DNA of 32,000 nucleotides from assembly GCA_004284765.1 (NCBI GenBank), contig NQJD01000003.1:90001-122000 (forward strand), in the 5' to 3' direction. Each line of letters begins with the position of its first letter. Within the stretch, counting starts at the first letter, position 1. The notes under the pieces are model-generated. The model did no database searches. It was not told the origin of the DNA and saw only the letters and a list, made by a program, of their open reading frames with translations. This DNA is from Candidatus Electronema aureum. GTDB lineage: Bacteria > Desulfobacterota > Desulfobulbia > Desulfobulbales > Desulfobulbaceae. Below are positions 1-32,000 of this stretch, piece by piece. Both the position numbers and the translations under genes were made by a program.

Positions 1-190
1 AGCCTTGCAGGTCTCGTAAATTCTGCCCTTCTCCGTAGTACCATTTACCGAAGGAACACTCAGTTGAATTGACAGGTACTTTTTCCTTTTCAAGTGGCAC
101 ACCTTGAATTAAGGCAAGCGCATCTGTAACCCATTGCTTATGCGCACGCGCTGCTTCTCTCAAGGTTAAGATTACGTCATTTCTGTTCAT
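1..190 (-). CDS. CZB (chemoreceptor zinc-binding)-like domain protein; only the N-terminal 63 codons are present and the gene runs off the left edge
   Basis: Not in the ORF track. Minus-strand ATG at 190-188 is preceded by GGAAGGAGAGGAAAGC (revcomp of 191-206). My translation is MNRNDVILTLREAARAHKQWVTDALALIQGVPLEKEKVPVNSTECSFGKWYYGEGQNLRDLQG. It carries the H-x2-W ... C-x-F-G-K-W pattern I associate with CZB domains. Confidence 0.55.
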   Translation of the reverse strand, partial: MNRNDVILTLREAARAHKQWVTDALALIQGVPLEKEKVPVNSTECSFGKWYYGEGQNLRDLQG

Positions 191-220
191 GCTTTCCTCT
201 CCTTCCTTCTTGAATGAATA

Positions 221-238
221 TATCAGGATATCCTGATA
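221..238. promoter_or_regulatory. Perfect 18-bp palindrome TATCAGGAT/ATCCTGATA; candidate operator upstream of the CZB-like gene
   Basis: Read directly: tatcaggatatcctgata is its own reverse complement. It lies 31 nt upstream of the ATG at 190 and about 15 nt upstream of the Shine-Dalgarno sequence. With no loop it fits a dimeric DNA-binding site better than an RNA hairpin. Confidence 0.35.
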
Positions 239-251
239 CATACTTGTAGTT

Positions 252-282
252 GTAATGCAGGAGCAATATACCCCTGCATTAC
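252..282 (-). terminator. 10-bp perfect stem-loop just downstream of the outer-membrane protein gene; possible terminator but lacks a U-tract
   Basis: gtaatgcagg (252-261) pairs with cctgcattac (273-282) across an 11-nt loop. It sits 14 nt beyond the stop codon at 296-298. No T-run follows on the minus strand. Confidence 0.3.
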
Positions 283-295
283 CTTACAAGAAACT

Positions 296-1738
296 TTAGA
301 AGCGGAACCGCAGGCCGCCGCCGATGCGTCCGTATTCATCCAGCTCATCGATCTCGTCGGTTGCCACCCGGCCTTCCAAGAAAATTGCTACGCTGGTGGT
401 GGTTGGATTACCGAAGAGACGAAGGCCAAGCTCGGCGATGAAATCCGCTTGACTGTCCTCACTCGGCACATCATCCTCACCATTAGTCATCCATGCGCCG
501 ATACCGAGTCCCATGAAGAAGGGAGACCACGTTGCGCCGTTGGTTGAGCATTGGAAAAAGTTGTACTGCACCAAGAAATCAAGCAGGAAGGCATCAGCAC
601 CGGCATCGCCGTTTACTTTCGCTGCTCCACCGGCCAAGGCTAAGAAAGAGAACTGTGGATTAAGAACATACTCCACGCCTAACCTGCCGATTCCATACTC
701 CGCATCCTCAGACTGGCGAAGATAACCGCCATCAGCCACGAAATGGAAGGGTGACTCGCAGCAGGTGGCCGCAGTCTGTACCTCTTTCACTTTGACCACT
801 TCCTTGATCACTGGCTTGTCAACATAGACAGTTCTGGTCGGTCCCTGCACTCTGATCTTCTTAACCACCGTTCTGGTTGGGCCAGAAACACGGACTATTC
901 TTTCTGGGCCGGGAACCTGTACCTCCTTCACCCGGTCAACATACTTGATCACTTCTTTAGGAACATAGACGGTCGGGCCAGGAACATTAACCGGTACCCG
1001 CACTTGTCTAACGACCTCTTTGGGAACATAAACTGTCGGACCAGGCACCTGCACTTGTCTGATCACTTGTACTGGCACTTGAACCGGGCGATCAACATAC
1101 TTGATCACTTCTTTAGGAACATAGACGGTCGGGCCAGGAACATTAACCTGCACCGGCACCTGTCGGATCACTTCCACCGGTCTATCGACATATTTGATCA
1201 CTTCAACGGGTACCTGAACTTGCTGAATTTGCTGCTGCTGTACCACGGGCGCAGGAGCTGTCTCTTTCAGAGCCAAGTTACCGCATTGCATCGGCACGGC
1301 AAACGTATAGCGTCGTCCGTTTTTATCAATGGAGAATTCAAAGACCGACAATGAAGACTTACCGCCCCAAGTTACATCCTTCGCCACTTTCACCCGGCCT
1401 TGGCCGTAGCGACGGAAAAGCATCCAGTCAATGTGCTGGCCCGGTTGATACTCAACGATGCTGATCTGCTGCGGATTTTGCTCAATGTGCGCCTGCATTA
1501 AAGGAAACAAATCAACATTTCCGGCCCTTCTCATGCCATCCTGAATGTCGTTGCCCATCTCTTGCATCATTGCCCGGAGATCATCTACGCTTGTCAGTGG
1601 GCGAGAAACCGGATGTCGTCCCACTGTCTGTAAAATGTTGGCGGCCTGAACTGCACCTGTGGATGCTGATAGTGCCACTAACAAGGCGGCGGATGCTAAA
1701 ATTTTCTTTTTCACTGCGTTCTTTCTCCTTCTGTTCAT
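296..1738 (-). CDS. Outer-membrane/secreted protein: signal peptide, globular N-domain, V/P-rich tandem-repeat spacer, small C-terminal beta-barrel-like domain ending in Phe
   Basis: ORF 296..1789. The preferred start, ATG at 1738, gives MNRRRKNAVKKKILASAALLVALSASTGAVQA: basic n-region, hydrophobic core, VQA-type cleavage site. Residues ~191-338 (ORF-track numbering) are degenerate repeats of VPGPTVYVPKEVIKYVDRPV. The C-terminal ~150 aa has alternating hydrophobic/polar stretches and ends GGGLRFRF, the aromatic terminus typical of outer-membrane barrels. Confidence 0.7.
   Translation of the reverse strand: MNRRRKNAVKKKILASAALLVALSASTGAVQAANILQTVGRHPVSRPLTSVDDLRAMMQEMGNDIQDGMRRAGNVDLFPLMQAHIEQNPQQISIVEYQPGQHIDWMLFRRYGQGRVKVAKDVTWGGKSSLSVFEFSIDKNGRRYTFAVPMQCGNLALKETAPAPVVQQQQIQQVQVPVEVIKYVDRPVEVIRQVPVQVNVPGPTVYVPKEVIKYVDRPVQVPVQVIRQVQVPGPTVYVPKEVVRQVRVPVNVPGPTVYVPKEVIKYVDRVKEVQVPGPERIVRVSGPTRTVVKKIRVQGPTRTVYVDKPVIKEVVKVKEVQTAATCCESPFHFVADGGYLRQSEDAEYGIGRLGVEYVLNPQFSFLALAGGAAKVNGDAGADAFLLDFLVQYNFFQCSTNGATWSPFFMGLGIGAWMTNGEDDVPSEDSQADFIAELGLRLFGNPTTTSVAIFLEGRVATDEIDELDEYGRIGGGLRFRF
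776..1219 (-). repeat. In-frame coding tandem repeats (V/P-rich), including a 57-bp perfect direct repeat
   Basis: tcaacatacttgatcacttctttaggaacatagacggtcgggccaggaacattaacc occurs identically at 936-992 and 1092-1148, an offset of 156 nt (52 codons). Diverged copies lie between and around them. Confidence 0.85.
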
Positions 1739-1816
1739 TTTGTATATTCCAGACGGGCGATTCCCGCCTGACAATTCAGTCAACAGCATGACGCTGCTGG
1801 AGAACTCATAGGTTCA

Positions 1817-3463
1817 TCAGGCCGGAAATTCTTCTCTGCCGATCAAGGCTGCGCCGACCGCGTTGCCCACCTCATAATGCTCCGGGAAGCTAACGCTGGT
1901 GCGCAACCGCTCGGCCACCGCAGGCAAGAAGCAGCGTGAGGCCGCGCCAATGCCGATGATTGGAATTTTCACCGCTACACTGAGGGAAAACAGCGAGTTG
2001 TCACGGCTGCTAAGGAATGGCGCGGCCTCGCTGGCAGGCCAGACTTTGTGAGCTAAATAATCAAGAATGATGGTTTCTATCGTCTGCTCGGTTTCTGCAA
2101 CCACGCGCAGGCAGAGTGCTTCGACTTCCATATTCAAAGCAGCGGCTAACGCAGCTGCCCCGCGTTCAGCCTGTTCTTTGTTGCCGATTGCTAATCTGCT
2201 AAGAACGTGCAGGGCATCAGTCGGCGTGAAACCAATCATCCTAATTTGCTGCAAATTAGCTAACCGCTCTAACCGTTTTTCCAACGGTACGCCGCTCAGT
2301 CCGGTCTTCCACGCTAAGGTTTCAGGATTAACCGGCCCGTGGTCGCGCAGACAGCGGAGGATTTCATCCTGCGCCACGACCTGCTCGTCTAAGCCTTCGA
2401 TGGGCATGATCAAAGCGTTGCGCAAGCCGCAGCCTAACCAGTCTGCCGGATCAGGCAAATCAACAGTCATGGACAGCGGTTGCACCCGCGCGGTCGCCAG
2501 CCGGACGCAGCCTTCCTGTTCGTCAGCGGAGCAAATGACATGGGAATCGCCACCGCCGCCTGCTGTGTACATATCAACGGCCTCAATGTGGGTTTGCCAC
2601 TGGCCGATCCGGCAGCCTTCGCTACTGAGAACCGGATGACCATCGCGGATCATGCAGACATCGGTGGTGGTGCCGCCGACATCAACCACTAACGCGGTTT
2701 GCTCTCCGGCTGTGCAACCGAAACGAGCCGTAGCCGCCGGGCCGCTGGCCACGGTGATCGCCGCCCGTTGCACTGCCTCGTCCAAGCCTGCGCCTCTGCC
2801 GCTGCCGCAGATAATCGTCACTGGGCAGCTCAGGCCAGCTCGAAGCATGGAAATCTGCACTGAAGAAAGAAAGCCAACCATCAGCGGCATCAGTCGGGCG
2901 TGCAGGCAGGCTGTAGCCGCCCGCCCGTGCATACCCGGACTGCCGCTGACTTGGTGCGAGCAGAAAACCGGTTTAGGATCGAGAATGGCAATGGCTTCTT
3001 CCGCTACCAGCTCATGCACCGGATTTTTAATCGACATGGCACTGCACACTGCGTAGCTGTCAACTTCGCCTCGGATCGCCCGAACAGCATCCACTAGTCC
3101 TTCAACGTCAAGCGGCTCATCCTCGTCGCCGGTGATTTTGTGACCGCCTTTCATGAAAACACTGGCAGTCACAGGCAGCTTGAAATGACGGACATGGCCG
3201 AAAACCAGCAAGCCGACCCGCGCCCCTCGGCCTTCAACCACCGCGTTGGTAGCAAGAGTAGTGGAGACAGACAGCCGATTGATCGCTTCTGGCGAAATCC
3301 CAGAGGCTAACAGCCGTTGCAGTACTCGGCCCACGCCGATGCCGAGATCGTGGTGGGTGGTCGGCTCTTTGACCGAATATGCCACTTGGAGGGTGGAATT
3401 GCTGATCAGAACGCCGTCGGTACACGTGCCGCCGGTGTCAATGCCGATGCTATAACTGTCCAT
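1817..3463 (-). CDS. Hydantoinase/oxoprolinase (HyuA-like, ASKHA-fold) family protein
   Basis: 548-aa ORF. The N-terminus SIGIDTGGTCTDGVL and the internal VVDVGGTTTDV are the two phosphate-binding GGT-TD motifs of hydantoinase A / acetone carboxylase beta-type proteins. Confidence 0.75.
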   Translation of the reverse strand: MDSYSIGIDTGGTCTDGVLISNSTLQVAYSVKEPTTHHDLGIGVGRVLQRLLASGISPEAINRLSVSTTLATNAVVEGRGARVGLLVFGHVRHFKLPVTASVFMKGGHKITGDEDEPLDVEGLVDAVRAIRGEVDSYAVCSAMSIKNPVHELVAEEAIAILDPKPVFCSHQVSGSPGMHGRAATACLHARLMPLMVGFLSSVQISMLRAGLSCPVTIICGSGRGAGLDEAVQRAAITVASGPAATARFGCTAGEQTALVVDVGGTTTDVCMIRDGHPVLSSEGCRIGQWQTHIEAVDMYTAGGGGDSHVICSADEQEGCVRLATARVQPLSMTVDLPDPADWLGCGLRNALIMPIEGLDEQVVAQDEILRCLRDHGPVNPETLAWKTGLSGVPLEKRLERLANLQQIRMIGFTPTDALHVLSRLAIGNKEQAERGAAALAAALNMEVEALCLRVVAETEQTIETIILDYLAHKVWPASEAAPFLSSRDNSLFSLSVAVKIPIIGIGAASRCFLPAVAERLRTSVSFPEHYEVGNAVGAALIGREEFPA

Positions 3464-3760
3464 GTCTATCGTGCCCGCTTGTCTCTTTTTCCGCTGAAAA
3501 GTATTCAGAAATCATGCGCCTTACTCAAAGCTGCTTGGAAGGAGCTATTGTAAACCGGCATCTACGGATTGTCCAGCGTGGACTGCACGGGCAGCAGGTG
3601 ACAGAGGACGGTTTTTAGCGTATAGTGGGACAAAAAAGCGTTCACGCCGAAAATGAAATAATAAACAGTGCAAAACCTCAGCGTTAGACCTTAGACAGTC
3701 TGCGGCTAAAAAGTCCTTGCGGATGACTGAGCAAGAGGTCTAATATATTTCTTCATAGAC

Positions 3761-4163
3761 ATTTCCTCACCTAATGTGCAACTCTTAACAAAGTCTCGTA
3801 GGTTGGGGTGAGGCACTAAACCCTAACAAGCATGAGAACCCCAACCTTCTGCGAGACAAAAGGCATAGGTTTTGCCTCGCAAAAGGCATAGGTTTTGCCA
3901 TGCAAAAGGCATAGGCTTTGCCTCGCAAAAGGTATAGCTTTTGACATGCAAAAGGTATGCCTTTTGTTTATCAAGGTCTGGATAAGTGATTTTAAAAATG
4001 CGTCGCAAGCGGCGGGGTAGTAGACCCGCAGCTTCGCAATAAAACTGTCTCGATCCATTGGCGCACTCCTTGTGAATAGGGCTTAGATACCGCTATTCTA
4101 CAGAATGCGCCCAATGGATCGGGCATCTTTTTTAAGAAAGAGTTGCACATTAGGTATTTCCTC
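3761..4163. mobile_element. MITE-like non-autonomous insertion: element 3769-4155 (387 bp) with perfect 18-bp terminal inverted repeats, flanked by the 8-bp direct repeat ATTTCCTC
   Basis: Left end: atttcctc|acctaatgtgcaactctt (3761-3768 | 3769-3786). Right end: aagagttgcacattaggt|atttcctc (4138-4155 | 4156-4163). The right inverted repeat is the exact reverse complement of the left. No transposase-sized ORF lies inside. Confidence 0.55.
3857..3966. repeat. About 4.8 tandem copies of a 23-bp unit (caaaaggcataggttttgcc + tcg/atg), each a short imperfect hairpin
   Basis: Unit starts at 3857, 3880, 3903, 3926 and 3949. The first two 20-nt cores are identical and later copies drift (ggctttgcc, gcttttgac). 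The last copy forms a perfect 7-bp stem, caaaagg-tatg-ccttttg. Confidence 0.85.
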
Positions 4164-4184
4164 TTCTGCTAAAGCCTACCCATT

Positions 4185-4985
4185 ATGACCACGCAAATAT
4201 TATCAGTAACCAACCAGATACCCGAATACTGTCGCGCCATGAGCAGCAGCGACACCTTTCACTTTTCTTGTAATTCCAGCGTGGCGTGCTTCAACGAATG
4301 CTGCCGCCAACTCGACCTTGCCCTCACGCCCTATGATGTGTTGCGTTTGAAAAACCGACTCAAGTTGGATTCTGGAGCCTTTCTTGAACGCTACGTGATT
4401 GTTGAATGGGAAGAAGGAATGCGCTTTCCGCACTGCTACCTAACCACAGTTGACGATGGTCGGGGCAGCTGCGTTTTTGTCAAAGAGCAAGGATGCAGCA
4501 TCTATGACGACCGGCCCGCTGCTTGCCGAGCCTATCCCACCGGACGCGGTGCCTCACGCCGGGTCGATGGCACGGTGACTGAGCAATATGTGCTGTTGCG
4601 AGAGCCGCACTGCCTCGGCTTTGCCACTGGACAACAGCATACCGTACCGGAATATTTCCAGACCCAAGGCTTGGCTGATTACAATCGCTACAACGATCAG
4701 CTCCTCCAGCTGCTCCACCACCCGCACGTCCGAGCGGGCTTTCGTCCCAATCGAGCGCAGGCGGATCAGTTTATCATGGCCCTGTATAATTTAGATTTTT
4801 TCCGTCGGGAACTGATGACGGGCAGGCTCAAAATGAAGCAGCCTCTTTCACCGATGGAATTTCGCTCGTTGTCCGCCGGTGATGACCGACCTCTGCTGCT
4901 TTTGGCCGTGCGCTGGCTCCTTCAGGAGTATTTCGATGAATACTGGACCAGCACTGGGTACCGGAAAATCAATTCAGCTGCATGA
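4185..4985 (+). CDS. YkgJ/UPF0153-type cysteine-cluster (CxxCxxCC family) protein, paralogue 1
   Basis: 266 aa. Motifs: C-x6-C-x3-CC followed by LDLALTPYDVLRLK, then GSCVFV...GCSIYDDRPAACRAYP. This C...CC / C-x-IY-x-x-RP-x-x-CR-x-(Y/F)-P layout is typical of the family. Confidence 0.7.
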   Translation: MTTQILSVTNQIPEYCRAMSSSDTFHFSCNSSVACFNECCRQLDLALTPYDVLRLKNRLKLDSGAFLERYVIVEWEEGMRFPHCYLTTVDDGRGSCVFVKEQGCSIYDDRPAACRAYPTGRGASRRVDGTVTEQYVLLREPHCLGFATGQQHTVPEYFQTQGLADYNRYNDQLLQLLHHPHVRAGFRPNRAQADQFIMALYNLDFFRRELMTGRLKMKQPLSPMEFRSLSAGDDRPLLLLAVRWLLQEYFDEYWTSTGYRKINSAA

Positions 4986-5758
4986 ATTCTCTCATTCCCC
5001 ACCAATACATTGCCATGACCGCCCATCTTCCTGAACACTGCCAACCCCTTGCAGCTGATGAAAAATTTTGCTTCGCCTGCCATCCCGGTGTGACCTGTTT
5101 CACCGAATGCTGTCGCCAGCTTGACCTCGCCCTCACTCCTTATGACCTACTGCGCTTGAAAAAACGGTTAGGGTTGGATTCCGGCAGCTTTCTTGAACAA
5201 TACGTGATCGTGGCTTGGGAGGAGGGCATGATTTTTCCTGCCTGCTTCTTGACTATGATCGACGACGGCAGGGCCAGCTGCGTCTTTGTCACCGACGAAG
5301 GGTGTAGCGTTTATGACGACCGGCCCGCTGCTTGCCGGGCCTATCCTGCCGGACGTGGTGCCTCGCGTCGGGCAGATGATACACTCGCCGAGCGTTTTGT
5401 TTTACTGCGGGAGCCGCATTGTCTTGGTTTTGCTGAACAGCAAGCGCAGACTGCGCCGGAATATTTTCAAGCCCAAGGGCTGACTGAGTTCAACTGCTGC
5501 AACGATCAGCTCCTGAGCTTATTTCAGCATCCTCAGATTCAAGCAGGTTTTCGGCTCACGCAGGCGCAGATGGATCAGTACATCATGGCCTTGTACAACG
5601 TAGATTTTTTCCGTCAAGAGATGGCCGACGGCAGAATCATGATGAAACGCCCCCTTTCGGTCTTGGAGCTTCGTGCGTTAGCCGGTGATGACGAAGAGCT
5701 GTTGCTCCTCGGTCTGCGCTGGCTGTTACAAGAATATTTCGGTGAGACGAGCAGATGA
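4982..5758 (+). CDS. YkgJ/UPF0153-type cysteine-cluster protein, paralogue 2 (tandem duplicate)
   Basis: 258 aa, collinear with the upstream gene and roughly two-thirds identical by eye. Same Cys motifs (FACHPGVTCFTECC; GCSVYDDRPAACRAYP). Its start overlaps the upstream stop (ATGA at 4982-4985). Confidence 0.7.
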   Translation: MNSLIPHQYIAMTAHLPEHCQPLAADEKFCFACHPGVTCFTECCRQLDLALTPYDLLRLKKRLGLDSGSFLEQYVIVAWEEGMIFPACFLTMIDDGRASCVFVTDEGCSVYDDRPAACRAYPAGRGASRRADDTLAERFVLLREPHCLGFAEQQAQTAPEYFQAQGLTEFNCCNDQLLSLFQHPQIQAGFRLTQAQMDQYIMALYNVDFFRQEMADGRIMMKRPLSVLELRALAGDDEELLLLGLRWLLQEYFGETSR

Positions 5759-6444
5759 AGAACGAAACAGTAGAAATTCCCCCAGAGCTGTTAGCCGCTC
5801 TCCGCCAGATCAGCGCACAATACTGCACAGAGGCGGGTGGTTCGCACGGCCCGGATCACACCGAACGGGTTTTGCAAAACGCACTGGCTATAGGCCGCAG
5901 CGTGGGCGCACGATTAGATATTTTGATTCCCGCAGCCCTACTGCACGATATTGGCCGGAGTGAGGAAAGCCGCAGCCAAGGCGCGCTTTGTCATGCCGAC
6001 CTCGGCGCGGACATGGCAGAGCCGATTCTCCGCGAATTGGGCTACAGCGAGGAAGATCAAGTCGCAATCTGCCACTGCATCCGCGCCCATCGCTTTCGGG
6101 GCAGCACTGAGCCGGAAACTATAGAGGCAAACATTATCTTTGATGCCGACAAGTTAGATTCAATCGGTGCTATCGGTATAGGCCGAGCTTTCCTTTTTGC
6201 TGGGCAGATCGGGGCGCGGTTGCACAACGCCGAGCTGGATCATACGAGAACGAAAGCTTATTCCGGCGAGGACACCGCCTATCGCGAATTTCAGGTCAAG
6301 ATGTCTAAGGTACGCGGCCAGATGCTGACTGCAGTTGGGCGGCAGGTTGCTCGCAAACGGCATGAGTTTATGGAGACCTTTTTTGCTGAACTAAATCTGG
6401 AGATTTATGGCAGCTTCTTGCAGGTTGAGGCAGAGGGTGATTAA
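5755..6444 (+). CDS. HD-domain metal-dependent phosphohydrolase
   Basis: 229 aa. H...HD...D signature: GPDHTERV, AALLHDIGR, IRAHRF, DADKLDSIGA. ATGA overlap with the upstream stop at 5755-5758. Confidence 0.8.
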   Translation: MKNETVEIPPELLAALRQISAQYCTEAGGSHGPDHTERVLQNALAIGRSVGARLDILIPAALLHDIGRSEESRSQGALCHADLGADMAEPILRELGYSEEDQVAICHCIRAHRFRGSTEPETIEANIIFDADKLDSIGAIGIGRAFLFAGQIGARLHNAELDHTRTKAYSGEDTAYREFQVKMSKVRGQMLTAVGRQVARKRHEFMETFFAELNLEIYGSFLQVEAEGD

Positions 6445-6615
6445 TCAATTTTTCCAAAGAGAAGATGGCTTGAATAGGACTTTCGTAGATTTCTTTTTCG
6501 GTGTACAACTAATCATCTGCATTAGAGAGCAAAGCCAATCGATTGTTCTTGGTATGACTATGTAGTTCCTGAAAGAAAGGCGACGGCAGCTGGTCTGCAA
6601 GGAGGGGGAAAAGCT

Positions 6616-7122
6616 ATGTTCCTGAATATTCCTGAAACAACATCTGCTCGTAAAACAACTCCACCCTCAAGCAAGTCTGCTGAACACGGTAACAGTCCAA
6701 CGGCAAATCAGCTCTGGAGTGTGATTGAATTTTCCCGTCAGTTTCCTGATCTGACGCTTTCTTTAGTTGCAGACCTGAAAGCGACCGAGTTAGCGGCAAC
6801 GAAACGAATTCAGACAGAAGAATCTGCTGAACAGCTCGAATTTCCACCCTTGGTCGTTCCTGATCTCAAAGAACGCAGAACGCAGAAAAGACAACATGAT
6901 CCTTCCGAGGACGAGGATATAGAGAAAGAAATAGCTCTTTTTGCTGCTGGCGAATTACCGCCTGAACCACTGCTGCCACCCGTTACCTCGCCGAAAGAAA
7001 AAATGCAAATCTGGCAGTATCTCCTGACTTTTTTCGCCCTTTTTCTCCTGTTCTTGTGGCTGCACAGCGGCATGGAGGACACCGTGCAGCCACAGAGCGA
7101 CCATATCGCCTCAAGGCAGTAA
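6616..7122 (+). CDS. Hypothetical protein, acidic/low-complexity, with one C-terminal transmembrane helix
   Basis: 168-aa ORF with a strong Shine-Dalgarno (aggaggggg, 6600-6608) 7 nt upstream of the ATG. C-terminal IWQYLLTFFALFLLFLWLH is hydrophobic. I recognise no family. Confidence 0.5.
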   Translation: MFLNIPETTSARKTTPPSSKSAEHGNSPTANQLWSVIEFSRQFPDLTLSLVADLKATELAATKRIQTEESAEQLEFPPLVVPDLKERRTQKRQHDPSEDEDIEKEIALFAAGELPPEPLLPPVTSPKEKMQIWQYLLTFFALFLLFLWLHSGMEDTVQPQSDHIASRQ

Positions 7123-7148
7123 ACAGATTTTCCTTGTTGAGCAGCGCA

Positions 7149-7508
7149 TCAATAGGAGTGCGTCCCCAGCACCACCTGCACCCCGAATTTCTTCTCCAGC
7201 GTAATCTTCAAATCTTCATACATCAGCGGGCAACCTGCGGTCTCCATCGCTGCCTTGATGCAGGTGCCGAGATGCACCACTTCCATCGGCCTGCCGATAT
7301 TGCTGGTGGTCTCTTTCAGCAGTTTGACGCGCGGCACAGTTAGGCCGGGACAGCCACCGCAGTCGGTCATTGCCACCAGCTCAATCTCCTCATCCTTGTA
7401 GCGGGCGAACTCACCGTTCTTTTCCGCCATGCCCTTGTAGCACTTGGCGCAGGCGATGCAAGAATGATCCTTGATTTGTTTGCAGTACAGAATTGCGATT
7501 TTAGCCAT
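7149..7508 (-). CDS. CGGC-domain protein
   Basis: 119 aa. MAKIAILYCKQIKDHSCIACAKCYKG ... ELVAMTDCGGCPG matches the CGGC-domain layout. AAGGAGA Shine-Dalgarno upstream of the ATG. Confidence 0.8.
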   Translation of the reverse strand: MAKIAILYCKQIKDHSCIACAKCYKGMAEKNGEFARYKDEEIELVAMTDCGGCPGLTVPRVKLLKETTSNIGRPMEVVHLGTCIKAAMETAGCPLMYEDLKITLEKKFGVQVVLGTHSY

Positions 7509-7997
7509 TTGCTTCTCCTTTTTAGGCTTAGATGTTGGTTGTTAATAGTAGTAAATAGCATGGGGATAAAAAAACATCACACACAGGTGTGACTTCATAA
7601 TGAAGTAAAGATCAAAACATTTCTCATTTCTATCCATTTTAAAATGGTAGCAATGCCTGTTTTTGAATTAGTAACATTTTTTATGATTACTTCCTGCTTT
7701 GTTCAGCAAGAGACAGTAATCAAGTTACATTTTTTTAAATATCATCATCAAGATATAACATCTTATCACCTTTTGAAAAAAAATCAATACGCCAATCGCG
7801 GCCACTTGCCTTGTGCATACAGAATTTTCCCCTTAACTACCGCGCATCCGGCAGGGAAAATTTTCGCTGTACTCGGAATGACAGGCGTGGTGTTTGTGTT
7901 GATACTTTCATGCGTTTATGGTTGGATTCTTGTATTCGCACCAAAGCGGCACCTCCGACCCATGCAGCATTGCACAAAAAACATTAAACGAACCTTG

Positions 7998-9527
7998 ATG
8001 CAGCAAGCACCAATGACTGAACAATCTTCCCGCCGCCTTGTTTGGCTGATTCTGGCTCTCGGCTTGGCAGTGCGGCTGCTGATCAGCGGCCATTTCCTCC
8101 TTAGTCCAGATGAGACCAACTACTGGCAGTGGAGCCGCTATCTTGACTTAGGCTATTACGACCACCCGCCGATGATCGCTTGGACGATCTGGCTGACAAC
8201 CACGCTCTTTGGTCAAAACGAGTTTGCTGTCCGCCTGCCGACCGTGCTGGGCATGAGCATTGCCTCATTTTATCTTTACCTGCTGGCCGCCCGCTGGTTT
8301 TCGTGGCGCACTGCGTTGCACACTGCTGTCGTCAGTCAGTCGCTCCTGCTTCTCAACGGTGCCGCCTTGATTGCCACACCAGACGGCCTGCTCCTGCCCT
8401 GCTGGGCTGCGGCCTGCTATCATGCCGCCGTAGCTGCGGAAGAGGACAAACTGCGGCACTGGCTGCTCACCGGCCTGTGCTTTGGTCTCGGATTGCTGTC
8501 CAAATACACCATGTTGCTCTTTCTTCCCTCGCTCTTTTGCGCCCTGATTTTTACCGGCGCATACCGCACGCGACTGTTGAGCTGGAAGCCTTGGCTGGGT
8601 CTGCTGCTTGGGCTATCGCTGTTCACGCCAGTCGTCATTTGGAACTCGCACCACAACTGGGTGACATTCCGGCACGTGCTGTTTCAAGGCGGAGCGAATA
8701 ACACCGCGCTCTTCACCACCGAGTATCTGGCCGAGTTCTTCGGTAGCCAAGCCGGACTGCTCTCACCACTGATTTTCCTCTTTATCCTCGCGGCGTGGGT
8801 GCAAGGCTGGCGCAGCAGCCTGCCACAAGAACGGACGCGCTTCCTCATCTGGATGTCTCTGCCGGGTTTTGTCGTCTTCAGTCTGCTGGCCCTGCATGTG
8901 CGCATCTACGGCAACTGGCCTGCTCCGGCCTACCTGACTGGTCTGCTGCTGGCTGCGGCTCTGTATGCCAAGCAGCGGTGGTGGAATGTCGGAGTTGGCG
9001 TGGCGATGGTGATGTCCGCAGCAGTCATGCTTCAGCTCTGGTACCCTGTGCTACCGATACCGGTACAATGGGATAGAACCGCCCACGAAACCAAGGGATG
9101 GGATAAGATGGCTCAGGCAGTTGACCAAGAGCTGAGGCGGATGAAGCGGCCTGACAAAACCTTTGTCTTCGGCCTGCGCTACCAATTTGCCAGTGAGCTG
9201 GCCTTTTATATGCAGGGACAGCCGCGCACCGTGTCGATTAACCGCTGGTCACGGCCTAATGTCTATGACTTCTGGTTTGATGATCAGCTGCTGCTGGGCA
9301 TGGATGCGGTGGGTGTGTATGAACACAAGGGGATGGACATGATCCTGCGAGAGGTGTTTGAGCAAGTGAAGCCGGAGCGGGAGATTGTCCTTCGTCGCAC
9401 CTCGCCGTGGTTCGGCAGCGAGGTGCTGCAAACACTGTATGTGATCAGGTGCTACGGCTTCAAGGGCGGTCTGCGCTGGCTACCCAAGGAAGTTGGGGAT
9501 ATCAGGGCTGCGAATAATGCGGAGTAG
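7998..9527 (+). CDS. Glycosyltransferase family 39 (ArnT/PMT-like, lipid-linked-sugar-dependent membrane glycosyltransferase)
   Basis: The ORF is open from 7644. Family-typical sequence begins at RRLVWLILALGLAVRLL ... SPDETNYWQWSRYLDLGYYDHPPMIAW, followed by multiple TM helices. ATG at 7998 (or 8013) is preferred; the 118-codon upstream extension lies in A+T-rich sequence. Confidence 0.75.
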   Translation: MQQAPMTEQSSRRLVWLILALGLAVRLLISGHFLLSPDETNYWQWSRYLDLGYYDHPPMIAWTIWLTTTLFGQNEFAVRLPTVLGMSIASFYLYLLAARWFSWRTALHTAVVSQSLLLLNGAALIATPDGLLLPCWAAACYHAAVAAEEDKLRHWLLTGLCFGLGLLSKYTMLLFLPSLFCALIFTGAYRTRLLSWKPWLGLLLGLSLFTPVVIWNSHHNWVTFRHVLFQGGANNTALFTTEYLAEFFGSQAGLLSPLIFLFILAAWVQGWRSSLPQERTRFLIWMSLPGFVVFSLLALHVRIYGNWPAPAYLTGLLLAAALYAKQRWWNVGVGVAMVMSAAVMLQLWYPVLPIPVQWDRTAHETKGWDKMAQAVDQELRRMKRPDKTFVFGLRYQFASELAFYMQGQPRTVSINRWSRPNVYDFWFDDQLLLGMDAVGVYEHKGMDMILREVFEQVKPEREIVLRRTSPWFGSEVLQTLYVIRCYGFKGGLRWLPKEVGDIRAANNAE

Positions 9528-9539
9528 CTTGATGCTAGC

Positions 9540-9568
9540 GGAAAAAGACCACTGCGGTCATTTTTTCC
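9540..9568. terminator. Weak A-tract/hairpin/T-tract structure between convergent GT39 and cbiET genes (possible bidirectional terminator)
   Basis: ggaaaaagacc-actgc-ggtcattttttcc. The G/C core stem is only 4 bp and is extended by A:T pairs with bulges. It overlaps the cbiET stop codon (9558-9560). Confidence 0.3.
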
Positions 9569-10802
9569 CGGTGATGATAGTGATTGGGTTCAGCCGCAGG
9601 CTGGAGTCTTCTCCGTCCTCGCCGTATTCTTTTCTTTCCCGCGTGACCGAGATAGTGCGGGCATCCGCCTCTAAGCCATTAGCAGACATCAGCAATGGGG
9701 CTTGCTCTGCCGTATTTTGTAGTACCGCACTGACCACTAATCTGCCGCCTTGATTGAGCCGCTGGGCGCAGGGAGCGATAATCTCAGCCAACAGGCCTCG
9801 GCTGCCGCCGATGAAGATTCGATCTGGGTCAGGCAGGTTAGGAAAGACATCCGGGGCTTGGCCGCGCACCAAGGTGATGTTATAGAGGCTGTAGCGAACA
9901 ATATTGGCCCGGATGTTGTTCCAGCTTTCTTCCTTCTGCTCCACCACATAGACGGAGAGATTCGGACAGAGCCGCGCCGCCTCGACTGAGATAGAACCGG
10001 AGCCGCCGCCGATGTCCCAAAAGACCCCGCTCTGCGGCAGGCGGAGCCGATGCAGAATCACGGCTCGCACCTCATCCTTGGTGATTAGACCGCGAGAGTG
10101 ACAGATTTCATCCTCTTGCAGGCCGAAAACGCAGTCAGCACCTGCCTGATTCTCCTCCGCCGTCTGCTCGATCAGCATCATATTTAAGGGAGCAAAGTGC
10201 TGCCGCGCTGCCTCCTCAATGTTGCCTTCCCAAAGCCGCTCGTCTGGCCAGCCGAGATTCTCTGCCACTCGGACATGTAGTCGTTCTATCCGCTCATGAT
10301 CGCCGTATTCCTCCAACAAAACCAAGAGGTCAGCAGCTATTCGGTTGGGGCTGCGGCGATGGTCAGTGAAGAGCATCACCTTCGGCTGCGAGAGAATTTT
10401 GCCTGCCAGCGTATCAAACGAGCGGCCATGCAAGCTGATCAAACAAAGATCGTCCCAAGGAATTTTGAAGCGGGCGCAGGCTAACTGCACAGCGGAAATG
10501 GCCGGAAAAATCTCTACCCGTTCTACACCAAAACGTTCGATCAAGGTGCGGCCGATGCCAAAAAAAAGCGGGTCACCAGAGGCTAAGACCGCGACATCGC
10601 CGCTCTGAAGGGCCACAGCCAGCTCGAAAATCATGTCCTCGACCGGACTGATGGCGATCCAGTGGATACCCAGACCGTGCAGCAGCTCGTGGTGTCGCTT
10701 TGACGCGACCACCGCACCACAGCCTTCGATCCTCTGCCGCTGCTCTGGCTCTAACCTGCCGCCGCTGATGCCGAAGAGTAAGATTTCAAACGTATTCAAC
10801 AA
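9558..10802 (-). CDS. cbiET: Fused precorrin-6Y/cobalt-precorrin C5,C15-methyltransferase (decarboxylating), CbiE + CbiT domains
   Basis: 414 aa. The N-terminal half is tetrapyrrole-methylase-like (VLASGDPLFFGIG). The C-terminal half is a class-I SAM methyltransferase (VFWDIGGGSGSISVEAA). TTG start with AAGGAAGGAA immediately upstream. Confidence 0.85.
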   Translation of the reverse strand: MLNTFEILLFGISGGRLEPEQRQRIEGCGAVVASKRHHELLHGLGIHWIAISPVEDMIFELAVALQSGDVAVLASGDPLFFGIGRTLIERFGVERVEIFPAISAVQLACARFKIPWDDLCLISLHGRSFDTLAGKILSQPKVMLFTDHRRSPNRIAADLLVLLEEYGDHERIERLHVRVAENLGWPDERLWEGNIEEAARQHFAPLNMMLIEQTAEENQAGADCVFGLQEDEICHSRGLITKDEVRAVILHRLRLPQSGVFWDIGGGSGSISVEAARLCPNLSVYVVEQKEESWNNIRANIVRYSLYNITLVRGQAPDVFPNLPDPDRIFIGGSRGLLAEIIAPCAQRLNQGGRLVVSAVLQNTAEQAPLLMSANGLEADARTISVTRERKEYGEDGEDSSLRLNPITIITGKK

Positions 10803-10962
10803 TTCCTTCCTTTGAGATCATGAGGCAAGAAAGTAAACTTTTTCATAGCGAAACTATTTGATAGGTTTTAAGCTCAAGCGTGGTGCTAGGCCGAGAGTCC
10901 GCACTGAAAAGTGCGTGAAAAACATAGCATACAATTTCCAAACAAATCAAGCAGAAAACCTG

Positions 10963-11376
10963 ATGGAACTCAGAGAGTTTGTCGAAATAGCATTGAAAGA
11001 TATATTCGGCGGAACAAAGGATGCCCAAAAGCAGATTTTATACGGCGAGATTATTCCGAACAAAGATGGGAAAACCGGCGAGGCTGACATTGAGTTTGAG
11101 ATAGCGGTTAAACCTGAAAACAACAAATTAGTTGTGGTTATCCCGCCAGCTCCTCCGGCTCCTAATTTGAGCAAGGTGAAATTTAAAATACCTGTGCGGC
11201 TCCCAAAGAGACGAGGAGGTTTCCTGAGTCACGTAATTGAATATTATATCATAAAGAGAAGGAAGCAAAAAGCAATGCCTGTGCCTGATGAATCTCAATC
11301 TCCGCCACAGCCCGCAGATGCGGCGACAGACGCGAAAGATGAGCCAAAACCGCCTTCTGAGGGGGAAAGGAAATGA
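10963..11376 (+). CDS. Hypothetical protein: small N-terminal alpha+beta region, Pro-rich segment, basic patch, acidic P/A/D-rich tail
   Basis: The ORF track starts at TTG 10858; the first ATG at 10963 gives MELREFVEIALKDIFGG... It is reminiscent of trypco2-type small domains of conflict systems (N-terminal helix, then ADIEFEIAV / VKFKIPV strands), but this is a weak by-eye impression. No obvious Shine-Dalgarno. Confidence 0.4.
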   Translation: MELREFVEIALKDIFGGTKDAQKQILYGEIIPNKDGKTGEADIEFEIAVKPENNKLVVVIPPAPPAPNLSKVKFKIPVRLPKRRGGFLSHVIEYYIIKRRKQKAMPVPDESQSPPQPADAATDAKDEPKPPSEGERK

Positions 11377-11566
11377 ACGAGAGTTGAACTGGAGCAGGAA
11401 AAAGAGTTTTGGCGGAGAAACTATCCAGCGGTTTATTGTTGACTTTTTAGACTTCATCATGTTTAGTTACACGCTTCCAATCCAAAGGGTTGAATACAAA
11501 CTTTGCGGGACACTTCACAGAAATTTCATTTTTCTATTGTCAAATATTCCGTTATAATCACTAATT

Positions 11567-11944
11567 ATGAATTGGACACATTATGGATTCCCTGAAAATT
11601 GCCCGCCAAATGATGCGAGAGAGTACGAAGGATTGATTTATGTGTTTGTAAAGCATAGTCCACCAGTCTCTGATGATTTTCGTACAGCTCACGATAAGAA
11701 AATACATCCAGACGGAGACCCGTGCCAAAGACGATCAATTTCTTGTGGAACTGATATAGATTATTTGAATAAGACAGCAATATTATATCCTATCTTCAAA
11801 AAATGGCAAAAAGCTGTCGGGAAAATCAATTACGATGACGGTCTTATAAAACAAACAGGAACTCAGTCTCTTCATTATAGTTTTTGGATATCGCCAGAAA
11901 AAAGAGAGAATTTTAACAAATTATTCGAGATAATTGAATTATGA
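11567..11944 (+). CDS. Hypothetical protein (125 aa), ORFan, in A+T-rich islet
   Basis: ATG at 11567 lies only 8 nt after a perfect TATAAT (11553-11558) and has no Shine-Dalgarno. The stop overlaps the next start (ATGA at 11941-11944). I recognise no family. Confidence 0.5.
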   Translation: MNWTHYGFPENCPPNDAREYEGLIYVFVKHSPPVSDDFRTAHDKKIHPDGDPCQRRSISCGTDIDYLNKTAILYPIFKKWQKAVGKINYDDGLIKQTGTQSLHYSFWISPEKRENFNKLFEIIEL

Positions 11945-13074
11945 ATTTCAATTGGCAGGATTATCGTCAGAAGATTCCAAGTTTTTTTTCTCCTGGAAAA
12001 CATTTTTTAACTCTTATGGAGTACGAATTTCCATTACTCTTTATATCTTCAGCAGAAGAGAGTCTCTATTTAAATTATTTTATCGATGAAGATGAATGTG
12101 GAATAATTAGATATCTACATGTTCCGATCTCTATTATGAAAATTAGAGCATTGGCATCAGGAGGGATTGCACTGTATGATTGCATAAATGCTGAAAATAT
12201 TCATATATATGATCTCAACCAAGATGGAAACGTATCGTTTGTCGCTGAATTAGATTTCTCTAATATCCCAACAGATGCTTTACCCCCAAAAGAAGAAAAA
12301 ATTCCTGCTCTATCTAAAGATATAATTAATTCAGTTTTATACGGTTTTGACCCTGGCGAGCTATGTTTCATACTGTCAAGTAAAACCACTTCAAAACACA
12401 CGCTATCATTCAATAAACTTTCGAATTTTCTAAAAACTACTCAAAATTTAGTTTCAAAATTACCATTATACAATAAAGCTGTAGATAGATGTATAACTTC
12501 AGACGATTACGAACTCAGTGCTGTTGCTCTTAAAGCAGCATCGTTCGCAGTCACAGCTACAACAGAGAATGAAAGCGCAAAAAATGCAATTTCTACCTAC
12601 ATTCCAGAAATAACTAATCTTTTTTTGAAAAGTTCTCCCGATGACATTCGGCGTTATTTTGATTTAATACCAAAAGAATTAATTTTAGCTTTCTTTGAAT
12701 ATTACAAGGAAATATTAAGTAATAAATATGAATTTATACTGCAACACAAGAGTGGATCGATGTATTTAAATTATTCCGACGTTGAAAAAATAAAGCGAAA
12801 TGTTAATAATGCAAATTATTCAAAAAAGGAATATCTCGAAAAAGAAGGCTATTTAATCGGAGCGAATTTAAATACGAATTCTTTCTATTTTGAAGATATA
12901 GAAAAAAATATATACAAAGGAAAAATGTCTTCTGATTTCCTCACTTCACGCTCAGAGGTAACTCTGTCAAAAATAACTTGCAATGCTTCATTTAAAATCG
13001 AGACAGAAATGAAATTTTCAAAATTTACACATTTTTATGAACTTCTAAAGATAGATGAATCTGATCATCATTAA
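11941..13074 (+). CDS. Hypothetical protein (377 aa), ORFan, in A+T-rich islet
   Basis: Long uninterrupted ORF in ~30% G+C DNA, where stop codons would be frequent by chance. Translationally coupled to the upstream ORF. No catalytic motif recognised. Confidence 0.6.
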   Translation: MNFNWQDYRQKIPSFFSPGKHFLTLMEYEFPLLFISSAEESLYLNYFIDEDECGIIRYLHVPISIMKIRALASGGIALYDCINAENIHIYDLNQDGNVSFVAELDFSNIPTDALPPKEEKIPALSKDIINSVLYGFDPGELCFILSSKTTSKHTLSFNKLSNFLKTTQNLVSKLPLYNKAVDRCITSDDYELSAVALKAASFAVTATTENESAKNAISTYIPEITNLFLKSSPDDIRRYFDLIPKELILAFFEYYKEILSNKYEFILQHKSGSMYLNYSDVEKIKRNVNNANYSKKEYLEKEGYLIGANLNTNSFYFEDIEKNIYKGKMSSDFLTSRSEVTLSKITCNASFKIETEMKFSKFTHFYELLKIDESDHH

Positions 13075-13261
13075 GATGATATAAGGGCTTTTAATGATAG
13101 CTCCTCGCGCTACGCTCCCTCCTTGGTAAAGATCAGCTCACCGATCGTCTCGTTAACGGTTCCCCACGTCAGCACAAAGCCGTTCGCCGAAACCGAGATG
13201 CTGTGAGAAAATAATCACCCCGAATAGGCTGTGCCTATTTATCCTGAACGCATCCCTGCTC

Positions 13262-13300
13262 GGCAATAAAACGCAAGCCGGGGCAAGAATTCACCCCGGC
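13262..13300 (-). terminator. Rho-independent terminator of the Ter/ATPase gene train
   Basis: gccgggg (13277-13283) pairs with ccccggc (13294-13300) across a 10-nt loop. On the minus strand it is followed by ttgcgttttatt. It sits 28 nt beyond the ATPase stop. Confidence 0.6.
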
Positions 13301-13327
13301 ATTAAACAAGGTTGTCAGCTGTCTCTC

Positions 13328-16015
13328 TTAGACTGTTTTCTTGTGCTTGCTGAAAAGATATTTTCTCGCAAGATCAAAAGGAATAATTCCCACAGAAAAG
13401 ACAACAACCCAGAACCAATCCTGAATACCAAGGGAAACTGTTCTGAATACTTCGCCGCCTATGTAGGTGATGATGACCTGAATGATAAAGATCATGCTCA
13501 CCACTTTCAGAAATCCCTTGTTGGCAGCGAGATGATCAAAAAGGTTCAATCCTTCTACGCGGACATTGAACTTGTTGAAGTTGCTTAAGAACACGAACAC
13601 CCCGAAAAAGGCGGTCATGAAGATTTCCTCAGTGGCAAAAAGTCCGCGAATACTGTCCGCCTTTAAAAAGGACACGCAAATCGCGGTAGTGAAAAAGCCG
13701 TTGAACAGGATGGACTGCCACATGCTGGATGTGATGATCTTTTCATCCCGTTTTTTCGGTTTTTCCTCCATGTATTCAGGCAGTGGCGGTTCTCCTGAAA
13801 AGGCTAAGGCAGCTAAGGAATCCATAATCAGATTCACCCAGAGGAGCTGAATCATGGTCAGCGGCAACTCGAAACCTAAAAAGGGTCCGAGAAAGGTGAT
13901 AGAAATCGCGGATACGCTGACCGTGAGCTGAAAGGTGATGAATTTCTGAATGGACCGATAAATAGTCCGGCCATAATGCACCGCGCTGGCAATAGAGCGG
14001 ATATTGTCATCAAGCACAACAATGTCTGAGGCTTCTTTTGCCACCTCAGTGCCACTGCCGAGTCCGAAACCGATATCAGCGGCACTCAAGGCCGGACTAT
14101 CGTTGACTCCGTCACCAGTCATGCCGACTACCATGCCCATTTCCTGAGCTATCTTCACCAAACGAGATTTGTCTGAAGGAAAACATCTTGCCACAACGCG
14201 CAAGCGAGGAAGAATACCTTTCAGCTTCTCATCAGAAATATTGGTCATCTCTTCAGAGGTTAAAATAATATCCTCTGCTGAACTGATTAGCCCAGCATCT
14301 TTAGCTATCGCTTCTGCTGTACCTTTGCGGTCGCCGGTAATCATGACCACTTGAATTCCAGCACTGTGTAACTCTTTGATAGTGACAGCAGAGTCAAGAC
14401 GCAGATCATCGCGGATCATTGCAAATCCAAGCAGGCAGAGATGATCTTCAATGTCGTCTAAACTTTCTGGGATATCCTCTTCGGTCAAGGCAAGGCCGAT
14501 CAAACGAAAGCCCTTGTCGCCTTTGCTGTCAATCTCCTTAAAGATAGCCTCTTTTTTTGAGGCTAAAAGAGCTGTAAGATTTCCTTGGCTATTGTAGAAT
14601 GAACTAGATTTATTGAGAATTCTTTCTGGTGCCCCCTTGAGATAGGTCATCCGTTGACCATCCTTCTCTTGTAGGCGAACTGCGGAAAATTTCCGGGAAG
14701 AATTGAAAAGCAGTTCATCTACCTGCTCAAAGGATTTCTCTTCATACTGACATTCTTTGATATCTGCCCGGACGAATTTCAACAACGCACGGTCAGTGCT
14801 GTTGCCGCCTACAATCCGTTCAGATTCTTTATTCGCATTGCAATTCACCACACAGGAAGTGTTCTCTCGCAGCGAGACATCGAGCAGATGAGCATTTTTC
14901 CTCGGCAGCTCCTCGCAGGAATTGTACTGAATCATAGCAGTTCCGGTTTCTTCATCGGCCACCGCAAGGAAGCCCACGGTTTCCATCTGCCCTTTGGTGA
15001 TAGTACCTGTTTTATCAGTAAAAAGGAGATTAAGGCTACCAGAAGTCTCTACACCAAGCAGCTGCCGTACCAGCACGTTGGATTTGAGCAGCTTCCGCAT
15101 GTTCTGTGCCAAAACCACGGCAATCATCATCGGCAGACCCTCTGGAACAGCCACAACAATAATGATCACCGCCAGAATCAGGGCGATGGCAAGATCGTAA
15201 ATCAGCTTGTGCCAATTGGCAATATAGGCGGCCATGGCCGCTGCCTCGCCGCCGTTGTCCAAATAAATTGCTTTAAACATGAAAACCACAGCAATCAGCG
15301 GTGCGGCAATATATCCAAACAAGGCAATACGGTCGGCCAGATGTGCCAGCTTTACCCGCAGTGGCCCAGGACGCTCATCGGTTTTCAATCCTTCAGCCAA
15401 TTTACCCAAATGCGTCTTGTCACCAACCTGCTGCACCTCCATGACTGCTTCGCCGTCTTCAATAATTGTTCCTCTGAACACAGCATGAGGGTCTTCCAGA
15501 TTGGCAGTATCTGCTGCACCAGGGATTTTAGTCCGCGCCTCTGGCTCGCCAGTCAGGGCAGCCTGACTCACTTTGACTTTGCCCTGAATGAGAGAGCCAT
15601 CTGCCGGAATTTTATCTCCTGGCTGGAGAAGAATCATATCTCCGACCACTATGTCATCAATGCTGATAACAGACACGCTGTTATCTCGGAAAACATTGAC
15701 TCTAATTCTGGAGGCCTCTTCTTGGAGCTTCTGAAAAGTTTGCTCATTTTTGAATTCAGAAATCGTTGCTACTAACGCAGCCAAAACAACCGCAGCAGCA
15801 ATACCAATCCCTTCATACCATTCAGCAAATCCAAGCAGAGCTAAAAGGGTGACAATAACCAAGGCAACTGTCAGAATGACAATCATTGGGTCTTTGAAAT
15901 TGTCAATCAACTTATCCCAGAATGTTTCAGTCTCTACTGTGCTGATCTGGTTAGAGCCATGCGCAACTCTGGAGGTCATGACTTCCTGATGTGAAAGCCC
16001 TTTAACGTGATACAT
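13328..16015 (-). CDS. P2-type cation-translocating ATPase, Ca2+-ATPase-like
   Basis: DKTGTITKG phosphorylation site, TGDGVNDSPAL hinge, VPEGLPMMIAV (TM4) and VNLIMDSLAALAFSGEPP (TM6, PMCA/SERCA-like). N-terminal GLSHQEVMTSRVAHGSNQ is a cation-ATPase N domain. Start ATG at 16015 with AAGGAGA 8 nt upstream is preferred over the ORF-track start at 16060. Confidence 0.9.
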   Translation of the reverse strand: MYHVKGLSHQEVMTSRVAHGSNQISTVETETFWDKLIDNFKDPMIVILTVALVIVTLLALLGFAEWYEGIGIAAAVVLAALVATISEFKNEQTFQKLQEEASRIRVNVFRDNSVSVISIDDIVVGDMILLQPGDKIPADGSLIQGKVKVSQAALTGEPEARTKIPGAADTANLEDPHAVFRGTIIEDGEAVMEVQQVGDKTHLGKLAEGLKTDERPGPLRVKLAHLADRIALFGYIAAPLIAVVFMFKAIYLDNGGEAAAMAAYIANWHKLIYDLAIALILAVIIIVVAVPEGLPMMIAVVLAQNMRKLLKSNVLVRQLLGVETSGSLNLLFTDKTGTITKGQMETVGFLAVADEETGTAMIQYNSCEELPRKNAHLLDVSLRENTSCVVNCNANKESERIVGGNSTDRALLKFVRADIKECQYEEKSFEQVDELLFNSSRKFSAVRLQEKDGQRMTYLKGAPERILNKSSSFYNSQGNLTALLASKKEAIFKEIDSKGDKGFRLIGLALTEEDIPESLDDIEDHLCLLGFAMIRDDLRLDSAVTIKELHSAGIQVVMITGDRKGTAEAIAKDAGLISSAEDIILTSEEMTNISDEKLKGILPRLRVVARCFPSDKSRLVKIAQEMGMVVGMTGDGVNDSPALSAADIGFGLGSGTEVAKEASDIVVLDDNIRSIASAVHYGRTIYRSIQKFITFQLTVSVSAISITFLGPFLGFELPLTMIQLLWVNLIMDSLAALAFSGEPPLPEYMEEKPKKRDEKIITSSMWQSILFNGFFTTAICVSFLKADSIRGLFATEEIFMTAFFGVFVFLSNFNKFNVRVEGLNLFDHLAANKGFLKVVSMIFIIQVIITYIGGEVFRTVSLGIQDWFWVVVFSVGIIPFDLARKYLFSKHKKTV

Positions 16016-16052
16016 GCAGTCTATTCTCCTTGCGTTAAAGCTATGCGGGAAA

Positions 16053-17555
16053 TCATGCATCCACCAACTGGATGTGCGCTAATCTACCGCCATTTTCTTT
16101 TGAAAACAAAATCTGACTGTTGTCGCTGAGGGCGATTCTGCTGCCGGGCGGAACCGGCTGCTTGCTGGCAAGATCAATCAAGCCGGGCAAACGCTCATTG
16201 ACCAACAGCCATGTGCTGTTGTGAAAAATAAAATATCCAACTCGCTGCCTGTCCTGCAAAGACAGCCGTTCGTTGGGTACAATGTTTCGATTGACATGCC
16301 AAGGAAAAAGCGACTGACCAGTATAAACCATCAAACGATGATTGTCTGGCAAAAACTTGCCGTCATGGCGGCTGGAATAAAGATTGAGGACTGGCAGCTT
16401 ACCCTTGTACGCTGTTCCACAAAACGGGCATTTGGGCGATTTAGTATTGTCAAAGACATACCATTTCTGCTCGCACTGCGGATTGGCGCAAGGCTGAAGC
16501 AAATCAACCGTCTTGATCAAAGCCTGCTCCCATTCATCTGCTGTGGGCCGTTTTTCGGGGCAATGCAGCCCGTCAACAAATGCCTGCTGGAAAAGTTTGC
16601 TCAGATACGGCCCGGTGATCTGGCAAGGCAAAGCAGCGGTGTCCTTCCAAGGTAGTTCTAAGGGCTTGAGATTGTCCAAGCGAATTTTATTAGAACGATC
16701 AGCCAGATGCTCAACAAAGAGGGCGCGTTCGCCCATTGACAGGTCTTCATCCCGCTGCGGGTCGTCAAGATCATGCACCTTGTCCCCGCGCAAAGGATGG
16801 CGAAGCAAAAGGTACATGTAGATCAGCACTGCTAAGGCGTGCCGGTCGGTGGCAATGGAGGGCAATTTTCGGTTCAGGTCTGTTCTGTCTAAGCGACAGG
16901 TCTTGATCACCTCTGGGGCAATGAAATCCGGTGTGCCTACCACATCCGGGGGGAATTTTCCCGGTACTACCAAACCGTCAATGTCGATGATGCAGGCATG
17001 GCCACCTGCCGGATCGATCAGCACATTTTTATAGGAAAGATCAGAATGTGCCAGCCCGGCAGCGTGCATCCTCCGCACAGCCCGACTGAGCAAAATTGAA
17101 ATCCGCAGATAATCAAGCCAGCAGCCGCGTTCCGCAGGATCAAGATATTTGTTCCTGTTGCTTGGCGAGGCAAACCATTTACCTTCTTTTTCTCTGCCCT
17201 TGATCTTGAGAAAATCGCTGTTGACTGAACCTGTTGCAAAGAAGAAGTGATTCTGATAGGTAGATACTACTACGCCGATCCTGCCCTTGTCATCTTCAAC
17301 CATTTGGCTGGGCCAGCAGAATAGATTCTCCCAGTATGCGCCGCCTTCCTGATTAAAAATCCGCTCACGATAGACCCCGGTGATCATTTCAAGCCGTTCC
17401 TGCGCCTGTCTGTCCTGCTTGTCCCGGAAAAAAGCGACAACATGCTTGCGGTCAGGGGTGAAATACACGTCCTTCATCCCACCGGAGCCAATGATCTCAT
17501 CAAGATATTCGACAATTGTCCCGTTCTTTGCTTTAGCCTTGCGCACTTGAATCAT
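16053..17555 (-). CDS. Ser/Thr protein kinase-like protein of the TerY-P triad, with C-terminal zinc ribbon and FHA-like domain
   Basis: IGSGGMKDVY (Gly-loop), HSDLSYKNVLID (catalytic loop), IIDIDG (DFG-equivalent), GTPDFIAPE (APE). C356-x4-C ... C-x2-C379 ribbon. The C-terminal ~105 aa resembles FHA (GYFIFHNSTWLLVN...PVPPGSRIALSDNSQILF). ATGA overlap with the PP2C stop. Confidence 0.8.
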   Translation of the reverse strand: MIQVRKAKAKNGTIVEYLDEIIGSGGMKDVYFTPDRKHVVAFFRDKQDRQAQERLEMITGVYRERIFNQEGGAYWENLFCWPSQMVEDDKGRIGVVVSTYQNHFFFATGSVNSDFLKIKGREKEGKWFASPSNRNKYLDPAERGCWLDYLRISILLSRAVRRMHAAGLAHSDLSYKNVLIDPAGGHACIIDIDGLVVPGKFPPDVVGTPDFIAPEVIKTCRLDRTDLNRKLPSIATDRHALAVLIYMYLLLRHPLRGDKVHDLDDPQRDEDLSMGERALFVEHLADRSNKIRLDNLKPLELPWKDTAALPCQITGPYLSKLFQQAFVDGLHCPEKRPTADEWEQALIKTVDLLQPCANPQCEQKWYVFDNTKSPKCPFCGTAYKGKLPVLNLYSSRHDGKFLPDNHRLMVYTGQSLFPWHVNRNIVPNERLSLQDRQRVGYFIFHNSTWLLVNERLPGLIDLASKQPVPPGSRIALSDNSQILFSKENGGRLAHIQLVDA

Positions 17556-19300
17556 AACAGCTCGTTCTCCTTGTAGAGCAAGGCGATAGTCCGGTCATCA
17601 TGATTGCCCGGCGACCAGAAAGAAAGCCAGTTCATCAAATTGGCAGCAGTTTTTCCTGATTCAGCAGACAGCTGGTTTTGAATCGTTTTTTGCCAGAATT
17701 GATCCCAGCACTCGCTTTGGCTCAACCTGTGATCGGTTTCAAAAATCGGATCCGTGATTCCGTCTGTAAGCAAAATCAGCGCGGTCATCGTATCAAAAGA
17801 CGCAAAGGATATCCGCTGCATGATATCTTCACCGTTATTAGCCTCTGGATCGAGAAAACGGGTCTGTCCTGCATATTCGCCGCTGTCAGCCTGCCCTAAC
17901 AGCGTTACTGAGCGACCTTCTTGATATACAGCCATGCCACCGTCGCCGATCCAATATCCGACCACGAAATGTTTGCCTTTTATCTCTCTATGGGCTGCCA
18001 GCAATAGCGTAGCATAAAAATCACGAAACTTGCTCTCTTCTTTTTTACTGGTCTGATGAATGGTATTGATTGCAGCGTAAACCGCTTGGCTAAATACAGT
18101 ATAGAGCTTCTGTCTGAGTAGCTTTGCTGTCTCATCTGATTGGCCCGCCTGTTCCCAAGCAGATACGGCCTCAAAGAGAGCATCGTTGTGCTCCGTCAGC
18201 TTTTCCGCCAGCAGTTTTGACGATTCCTGCACTGCTATCTTGGCACCTTCTCTGGAATACTGACAGCTACCTGCGCCATCAGACACAGCAAGAATATGCC
18301 ATTGTTGAGGATGCTTGCCAATCAGAGCAAAATCATCATCCCGGCATTTTCCTTCATGGGCATGGGACCTACCTCGCTTGCTCGCGGCGACGAGCTTCCA
18401 GCCGTTCTGTCCGTCCTCCTCGTGGGCATCCTCATCCTTTTTCCAGAATTTCACGCTGGTATCTGAAGGAATATCTTTCCATAACGATTTCGGATCATGA
18501 TTCACCACAAAAGTGTGGTAAGCGAAACCACTGCCACCCGTGGTTAAGATATAGGTGACTTTAAATTTGAATTCTCCCGGTTTGGATGGTGTTCCGCTCA
18601 GGCATTGCGTTTCGCTGTCATAGCAGACACCAGCCTCTTCCGTGCCTTCAATTTTGGTGACTTTGCTGAATTGGCCACCATTATGAAAAATCTTCTCAGA
18701 ATACCATGTATTGACCATTGCATTTGGAATTATGAGCATCATTCTTGTTTGATGTGAATCATGATTCATCTGTAGATTCTGAGTCGGCATGTCTATTTCG
18801 TGTACATTGCGTATTTTTTCATAATTTCTATCATTAGAAATGATAGCTTTTTCTATCCCTGTTGTTTCTGTATCATTTGTATTTTGTTCATCTGCACGTA
18901 GGGGAAGAAAATCTTTTGCCCCTACATCGGCCCGGCATAGCTCAATTCGCGGCTCATGCAAGAGGTCTATTGTAATGCGTTCTTGCTCTATTTGCTTTTC
19001 ATCATCAATCGACCTGTGTTCAGATTGGCTTTTATCCACCACCAGCATAACAGCATCTTTATCTCCATCTTCTATAGCTGGCTCGCTTATTTTTTTTACG
19101 GCATCATCAGTCATCTGTTTGTTCTCTTTCCAGCTGCACCACTTTTTAAAGATATCTTCTGAAATAACCCTCAACTGGGCAAGAATATCTTCGCCTGCAA
19201 ACTGACATAGTTGATCAGGTAAAGGATGCTCATCATAGATTACTAACAGTTCTCGGCAGATTGAATGGAATACCTTTTTTTCCTCGCCCGCATCTTTCAT
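17552..19300 (-). CDS. PP2C-family protein phosphatase of the TerY-P triad, with ~300-aa N-terminal extension (acidic low-complexity region plus Ig-like domain)
   Basis: C-terminal half: KRGRSHAHEGKCRDDDFAL, ILAVSDGAGS, GYWIGDGGMAVY, LILLTDGITDP (PP2C-like metal-binding Asp motifs). Residues ~188-268 carry ...AGVCYDSETQCLSGTPSKPGEFKFKVTY, like 'putative Ig' (He_PIG/cadherin-like) domains. ATGA overlaps at both ends. Confidence 0.8.
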   Translation of the reverse strand: MKDAGEEKKVFHSICRELLVIYDEHPLPDQLCQFAGEDILAQLRVISEDIFKKWCSWKENKQMTDDAVKKISEPAIEDGDKDAVMLVVDKSQSEHRSIDDEKQIEQERITIDLLHEPRIELCRADVGAKDFLPLRADEQNTNDTETTGIEKAIISNDRNYEKIRNVHEIDMPTQNLQMNHDSHQTRMMLIIPNAMVNTWYSEKIFHNGGQFSKVTKIEGTEEAGVCYDSETQCLSGTPSKPGEFKFKVTYILTTGGSGFAYHTFVVNHDPKSLWKDIPSDTSVKFWKKDEDAHEEDGQNGWKLVAASKRGRSHAHEGKCRDDDFALIGKHPQQWHILAVSDGAGSCQYSREGAKIAVQESSKLLAEKLTEHNDALFEAVSAWEQAGQSDETAKLLRQKLYTVFSQAVYAAINTIHQTSKKEESKFRDFYATLLLAAHREIKGKHFVVGYWIGDGGMAVYQEGRSVTLLGQADSGEYAGQTRFLDPEANNGEDIMQRISFASFDTMTALILLTDGITDPIFETDHRLSQSECWDQFWQKTIQNQLSAESGKTAANLMNWLSFWSPGNHDDRTIALLYKENELL

Positions 19301-20352
19301 CCTAATGACCTCACGATATCAACACGTTCATTTTTTTCCATCGGCACCATCTCAAGATGCTGCTTGCACCAAGGACATTGCGCTCGTACTGCGCCATCCA
19401 CGCAAAACAAGCGTCCGCATGAACAGAGGCCAAGAGCGGAAGGATTACCGCAGCAAGGACAGCTAGCTTGGCCGAGCAAATTATTCAGATCGACGTTCGC
19501 CTCGATTTCATTCACGGCGACAGACCAGTCAAAATACGTTTCGTCAATCAGATAACAGCCTGTCAACCGATAGCAATAGCCATTGTCTCCACTTTCCCGC
19601 AGCTCGGCGGCGGAAGAAAAAAAAATGCGCTCATATTTAAGCAAATAAGGCGTTCCGCGCTGCTGACAGCGACCAACAAAAATGGCAAAATTTTCATCAG
19701 AACTATGCGCATCACCAGCAAAAGACAAAATCCGCTCGGCCTTTTCAAGCGATATGGGCTGATTTTGTTCTCCGCGCTGCTGCACCATGATGCTTCGCGA
19801 TTTCACTGACATACTCATCCAGTCGATAAAACGGGAAAAATCCGCATTGTTTTCTCCACTGTAGGTCAGGACGTGATCCGCAAAGCGAGATAAGGTGCCG
19901 GAAGCAGCGTATTTGCCCAAACCGATTGCAATGAGCATCACCCGGCCTGCATATTTGCTTTTCCATGCCCTGATAGCTTCCTCGCAGTCGTCTGTGGGCT
20001 TGCCGTCGGTCAGTAAATAAACCAAAGGCTTCCAGTCTCCTTTGCGTTCCCGCGTGGTTGGCTGAACCTGCATATCTATTTCCCGCATCAGGTGTGTCAA
20101 GGCTCTGCCCAGCGCAGTACCAGAACCCAAGGGCAGGCGCGGCGGATAGAAAATCGGCAAATCCACAAGCGGAACCAATGTTTTCACTTTACCGGCAAAG
20201 GCGACAACCGAAAGAAAAACCGTTTCCAAGGCATGAGGGTCTTGGCGCAGCTTGGTGATGAGCTGATCAAGCCCCTGTTCAAGATACTGCAAAGGCTCTC
20301 CGATCATGGAGTCTGAAACATCAAGCACGAGAAAAATTGGCAGACGGCGCAT
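19297..20352 (-). CDS. TerY-like vWA protein with C-terminal TerY-C-type Cys-rich metal-binding domain
   Basis: MRRLPIFLVLDVSDSM (MIDAS DxSxS), LLTDGKPTD. The C-terminal 150 aa ends with CPCCGN...CSCGRLFC...CPWC (nt 19366-19461). GGAGGAG Shine-Dalgarno. Confidence 0.85.
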   Translation of the reverse strand: MRRLPIFLVLDVSDSMIGEPLQYLEQGLDQLITKLRQDPHALETVFLSVVAFAGKVKTLVPLVDLPIFYPPRLPLGSGTALGRALTHLMREIDMQVQPTTRERKGDWKPLVYLLTDGKPTDDCEEAIRAWKSKYAGRVMLIAIGLGKYAASGTLSRFADHVLTYSGENNADFSRFIDWMSMSVKSRSIMVQQRGEQNQPISLEKAERILSFAGDAHSSDENFAIFVGRCQQRGTPYLLKYERIFFSSAAELRESGDNGYCYRLTGCYLIDETYFDWSVAVNEIEANVDLNNLLGQASCPCCGNPSALGLCSCGRLFCVDGAVRAQCPWCKQHLEMVPMEKNERVDIVRSLG

Positions 20353-20387
20353 TGCATCTCCTCCAGCAACGATGTTGTTTAGCGGAA

Positions 20388-21026
20388 TTAGATCACAATC
20401 TGGATTTCAGCGGGGGGCGGTGGTAACACATCCGCAGAACCAGCACCGATGCTGGAGCTTCTCATCTCTACGCTGGCTGAAACCCACTTGAAAAAGCTCG
20501 AAAAGGCCGTGCTGTCCGTGGTGTCAAGGCTGACAATCGTGTCAGTTAGCTTGCGCAGCTGGTCAATTTTGGCCTTGGGGCCAGCAGCGCAGGCGATGAT
20601 TCTGCCGAAATGGCAATTTTTTATCTGCGGCAGTATCTCATCATAGCGGGCAACGTCTGACGGACTGCCGTCAGTCATCAAAAAAAGCATGGGCCGCCAG
20701 TCACCTTTGCGCTCGCTGGTGCTGGAAATGATGTCTCGTTTTGTCCGCTCAACAATCAGGGCCAAAGCCTCGCCGGTGTAGGTCGGTCCTGACCGAGGGC
20801 AGATGATCTCCCCGATTTGTACCTGAGATAGCGGTGTCAGCGGAAATAGCTCTTTAACCTCAATATCAAAGGTGATAACGGACAGATGTACAGAGTCAAG
20901 CGCGTGCGGGTCCTGCCGCAACGCAGTGAGCATCGCCTGCAATCCGACATTGACAGACTGAATCGCTTCTCCGTACATGGAACCTGATGTGTCAATGGCA
21001 ATATAAATCGGCAATCTGCGGGACAT
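20388..21026 (-). CDS. TerY-like vWA protein (212 aa, no C-terminal extension)
   Basis: MSRRLPIYIAIDTSGSM (MIDAS), FLMTDGSPSD, C-terminal PPPPAEIQIVI. Paralogous to 22053..22691 and to the N-terminal half of 19297..20352. Confidence 0.85.
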   Translation of the reverse strand: MSRRLPIYIAIDTSGSMYGEAIQSVNVGLQAMLTALRQDPHALDSVHLSVITFDIEVKELFPLTPLSQVQIGEIICPRSGPTYTGEALALIVERTKRDIISSTSERKGDWRPMLFLMTDGSPSDVARYDEILPQIKNCHFGRIIACAAGPKAKIDQLRKLTDTIVSLDTTDSTAFSSFFKWVSASVEMRSSSIGAGSADVLPPPPAEIQIVI

Positions 21027-21075
21027 ACTTACTCCTGTGGGCAGTACGGGTAGATAAAATCAACTAGCAATTCTG

Positions 21076-21876
21076 TTACCTTGTCACCGGATACATGCTG
21101 GTGTTAAATGCTCCCAGACGTTTGTACACTTCTTCGGTCGGAGCAATCCACACCATGCCGGGGCCTGTAAAGGTCTGAAGCAGCCCTTCGCCGCTGGTCG
21201 CGGATTGGAGAAAACTTTTTCCAGATTTTTCCGCACGAAATTCAACGCTGGCAGTTCTGGCAAAGGCAAAACTGCCATCAACGGAGAGTTTTTCTCCTGA
21301 TTTCAGTTGATAAATCAACAACTCGGCAGTAGGCACCGGTGAAACCAGCACAACTACACCTGTGCCTTTGATCTGGGTCTGAAAAAGCCCTTCTCCGCCA
21401 AACAGCGCACTGGAAACATTCCCTTGCATCTTAGCCGTGACTTCCAAATCAGCCGAAGCGCAATAGAATGCACCTTTATCAACAATCAGTCCATCTTCCT
21501 CAATATTGAATAATGAATAATGCCCGAAAGTCGGTTCTAAATAAACTTCGCCGCTACCTTTAATTCGAGATTGAAACAGCGTTTCTCCGGTGGTGAACTT
21601 ACGCATCAGACCTTTGCTCAGTCCCTGTTGTATATCAGATTTCAGCTGCAAGTCACCTTTCATGAAATAGAGCGCACCCGGTTCTATCAGGATTTCACTC
21701 CGTTCAAGCGTGACGCGGATCATTTTAAGATGGATATCAGCCTTGTTGGCAAAAAATACCTTTTCCGCCACATAGAGATTGTCCGATCCTTTGAGAGACT
21801 TGTACTGCACAACTTCAAACTTTGCCCCTGGAATCTGTTCTGTTTCGACAACTTCAAATATATCGGATTCATTCAT
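21076..21876 (-). CDS. AIM24 / TIGR00266-family protein
   Basis: 266 aa of repetitive beta-rich sequence with the typical ...GEILIEPGALYFMKGDL..., GGEGLFQTQIKGTGVVVL and GEGLLQTFTGPGMVWI blocks. GAGGAG Shine-Dalgarno. Confidence 0.75.
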   Translation of the reverse strand: MNESDIFEVVETEQIPGAKFEVVQYKSLKGSDNLYVAEKVFFANKADIHLKMIRVTLERSEILIEPGALYFMKGDLQLKSDIQQGLSKGLMRKFTTGETLFQSRIKGSGEVYLEPTFGHYSLFNIEEDGLIVDKGAFYCASADLEVTAKMQGNVSSALFGGEGLFQTQIKGTGVVVLVSPVPTAELLIYQLKSGEKLSVDGSFAFARTASVEFRAEKSGKSFLQSATSGEGLLQTFTGPGMVWIAPTEEVYKRLGAFNTSMYPVTR

Positions 21877-22052
21877 ACTATTTCTCCTCTGTTTTTCCTG
21901 ATGCTCTCATTGCTGATGGAATCTTGTTCATGATTATTTCAATTGAACCTCACATTTTATCCTGCGTTGCGTGTTAGTTCGACCGTAGGGAGAAATCTAA
22001 ACGGCAAACATCTTTCTTCAACCCAAAAACACTGTAACCGTGCCGCCGTAGA

Positions 22053-22691
22053 TCAGGCAACAATATTAATCTCCGGTGGAGGCGGCGGGAGTTCATCCAG
22101 CTTGGACAAATCTTTTTTGCTCAGATCGATCTTATGACTGCTGGTGCTGACGCTGGCGGAAATCCATTGGAAAAATTTTTTGATTGTTGCAGAATCAGCC
22201 GTGTCAAGTTGCACAACAATGTCTGATATTTCTTTCAGCACGCTGAGATCAGCATCAGCACCGGCAGCGCAAGTAATAATCATGCCGGGTTTGCTTTTTT
22301 TCAGCTCCTCCAGACTTGGCCGCCAGTCATCCGTAGGCGAACCGTCGGTCATCAAAAAAATCAACGGTTTCCAGTCGCCCCGACGTTCAGGGGTGGTTTT
22401 GATAACTTCGGTATTAATTTTTTCAGCGGTCAGTTTCAGAGCCTTGCCCAGCGAGGTAACACCCTGCGCTTGAATATCAGGAGGCTGAAAACTGACCACA
22501 TCGGTCAGCGGAACTAACTGTTTGGCATCAGTGTTGAAGGTGATAACACTGATAAAAGCAGTTTCCAAAGCATAAGGGTCTTGCCGCAAGGTTGAAGCAA
22601 GTACCTGAACTCCATTTTTTACCGCTTCAATGGCCTCGCCAGTCATTGAACCAGAATTGTCAAGCACAAGATACACAGGAAGTCGTCTCAT
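22053..22691 (-). CDS. TerY-like vWA protein (212 aa)
   Basis: MRRLPVYLVLDNSGSM (MIDAS), FLMTDGSPTD, C-terminal PPPPPEINIVA. Confidence 0.85.
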   Translation of the reverse strand: MRRLPVYLVLDNSGSMTGEAIEAVKNGVQVLASTLRQDPYALETAFISVITFNTDAKQLVPLTDVVSFQPPDIQAQGVTSLGKALKLTAEKINTEVIKTTPERRGDWKPLIFLMTDGSPTDDWRPSLEELKKSKPGMIITCAAGADADLSVLKEISDIVVQLDTADSATIKKFFQWISASVSTSSHKIDLSKKDLSKLDELPPPPPEINIVA

Positions 22692-22776
22692 TTAATCCTC
22701 TTAACTTAAGTAGTTATTGGTTCTCATGATGCTGCTCTATTCAAGCAGCATCATATTTATTTCGAAAACATGAAAA

Positions 22777-23364
22777 TCATCCCGCATTGAGTCCGTAGGT
22801 TATGCATGCAGCACCAAGACCTCCTGCATATCCTTGACCAACTGCTGTAAATCTCCACTCTCCGTCTTTTTTATACAGCTCTCCAAAGACCATCGCTGTT
22901 TCTGTCGAATAATCTTCAGTCAGATCAAAACGAACAACCTCTTGGTTATTTTCATCATTAACAACGCGGATAAAGGCGTTGTTCACTTGGCCGAAATTCT
23001 GGCGGCGGCGTTCAGCATCATAGATTGTGCAGACCACTGCCATTCTTACAACATCCGGGGACATGCTTTCTAACTTGCCGAGATCAACTCGGATGACCTC
23101 ATCGTCACCGTCTCCACCGCCAGTCAAGTTATCGCCCATGTGTTCAACCGCGCCGTTTGCTCCTTTGAGGTTATTGTAAAAAATAAAATCCTGCTCACTG
23201 CGGGCTTTTCCCGCTGCATTCAGAAGAAAAACCGAAGCGTCGAGATCAAAATCAGTGCCGTCAGTTGCCCGCTCATCCCATCCAAGCCCTATAAAAATCT
23301 TTGTAAGTCCGGGAGATTCTTTTGACAAAGATATTCTTCCGCCTTTTTCCAAGGTAATGCCCAT
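22777..23364 (-). CDS. terD: TerD-family stress protein (canonical TerD/TerE-like)
   Basis: Near full-length by-eye similarity to enterobacterial TerD: GLGWD...DGTDFDLDASVFLL, DFIFYNNLK, GDNLTGGGDGDDE, FGELYKKDGEWRFTAVGQGYAGGL. Confidence 0.9.
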   Translation of the reverse strand: MGITLEKGGRISLSKESPGLTKIFIGLGWDERATDGTDFDLDASVFLLNAAGKARSEQDFIFYNNLKGANGAVEHMGDNLTGGGDGDDEVIRVDLGKLESMSPDVVRMAVVCTIYDAERRRQNFGQVNNAFIRVVNDENNQEVVRFDLTEDYSTETAMVFGELYKKDGEWRFTAVGQGYAGGLGAACITYGLNAG

Positions 23365-23401
23365 GATTATACCCTTTGGTTATTGATAAAGAGAATGAAT
23401 T

Positions 23402-23986
23402 CTACAGTGAATGCGAGATTATCGGCATAAGATCGTTGAAGGTTCTTCCAGCTCCCCATTCTCCAATAGCCTTGAATTTCCATTCACCGTTATGGCGATA
23501 TAGTTTAGCGATAACGAGACCTGTTTTACTTCCACCTTCCACGCTAAGGTCATATTTTGCAATTATCTTGCCGGTCTTGTTATCCTTCAGAATGCAGAAC
23601 GCATTGGGAACACCGTCAAATGAATCATTCAAGAAACTATTGACGGTAAACATTAAGGTGCTGATGTTGCTTGGCACGGCGTTGAGCCGGACAAGAATTT
23701 CCTCATTGGGATCATCCGCCTGTCCTCCTCCGCTCCGATCATCTCCGCTGTGCGACACGGAGCCGTCCTTGCTTTGAAGCTGCCGAAACCAAACCGCATC
23801 TTTTAAGATTTTTTGTTCGTCAAATAAGAGACATGAGGCATCCAAGTCAACATCCACCAATTTGGAAAGACCCAAGAAGCCTTTTTCTTTTCTCTGGCCC
23901 CAGCCTAATCCCAACACGGCATCAGTTAAATGGGGAGCCTCTTTTGCCAATGAAATATTCGCACCTTTGGAAAGATTGATCGACAT
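23402..23986 (-). CDS. TerD-domain protein, divergent paralogue (TerZ/TerX-like)
   Basis: MSINLSKGANISLAKEAP..LGLGW, VDVDLDASCLLF, SGDDRSGGGQADDPNEE (variant acidic loop), AKLYRHNGEWKFKAIGE. AAGGAG Shine-Dalgarno. Confidence 0.85.
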   Translation of the reverse strand: MSINLSKGANISLAKEAPHLTDAVLGLGWGQRKEKGFLGLSKLVDVDLDASCLLFDEQKILKDAVWFRQLQSKDGSVSHSGDDRSGGGQADDPNEEILVRLNAVPSNISTLMFTVNSFLNDSFDGVPNAFCILKDNKTGKIIAKYDLSVEGGSKTGLVIAKLYRHNGEWKFKAIGEWGAGRTFNDLMPIISHSL

Positions 23987-24010
23987 AGCAGCACTCCTTT
24001 TGTAGTTGAG

Positions 24011-24331
24011 TTATTTGATCGCGTTGACTGTAATGATTATTCTTCCTAATGTTATTTTGCTCCCATTTTTCAACAGGGTATTTTTTTTATTCATGTAATC
24101 AGTGTAAGTTATCGCCTTGTCTTTAAAAGAAATTTCTCCAACAACAGAAGAAAAACCATTTGTCGCTGGAAGATAAATATCCGCCTCTTGAGAACTACCA
24201 ATAATGATTGGCCTTTTCCCTAAACTTACTGTAGATTTCTCATTTTTTTGCCATTCTATTTCTAACCATGCTTCTTTGAAGAAATCTTCGCTTAAATCAA
24301 TCATTAATCCAACAAAAAAACCTATTGCCAT
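24011..24331 (-). CDS. Small (106 aa) protein: N-terminal hydrophobic segment plus FHA-like C-terminal region (tentative); first gene of the Ter-type train
   Basis: MAIGFFVGLMI hydrophobic start. Then LGKRPIIIGSSQEADIYLPATNGFSSVVGEISFKDKAITYTDYMNKKNTLLKNGSKI.., which resembles a degenerate FHA core. Very A+T-rich (19/60 G+C at 24061-24120). Weak Shine-Dalgarno. Confidence 0.5.
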   Translation of the reverse strand: MAIGFFVGLMIDLSEDFFKEAWLEIEWQKNEKSTVSLGKRPIIIGSSQEADIYLPATNGFSSVVGEISFKDKAITYTDYMNKKNTLLKNGSKITLGRIIITVNAIK

Positions 24332-24422
24332 TGCGCCTGTAATTCTTTCTATTCCTTCTTTAACATACTGTGAATTTGAGAATCATTATCAGTAAATAAT
24401 ATAAATTTATTGATGATTACTA

Positions 24423-24450
24423 AAAATAATACGAATTATTTAATTGTCAA
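24423..24450 (-). promoter_or_regulatory. Candidate sigma70-type promoter for the Ter-type gene train
   Basis: The minus strand reads TTGACA (24450-24445), a 16-nt spacer, then TATTTT (24428-24423). It lies about 90-120 nt upstream of the ATG at 24331, in a very A+T-rich divergent intergenic region. Identified by eye only. Confidence 0.25.
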
Positions 24451-24793
24451 TAAAAATATACCTTATTCTCTCCTTTTTTCTTCACTCGGAGAAGTCTAAC
24501 CGTCTACCGCCTGCTGGGTAGCTTTGCAACGTGATAGAGTTTTTTCGTTCCAATACCAGTGCGTTAGAACAAAATCATGCTGCTTCAGATAAAAATTAAT
24601 GCGGACATTCCCATGCTGGCATATAGTAAGCAACAGAGCAATCAATGGTTGCGGACTAAGCTGCGGACTAATCGGCCTTATTTTGTTGCATATCCCGCCT
24701 CTGTAGGTATAATTCGCTGCATACGACAGGCCGACATTGTGCGCTTTCGGCCTGCTTCCCGTCTTCTGATTTCTCTTGCCATCGAGTCGCGTT

Positions 24794-25567
24794 ATGGAAT
24801 TGCCTCAGCCCAATCGCTCTTTTTTACTGCCTTGCACCCTGACTATTGCCAGTCTCTTCAGCGGCTTTTATTCAATGGTCGCCTCGATCAACGGCCATTT
24901 TTACGCAGCAGCCGTGGCTATCATCGTAGCAGCCATCTTTGACGGATTAGACGGCAGAGTGGCCCGCATGACCGGCTCCACCTCTGGCTTTGGAATGCAG
25001 CTTGACTCGCTCTGCGACATGGTTTCCTTTGGTGTGGCTCCAGGCCTGCTTGCCTATCTTTGGGCATTGAAGCCCTATGGTCGCTACGGCTGGCTAGCCG
25101 CTTTTCTCTACGTTGCCGCCACTGCCCTGCGCCTAGCTCGCTTCAACACCTTAGCTACTGCCCCGCCTCCGCCAGACAAGCATAAGAGCTACGATTTCGT
25201 TGGCCTGCCTTGCCCTGCCGCTGCCGGTGCCGTCGCCACTACGGTGATGTTCTTCCGGTTCCTCGGGGCGCAGGGTACAGTGAAGCATATTCCAATCCTG
25301 CTGCTGGTCTATCTACTTTCATATCTGATGATTTCCTCGCATCGTTACCTGAGCTTTAAGAAAGTTCACATTCCCCGCGAGCGACGTTTTCAGGCGGTAG
25401 TCGGTATCATTTTGGTTATGATGTTCCTCGCCTCTGAGCCGCCTGTGACGCTGTTCGTCACCGCGCTTTGCTATGCCGCTTCTGGGCCGCTGCTGGAGTT
25501 GTATCAGATGGCAAGAAGCAAGAAGGCGCAGGAACCACCGCCGCCTGATGCAGGCGCGTCCGCCTAA
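24794..25567 (+). CDS. pssA: CDP-diacylglycerol--serine O-phosphatidyltransferase (CDP-alcohol phosphatidyltransferase family)
   Basis: DGLDGRVARMTGSTSGFGMQLDSLCDMVSFG is the D-G-x2-A-R...G...D...D motif in its PssA-type form, with multiple TM helices. ATG at 24794 is preferred over the ORF-track TTG at 24776. Confidence 0.85.
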   Translation: MELPQPNRSFLLPCTLTIASLFSGFYSMVASINGHFYAAAVAIIVAAIFDGLDGRVARMTGSTSGFGMQLDSLCDMVSFGVAPGLLAYLWALKPYGRYGWLAAFLYVAATALRLARFNTLATAPPPPDKHKSYDFVGLPCPAAAGAVATTVMFFRFLGAQGTVKHIPILLLVYLLSYLMISSHRYLSFKKVHIPRERRFQAVVGIILVMMFLASEPPVTLFVTALCYAASGPLLELYQMARSKKAQEPPPPDAGASA

Positions 25568-25570
25568 ACG

Positions 25571-26152
25571 ATGCGTATCACCGGCGGCACCGCCAGAGGC
25601 CGCAATCTTGCCGGGCCGAAATCAGGCATCATTCGTCCAACCAGCGACCGAGTCCGCGAGGCTCTGTTCAGCATCATCGCCGCAGAAGTCCCTGGCAGCA
25701 CGGTGTTGGATTTATACGCAGGCACCGGTGCCTTTGGCTTGGAGGCGTTGAGTCGGGGCGCAGCGGCAGCGGTGTTCGTTGATCAGTCGAAACAGGCCGT
25801 GGCATTGATTCAGGAGAATCTCAGTCGCTGCTTTGCCGGAGCCAAGGCTGCGCTGCTTCAAGTTGACCTTGCCGGGCCTGACAGTCTGGCCCGGCTGAAG
25901 AACCGCCTGCCCGCCGAAATGCTCTTCGACCTGATCTTTCTTGATCCGCCCTATGAAAAAAACTTGGCCGAGAAGACCTTGGCAGCGATTGAGCAAGAAA
26001 CACTGCTGCAAGAAAGCGGTCTGCTGATTGCCGAAGAGCGGAAGACTGCCCGGCTGCCAGAGCAATGCGGCTCGTTGCGGCTCGTTGATCAGCGCAGCTA
26101 CGGCGAAACCGGCCTTTGGTTTTATCGACAAGAGGCGGTGGAGAACAAATGA
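25571..26152 (+). CDS. rsmD: 16S rRNA (guanine966-N2)-methyltransferase
   Basis: MRITGGTARGRNL..PTSDRVREALFSII, LDLYAGTGAFGLEALSRGA, FLDPPY. Confidence 0.85.
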   Translation: MRITGGTARGRNLAGPKSGIIRPTSDRVREALFSIIAAEVPGSTVLDLYAGTGAFGLEALSRGAAAAVFVDQSKQAVALIQENLSRCFAGAKAALLQVDLAGPDSLARLKNRLPAEMLFDLIFLDPPYEKNLAEKTLAAIEQETLLQESGLLIAEERKTARLPEQCGSLRLVDQRSYGETGLWFYRQEAVENK

Positions 26153-26640
26153 ACAAAGCCGCCCGCATCGCCGTCTATCCCGGCACGTTTGACCCAATTA
26201 CCAACGGACATATCGACATCATCACCCGTTCGCTGCGGATGTTTGATCGGGTGATTGTCGCCATCGCGGTCAATGCAGCGAAAACGCCGCTGTTCAGCTT
26301 GGAAGAACGAATCGGCCTGATTCAGACCTGCTTTGCCGCTAACGAACGGGTGGAGATCGACACGACCAGTGGCCTGATCGTCAATTACGTGGTCAGCAAA
26401 AACGCCTGCGCCATCGTACGTGGCCTACGGGCAGTCTCGGATTTTGATTACGAACTCCAGCTTGCTCTGATGAATCGCAAGCTCGAACGCCGGGTGGAAA
26501 CAGTCTTCCTGATGACCGGCTTCCGCTGGATTTACATCAGCTCATCGATCATCAAAGATGCGGCACGGTATGGCGGCGATATCAGCGGCATGGTTCCGGC
26601 CCATGTGCTGGCTGCGCTCAGGGCCAAATTCGGCAGATGA
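26149..26640 (+). CDS. coaD: Pantetheine-phosphate adenylyltransferase
   Basis: MNKAARIAVYPGTFDPITNGHIDII...ISSSIIKD. ATG at 26149 overlaps the rsmD stop (ATGA). The ORF-track start at 26116 is an upstream alternative. Confidence 0.9.
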   Translation: MNKAARIAVYPGTFDPITNGHIDIITRSLRMFDRVIVAIAVNAAKTPLFSLEERIGLIQTCFAANERVEIDTTSGLIVNYVVSKNACAIVRGLRAVSDFDYELQLALMNRKLERRVETVFLMTGFRWIYISSSIIKDAARYGGDISGMVPAHVLAALRAKFGR

Positions 26641-27077
26641 AACCCTGCGACTGCCAACAAGAAGAGCGGCGGAGCTTTATCACCGGCCTTGTTCGCTGGG
26701 CCGCTGCCCTGACCGGCGCAGCTCTGATTCATCCCTTGCTCAAATTCAGCGGCTACACAGTCAAACCTAAGCCGCGCTATGTGAAAGTGGCCGCGCCACT
26801 GCCGAGAAGCGGGGTTCATGCCGAACGAGAATTTTTCCTCTTTGCCTCGTCAGACCGCCAGCAGGCATGGGCAGTGTCGCGCACCTGCACCCATCTTGGC
26901 TGCCGGGTGAATTTCCTTGAAGATAAACAACTCATTGAATGCCCTTGCCACCAAAGCCGCTTCACGCCGCAGGGAGCGCGGTTAGCCGGACCTGCGCAGA
27001 AGAATCTGCCGGTATTCAAGGTGGAGGTACAGAAAGATGAGACCAGCACAGTGACCGGTTACGTGGTGGAAATCTGA
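26637..27077 (+). CDS. Rieske [2Fe-2S] protein with twin-arginine-like signal/anchor
   Basis: CTHLGCRV and CPCHQSRF cluster-binding boxes. N-terminal ERRSFITGLVRWAAALTGAALI. ATGA overlap with the coaD stop. Confidence 0.85.
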   Translation: MKPCDCQQEERRSFITGLVRWAAALTGAALIHPLLKFSGYTVKPKPRYVKVAAPLPRSGVHAEREFFLFASSDRQQAWAVSRTCTHLGCRVNFLEDKQLIECPCHQSRFTPQGARLAGPAQKNLPVFKVEVQKDETSTVTGYVVEI

Positions 27078-27916
27078 TGGCGGTGAAAAACTGGCTGTTT
27101 TCCATCCGTTGGGGCGGTCATACGCTGATCAGCCTCTACATCTCGGTGCTGTCCGGCTTAGTGCTGGGCTTGCAGTACAATCCGGCGGAACCCTTCTATT
27201 CCACGGCAACTCTTCAGCTCGCTGTGCCCTTCGGCTTCTTCTGGCGTTCGCTCCATTATTGCTCCAGCCAAGCGTTTTTCCTACTCCTGCTCGTTCATCT
27301 GGTACTGGTCATTTGGCAGAATACCGCCCAGTTCTCTCGCACTGAATGGTTGCGGTTGAGCGCAGTTGCGCCCGTTGCTCTGCTGCTGCTTTTCACTGGG
27401 TACATCCTGCGCGGCGATGCAACTGGCGATGCTGCCGGAGCCATCAGCGAGAATATCGTTCTTTCCATTCCATTATTCGGCAAGCCGCTGAACAAGCTGC
27501 TTTTTGATATCAGCGCAGCAGGACTGCGGAAGGTTTATCTCCATCATATCATAGGGCTGATGTTACTGGGTGGCTTCTGCGTTTGGCCGCACCTCAGACG
27601 CTACACCACCCTCTGGCGTAATCATCTGCCATTAGTACTGCTGATCTTAGCAGCGGCAGTTGGTCTCAAAATTCCCCTTGAGCCGGAACGATTTGGTCTG
27701 CTCCACATTGCCGGGCCGTGGTTCTTCATTGGCATGCAGGAGTTGCTGCGCTATCTGCCTGCGTTCTGGGCTGGAATATTTGTTCCGGCGGTGCTGACGA
27801 TTCCCCTGCTTTTGTTGCCTGCTGAGGGTAAGGTGAGAAGATGGTGCTTGCTCTTTATAGCAGTTTGGCTGCTTGGGTATAGTGTGTTGAGCGGCTTCGG
27901 CTGGACAATGTTGTGA
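27077..27916 (+). CDS. Cytochrome b-like membrane protein (b/b6 N-terminal-domain type)
   Basis: RSLHYCSSQAFFLLLLVHL has two His 14 apart. LHHIIGLMLLGGFCVWPHL has His 15-16 apart, which is b6-type spacing. Several TM helices. The start overlaps the Rieske stop by 1 nt. Confidence 0.6.
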   Translation: MAVKNWLFSIRWGGHTLISLYISVLSGLVLGLQYNPAEPFYSTATLQLAVPFGFFWRSLHYCSSQAFFLLLLVHLVLVIWQNTAQFSRTEWLRLSAVAPVALLLLFTGYILRGDATGDAAGAISENIVLSIPLFGKPLNKLLFDISAAGLRKVYLHHIIGLMLLGGFCVWPHLRRYTTLWRNHLPLVLLILAAAVGLKIPLEPERFGLLHIAGPWFFIGMQELLRYLPAFWAGIFVPAVLTIPLLLLPAEGKVRRWCLLFIAVWLLGYSVLSGFGWTML

Positions 27917-27925
27917 CCGTAGGCG

Positions 27926-29061
27926 TTATCTTTTCAAAAAAATAGAGATTGCTTCGGCGAAACGCTTGAGATAAAGCAGCGGCAGGGCGGATTTTTCTTT
28001 CTTGCCATATCGCCAAAGCATGAATTCTGGCGGCGGAAAGGCATTTTGAAAAAGAAAGCGCAAACGCTCGCGCCACGTAGGAAGACCTTTCAGCTCCAGC
28101 AGAGCATGATTCTTGATACCAACCTGTCTGCCGCCCGGCTGAAGCAGGCTAGTAAAGGTTTCAGTCTCCGCCTTTTCTCGCAGCAACGCCGCTAATTCTT
28201 TCTGAAGAATTGTGTTGAACCAAGATTGCGCCACAACGATTGCATCGGCGCATAAGGCGGTTATTTCAAGCTGCTTGGCCTTGCTGCAAAATGCCTTTGT
28301 CTCCTGCTCCGTCAGGGTTTGGCAGAGCAGATGGATATCGTACAGCCAGATCAGTCGGTCGCCGCTGTGGGAAAAATGTCCGGCCCGATGAAAACAGGCA
28401 TAGATAAGACTGTCAACTCGGCTTAACGTGCGGGCATGTTTTCCCAAAGCGGGGATGTTGATAGCTGCGGTCAGCAGGTTACTGTCAGCGAATTTGCTGC
28501 TGAACTGCCTGTTATTGTTGCTGATCTGCCAATGTAGATCATAGCTGCAACGAACGCCCTGTACGACTTTAGAGTAACTTTTCTGCGAACCGAGATATTC
28601 TGATTCCACCTCAAGCAGGGGCGTATATCCTATCCGTAGCAGTAGAGTCGCAGCATTTTTCCGTTCGGATTCTGCAACAAGCAGGTCGGTGTCGCAGTGA
28701 GGGCGCAGCCAAGGTTCGGGATAGAGACTGTATGCCAAAGCGGTTCCCTTGAGCAGCAACAGCCTGATCCCGATCTCGGCAAATGCCTTCAGCAGGGCGC
28801 GCGAAGATCAGTCTCGATCACGGATTCGGCTGCTGCTTGGCGTAAGGCTGCTTCCCGTAGGCGTTCCAATACCACAGAAGGCCAAGTGACTTGGCAGTTG
28901 TTCTTGGTGATTCTGTGGAACAGAAGTGGAACCATGCCCTGCGCGGCGATTTCCTGAATAAACACATCAGTAGACAGCCCACTGGGCCAAGAAACTGCGT
29001 CATCGTGAAACAGCTTGCGCAGCTGCTCAACGTTTTCAGGGCGCAGATTATGGAAGGTCAT
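27926..29061 (-). pseudogene. Uncharacterised nucleotidyltransferase (NTP_transf_5-like) split by a 1-nt frameshift
   Basis: ORF 28789..29061 (90 aa) ends ...VIETDLRAPC*. The frame of ORF 27926..28759 is already open from 28807 and reads SSRALLKAFAEIGIRLLLLKGTALA... The two frames join naturally within the GC run at ~28796-28806. C-terminal part: LKGTALAYSLYPEPWLRPHCDTDLLV. Confidence 0.65.
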
Positions 29062-30911
29062 TTCAGGCTGTTCAAATCGGGCTTATATTCCGGCACCCAA
29101 ATTTTCAGCTGGCGTTTCACTGCGGTCTCGTCACGGATACCGGGATGCGCCATCCATGTCAGGCATTCGGTCTGCCAATTAACATCAGCGGACCTCGCTT
29201 TGGCTACTCGCAGCTTGGGATGTGAGGTGGGCAGGGTGGATTCATCATCGGCGAGTAATTCTTCATAGAGCTTTTCGCCCGGACGCAGGCCAGAGTACTC
29301 TATGAGGATGCTATCCTCATCCTCGCCGGACAGTTGAATCATCAGCTTGGCTAATTCGGCGATTTTGACTGGCTCGCCCATGTCGAGGACGAAAATTTCA
29401 CCGCCCTTGCCCATTAAACCCGCCTGAAGCACCAACTGGGCAGCTTCGGGAATTGACATAAAATAACGGGTGATTTCCGGGTGAGTCACTGTCACTGGCC
29501 CACCTGCGGCAATTTGCTTCTGAAATTTAGGAATTACGCTGCCGGAAGAACCGAGGACATTGCCGAAGCGTACTGAGATAAACCGGGTACCCTCCGGCTG
29601 CTGCATAGCTTGGCAGGCCATTTCGGCTAATCGCTTGGTTGCACCCATCACATTGGTTGGGTTGACCGCCTTGTCTGTGGAGATCATTACAAACTTGCCA
29701 ACCCCACATTCCTGCGCTGCCGCCGCAACTGTCTGGGTGCCCAGCACGTTGTTGCGCACCGCTTCCCAAGCATTGCTATTCTCCATGAGTGGTACATGCT
29801 TATAAGCGGCAGCGTGAAACACTACCGTAGGGCGATGCTCGGCCATAACCTGACGCACCCGCGCTGCGTTGATAATGTCGCCGACTGCCAGAACAATGCG
29901 GAGATCAGGAAAACGCTGCGACAGCTCTTGCTCCATCGCGTACATCGCCAGTTCCGACTGATCGAGCAACACCAAACAGCTCGGTTTAAATCGTGCAATT
30001 TGACGACACAGTTCTGAGCCGATGGAACCACCCGCGCCAGTTATCAGTACGGTTTGATCGGTCAGGAGGTCGTGCAAACCACTGTTGTCTAATTGAACCG
30101 GATCACGGCCCAGCAAGTCATCGAGTTCAATCCGGCGCAAGCTCGACACTGCCAGCTTACCAGAAACGAGGTCTTCAAAAGGCGGCACGGTCATTACGTT
30201 CAAACCAGCATCAGAACAAATTTGAGTAATCCGACGACGCACTCCGTGAGCGGCTGAGGGTAAGGCCAACACGATATTCTCAACGCCCATTTTTTCCGCC
30301 CAAACCGTTACTTCATCCAGTCGGCCTAACACAGGAATCCCCTGCACTAACCGTCCTCGCTGGTCTAAGCTGTCATCCAGCAGGCCAACTGCGTGTAAGG
30401 TGACAGAACTGTGCGCCAGCTCACGCAGCAGCGAATCCGCTGTCTCGCCTGAACCAGCCACCAGCACGGGTTTGCTGTTTGGTCGCAGCAGGGCAGCCAA
30501 ACGTTGTTCCTTCCAAATTCGGTAGGTCAGCCGACTGCCGCCCATAATAAGAATGAGCAGTAGTGGATCAAGAAGTAGCACGGAACGTGGTACCAGTGCA
30601 TCAACCTGAAACAGAACCAATATTACCGGTACCAGCAGAGCGGTAAGTCCTACAGCCAGCACGATGCGTTGCAAATCAGGTAAACTGGCAAAACGCCATA
30701 TCCCCCGATATAAATTGAAACGCCAAAATACGGCAGCTTGCAGAGGCAAAACCCAAATCAAGGCGGCAAAGGCATCGTCTGCATACTGCGGCGGTAGGGA
30801 TAGATTGAATCGCAGCCAGTAAGCGGCGAGCCAAGCAAGGATTGCCGCAAAAATGTCGTGCAGAATGATGGCGAGGATTCGGGAATTGGGCCTGGAGGAA
30901 AAGTGCTTCAT
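29058..30911 (-). CDS. Membrane-anchored NDP-sugar 4,6-dehydratase/epimerase (CapD/PglF/WbpM-like polysaccharide biosynthesis protein)
   Basis: N-terminal TM helices, then two Rossmann-type regions: VLVAGSGE... and VLITGAGGSIGSEL...MISTDKAVNPTNVMGATKR. ATG at 30911 overlaps the upstream stop (ATGA) and is preferred over TTG at 30953. Confidence 0.85.
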   Translation of the reverse strand: MKHFSSRPNSRILAIILHDIFAAILAWLAAYWLRFNLSLPPQYADDAFAALIWVLPLQAAVFWRFNLYRGIWRFASLPDLQRIVLAVGLTALLVPVILVLFQVDALVPRSVLLLDPLLLILIMGGSRLTYRIWKEQRLAALLRPNSKPVLVAGSGETADSLLRELAHSSVTLHAVGLLDDSLDQRGRLVQGIPVLGRLDEVTVWAEKMGVENIVLALPSAAHGVRRRITQICSDAGLNVMTVPPFEDLVSGKLAVSSLRRIELDDLLGRDPVQLDNSGLHDLLTDQTVLITGAGGSIGSELCRQIARFKPSCLVLLDQSELAMYAMEQELSQRFPDLRIVLAVGDIINAARVRQVMAEHRPTVVFHAAAYKHVPLMENSNAWEAVRNNVLGTQTVAAAAQECGVGKFVMISTDKAVNPTNVMGATKRLAEMACQAMQQPEGTRFISVRFGNVLGSSGSVIPKFQKQIAAGGPVTVTHPEITRYFMSIPEAAQLVLQAGLMGKGGEIFVLDMGEPVKIAELAKLMIQLSGEDEDSILIEYSGLRPGEKLYEELLADDESTLPTSHPKLRVAKARSADVNWQTECLTWMAHPGIRDETAVKRQLKIWVPEYKPDLNSLK

Positions 30912-32000
30912 TGACAACCTGCAAGGTTCATAACTTCGCCCAGGACTGTACAAGTTTTTTCGATGTCTGCATCGGCAAGCGTGGGATGTACAAGGAACAT
31001 CAGGGATGTTTCTCCCAGTTCACGAGCTACGGAAAGCCGTTCAGCAGGTTGCCAGCCAGTGCCTTCAAAGGCTTTTTCGAGATAGACCTCTGAACACGAC
31101 CCAGAATAGCAAGGTACGCCTCGCTCATTGATTTCTTTAATAATCAGGTCGCGTGACCAGCCAGATGATAGTTTATCGGGCTGCACATAGACATAGCATT
31201 TATAAGCTGCGTGTTCAATATCTGCGGGCAGTACAGGCACCCGCAAGGCAGGCAACATACGAGCGTACTCCCAGATACGATTTGCGTTTTTCAGCCGCGC
31301 TGTGTTCCATTCTTTCATCCTCCGAAGCTGTATCCTACCGATAACCGCCTGCATCTCCATCATCCGCCAGTTGGTGCCGAAGCTCTCGTGCAGCCAGCGA
31401 AAACCCGGAGGATGCTGCCGCTCATAAACCGCCTCGTAGCTCTTGCCGTGGTCTTTATACGACCACATCCTGCGCCACAGTCTTTCGTCATTGGTTGTGA
31501 CCATCCCGCCTTCGCCGCCGGTGGTCATAATTTTGTCCTGACAGAATGACCACGCGCCGATATGGCCGATAGAGCCAACCGATTGGCCTTTGTACCATGC
31601 ACCATGGGCTTGAGCGCAGTCCTCAATCACCGCGAAACCGTGCTTTGTCGCTAAAGCCATAATCGGTTCCATATCGCAAGGCCAGCCTGCCAGATGTACA
31701 CAGATAACTGCACGGGTGCGAGGCGATAGAACGCGGGCGATGGTGTTCGCAGAAATATTGCCGCTGTCCAATTCCACGTCTGCAAACACCGGCACTGCCC
31801 CGGCATTAACTACACAAGAAATGCTAGCGATGAAAGTGCGGGGCGTGACTACCACTTCATCGCCGGGGCCGATATCTAACGCTTTTAAAGCCAGATCAAG
31901 GGCAACAGTGCCGTTGGCAAGAACAATGGCATAACGGGTTCCTGTCCAAACTGCAAACTCCTTTTCAAACTCCCGGCATTCTTGTCCAGTCCAGTAATTA
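30908..32000 (-). CDS. DegT/DnrJ/EryC1/StrS-family PLP-dependent sugar aminotransferase, 5'-partial (continues beyond the right edge)
   Basis: The ORF track starts at GTG 31855, but the frame stays open to the window edge. My translation of 31856-31999 is NYWTGQECREFEKEFAVWTGTRYAIVLANGTVALDLALKALDIGPGDE, continuing VVVTPRTFIASIS...VPVFADV.., which is typical of the family. Confidence 0.85.
   Translation of the reverse strand, partial: NYWTGQECREFEKEFAVWTGTRYAIVLANGTVALDLALKALDIGPGDEVVVTPRTFIASISCVVNAGAVPVFADVELDSGNISANTIARVLSPRTRAVICVHLAGWPCDMEPIMALATKHGFAVIEDCAQAHGAWYKGQSVGSIGHIGAWSFCQDKIMTTGGEGGMVTTNDERLWRRMWSYKDHGKSYEAVYERQHPPGFRWLHESFGTNWRMMEMQAVIGRIQLRRMKEWNTARLKNANRIWEYARMLPALRVPVLPADIEHAAYKCYVYVQPDKLSSGWSRDLIIKEINERGVPCYSGSCSEVYLEKAFEGTGWQPAERLSVARELGETSLMFLVHPTLADADIEKTCTVLGEVMNLAGCQ

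What the first reader, a model, noticed from the sequence alone, without database searches (positions are those of the whole stretch)
10858..13074. A+T-rich ORFan islet (three unassignable genes, two translationally coupled) directly abutting the defence-type locus: candidate novel conflict/toxin system
Composition drops sharply. My spot counts give 19/60 G+C at 12001-12060, against 38/60 in cbiET at 10201-10260. Even so, a 377-codon ORF stays open, which argues for real coding. The 125-aa and 377-aa ORFs overlap by ATGA (11941-11944), the classic layout of two-component toxin/antitoxin or sensor/effector pairs. I recognise no nuclease, NTPase, TIR, Sir2, protease or transposase motif in any of the three products. 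By the established 'defence island' principle, unknown genes next to defence loci are enriched for new defence systems.
Basis: partly seen in the sequence, partly recalled or inferred. Interest (0 to 1): 0.7.

Follow-up and report, generated by a model that had tools for sequence, protein, structure and literature searches.

The report
Divergent PD-T4-10-type toxin–antitoxin defence cassette
The two overlapping A+T-rich genes are a horizontally acquired, very divergent copy of a known two-gene toxin–antitoxin anti-phage module (PD-T4-10, a small protein plus a DUF6575 protein) in a cable bacterium; the third gene is an unrelated host gene, so this is a new member of a known but mechanistically unsolved family, not a new system.

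Summary
ORF coordinates, the ATGA overlap and both G+C spot counts reproduce exactly. The window is from Candidatus Electronema aureum.

The "three-gene ORFan islet" splits in two:
- **orfA** (137 aa, ATG 10963) is a host-backbone gene. A close relative (L062) keeps cbiET–orfA–ATPase but lacks orfB and orfC.
- **orfB + orfC** lie on a 1905-bp segment (11352–13256) that replaces 261 bp in L062. DNA homology to other copies stops at the two coding sequences.

They are not ORFans:
- orfB's profile retrieves 789 protein clusters, and 21 of the 35 family members tested match PADLOC PD-T4-10_A.
- Distant orfB homologues are followed by an overlapping orfC homologue (hhalign 93–98%).
- orfC's own N-domain hits PD-T4-10_B (E 8.6e-6).
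- E. coli prophages and plasmids carry the same pair, annotated "hypothetical + DUF6575".

PD-T4-10 is experimentally a toxin (B) / antitoxin (A) abortive-infection system of unknown biochemistry. The "conflict/toxin pair" reading is therefore supported. The claims of novelty, of three genes and of defence-island logic are not: the neighbours are a Ter stress cluster and housekeeping genes with no PADLOC hits.

Verdict: new member of a known kind, modest interest. The orfB model weakly resembles the ADP-ribosyltransferase/RES fold, but no match is significant.

The parts
11567..11944 (+). orfB, 125 aa: divergent PD-T4-10_A-family small protein, the putative antitoxin
   Evidence: - ORF. Called as CAK8723297.1 'hypothetical protein'.
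- dN/dS 0.09-0.30.
- Its profile retrieves 789 clusters; 21 of 35 tested family members hit PADLOC PD-T4-10_A, best E 2.2e-13.
- The window-clade profile matches the small partner of an E. coli DUF6575 gene at hhalign 92.9%, E 3.8e-7. The broad profile gives 99.5%, E 1.5e-22.
- The window protein itself gives no direct PADLOC hit.
- AF2 model: pLDDT 87.9.
11941..13074 (+). orfC, 377 aa: divergent PD-T4-10_B / DUF6575-type protein, the putative toxin/effector
   Evidence: - ORF. Called as TAA75858.1 / CAK8723293.1 'hypothetical protein'.
- dN/dS 0.12-0.26.
- hhalign to the partners of distant orfB homologues: 98.2% (308 columns), 93.0% (301 columns), 94.0% (94 columns).
- The family profile matches an E. 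coli DUF6575 protein at 69%, E 4.4e-5, over 190 columns.
- AF2 model is poor, pLDDT 43.5.
12013..12294 (+). orfC N-terminal domain (aa 25-118), the part shared with PD-T4-10_B and DUF6575
   Evidence: - Scanned as an isolated domain it hits PADLOC PD-T4-10_B at E 8.6e-6, profile positions 23-117 of 353.
- Close relatives hit the same profile region at 1e-6 to 6e-3.
- Close relatives also hit Pfam DUF6575 at 1.5e-4 to 2.5e-4, which is below the gathering score.
11941..11944 (+). ATGA start/stop overlap coupling orfB and orfC
   Evidence: - Sequence confirmed.
- The same 4-nt overlap occurs in L001, L002, L009, L010, L051, L057, L066, L067 and L068.
- The overlap is 10-14 nt in L053 and L055.
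- L003 has a 2-nt gap and L065 a 9-nt gap.
- Sources.
11352..13256 (.). 1905-bp segment present in the window and absent from the otherwise collinear relative L062: the acquired cassette plus non-homologous flanks
   Evidence: - blastn: L062 203-2507 equals window 9006-11351 at 90.1%. L062 2769-4152 equals window 13257-14640 at 94.0%.
- In L062 a 261-bp repeat-rich spacer takes the place of this segment.
- Segment G+C is 0.343.
10963..11376 (+). orfA, 137 aa: a lineage-specific host gene of unknown function. It is adjacent to the cassette but not part of it.
   Evidence: - Called from ATG 10963 (CDV28_10396).
- Present between cbiET and the ATPase in L062, which lacks orfB and orfC.
- pN/pS 0.117 against L062.
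- Absent from all other cassette loci.
- No family or PDB match.
- Its last ~8 codons differ from L062 because the left breakpoint (11351/11352) lies inside them.
11553..11558 (+). perfect TATAAT hexamer 8 nt upstream of the orfB ATG: a candidate -10 box, possibly giving a leaderless or very short-leader mRNA
   Evidence: - Read directly from the sequence.
- No Shine-Dalgarno sequence before orfB.
- Not conserved in position in the other copies, and not reported by the promoter scan because no -35 partner fits. Weak evidence only.

Best explanation
orfB (11567-11944) and orfC (11941-13074) form a horizontally acquired two-gene cassette. It is a very divergent member of the PD-T4-10 family: a small protein A followed by an overlapping protein B with a DUF6575-type N-terminal domain.

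By analogy with the E. coli system, orfC is the growth-arresting toxin/effector and orfB is its co-translated antitoxin. The most likely mode of neutralisation is direct binding of orfB to the conserved N-terminal domain of orfC. Phage infection, or loss of the cassette, would free orfC and stop the cell. That would give abortive-infection defence, addiction, or both.

orfA is an unrelated host gene.

- **Shown here:** homology of both proteins, conserved pairing and overlap, purifying selection, and the presence/absence polymorphism.
- **Inferred:** toxicity of orfC, neutralisation by orfB, the defence role in this host, and the binding site.
- **Unknown for the whole family:** the biochemical activity of the toxin.
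For: 1. **Pairing.** The small and large genes are adjacent in every homologous locus. They overlap by 4-14 nt in most loci; L003 has a 2-nt gap, L065 a 9-nt gap and L011 a 47-nt gap.
   - This holds in close relatives with 57-82% identity.
   - It holds in three of the four distant orfB homologues looked up with 25-36% identity.
   - It holds in plasmid and E. coli prophage copies.
2. **Partner homology.** The ~380-aa partners of distant orfB homologues are orfC homologues: hhalign 98.2%, 93.0% and 94.0%.
3. **Link to PD-T4-10.**
   - The orfC N-domain hits PADLOC PD-T4-10_B at 8.6e-6. Relatives score 1e-6 to 6e-3, and distant partners 6e-10 to 6e-8.
   - 21 of 35 orfB-family members hit PD-T4-10_A, the only PADLOC family matched, with best E 2.2e-13.
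   - The L001 orfB hits PD-T4-10_A at 9.8e-4.
4. **Link to the E. coli 'hypothetical + DUF6575' pair.** hhalign gives 92.9% (window clade) and 99.5% (broad family) for A, and 69% (E 4.4e-5, 190 columns) for B.
5. **Experimental basis** (PMC9519451). PD-T4-10 has two overlapping ORFs. B is toxic, A neutralises it and cannot be deleted, and deleting B abolishes T4 resistance. The defence is abortive infection. DUF6575 is listed among the newly defence-associated domains.
6. **Acquisition.**
   - An empty site exists in L062.
   - Homology to other copies stops at the coding-sequence ends.
   - Cassette G+C is 0.29-0.39 whatever the host context.
7. **Modularity supporting 'A acts on the B N-domain'.** In L055 an orfB homologue (PD-T4-10_A, 3e-9) overlaps a 1262-aa protein. 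The first ~123 residues of that protein hit PD-T4-10_B (6.2e-5) and DUF6575 (2.9e-4), followed by HKD-nuclease and SNF2-helicase domains.
Against: - The window's orfB gives no direct hit to the PD-T4-10_A model at E<=10. Its assignment rests on profile-level and transitive evidence.
- The full-length orfC gave no PADLOC or Pfam hit, and its N-domain gave no DUF6575 hit.
- Only the N-terminal ~120-200 residues of orfC align with PD-T4-10_B or DUF6575. The C-terminal ~150-250 residues, where a toxic activity might lie, have no detectable counterpart. The toxin activity could therefore differ or be absent.
- A2 against the Pantoea DUF6575 protein was not significant.
- I could not obtain the actual ECOR65 PD-T4-10 sequences, so that comparison is through PADLOC's models only.
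- No promoter is conserved upstream, and neither gene has an obvious Shine-Dalgarno sequence.
- No functional data exist for any member outside E. coli.
- orfB carries a set of family-invariant polar residues (C12, D37, C53, S59, T97, H103). That looks more like an enzyme or metal site than a passive antitoxin.
Confidence: 0.75

Rival explanations
1. Enzymatic-antitoxin or sensor variant. orfB is not a passive binder. It is an enzyme with an ADP-ribosyltransferase/RES-like fold that keeps orfC inactive by covalent modification (type VII-like TA logic), or that senses a phage cue through NAD+ or nucleotide chemistry.
For: - The orfB AF2 model is confident (pLDDT 87.9, pTM 0.82).
- In two independent Foldseek libraries the top hits are individually non-significant but converge on ART-fold proteins.
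  - PDB: EcPltA, pertussis toxin S1, the Xre-RES toxin 9r35_A (TMq 0.47), CC0527 and IcmQ.
  - BFVD: a phage rifampin-ART-like protein, an ART-PolyVal domain and an RNA 2'-phosphotransferase.
- Conserved residues sit where ART motifs sit, by my reading: an Arg on strand 1 in about 60% of family members, the invariant S59 on strand 2, and the invariant H103 at the start of strand 5.
- The family keeps invariant polar residues over very deep divergence.
Against: - No fold match is significant: best E is 0.2-0.6, with TM mostly 0.3-0.47.
- No sequence or profile hit to any ART or RES entry in Pfam or the PDB.
- The window's clade has Val, not Arg, on strand 1, and no family member has the catalytic Glu of ARTs.
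- C12 and D37 are not kept in the E. coli and Pantoea homologues.
- In E. coli, A behaves simply as the antitoxin.
Confidence: 0.12
2. Purely selfish addiction module. The pair is a toxin-antitoxin cassette that persists by post-segregational killing and horizontal transfer, and gives this host no anti-phage benefit.
For: - It shows a patchy presence/absence between close relatives.
- It is a minimal two-gene unit with no conserved flanks.
- It inserts next to housekeeping genes in different genomes.
- It occurs on plasmids and prophages.
- No defence genes surround it in the window.
Against: [quoted passage not shown]
- In E. coli prophages the pair occupies classic moron/defence slots, between the Q antiterminator and the holin or between the lysis genes and the terminase.
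- Some copies sit beside other TA, methylase or helicase genes.
- Addiction and defence are not mutually exclusive.
Confidence: 0.1
3. orfA, orfB and orfC together form a new three-gene ORFan conflict system, recruited next to a defence locus.
For: - The three genes lie on the same strand and are contiguous.
- All three lack family hits at default thresholds.
- The Ter-type cluster lies nearby.
Against: - orfA stays in place when orfB and orfC are absent (L062).
- orfA is missing from all other cassette loci.
- orfA has a different G+C, 0.45 against 0.31-0.35.
- orfB and orfC have hundreds of homologues and a named, tested relative.
- The Ter cluster has no PADLOC hit.
Confidence: 0.02

Closest known systems
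PD-T4-10 (Vassallo et al. 2022, Nat Microbiol; ECOR65, RCO36089.1 / RCO36088.1; PADLOC models PDLC04023 and PDLC04024)
   Same: - Two ORFs in the order small then large, with a start/stop overlap.
- Similar sizes: profile lengths 148 and 353, against 125 and 377 aa here.
- The B N-terminal domain is homologous: window E 8.6e-6, relatives down to 6e-10.
- The A family is homologous at family level: 21 of 35 members, best 2.2e-13.
- No recognisable catalytic domain in either protein.
- Carried on mobile DNA or in variable DNA.
   Different: - Extremely divergent. The window's orfB does not hit the A model directly.
- Only profile positions ~5-129 of the 353-position B model are matched; the rest of orfC has no detectable counterpart.
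- The host is a cable bacterium (Desulfobulbaceae), with a chromosomal, non-prophage location between cbiET/orfA and a P-type ATPase.
- Toxicity, neutralisation and phage defence are untested here.
Pfam DUF6575 (PF20215) proteins with their upstream small 'hypothetical protein', as annotated in E. coli prophages and in Pantoea, Rahnella and Oscillatoria plasmids
   Same: - Same two-gene layout and overlap.
- The small proteins match the orfB family profile at 98-99.5%, and the window-clade profile at 92.9%.
- The orfC family aligns colinearly with an E. coli DUF6575 protein over 190 columns: 69%, E 4.4e-5.
   Different: - The window protein does not reach the DUF6575 gathering score. Close relatives score 21-22 bits against 26.6; the window itself gives no hit.
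- The Pantoea and Rahnella partners are larger (429-432 aa) and show a weak, sub-threshold C-terminal DUF7226 match that is not detected in orfC.
- The 'CPP...C' cysteines that are invariant in the window's wider clade are absent from the enterobacterial small proteins.
Type II toxin-antitoxin / abortive-infection modules in general
   Same: - Translationally coupled two-gene operon.
- Patchy distribution.
- Horizontal mobility.
- Foreign base composition.
   Different: - The gene order is antitoxin first, as in many such systems, but the antitoxin has no detectable DNA-binding domain (HTH, RHH or AbrB) in Pfam.
- At 377 aa the toxin is much larger than classical type II toxins, and it belongs to no known toxin superfamily.
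ADP-ribosyltransferase-fold toxins (RES of Xre-RES, pertussis S1 / PltA, Arr, Tpt1)
   Same: - They are the recurrent top Foldseek neighbours of the orfB model.
- The strand order is similar, and conserved residues sit on strands 1, 2 and 5.
   Different: - None of the matches is significant.
- The catalytic Glu is absent, and the Arg is absent in this clade.
- In this family the small protein is the antitoxin, not the toxin.

Membership tests
PD-T4-10 two-gene defence/TA system | Two adjacent ORFs, small (A) then large (B), with overlapping stop and start | tested here: met
   - ATGA at 11941-11944.
- The layout is conserved in the homologous loci.
PD-T4-10 two-gene defence/TA system | B protein homologous to PD-T4-10_B (PADLOC PDLC04024) | tested here: met
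   - The isolated orfC N-domain scores E 8.6e-6 (aa 25-118 against profile positions 23-117).
- Relatives: L001 1e-6, L011 1.3e-4, L002 1.6e-3, L003 6.2e-3.
- Distant partners score 6e-10 to 6e-8.
- Only the N-terminal third of the profile is matched, and the full-length protein gave no hit at E<=0.1.
PD-T4-10 two-gene defence/TA system | A protein homologous to PD-T4-10_A (PADLOC PDLC04023) | tested here: inconclusive
   - Directly, the window orfB gives no hit at E<=10.
- Indirectly, its profile retrieves a family in which 21 of the 35 members tested hit PD-T4-10_A, with best E 2.2e-13.
- The 64%-identical L001 protein hits at 9.8e-4.
- The window-clade profile matches the E. coli DUF6575-partner protein at 92.9%, E 3.8e-7.
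- I accept homology on this transitive evidence.
PD-T4-10 two-gene defence/TA system | Full-length similarity of B, including the C-terminal region | tested here: not met
   - No PADLOC alignment extends beyond profile position ~129 of 353.
- hhalign to the E. coli DUF6575 protein ends at about residue 229.
PD-T4-10 two-gene defence/TA system | B is toxic, A neutralises it, and the pair gives abortive-infection protection against phage | not testable with these tools
   Known only for the E. coli ECOR65 system (PMC9519451).
Pfam DUF6575 (PF20215) | Match at or above the gathering score (26.6 bits) | tested here: not met
   - Window N-domain: no hit at E<=1.
- L001 scores 21.0 bits and L011 21.7 bits, both to the same profile region (21-125 of 218).
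- Plasmid partners score 114-164 bits.
- All. This is a sub-threshold, divergent relative.
ADP-ribosyltransferase / RES fold (for orfB) | Significant structural similarity to an ART-fold protein | tested here: not met
   - Best Foldseek E is 0.5 in the PDB and 0.2 in BFVD. TM scores normalised to the query are 0.33-0.47, with one BFVD hit at 0.57.
ADP-ribosyltransferase / RES fold (for orfB) | Catalytic motif (R-S-E, H-Y-E or R-E-S) | tested here: not met
   - The window clade has V26 where many family members have Arg.
- S59 is invariant.
- The position of the catalytic Glu is occupied by the invariant H103.
Defence island (the context argument) | Neighbouring genes belong to known defence systems | tested here: not met
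   - No PADLOC hits for the ATPase, TerY_C/vWA, AIM24 or TerD proteins, or for other window proteins tested.
- The kinase shows only generic kinase-domain similarity to PD-T4-6, Mad6 and MkoA at 1e-6 to 1e-3.
- The remaining genes are housekeeping.
Classical type II TA | Antitoxin with a DNA-binding (HTH / RHH / AbrB) domain | tested here: not met
   - No such Pfam hit for orfB or for any of the 35 family members.
- The fold model is a compact alpha/beta domain.

The most novel reading that the evidence does not exclude
The small A protein is a previously unrecognised, minimal ADP-ribosyltransferase/RES-like enzyme family, with an 'R-S-H' arrangement of conserved residues. It acts as an enzymatic antitoxin or infection sensor for effectors that carry a DUF6575 N-domain. 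That N-domain is a portable 'A-receptor' module that can be fused to unrelated effectors, such as the orfC-type C-terminus or an HKD nuclease plus SNF2 helicase. If so, PD-T4-10-like systems would be a modular sensor/effector platform and not a simple type II TA.
Probability: 0.12. Interest if true: 0.7.

Novelty: new member of a known kind. Interest (0 to 1): 0.3.

Why it matters
- **For the scan.** An apparent "ORFan conflict islet" turns out to be a known, experimentally validated defence/TA family. Its novelty and island arguments were not.
- **For the family.**
  - It extends PD-T4-10/DUF6575 pairs from enterobacterial prophages to cable bacteria and many environmental lineages (789 clusters).
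  - It shows that the two components co-diverge as a pair.
  - It gives a clean presence/absence polymorphism that delimits the mobile unit to the two coding sequences.
  - It points to the B N-terminal domain as the conserved partner of A. That domain can also be fused to an HKD–SNF2 effector.
- **Open question.** The toxin's biochemistry is still unknown for the whole family, so any member is a possible entry point. This copy offers no special advantage, and its host cannot be grown in pure culture.

Tried and rejected
- **Default family scans.** Full-length Pfam, NCBIfam, PADLOC and PHROGs scans of the three proteins found nothing. The link appeared only after scanning distant homologues and the isolated N-domain.
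- **PDB sequence and profile searches** for orfA, orfB and orfC found nothing meaningful.
- **orfC structure.** The AF2 model from 7 sequences was poor (pLDDT 43.5). Its Foldseek hits are IF1/CusF-type OB folds on the C-terminal beta region, plus BrxL at rmsd ~20 Å. I treat the OB-fold hint as tentative at best and the BrxL hits as meaningless.
- **Collection scans.**
  - The genome-contig scan with the orfC alignment found nothing.
  - The metagenome scan only re-found known contigs.
  - The viral-contig scan for orfA found nothing.
  - tblastn of distant members against phages, and of one distant member against plasmids, found nothing.
- **Synteny through cbiET.** Other Electronema and Desulfobulbaceae genomes share only cbiET, so they gave no empty site. 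The empty site came from an orfA cluster member instead.
- **Mobility and RNA signals.**
  - No tRNA in the window.
  - No Rfam hit in 10700-13400.
  - No direct or inverted repeats in the boundary regions 11300-11600 and 13050-13330.
  - No conserved promoter upstream of orfB.
- **P0078.** This 3897-aa hit with 13 matched stretches is a eukaryotic Cys-rich repeat protein, and I rejected it as spurious.
- **orfA start.** My first guess for its ATG (10954) was wrong. The correct start is 10963.
- **A memory-based idea** that orfA's N-terminus resembles a 'trypco2'-type domain has no tool support, so I dropped it.


Full report
**1. The observation**

Both spot counts are exact, 19/60 G+C at 12001-12060 and 38/60 at 10201-10260, and so is the ATGA overlap at 11941-11944.

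G+C falls to 0.31-0.35 between 11501 and 13000, against about 0.55 in cbiET. At orfC's composition the probability that 377 codons stay open by chance is about 3e-14. At default settings none of the three full-length proteins hits Pfam, NCBIfam, PADLOC or PHROGs.

The window comes from Candidatus Electronema aureum, a cable bacterium.

**2. The "islet" is two unrelated things**

The public annotation calls orfA as a 137-aa protein starting at ATG 10963 (CDV28_10396). One member of its 90%-identity cluster lies on a metagenomic contig, L062. That contig carries cbiET(-), orfA(+) and the P-type ATPase(-), but no orfB or orfC.

The blastn comparison gives:
- L062 203-2507 matches window 9006-11351 at 90.1%.
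- L062 2769-4152 matches window 13257-14640 at 94.0%.
- Between these blocks the window has 1905 bp (11352-13256) and L062 has 261 bp of unrelated, repeat-rich spacer.

orfA is therefore host backbone. It is under purifying selection (pN/pS 0.117 against L062), has G+C 0.45, and is absent from every other locus that carries the pair. The left breakpoint lies inside its last ~8 codons, which explains the different C-termini. orfA's function stays unknown, with no hits.

**3. orfB + orfC is a conserved, mobile two-gene cassette**

The large-database search found 7 orfC relatives (57-100% identity) and 4 orfB relatives. In every contig recovered the two genes are adjacent and nearly always overlap: L001, L002, L003-5, L009, L010 and L011. 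The flanking genes differ each time. They include metG, pheA, a bamA-like gene and orphan genes.

DNA similarity to the window stops at the ends of the coding sequences, 11553-13059. The cassette keeps G+C of 0.29-0.39 in every host context. dN/dS is 0.09-0.30 for both genes. These are real genes that move as a minimal pair.

**4. They are not ORFans**

An exhaustive profile search with the orfB clade found 789 representative clusters at E<=1e-3, and 65 at E<=1e-10. Most are stand-alone proteins of 120-145 aa. A 35-member alignment (A4) shows these invariant residues: C12, P13, D37, C53, S59, T97, H103 and W107. No Pfam family or PDB entry covers this family.

Contexts of distant members (25-36% identity):

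| Locus | Small gene | Downstream gene |
|---|---|---|
| L051 | 133 aa | overlapping, 382 aa |
| L053 | 143 aa | overlapping, 378 aa |
| L057-60 | 126 aa | overlapping, 394 aa |
| L055 | 136 aa | overlapping, 1262-aa PLD/SNF2 protein |
| L063 | 126 aa | overlapping 217 aa, then 145 aa (possibly a split partner) |

The 378-394-aa partners are orfC homologues. hhalign gives 98.2% (E 3.9e-14, 308 columns), 93.0% (301 columns) and 94.0% (N-domain).

**5. Identification as PD-T4-10 / DUF6575**

*PADLOC evidence.*
- Distant small proteins hit PD-T4-10_A, up to 3e-9 over the full profile length.
- Their partners hit PD-T4-10_B at 6e-10 to 6e-8, on N-terminal profile positions ~5-129 of 353.
- 21 of the 35 A4 members hit PD-T4-10_A, the only PADLOC family matched, with best E 2.2e-13.
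- Scanned as an isolated domain, the window's own orfC N-terminus (aa 25-118) hits PD-T4-10_B at 8.6e-6. Relatives score 1e-6 (L001), 1.3e-4 (L011), 1.6e-3 (L002) and 6.2e-3 (L003).
- L001's orfB hits PD-T4-10_A at 9.8e-4. The window's orfB does not hit directly.

*Plasmid and E. coli evidence.*
- tblastn found family members on Pantoea, Rahnella, Oscillatoria and Rhodococcus plasmids.
- In the three plasmid loci fetched, RefSeq annotates the next gene as "DUF6575 domain-containing protein". Pfam confirms this at 1e-33 to 1e-48.
- E. coli chromosomes carry the same overlapping pair inside lambdoid prophages. In L067 it lies between the Q antiterminator and the holin. In L068 it lies between the lysis genes and the terminase.

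*Direct profile comparisons with the E. coli pair.*
- Window-clade orfB profile against the E. coli small protein: 92.9%, E 3.8e-7.
- Broad orfB family against the same protein: 99.5%, E 1.5e-22.
- orfC family against the E. coli DUF6575 protein: 69%, E 4.4e-5, 190 colinear columns.

*Limits.* The window clade is sub-threshold for Pfam DUF6575. L001 and L011 score 21-22 bits against a cut-off of 26.6, and the window itself gives no hit. A2 against the Pantoea protein was not significant.

**6. What is known about PD-T4-10**

Vassallo et al. 2022 (PMC9519451) report the following:
- The system has two overlapping ORFs with no predicted function.
- B is toxic and A neutralises it.
- A cannot be deleted, and deleting B abolishes T4 resistance.
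- Defence is by abortive infection and is strong against T-even phages.
- The source is ECOR65 (RCO36089.1 and RCO36088.1).
- DUF6575 is listed among the domains newly linked to defence.

A 2024 review preprint still describes the system as being of unknown function. In the searched library, no paper other than Vassallo et al. (preprint and journal versions) mentions DUF6575.

**7. Most likely mechanism**

*Shown here:* homology of both proteins, conserved coupling, purifying selection and recent acquisition.

*Inferred:* orfC is the toxin/effector and orfB its antitoxin, made in fixed proportion through translational coupling. Neutralisation most likely acts through the conserved orfC N-domain.

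That last point rests on L055. There an orfB homologue overlaps a 1262-aa protein whose first ~123 residues hit PD-T4-10_B (6.2e-5) and DUF6575 (2.9e-4). HKD-nuclease and SNF2-helicase domains follow (C3a139 3.7e-68) (hhalign borderline). The A protein and the B N-domain are the constant part, and the effector part varies.

What orfC's C-terminal ~250 residues do is unknown. The low-confidence model shows a helical region and a C-terminal beta-barrel that Foldseek pairs with small OB folds. I treat that as tentative only.

**8. An unresolved oddity**

The orfB model is confident (pLDDT 87.9). Its best Foldseek neighbours in two libraries are not significant, but they are repeatedly ART-fold proteins:
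- PDB: PltA, pertussis S1, the RES toxin, CC0527 and IcmQ.
- BFVD: a phage Arr-like protein, ART-PolyVal and a Tpt1-like protein.

Conserved residues fall on strands 1, 2 and 5, where ART motifs lie. However, the window clade lacks the Arg and no family member has the catalytic Glu. The cysteines are not conserved in the enterobacterial homologues. I keep an enzymatic-antitoxin or sensor reading as a minority rival at about 0.12.

**9. Context claim**

The gene abutting the cassette is a P-type cation ATPase. Beyond it lie a kinase, a PP2C phosphatase, TerY_C/vWA, vWA, AIM24, vWA and two TerD genes. This is a Ter-type stress cluster.

None of these hits PADLOC, apart from generic kinase similarity. 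The rest of the window is housekeeping: cobalamin, polysaccharide, CoA and cytochrome genes. The window has no tRNA or Rfam element, and no boundary repeats were found next to the cassette. No integrase or transposase domain appeared in the window proteins scanned against Pfam. The "defence island" argument therefore does not hold here. The correct conclusion was reached for a reason that does not apply.

**10. Verdict**

This is a divergent new member of a known, experimentally validated but mechanistically unsolved TA/abortive-infection family. It is two genes, not three. Interest is modest at 0.3. The most novel surviving reading is an ART-like enzymatic A protein serving a modular, DUF6575-N-domain effector platform. 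I give that about 0.12 probability.

Noticed in passing
L062:2549-2783: The spacer that occupies the cassette's place in the empty-site relative holds an array of 4-5 palindromic motifs (consensus TTGTTGCTCGGCAACAA), with copy starts spaced by multiples of 21 nt (42, 63, 84, 105). The motifs also pair as inverted repeats. Only the last copy's remnant (CTGCTCGGCAATAAAA, about 13257-13272) survives in the window, and the motif occurs nowhere else in the 32 kb. It could be a REP-like element or a protein-binding array, and possibly a hotspot for insertion.
   Followed up: partly
L055:1721-5906: An orfB-family gene (136 aa, PD-T4-10_A 3e-9) overlaps a 1262-aa gene. That protein starts with a PD-T4-10_B / DUF6575-like N-domain (aa 1-123) and continues as an HKD (PLD) nuclease plus an SNF2 helicase (PADLOC C3a139 3.7e-68, DrmD-like). 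This is an apparently undescribed fusion that links the PD-T4-10 A/N-domain module to a DISARM-like helicase-nuclease effector.
   Followed up: partly
L063:155-1635: Here the orfB homologue is followed by overlapping 217-aa and 145-aa genes instead of one ~380-aa gene. The B protein may be split or frameshifted. The neighbourhood holds a DUF433/PIN-like TA pair, a DNA methylase and a CopG antitoxin. Homology of the two pieces to orfC was not tested.
   Followed up: no
L011:467-1967: In this metagenomic copy the orfB homologue ends early (…GDQLFIIASG*) and so loses the conserved H-x-S-x-W C-terminus. It is separated from orfC by 47 nt instead of overlapping it. This is either a decaying copy with an orphaned toxin gene or an assembly frameshift.
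   Followed up: no
window:11567-11944: The older MAG annotation numbers orfA as CDV28_10396 and orfC as CDV28_10397, so orfB was not called there. Only the later complete-genome annotation has it (CAK8723297.1). Small A genes of this family may be under-annotated in general.
   Followed up: partly
window:13075-13256: 182 bp of ordinary G+C (0.505) lie inside the segment that is absent from L062. They are not homologous to any other cassette locus and contain only ORFs of 21-37 codons. Their origin is unknown; they may be a remnant of whatever delivered the cassette.
   Followed up: partly
window:13328-23986 (- strand): A complete Ter-type stress cluster: two TerD genes, three vWA proteins (one with a TerY_C metal-binding domain), AIM24, a PP2C phosphatase, a Ser/Thr kinase (the 'TerY-P triad' components) and a P-type cation ATPase. 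None hits PADLOC. The ATPase-orfA-cbiET junction is conserved in L062, but cbiET has entirely different neighbours in Ca. Electronema halotolerans (L012) and UBA5173 (L013).
   Followed up: partly
window:24001-24500: A second sharp A+T-rich trough (G+C 0.30) lies in the intergenic region between the TerD operon (ends at 23986, - strand) and the divergent CDP-alcohol phosphatidyltransferase gene (24776, + strand). It is probably a divergent promoter region and was not examined.
   Followed up: no
L067:4564-6290; L068:4527-6238: In E. coli the A + DUF6575 pair sits in two different lambdoid-prophage accessory (moron) slots: between the Q antiterminator and the holin, and between the Rz-type lysis genes and the terminase. 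At least two sequence types exist. 3 genomes matched one type over ~75% of the query and 8 matched only a ~190-nt core, out of 5426 complete genomes reached by DNA similarity from a Rahnella copy.
   Followed up: partly
L001:7888-9342: Upstream of the cassette in this relative lies another A+T-rich stretch. It holds an unannotated 326-aa gene and a 48-aa ORF resembling a small antitoxin-like protein (my reading only; not tested against any family library), and a YafQ-type TA pair lies about 7 kb away. This suggests a small variable region, and not a single-gene insertion site.
   Followed up: no
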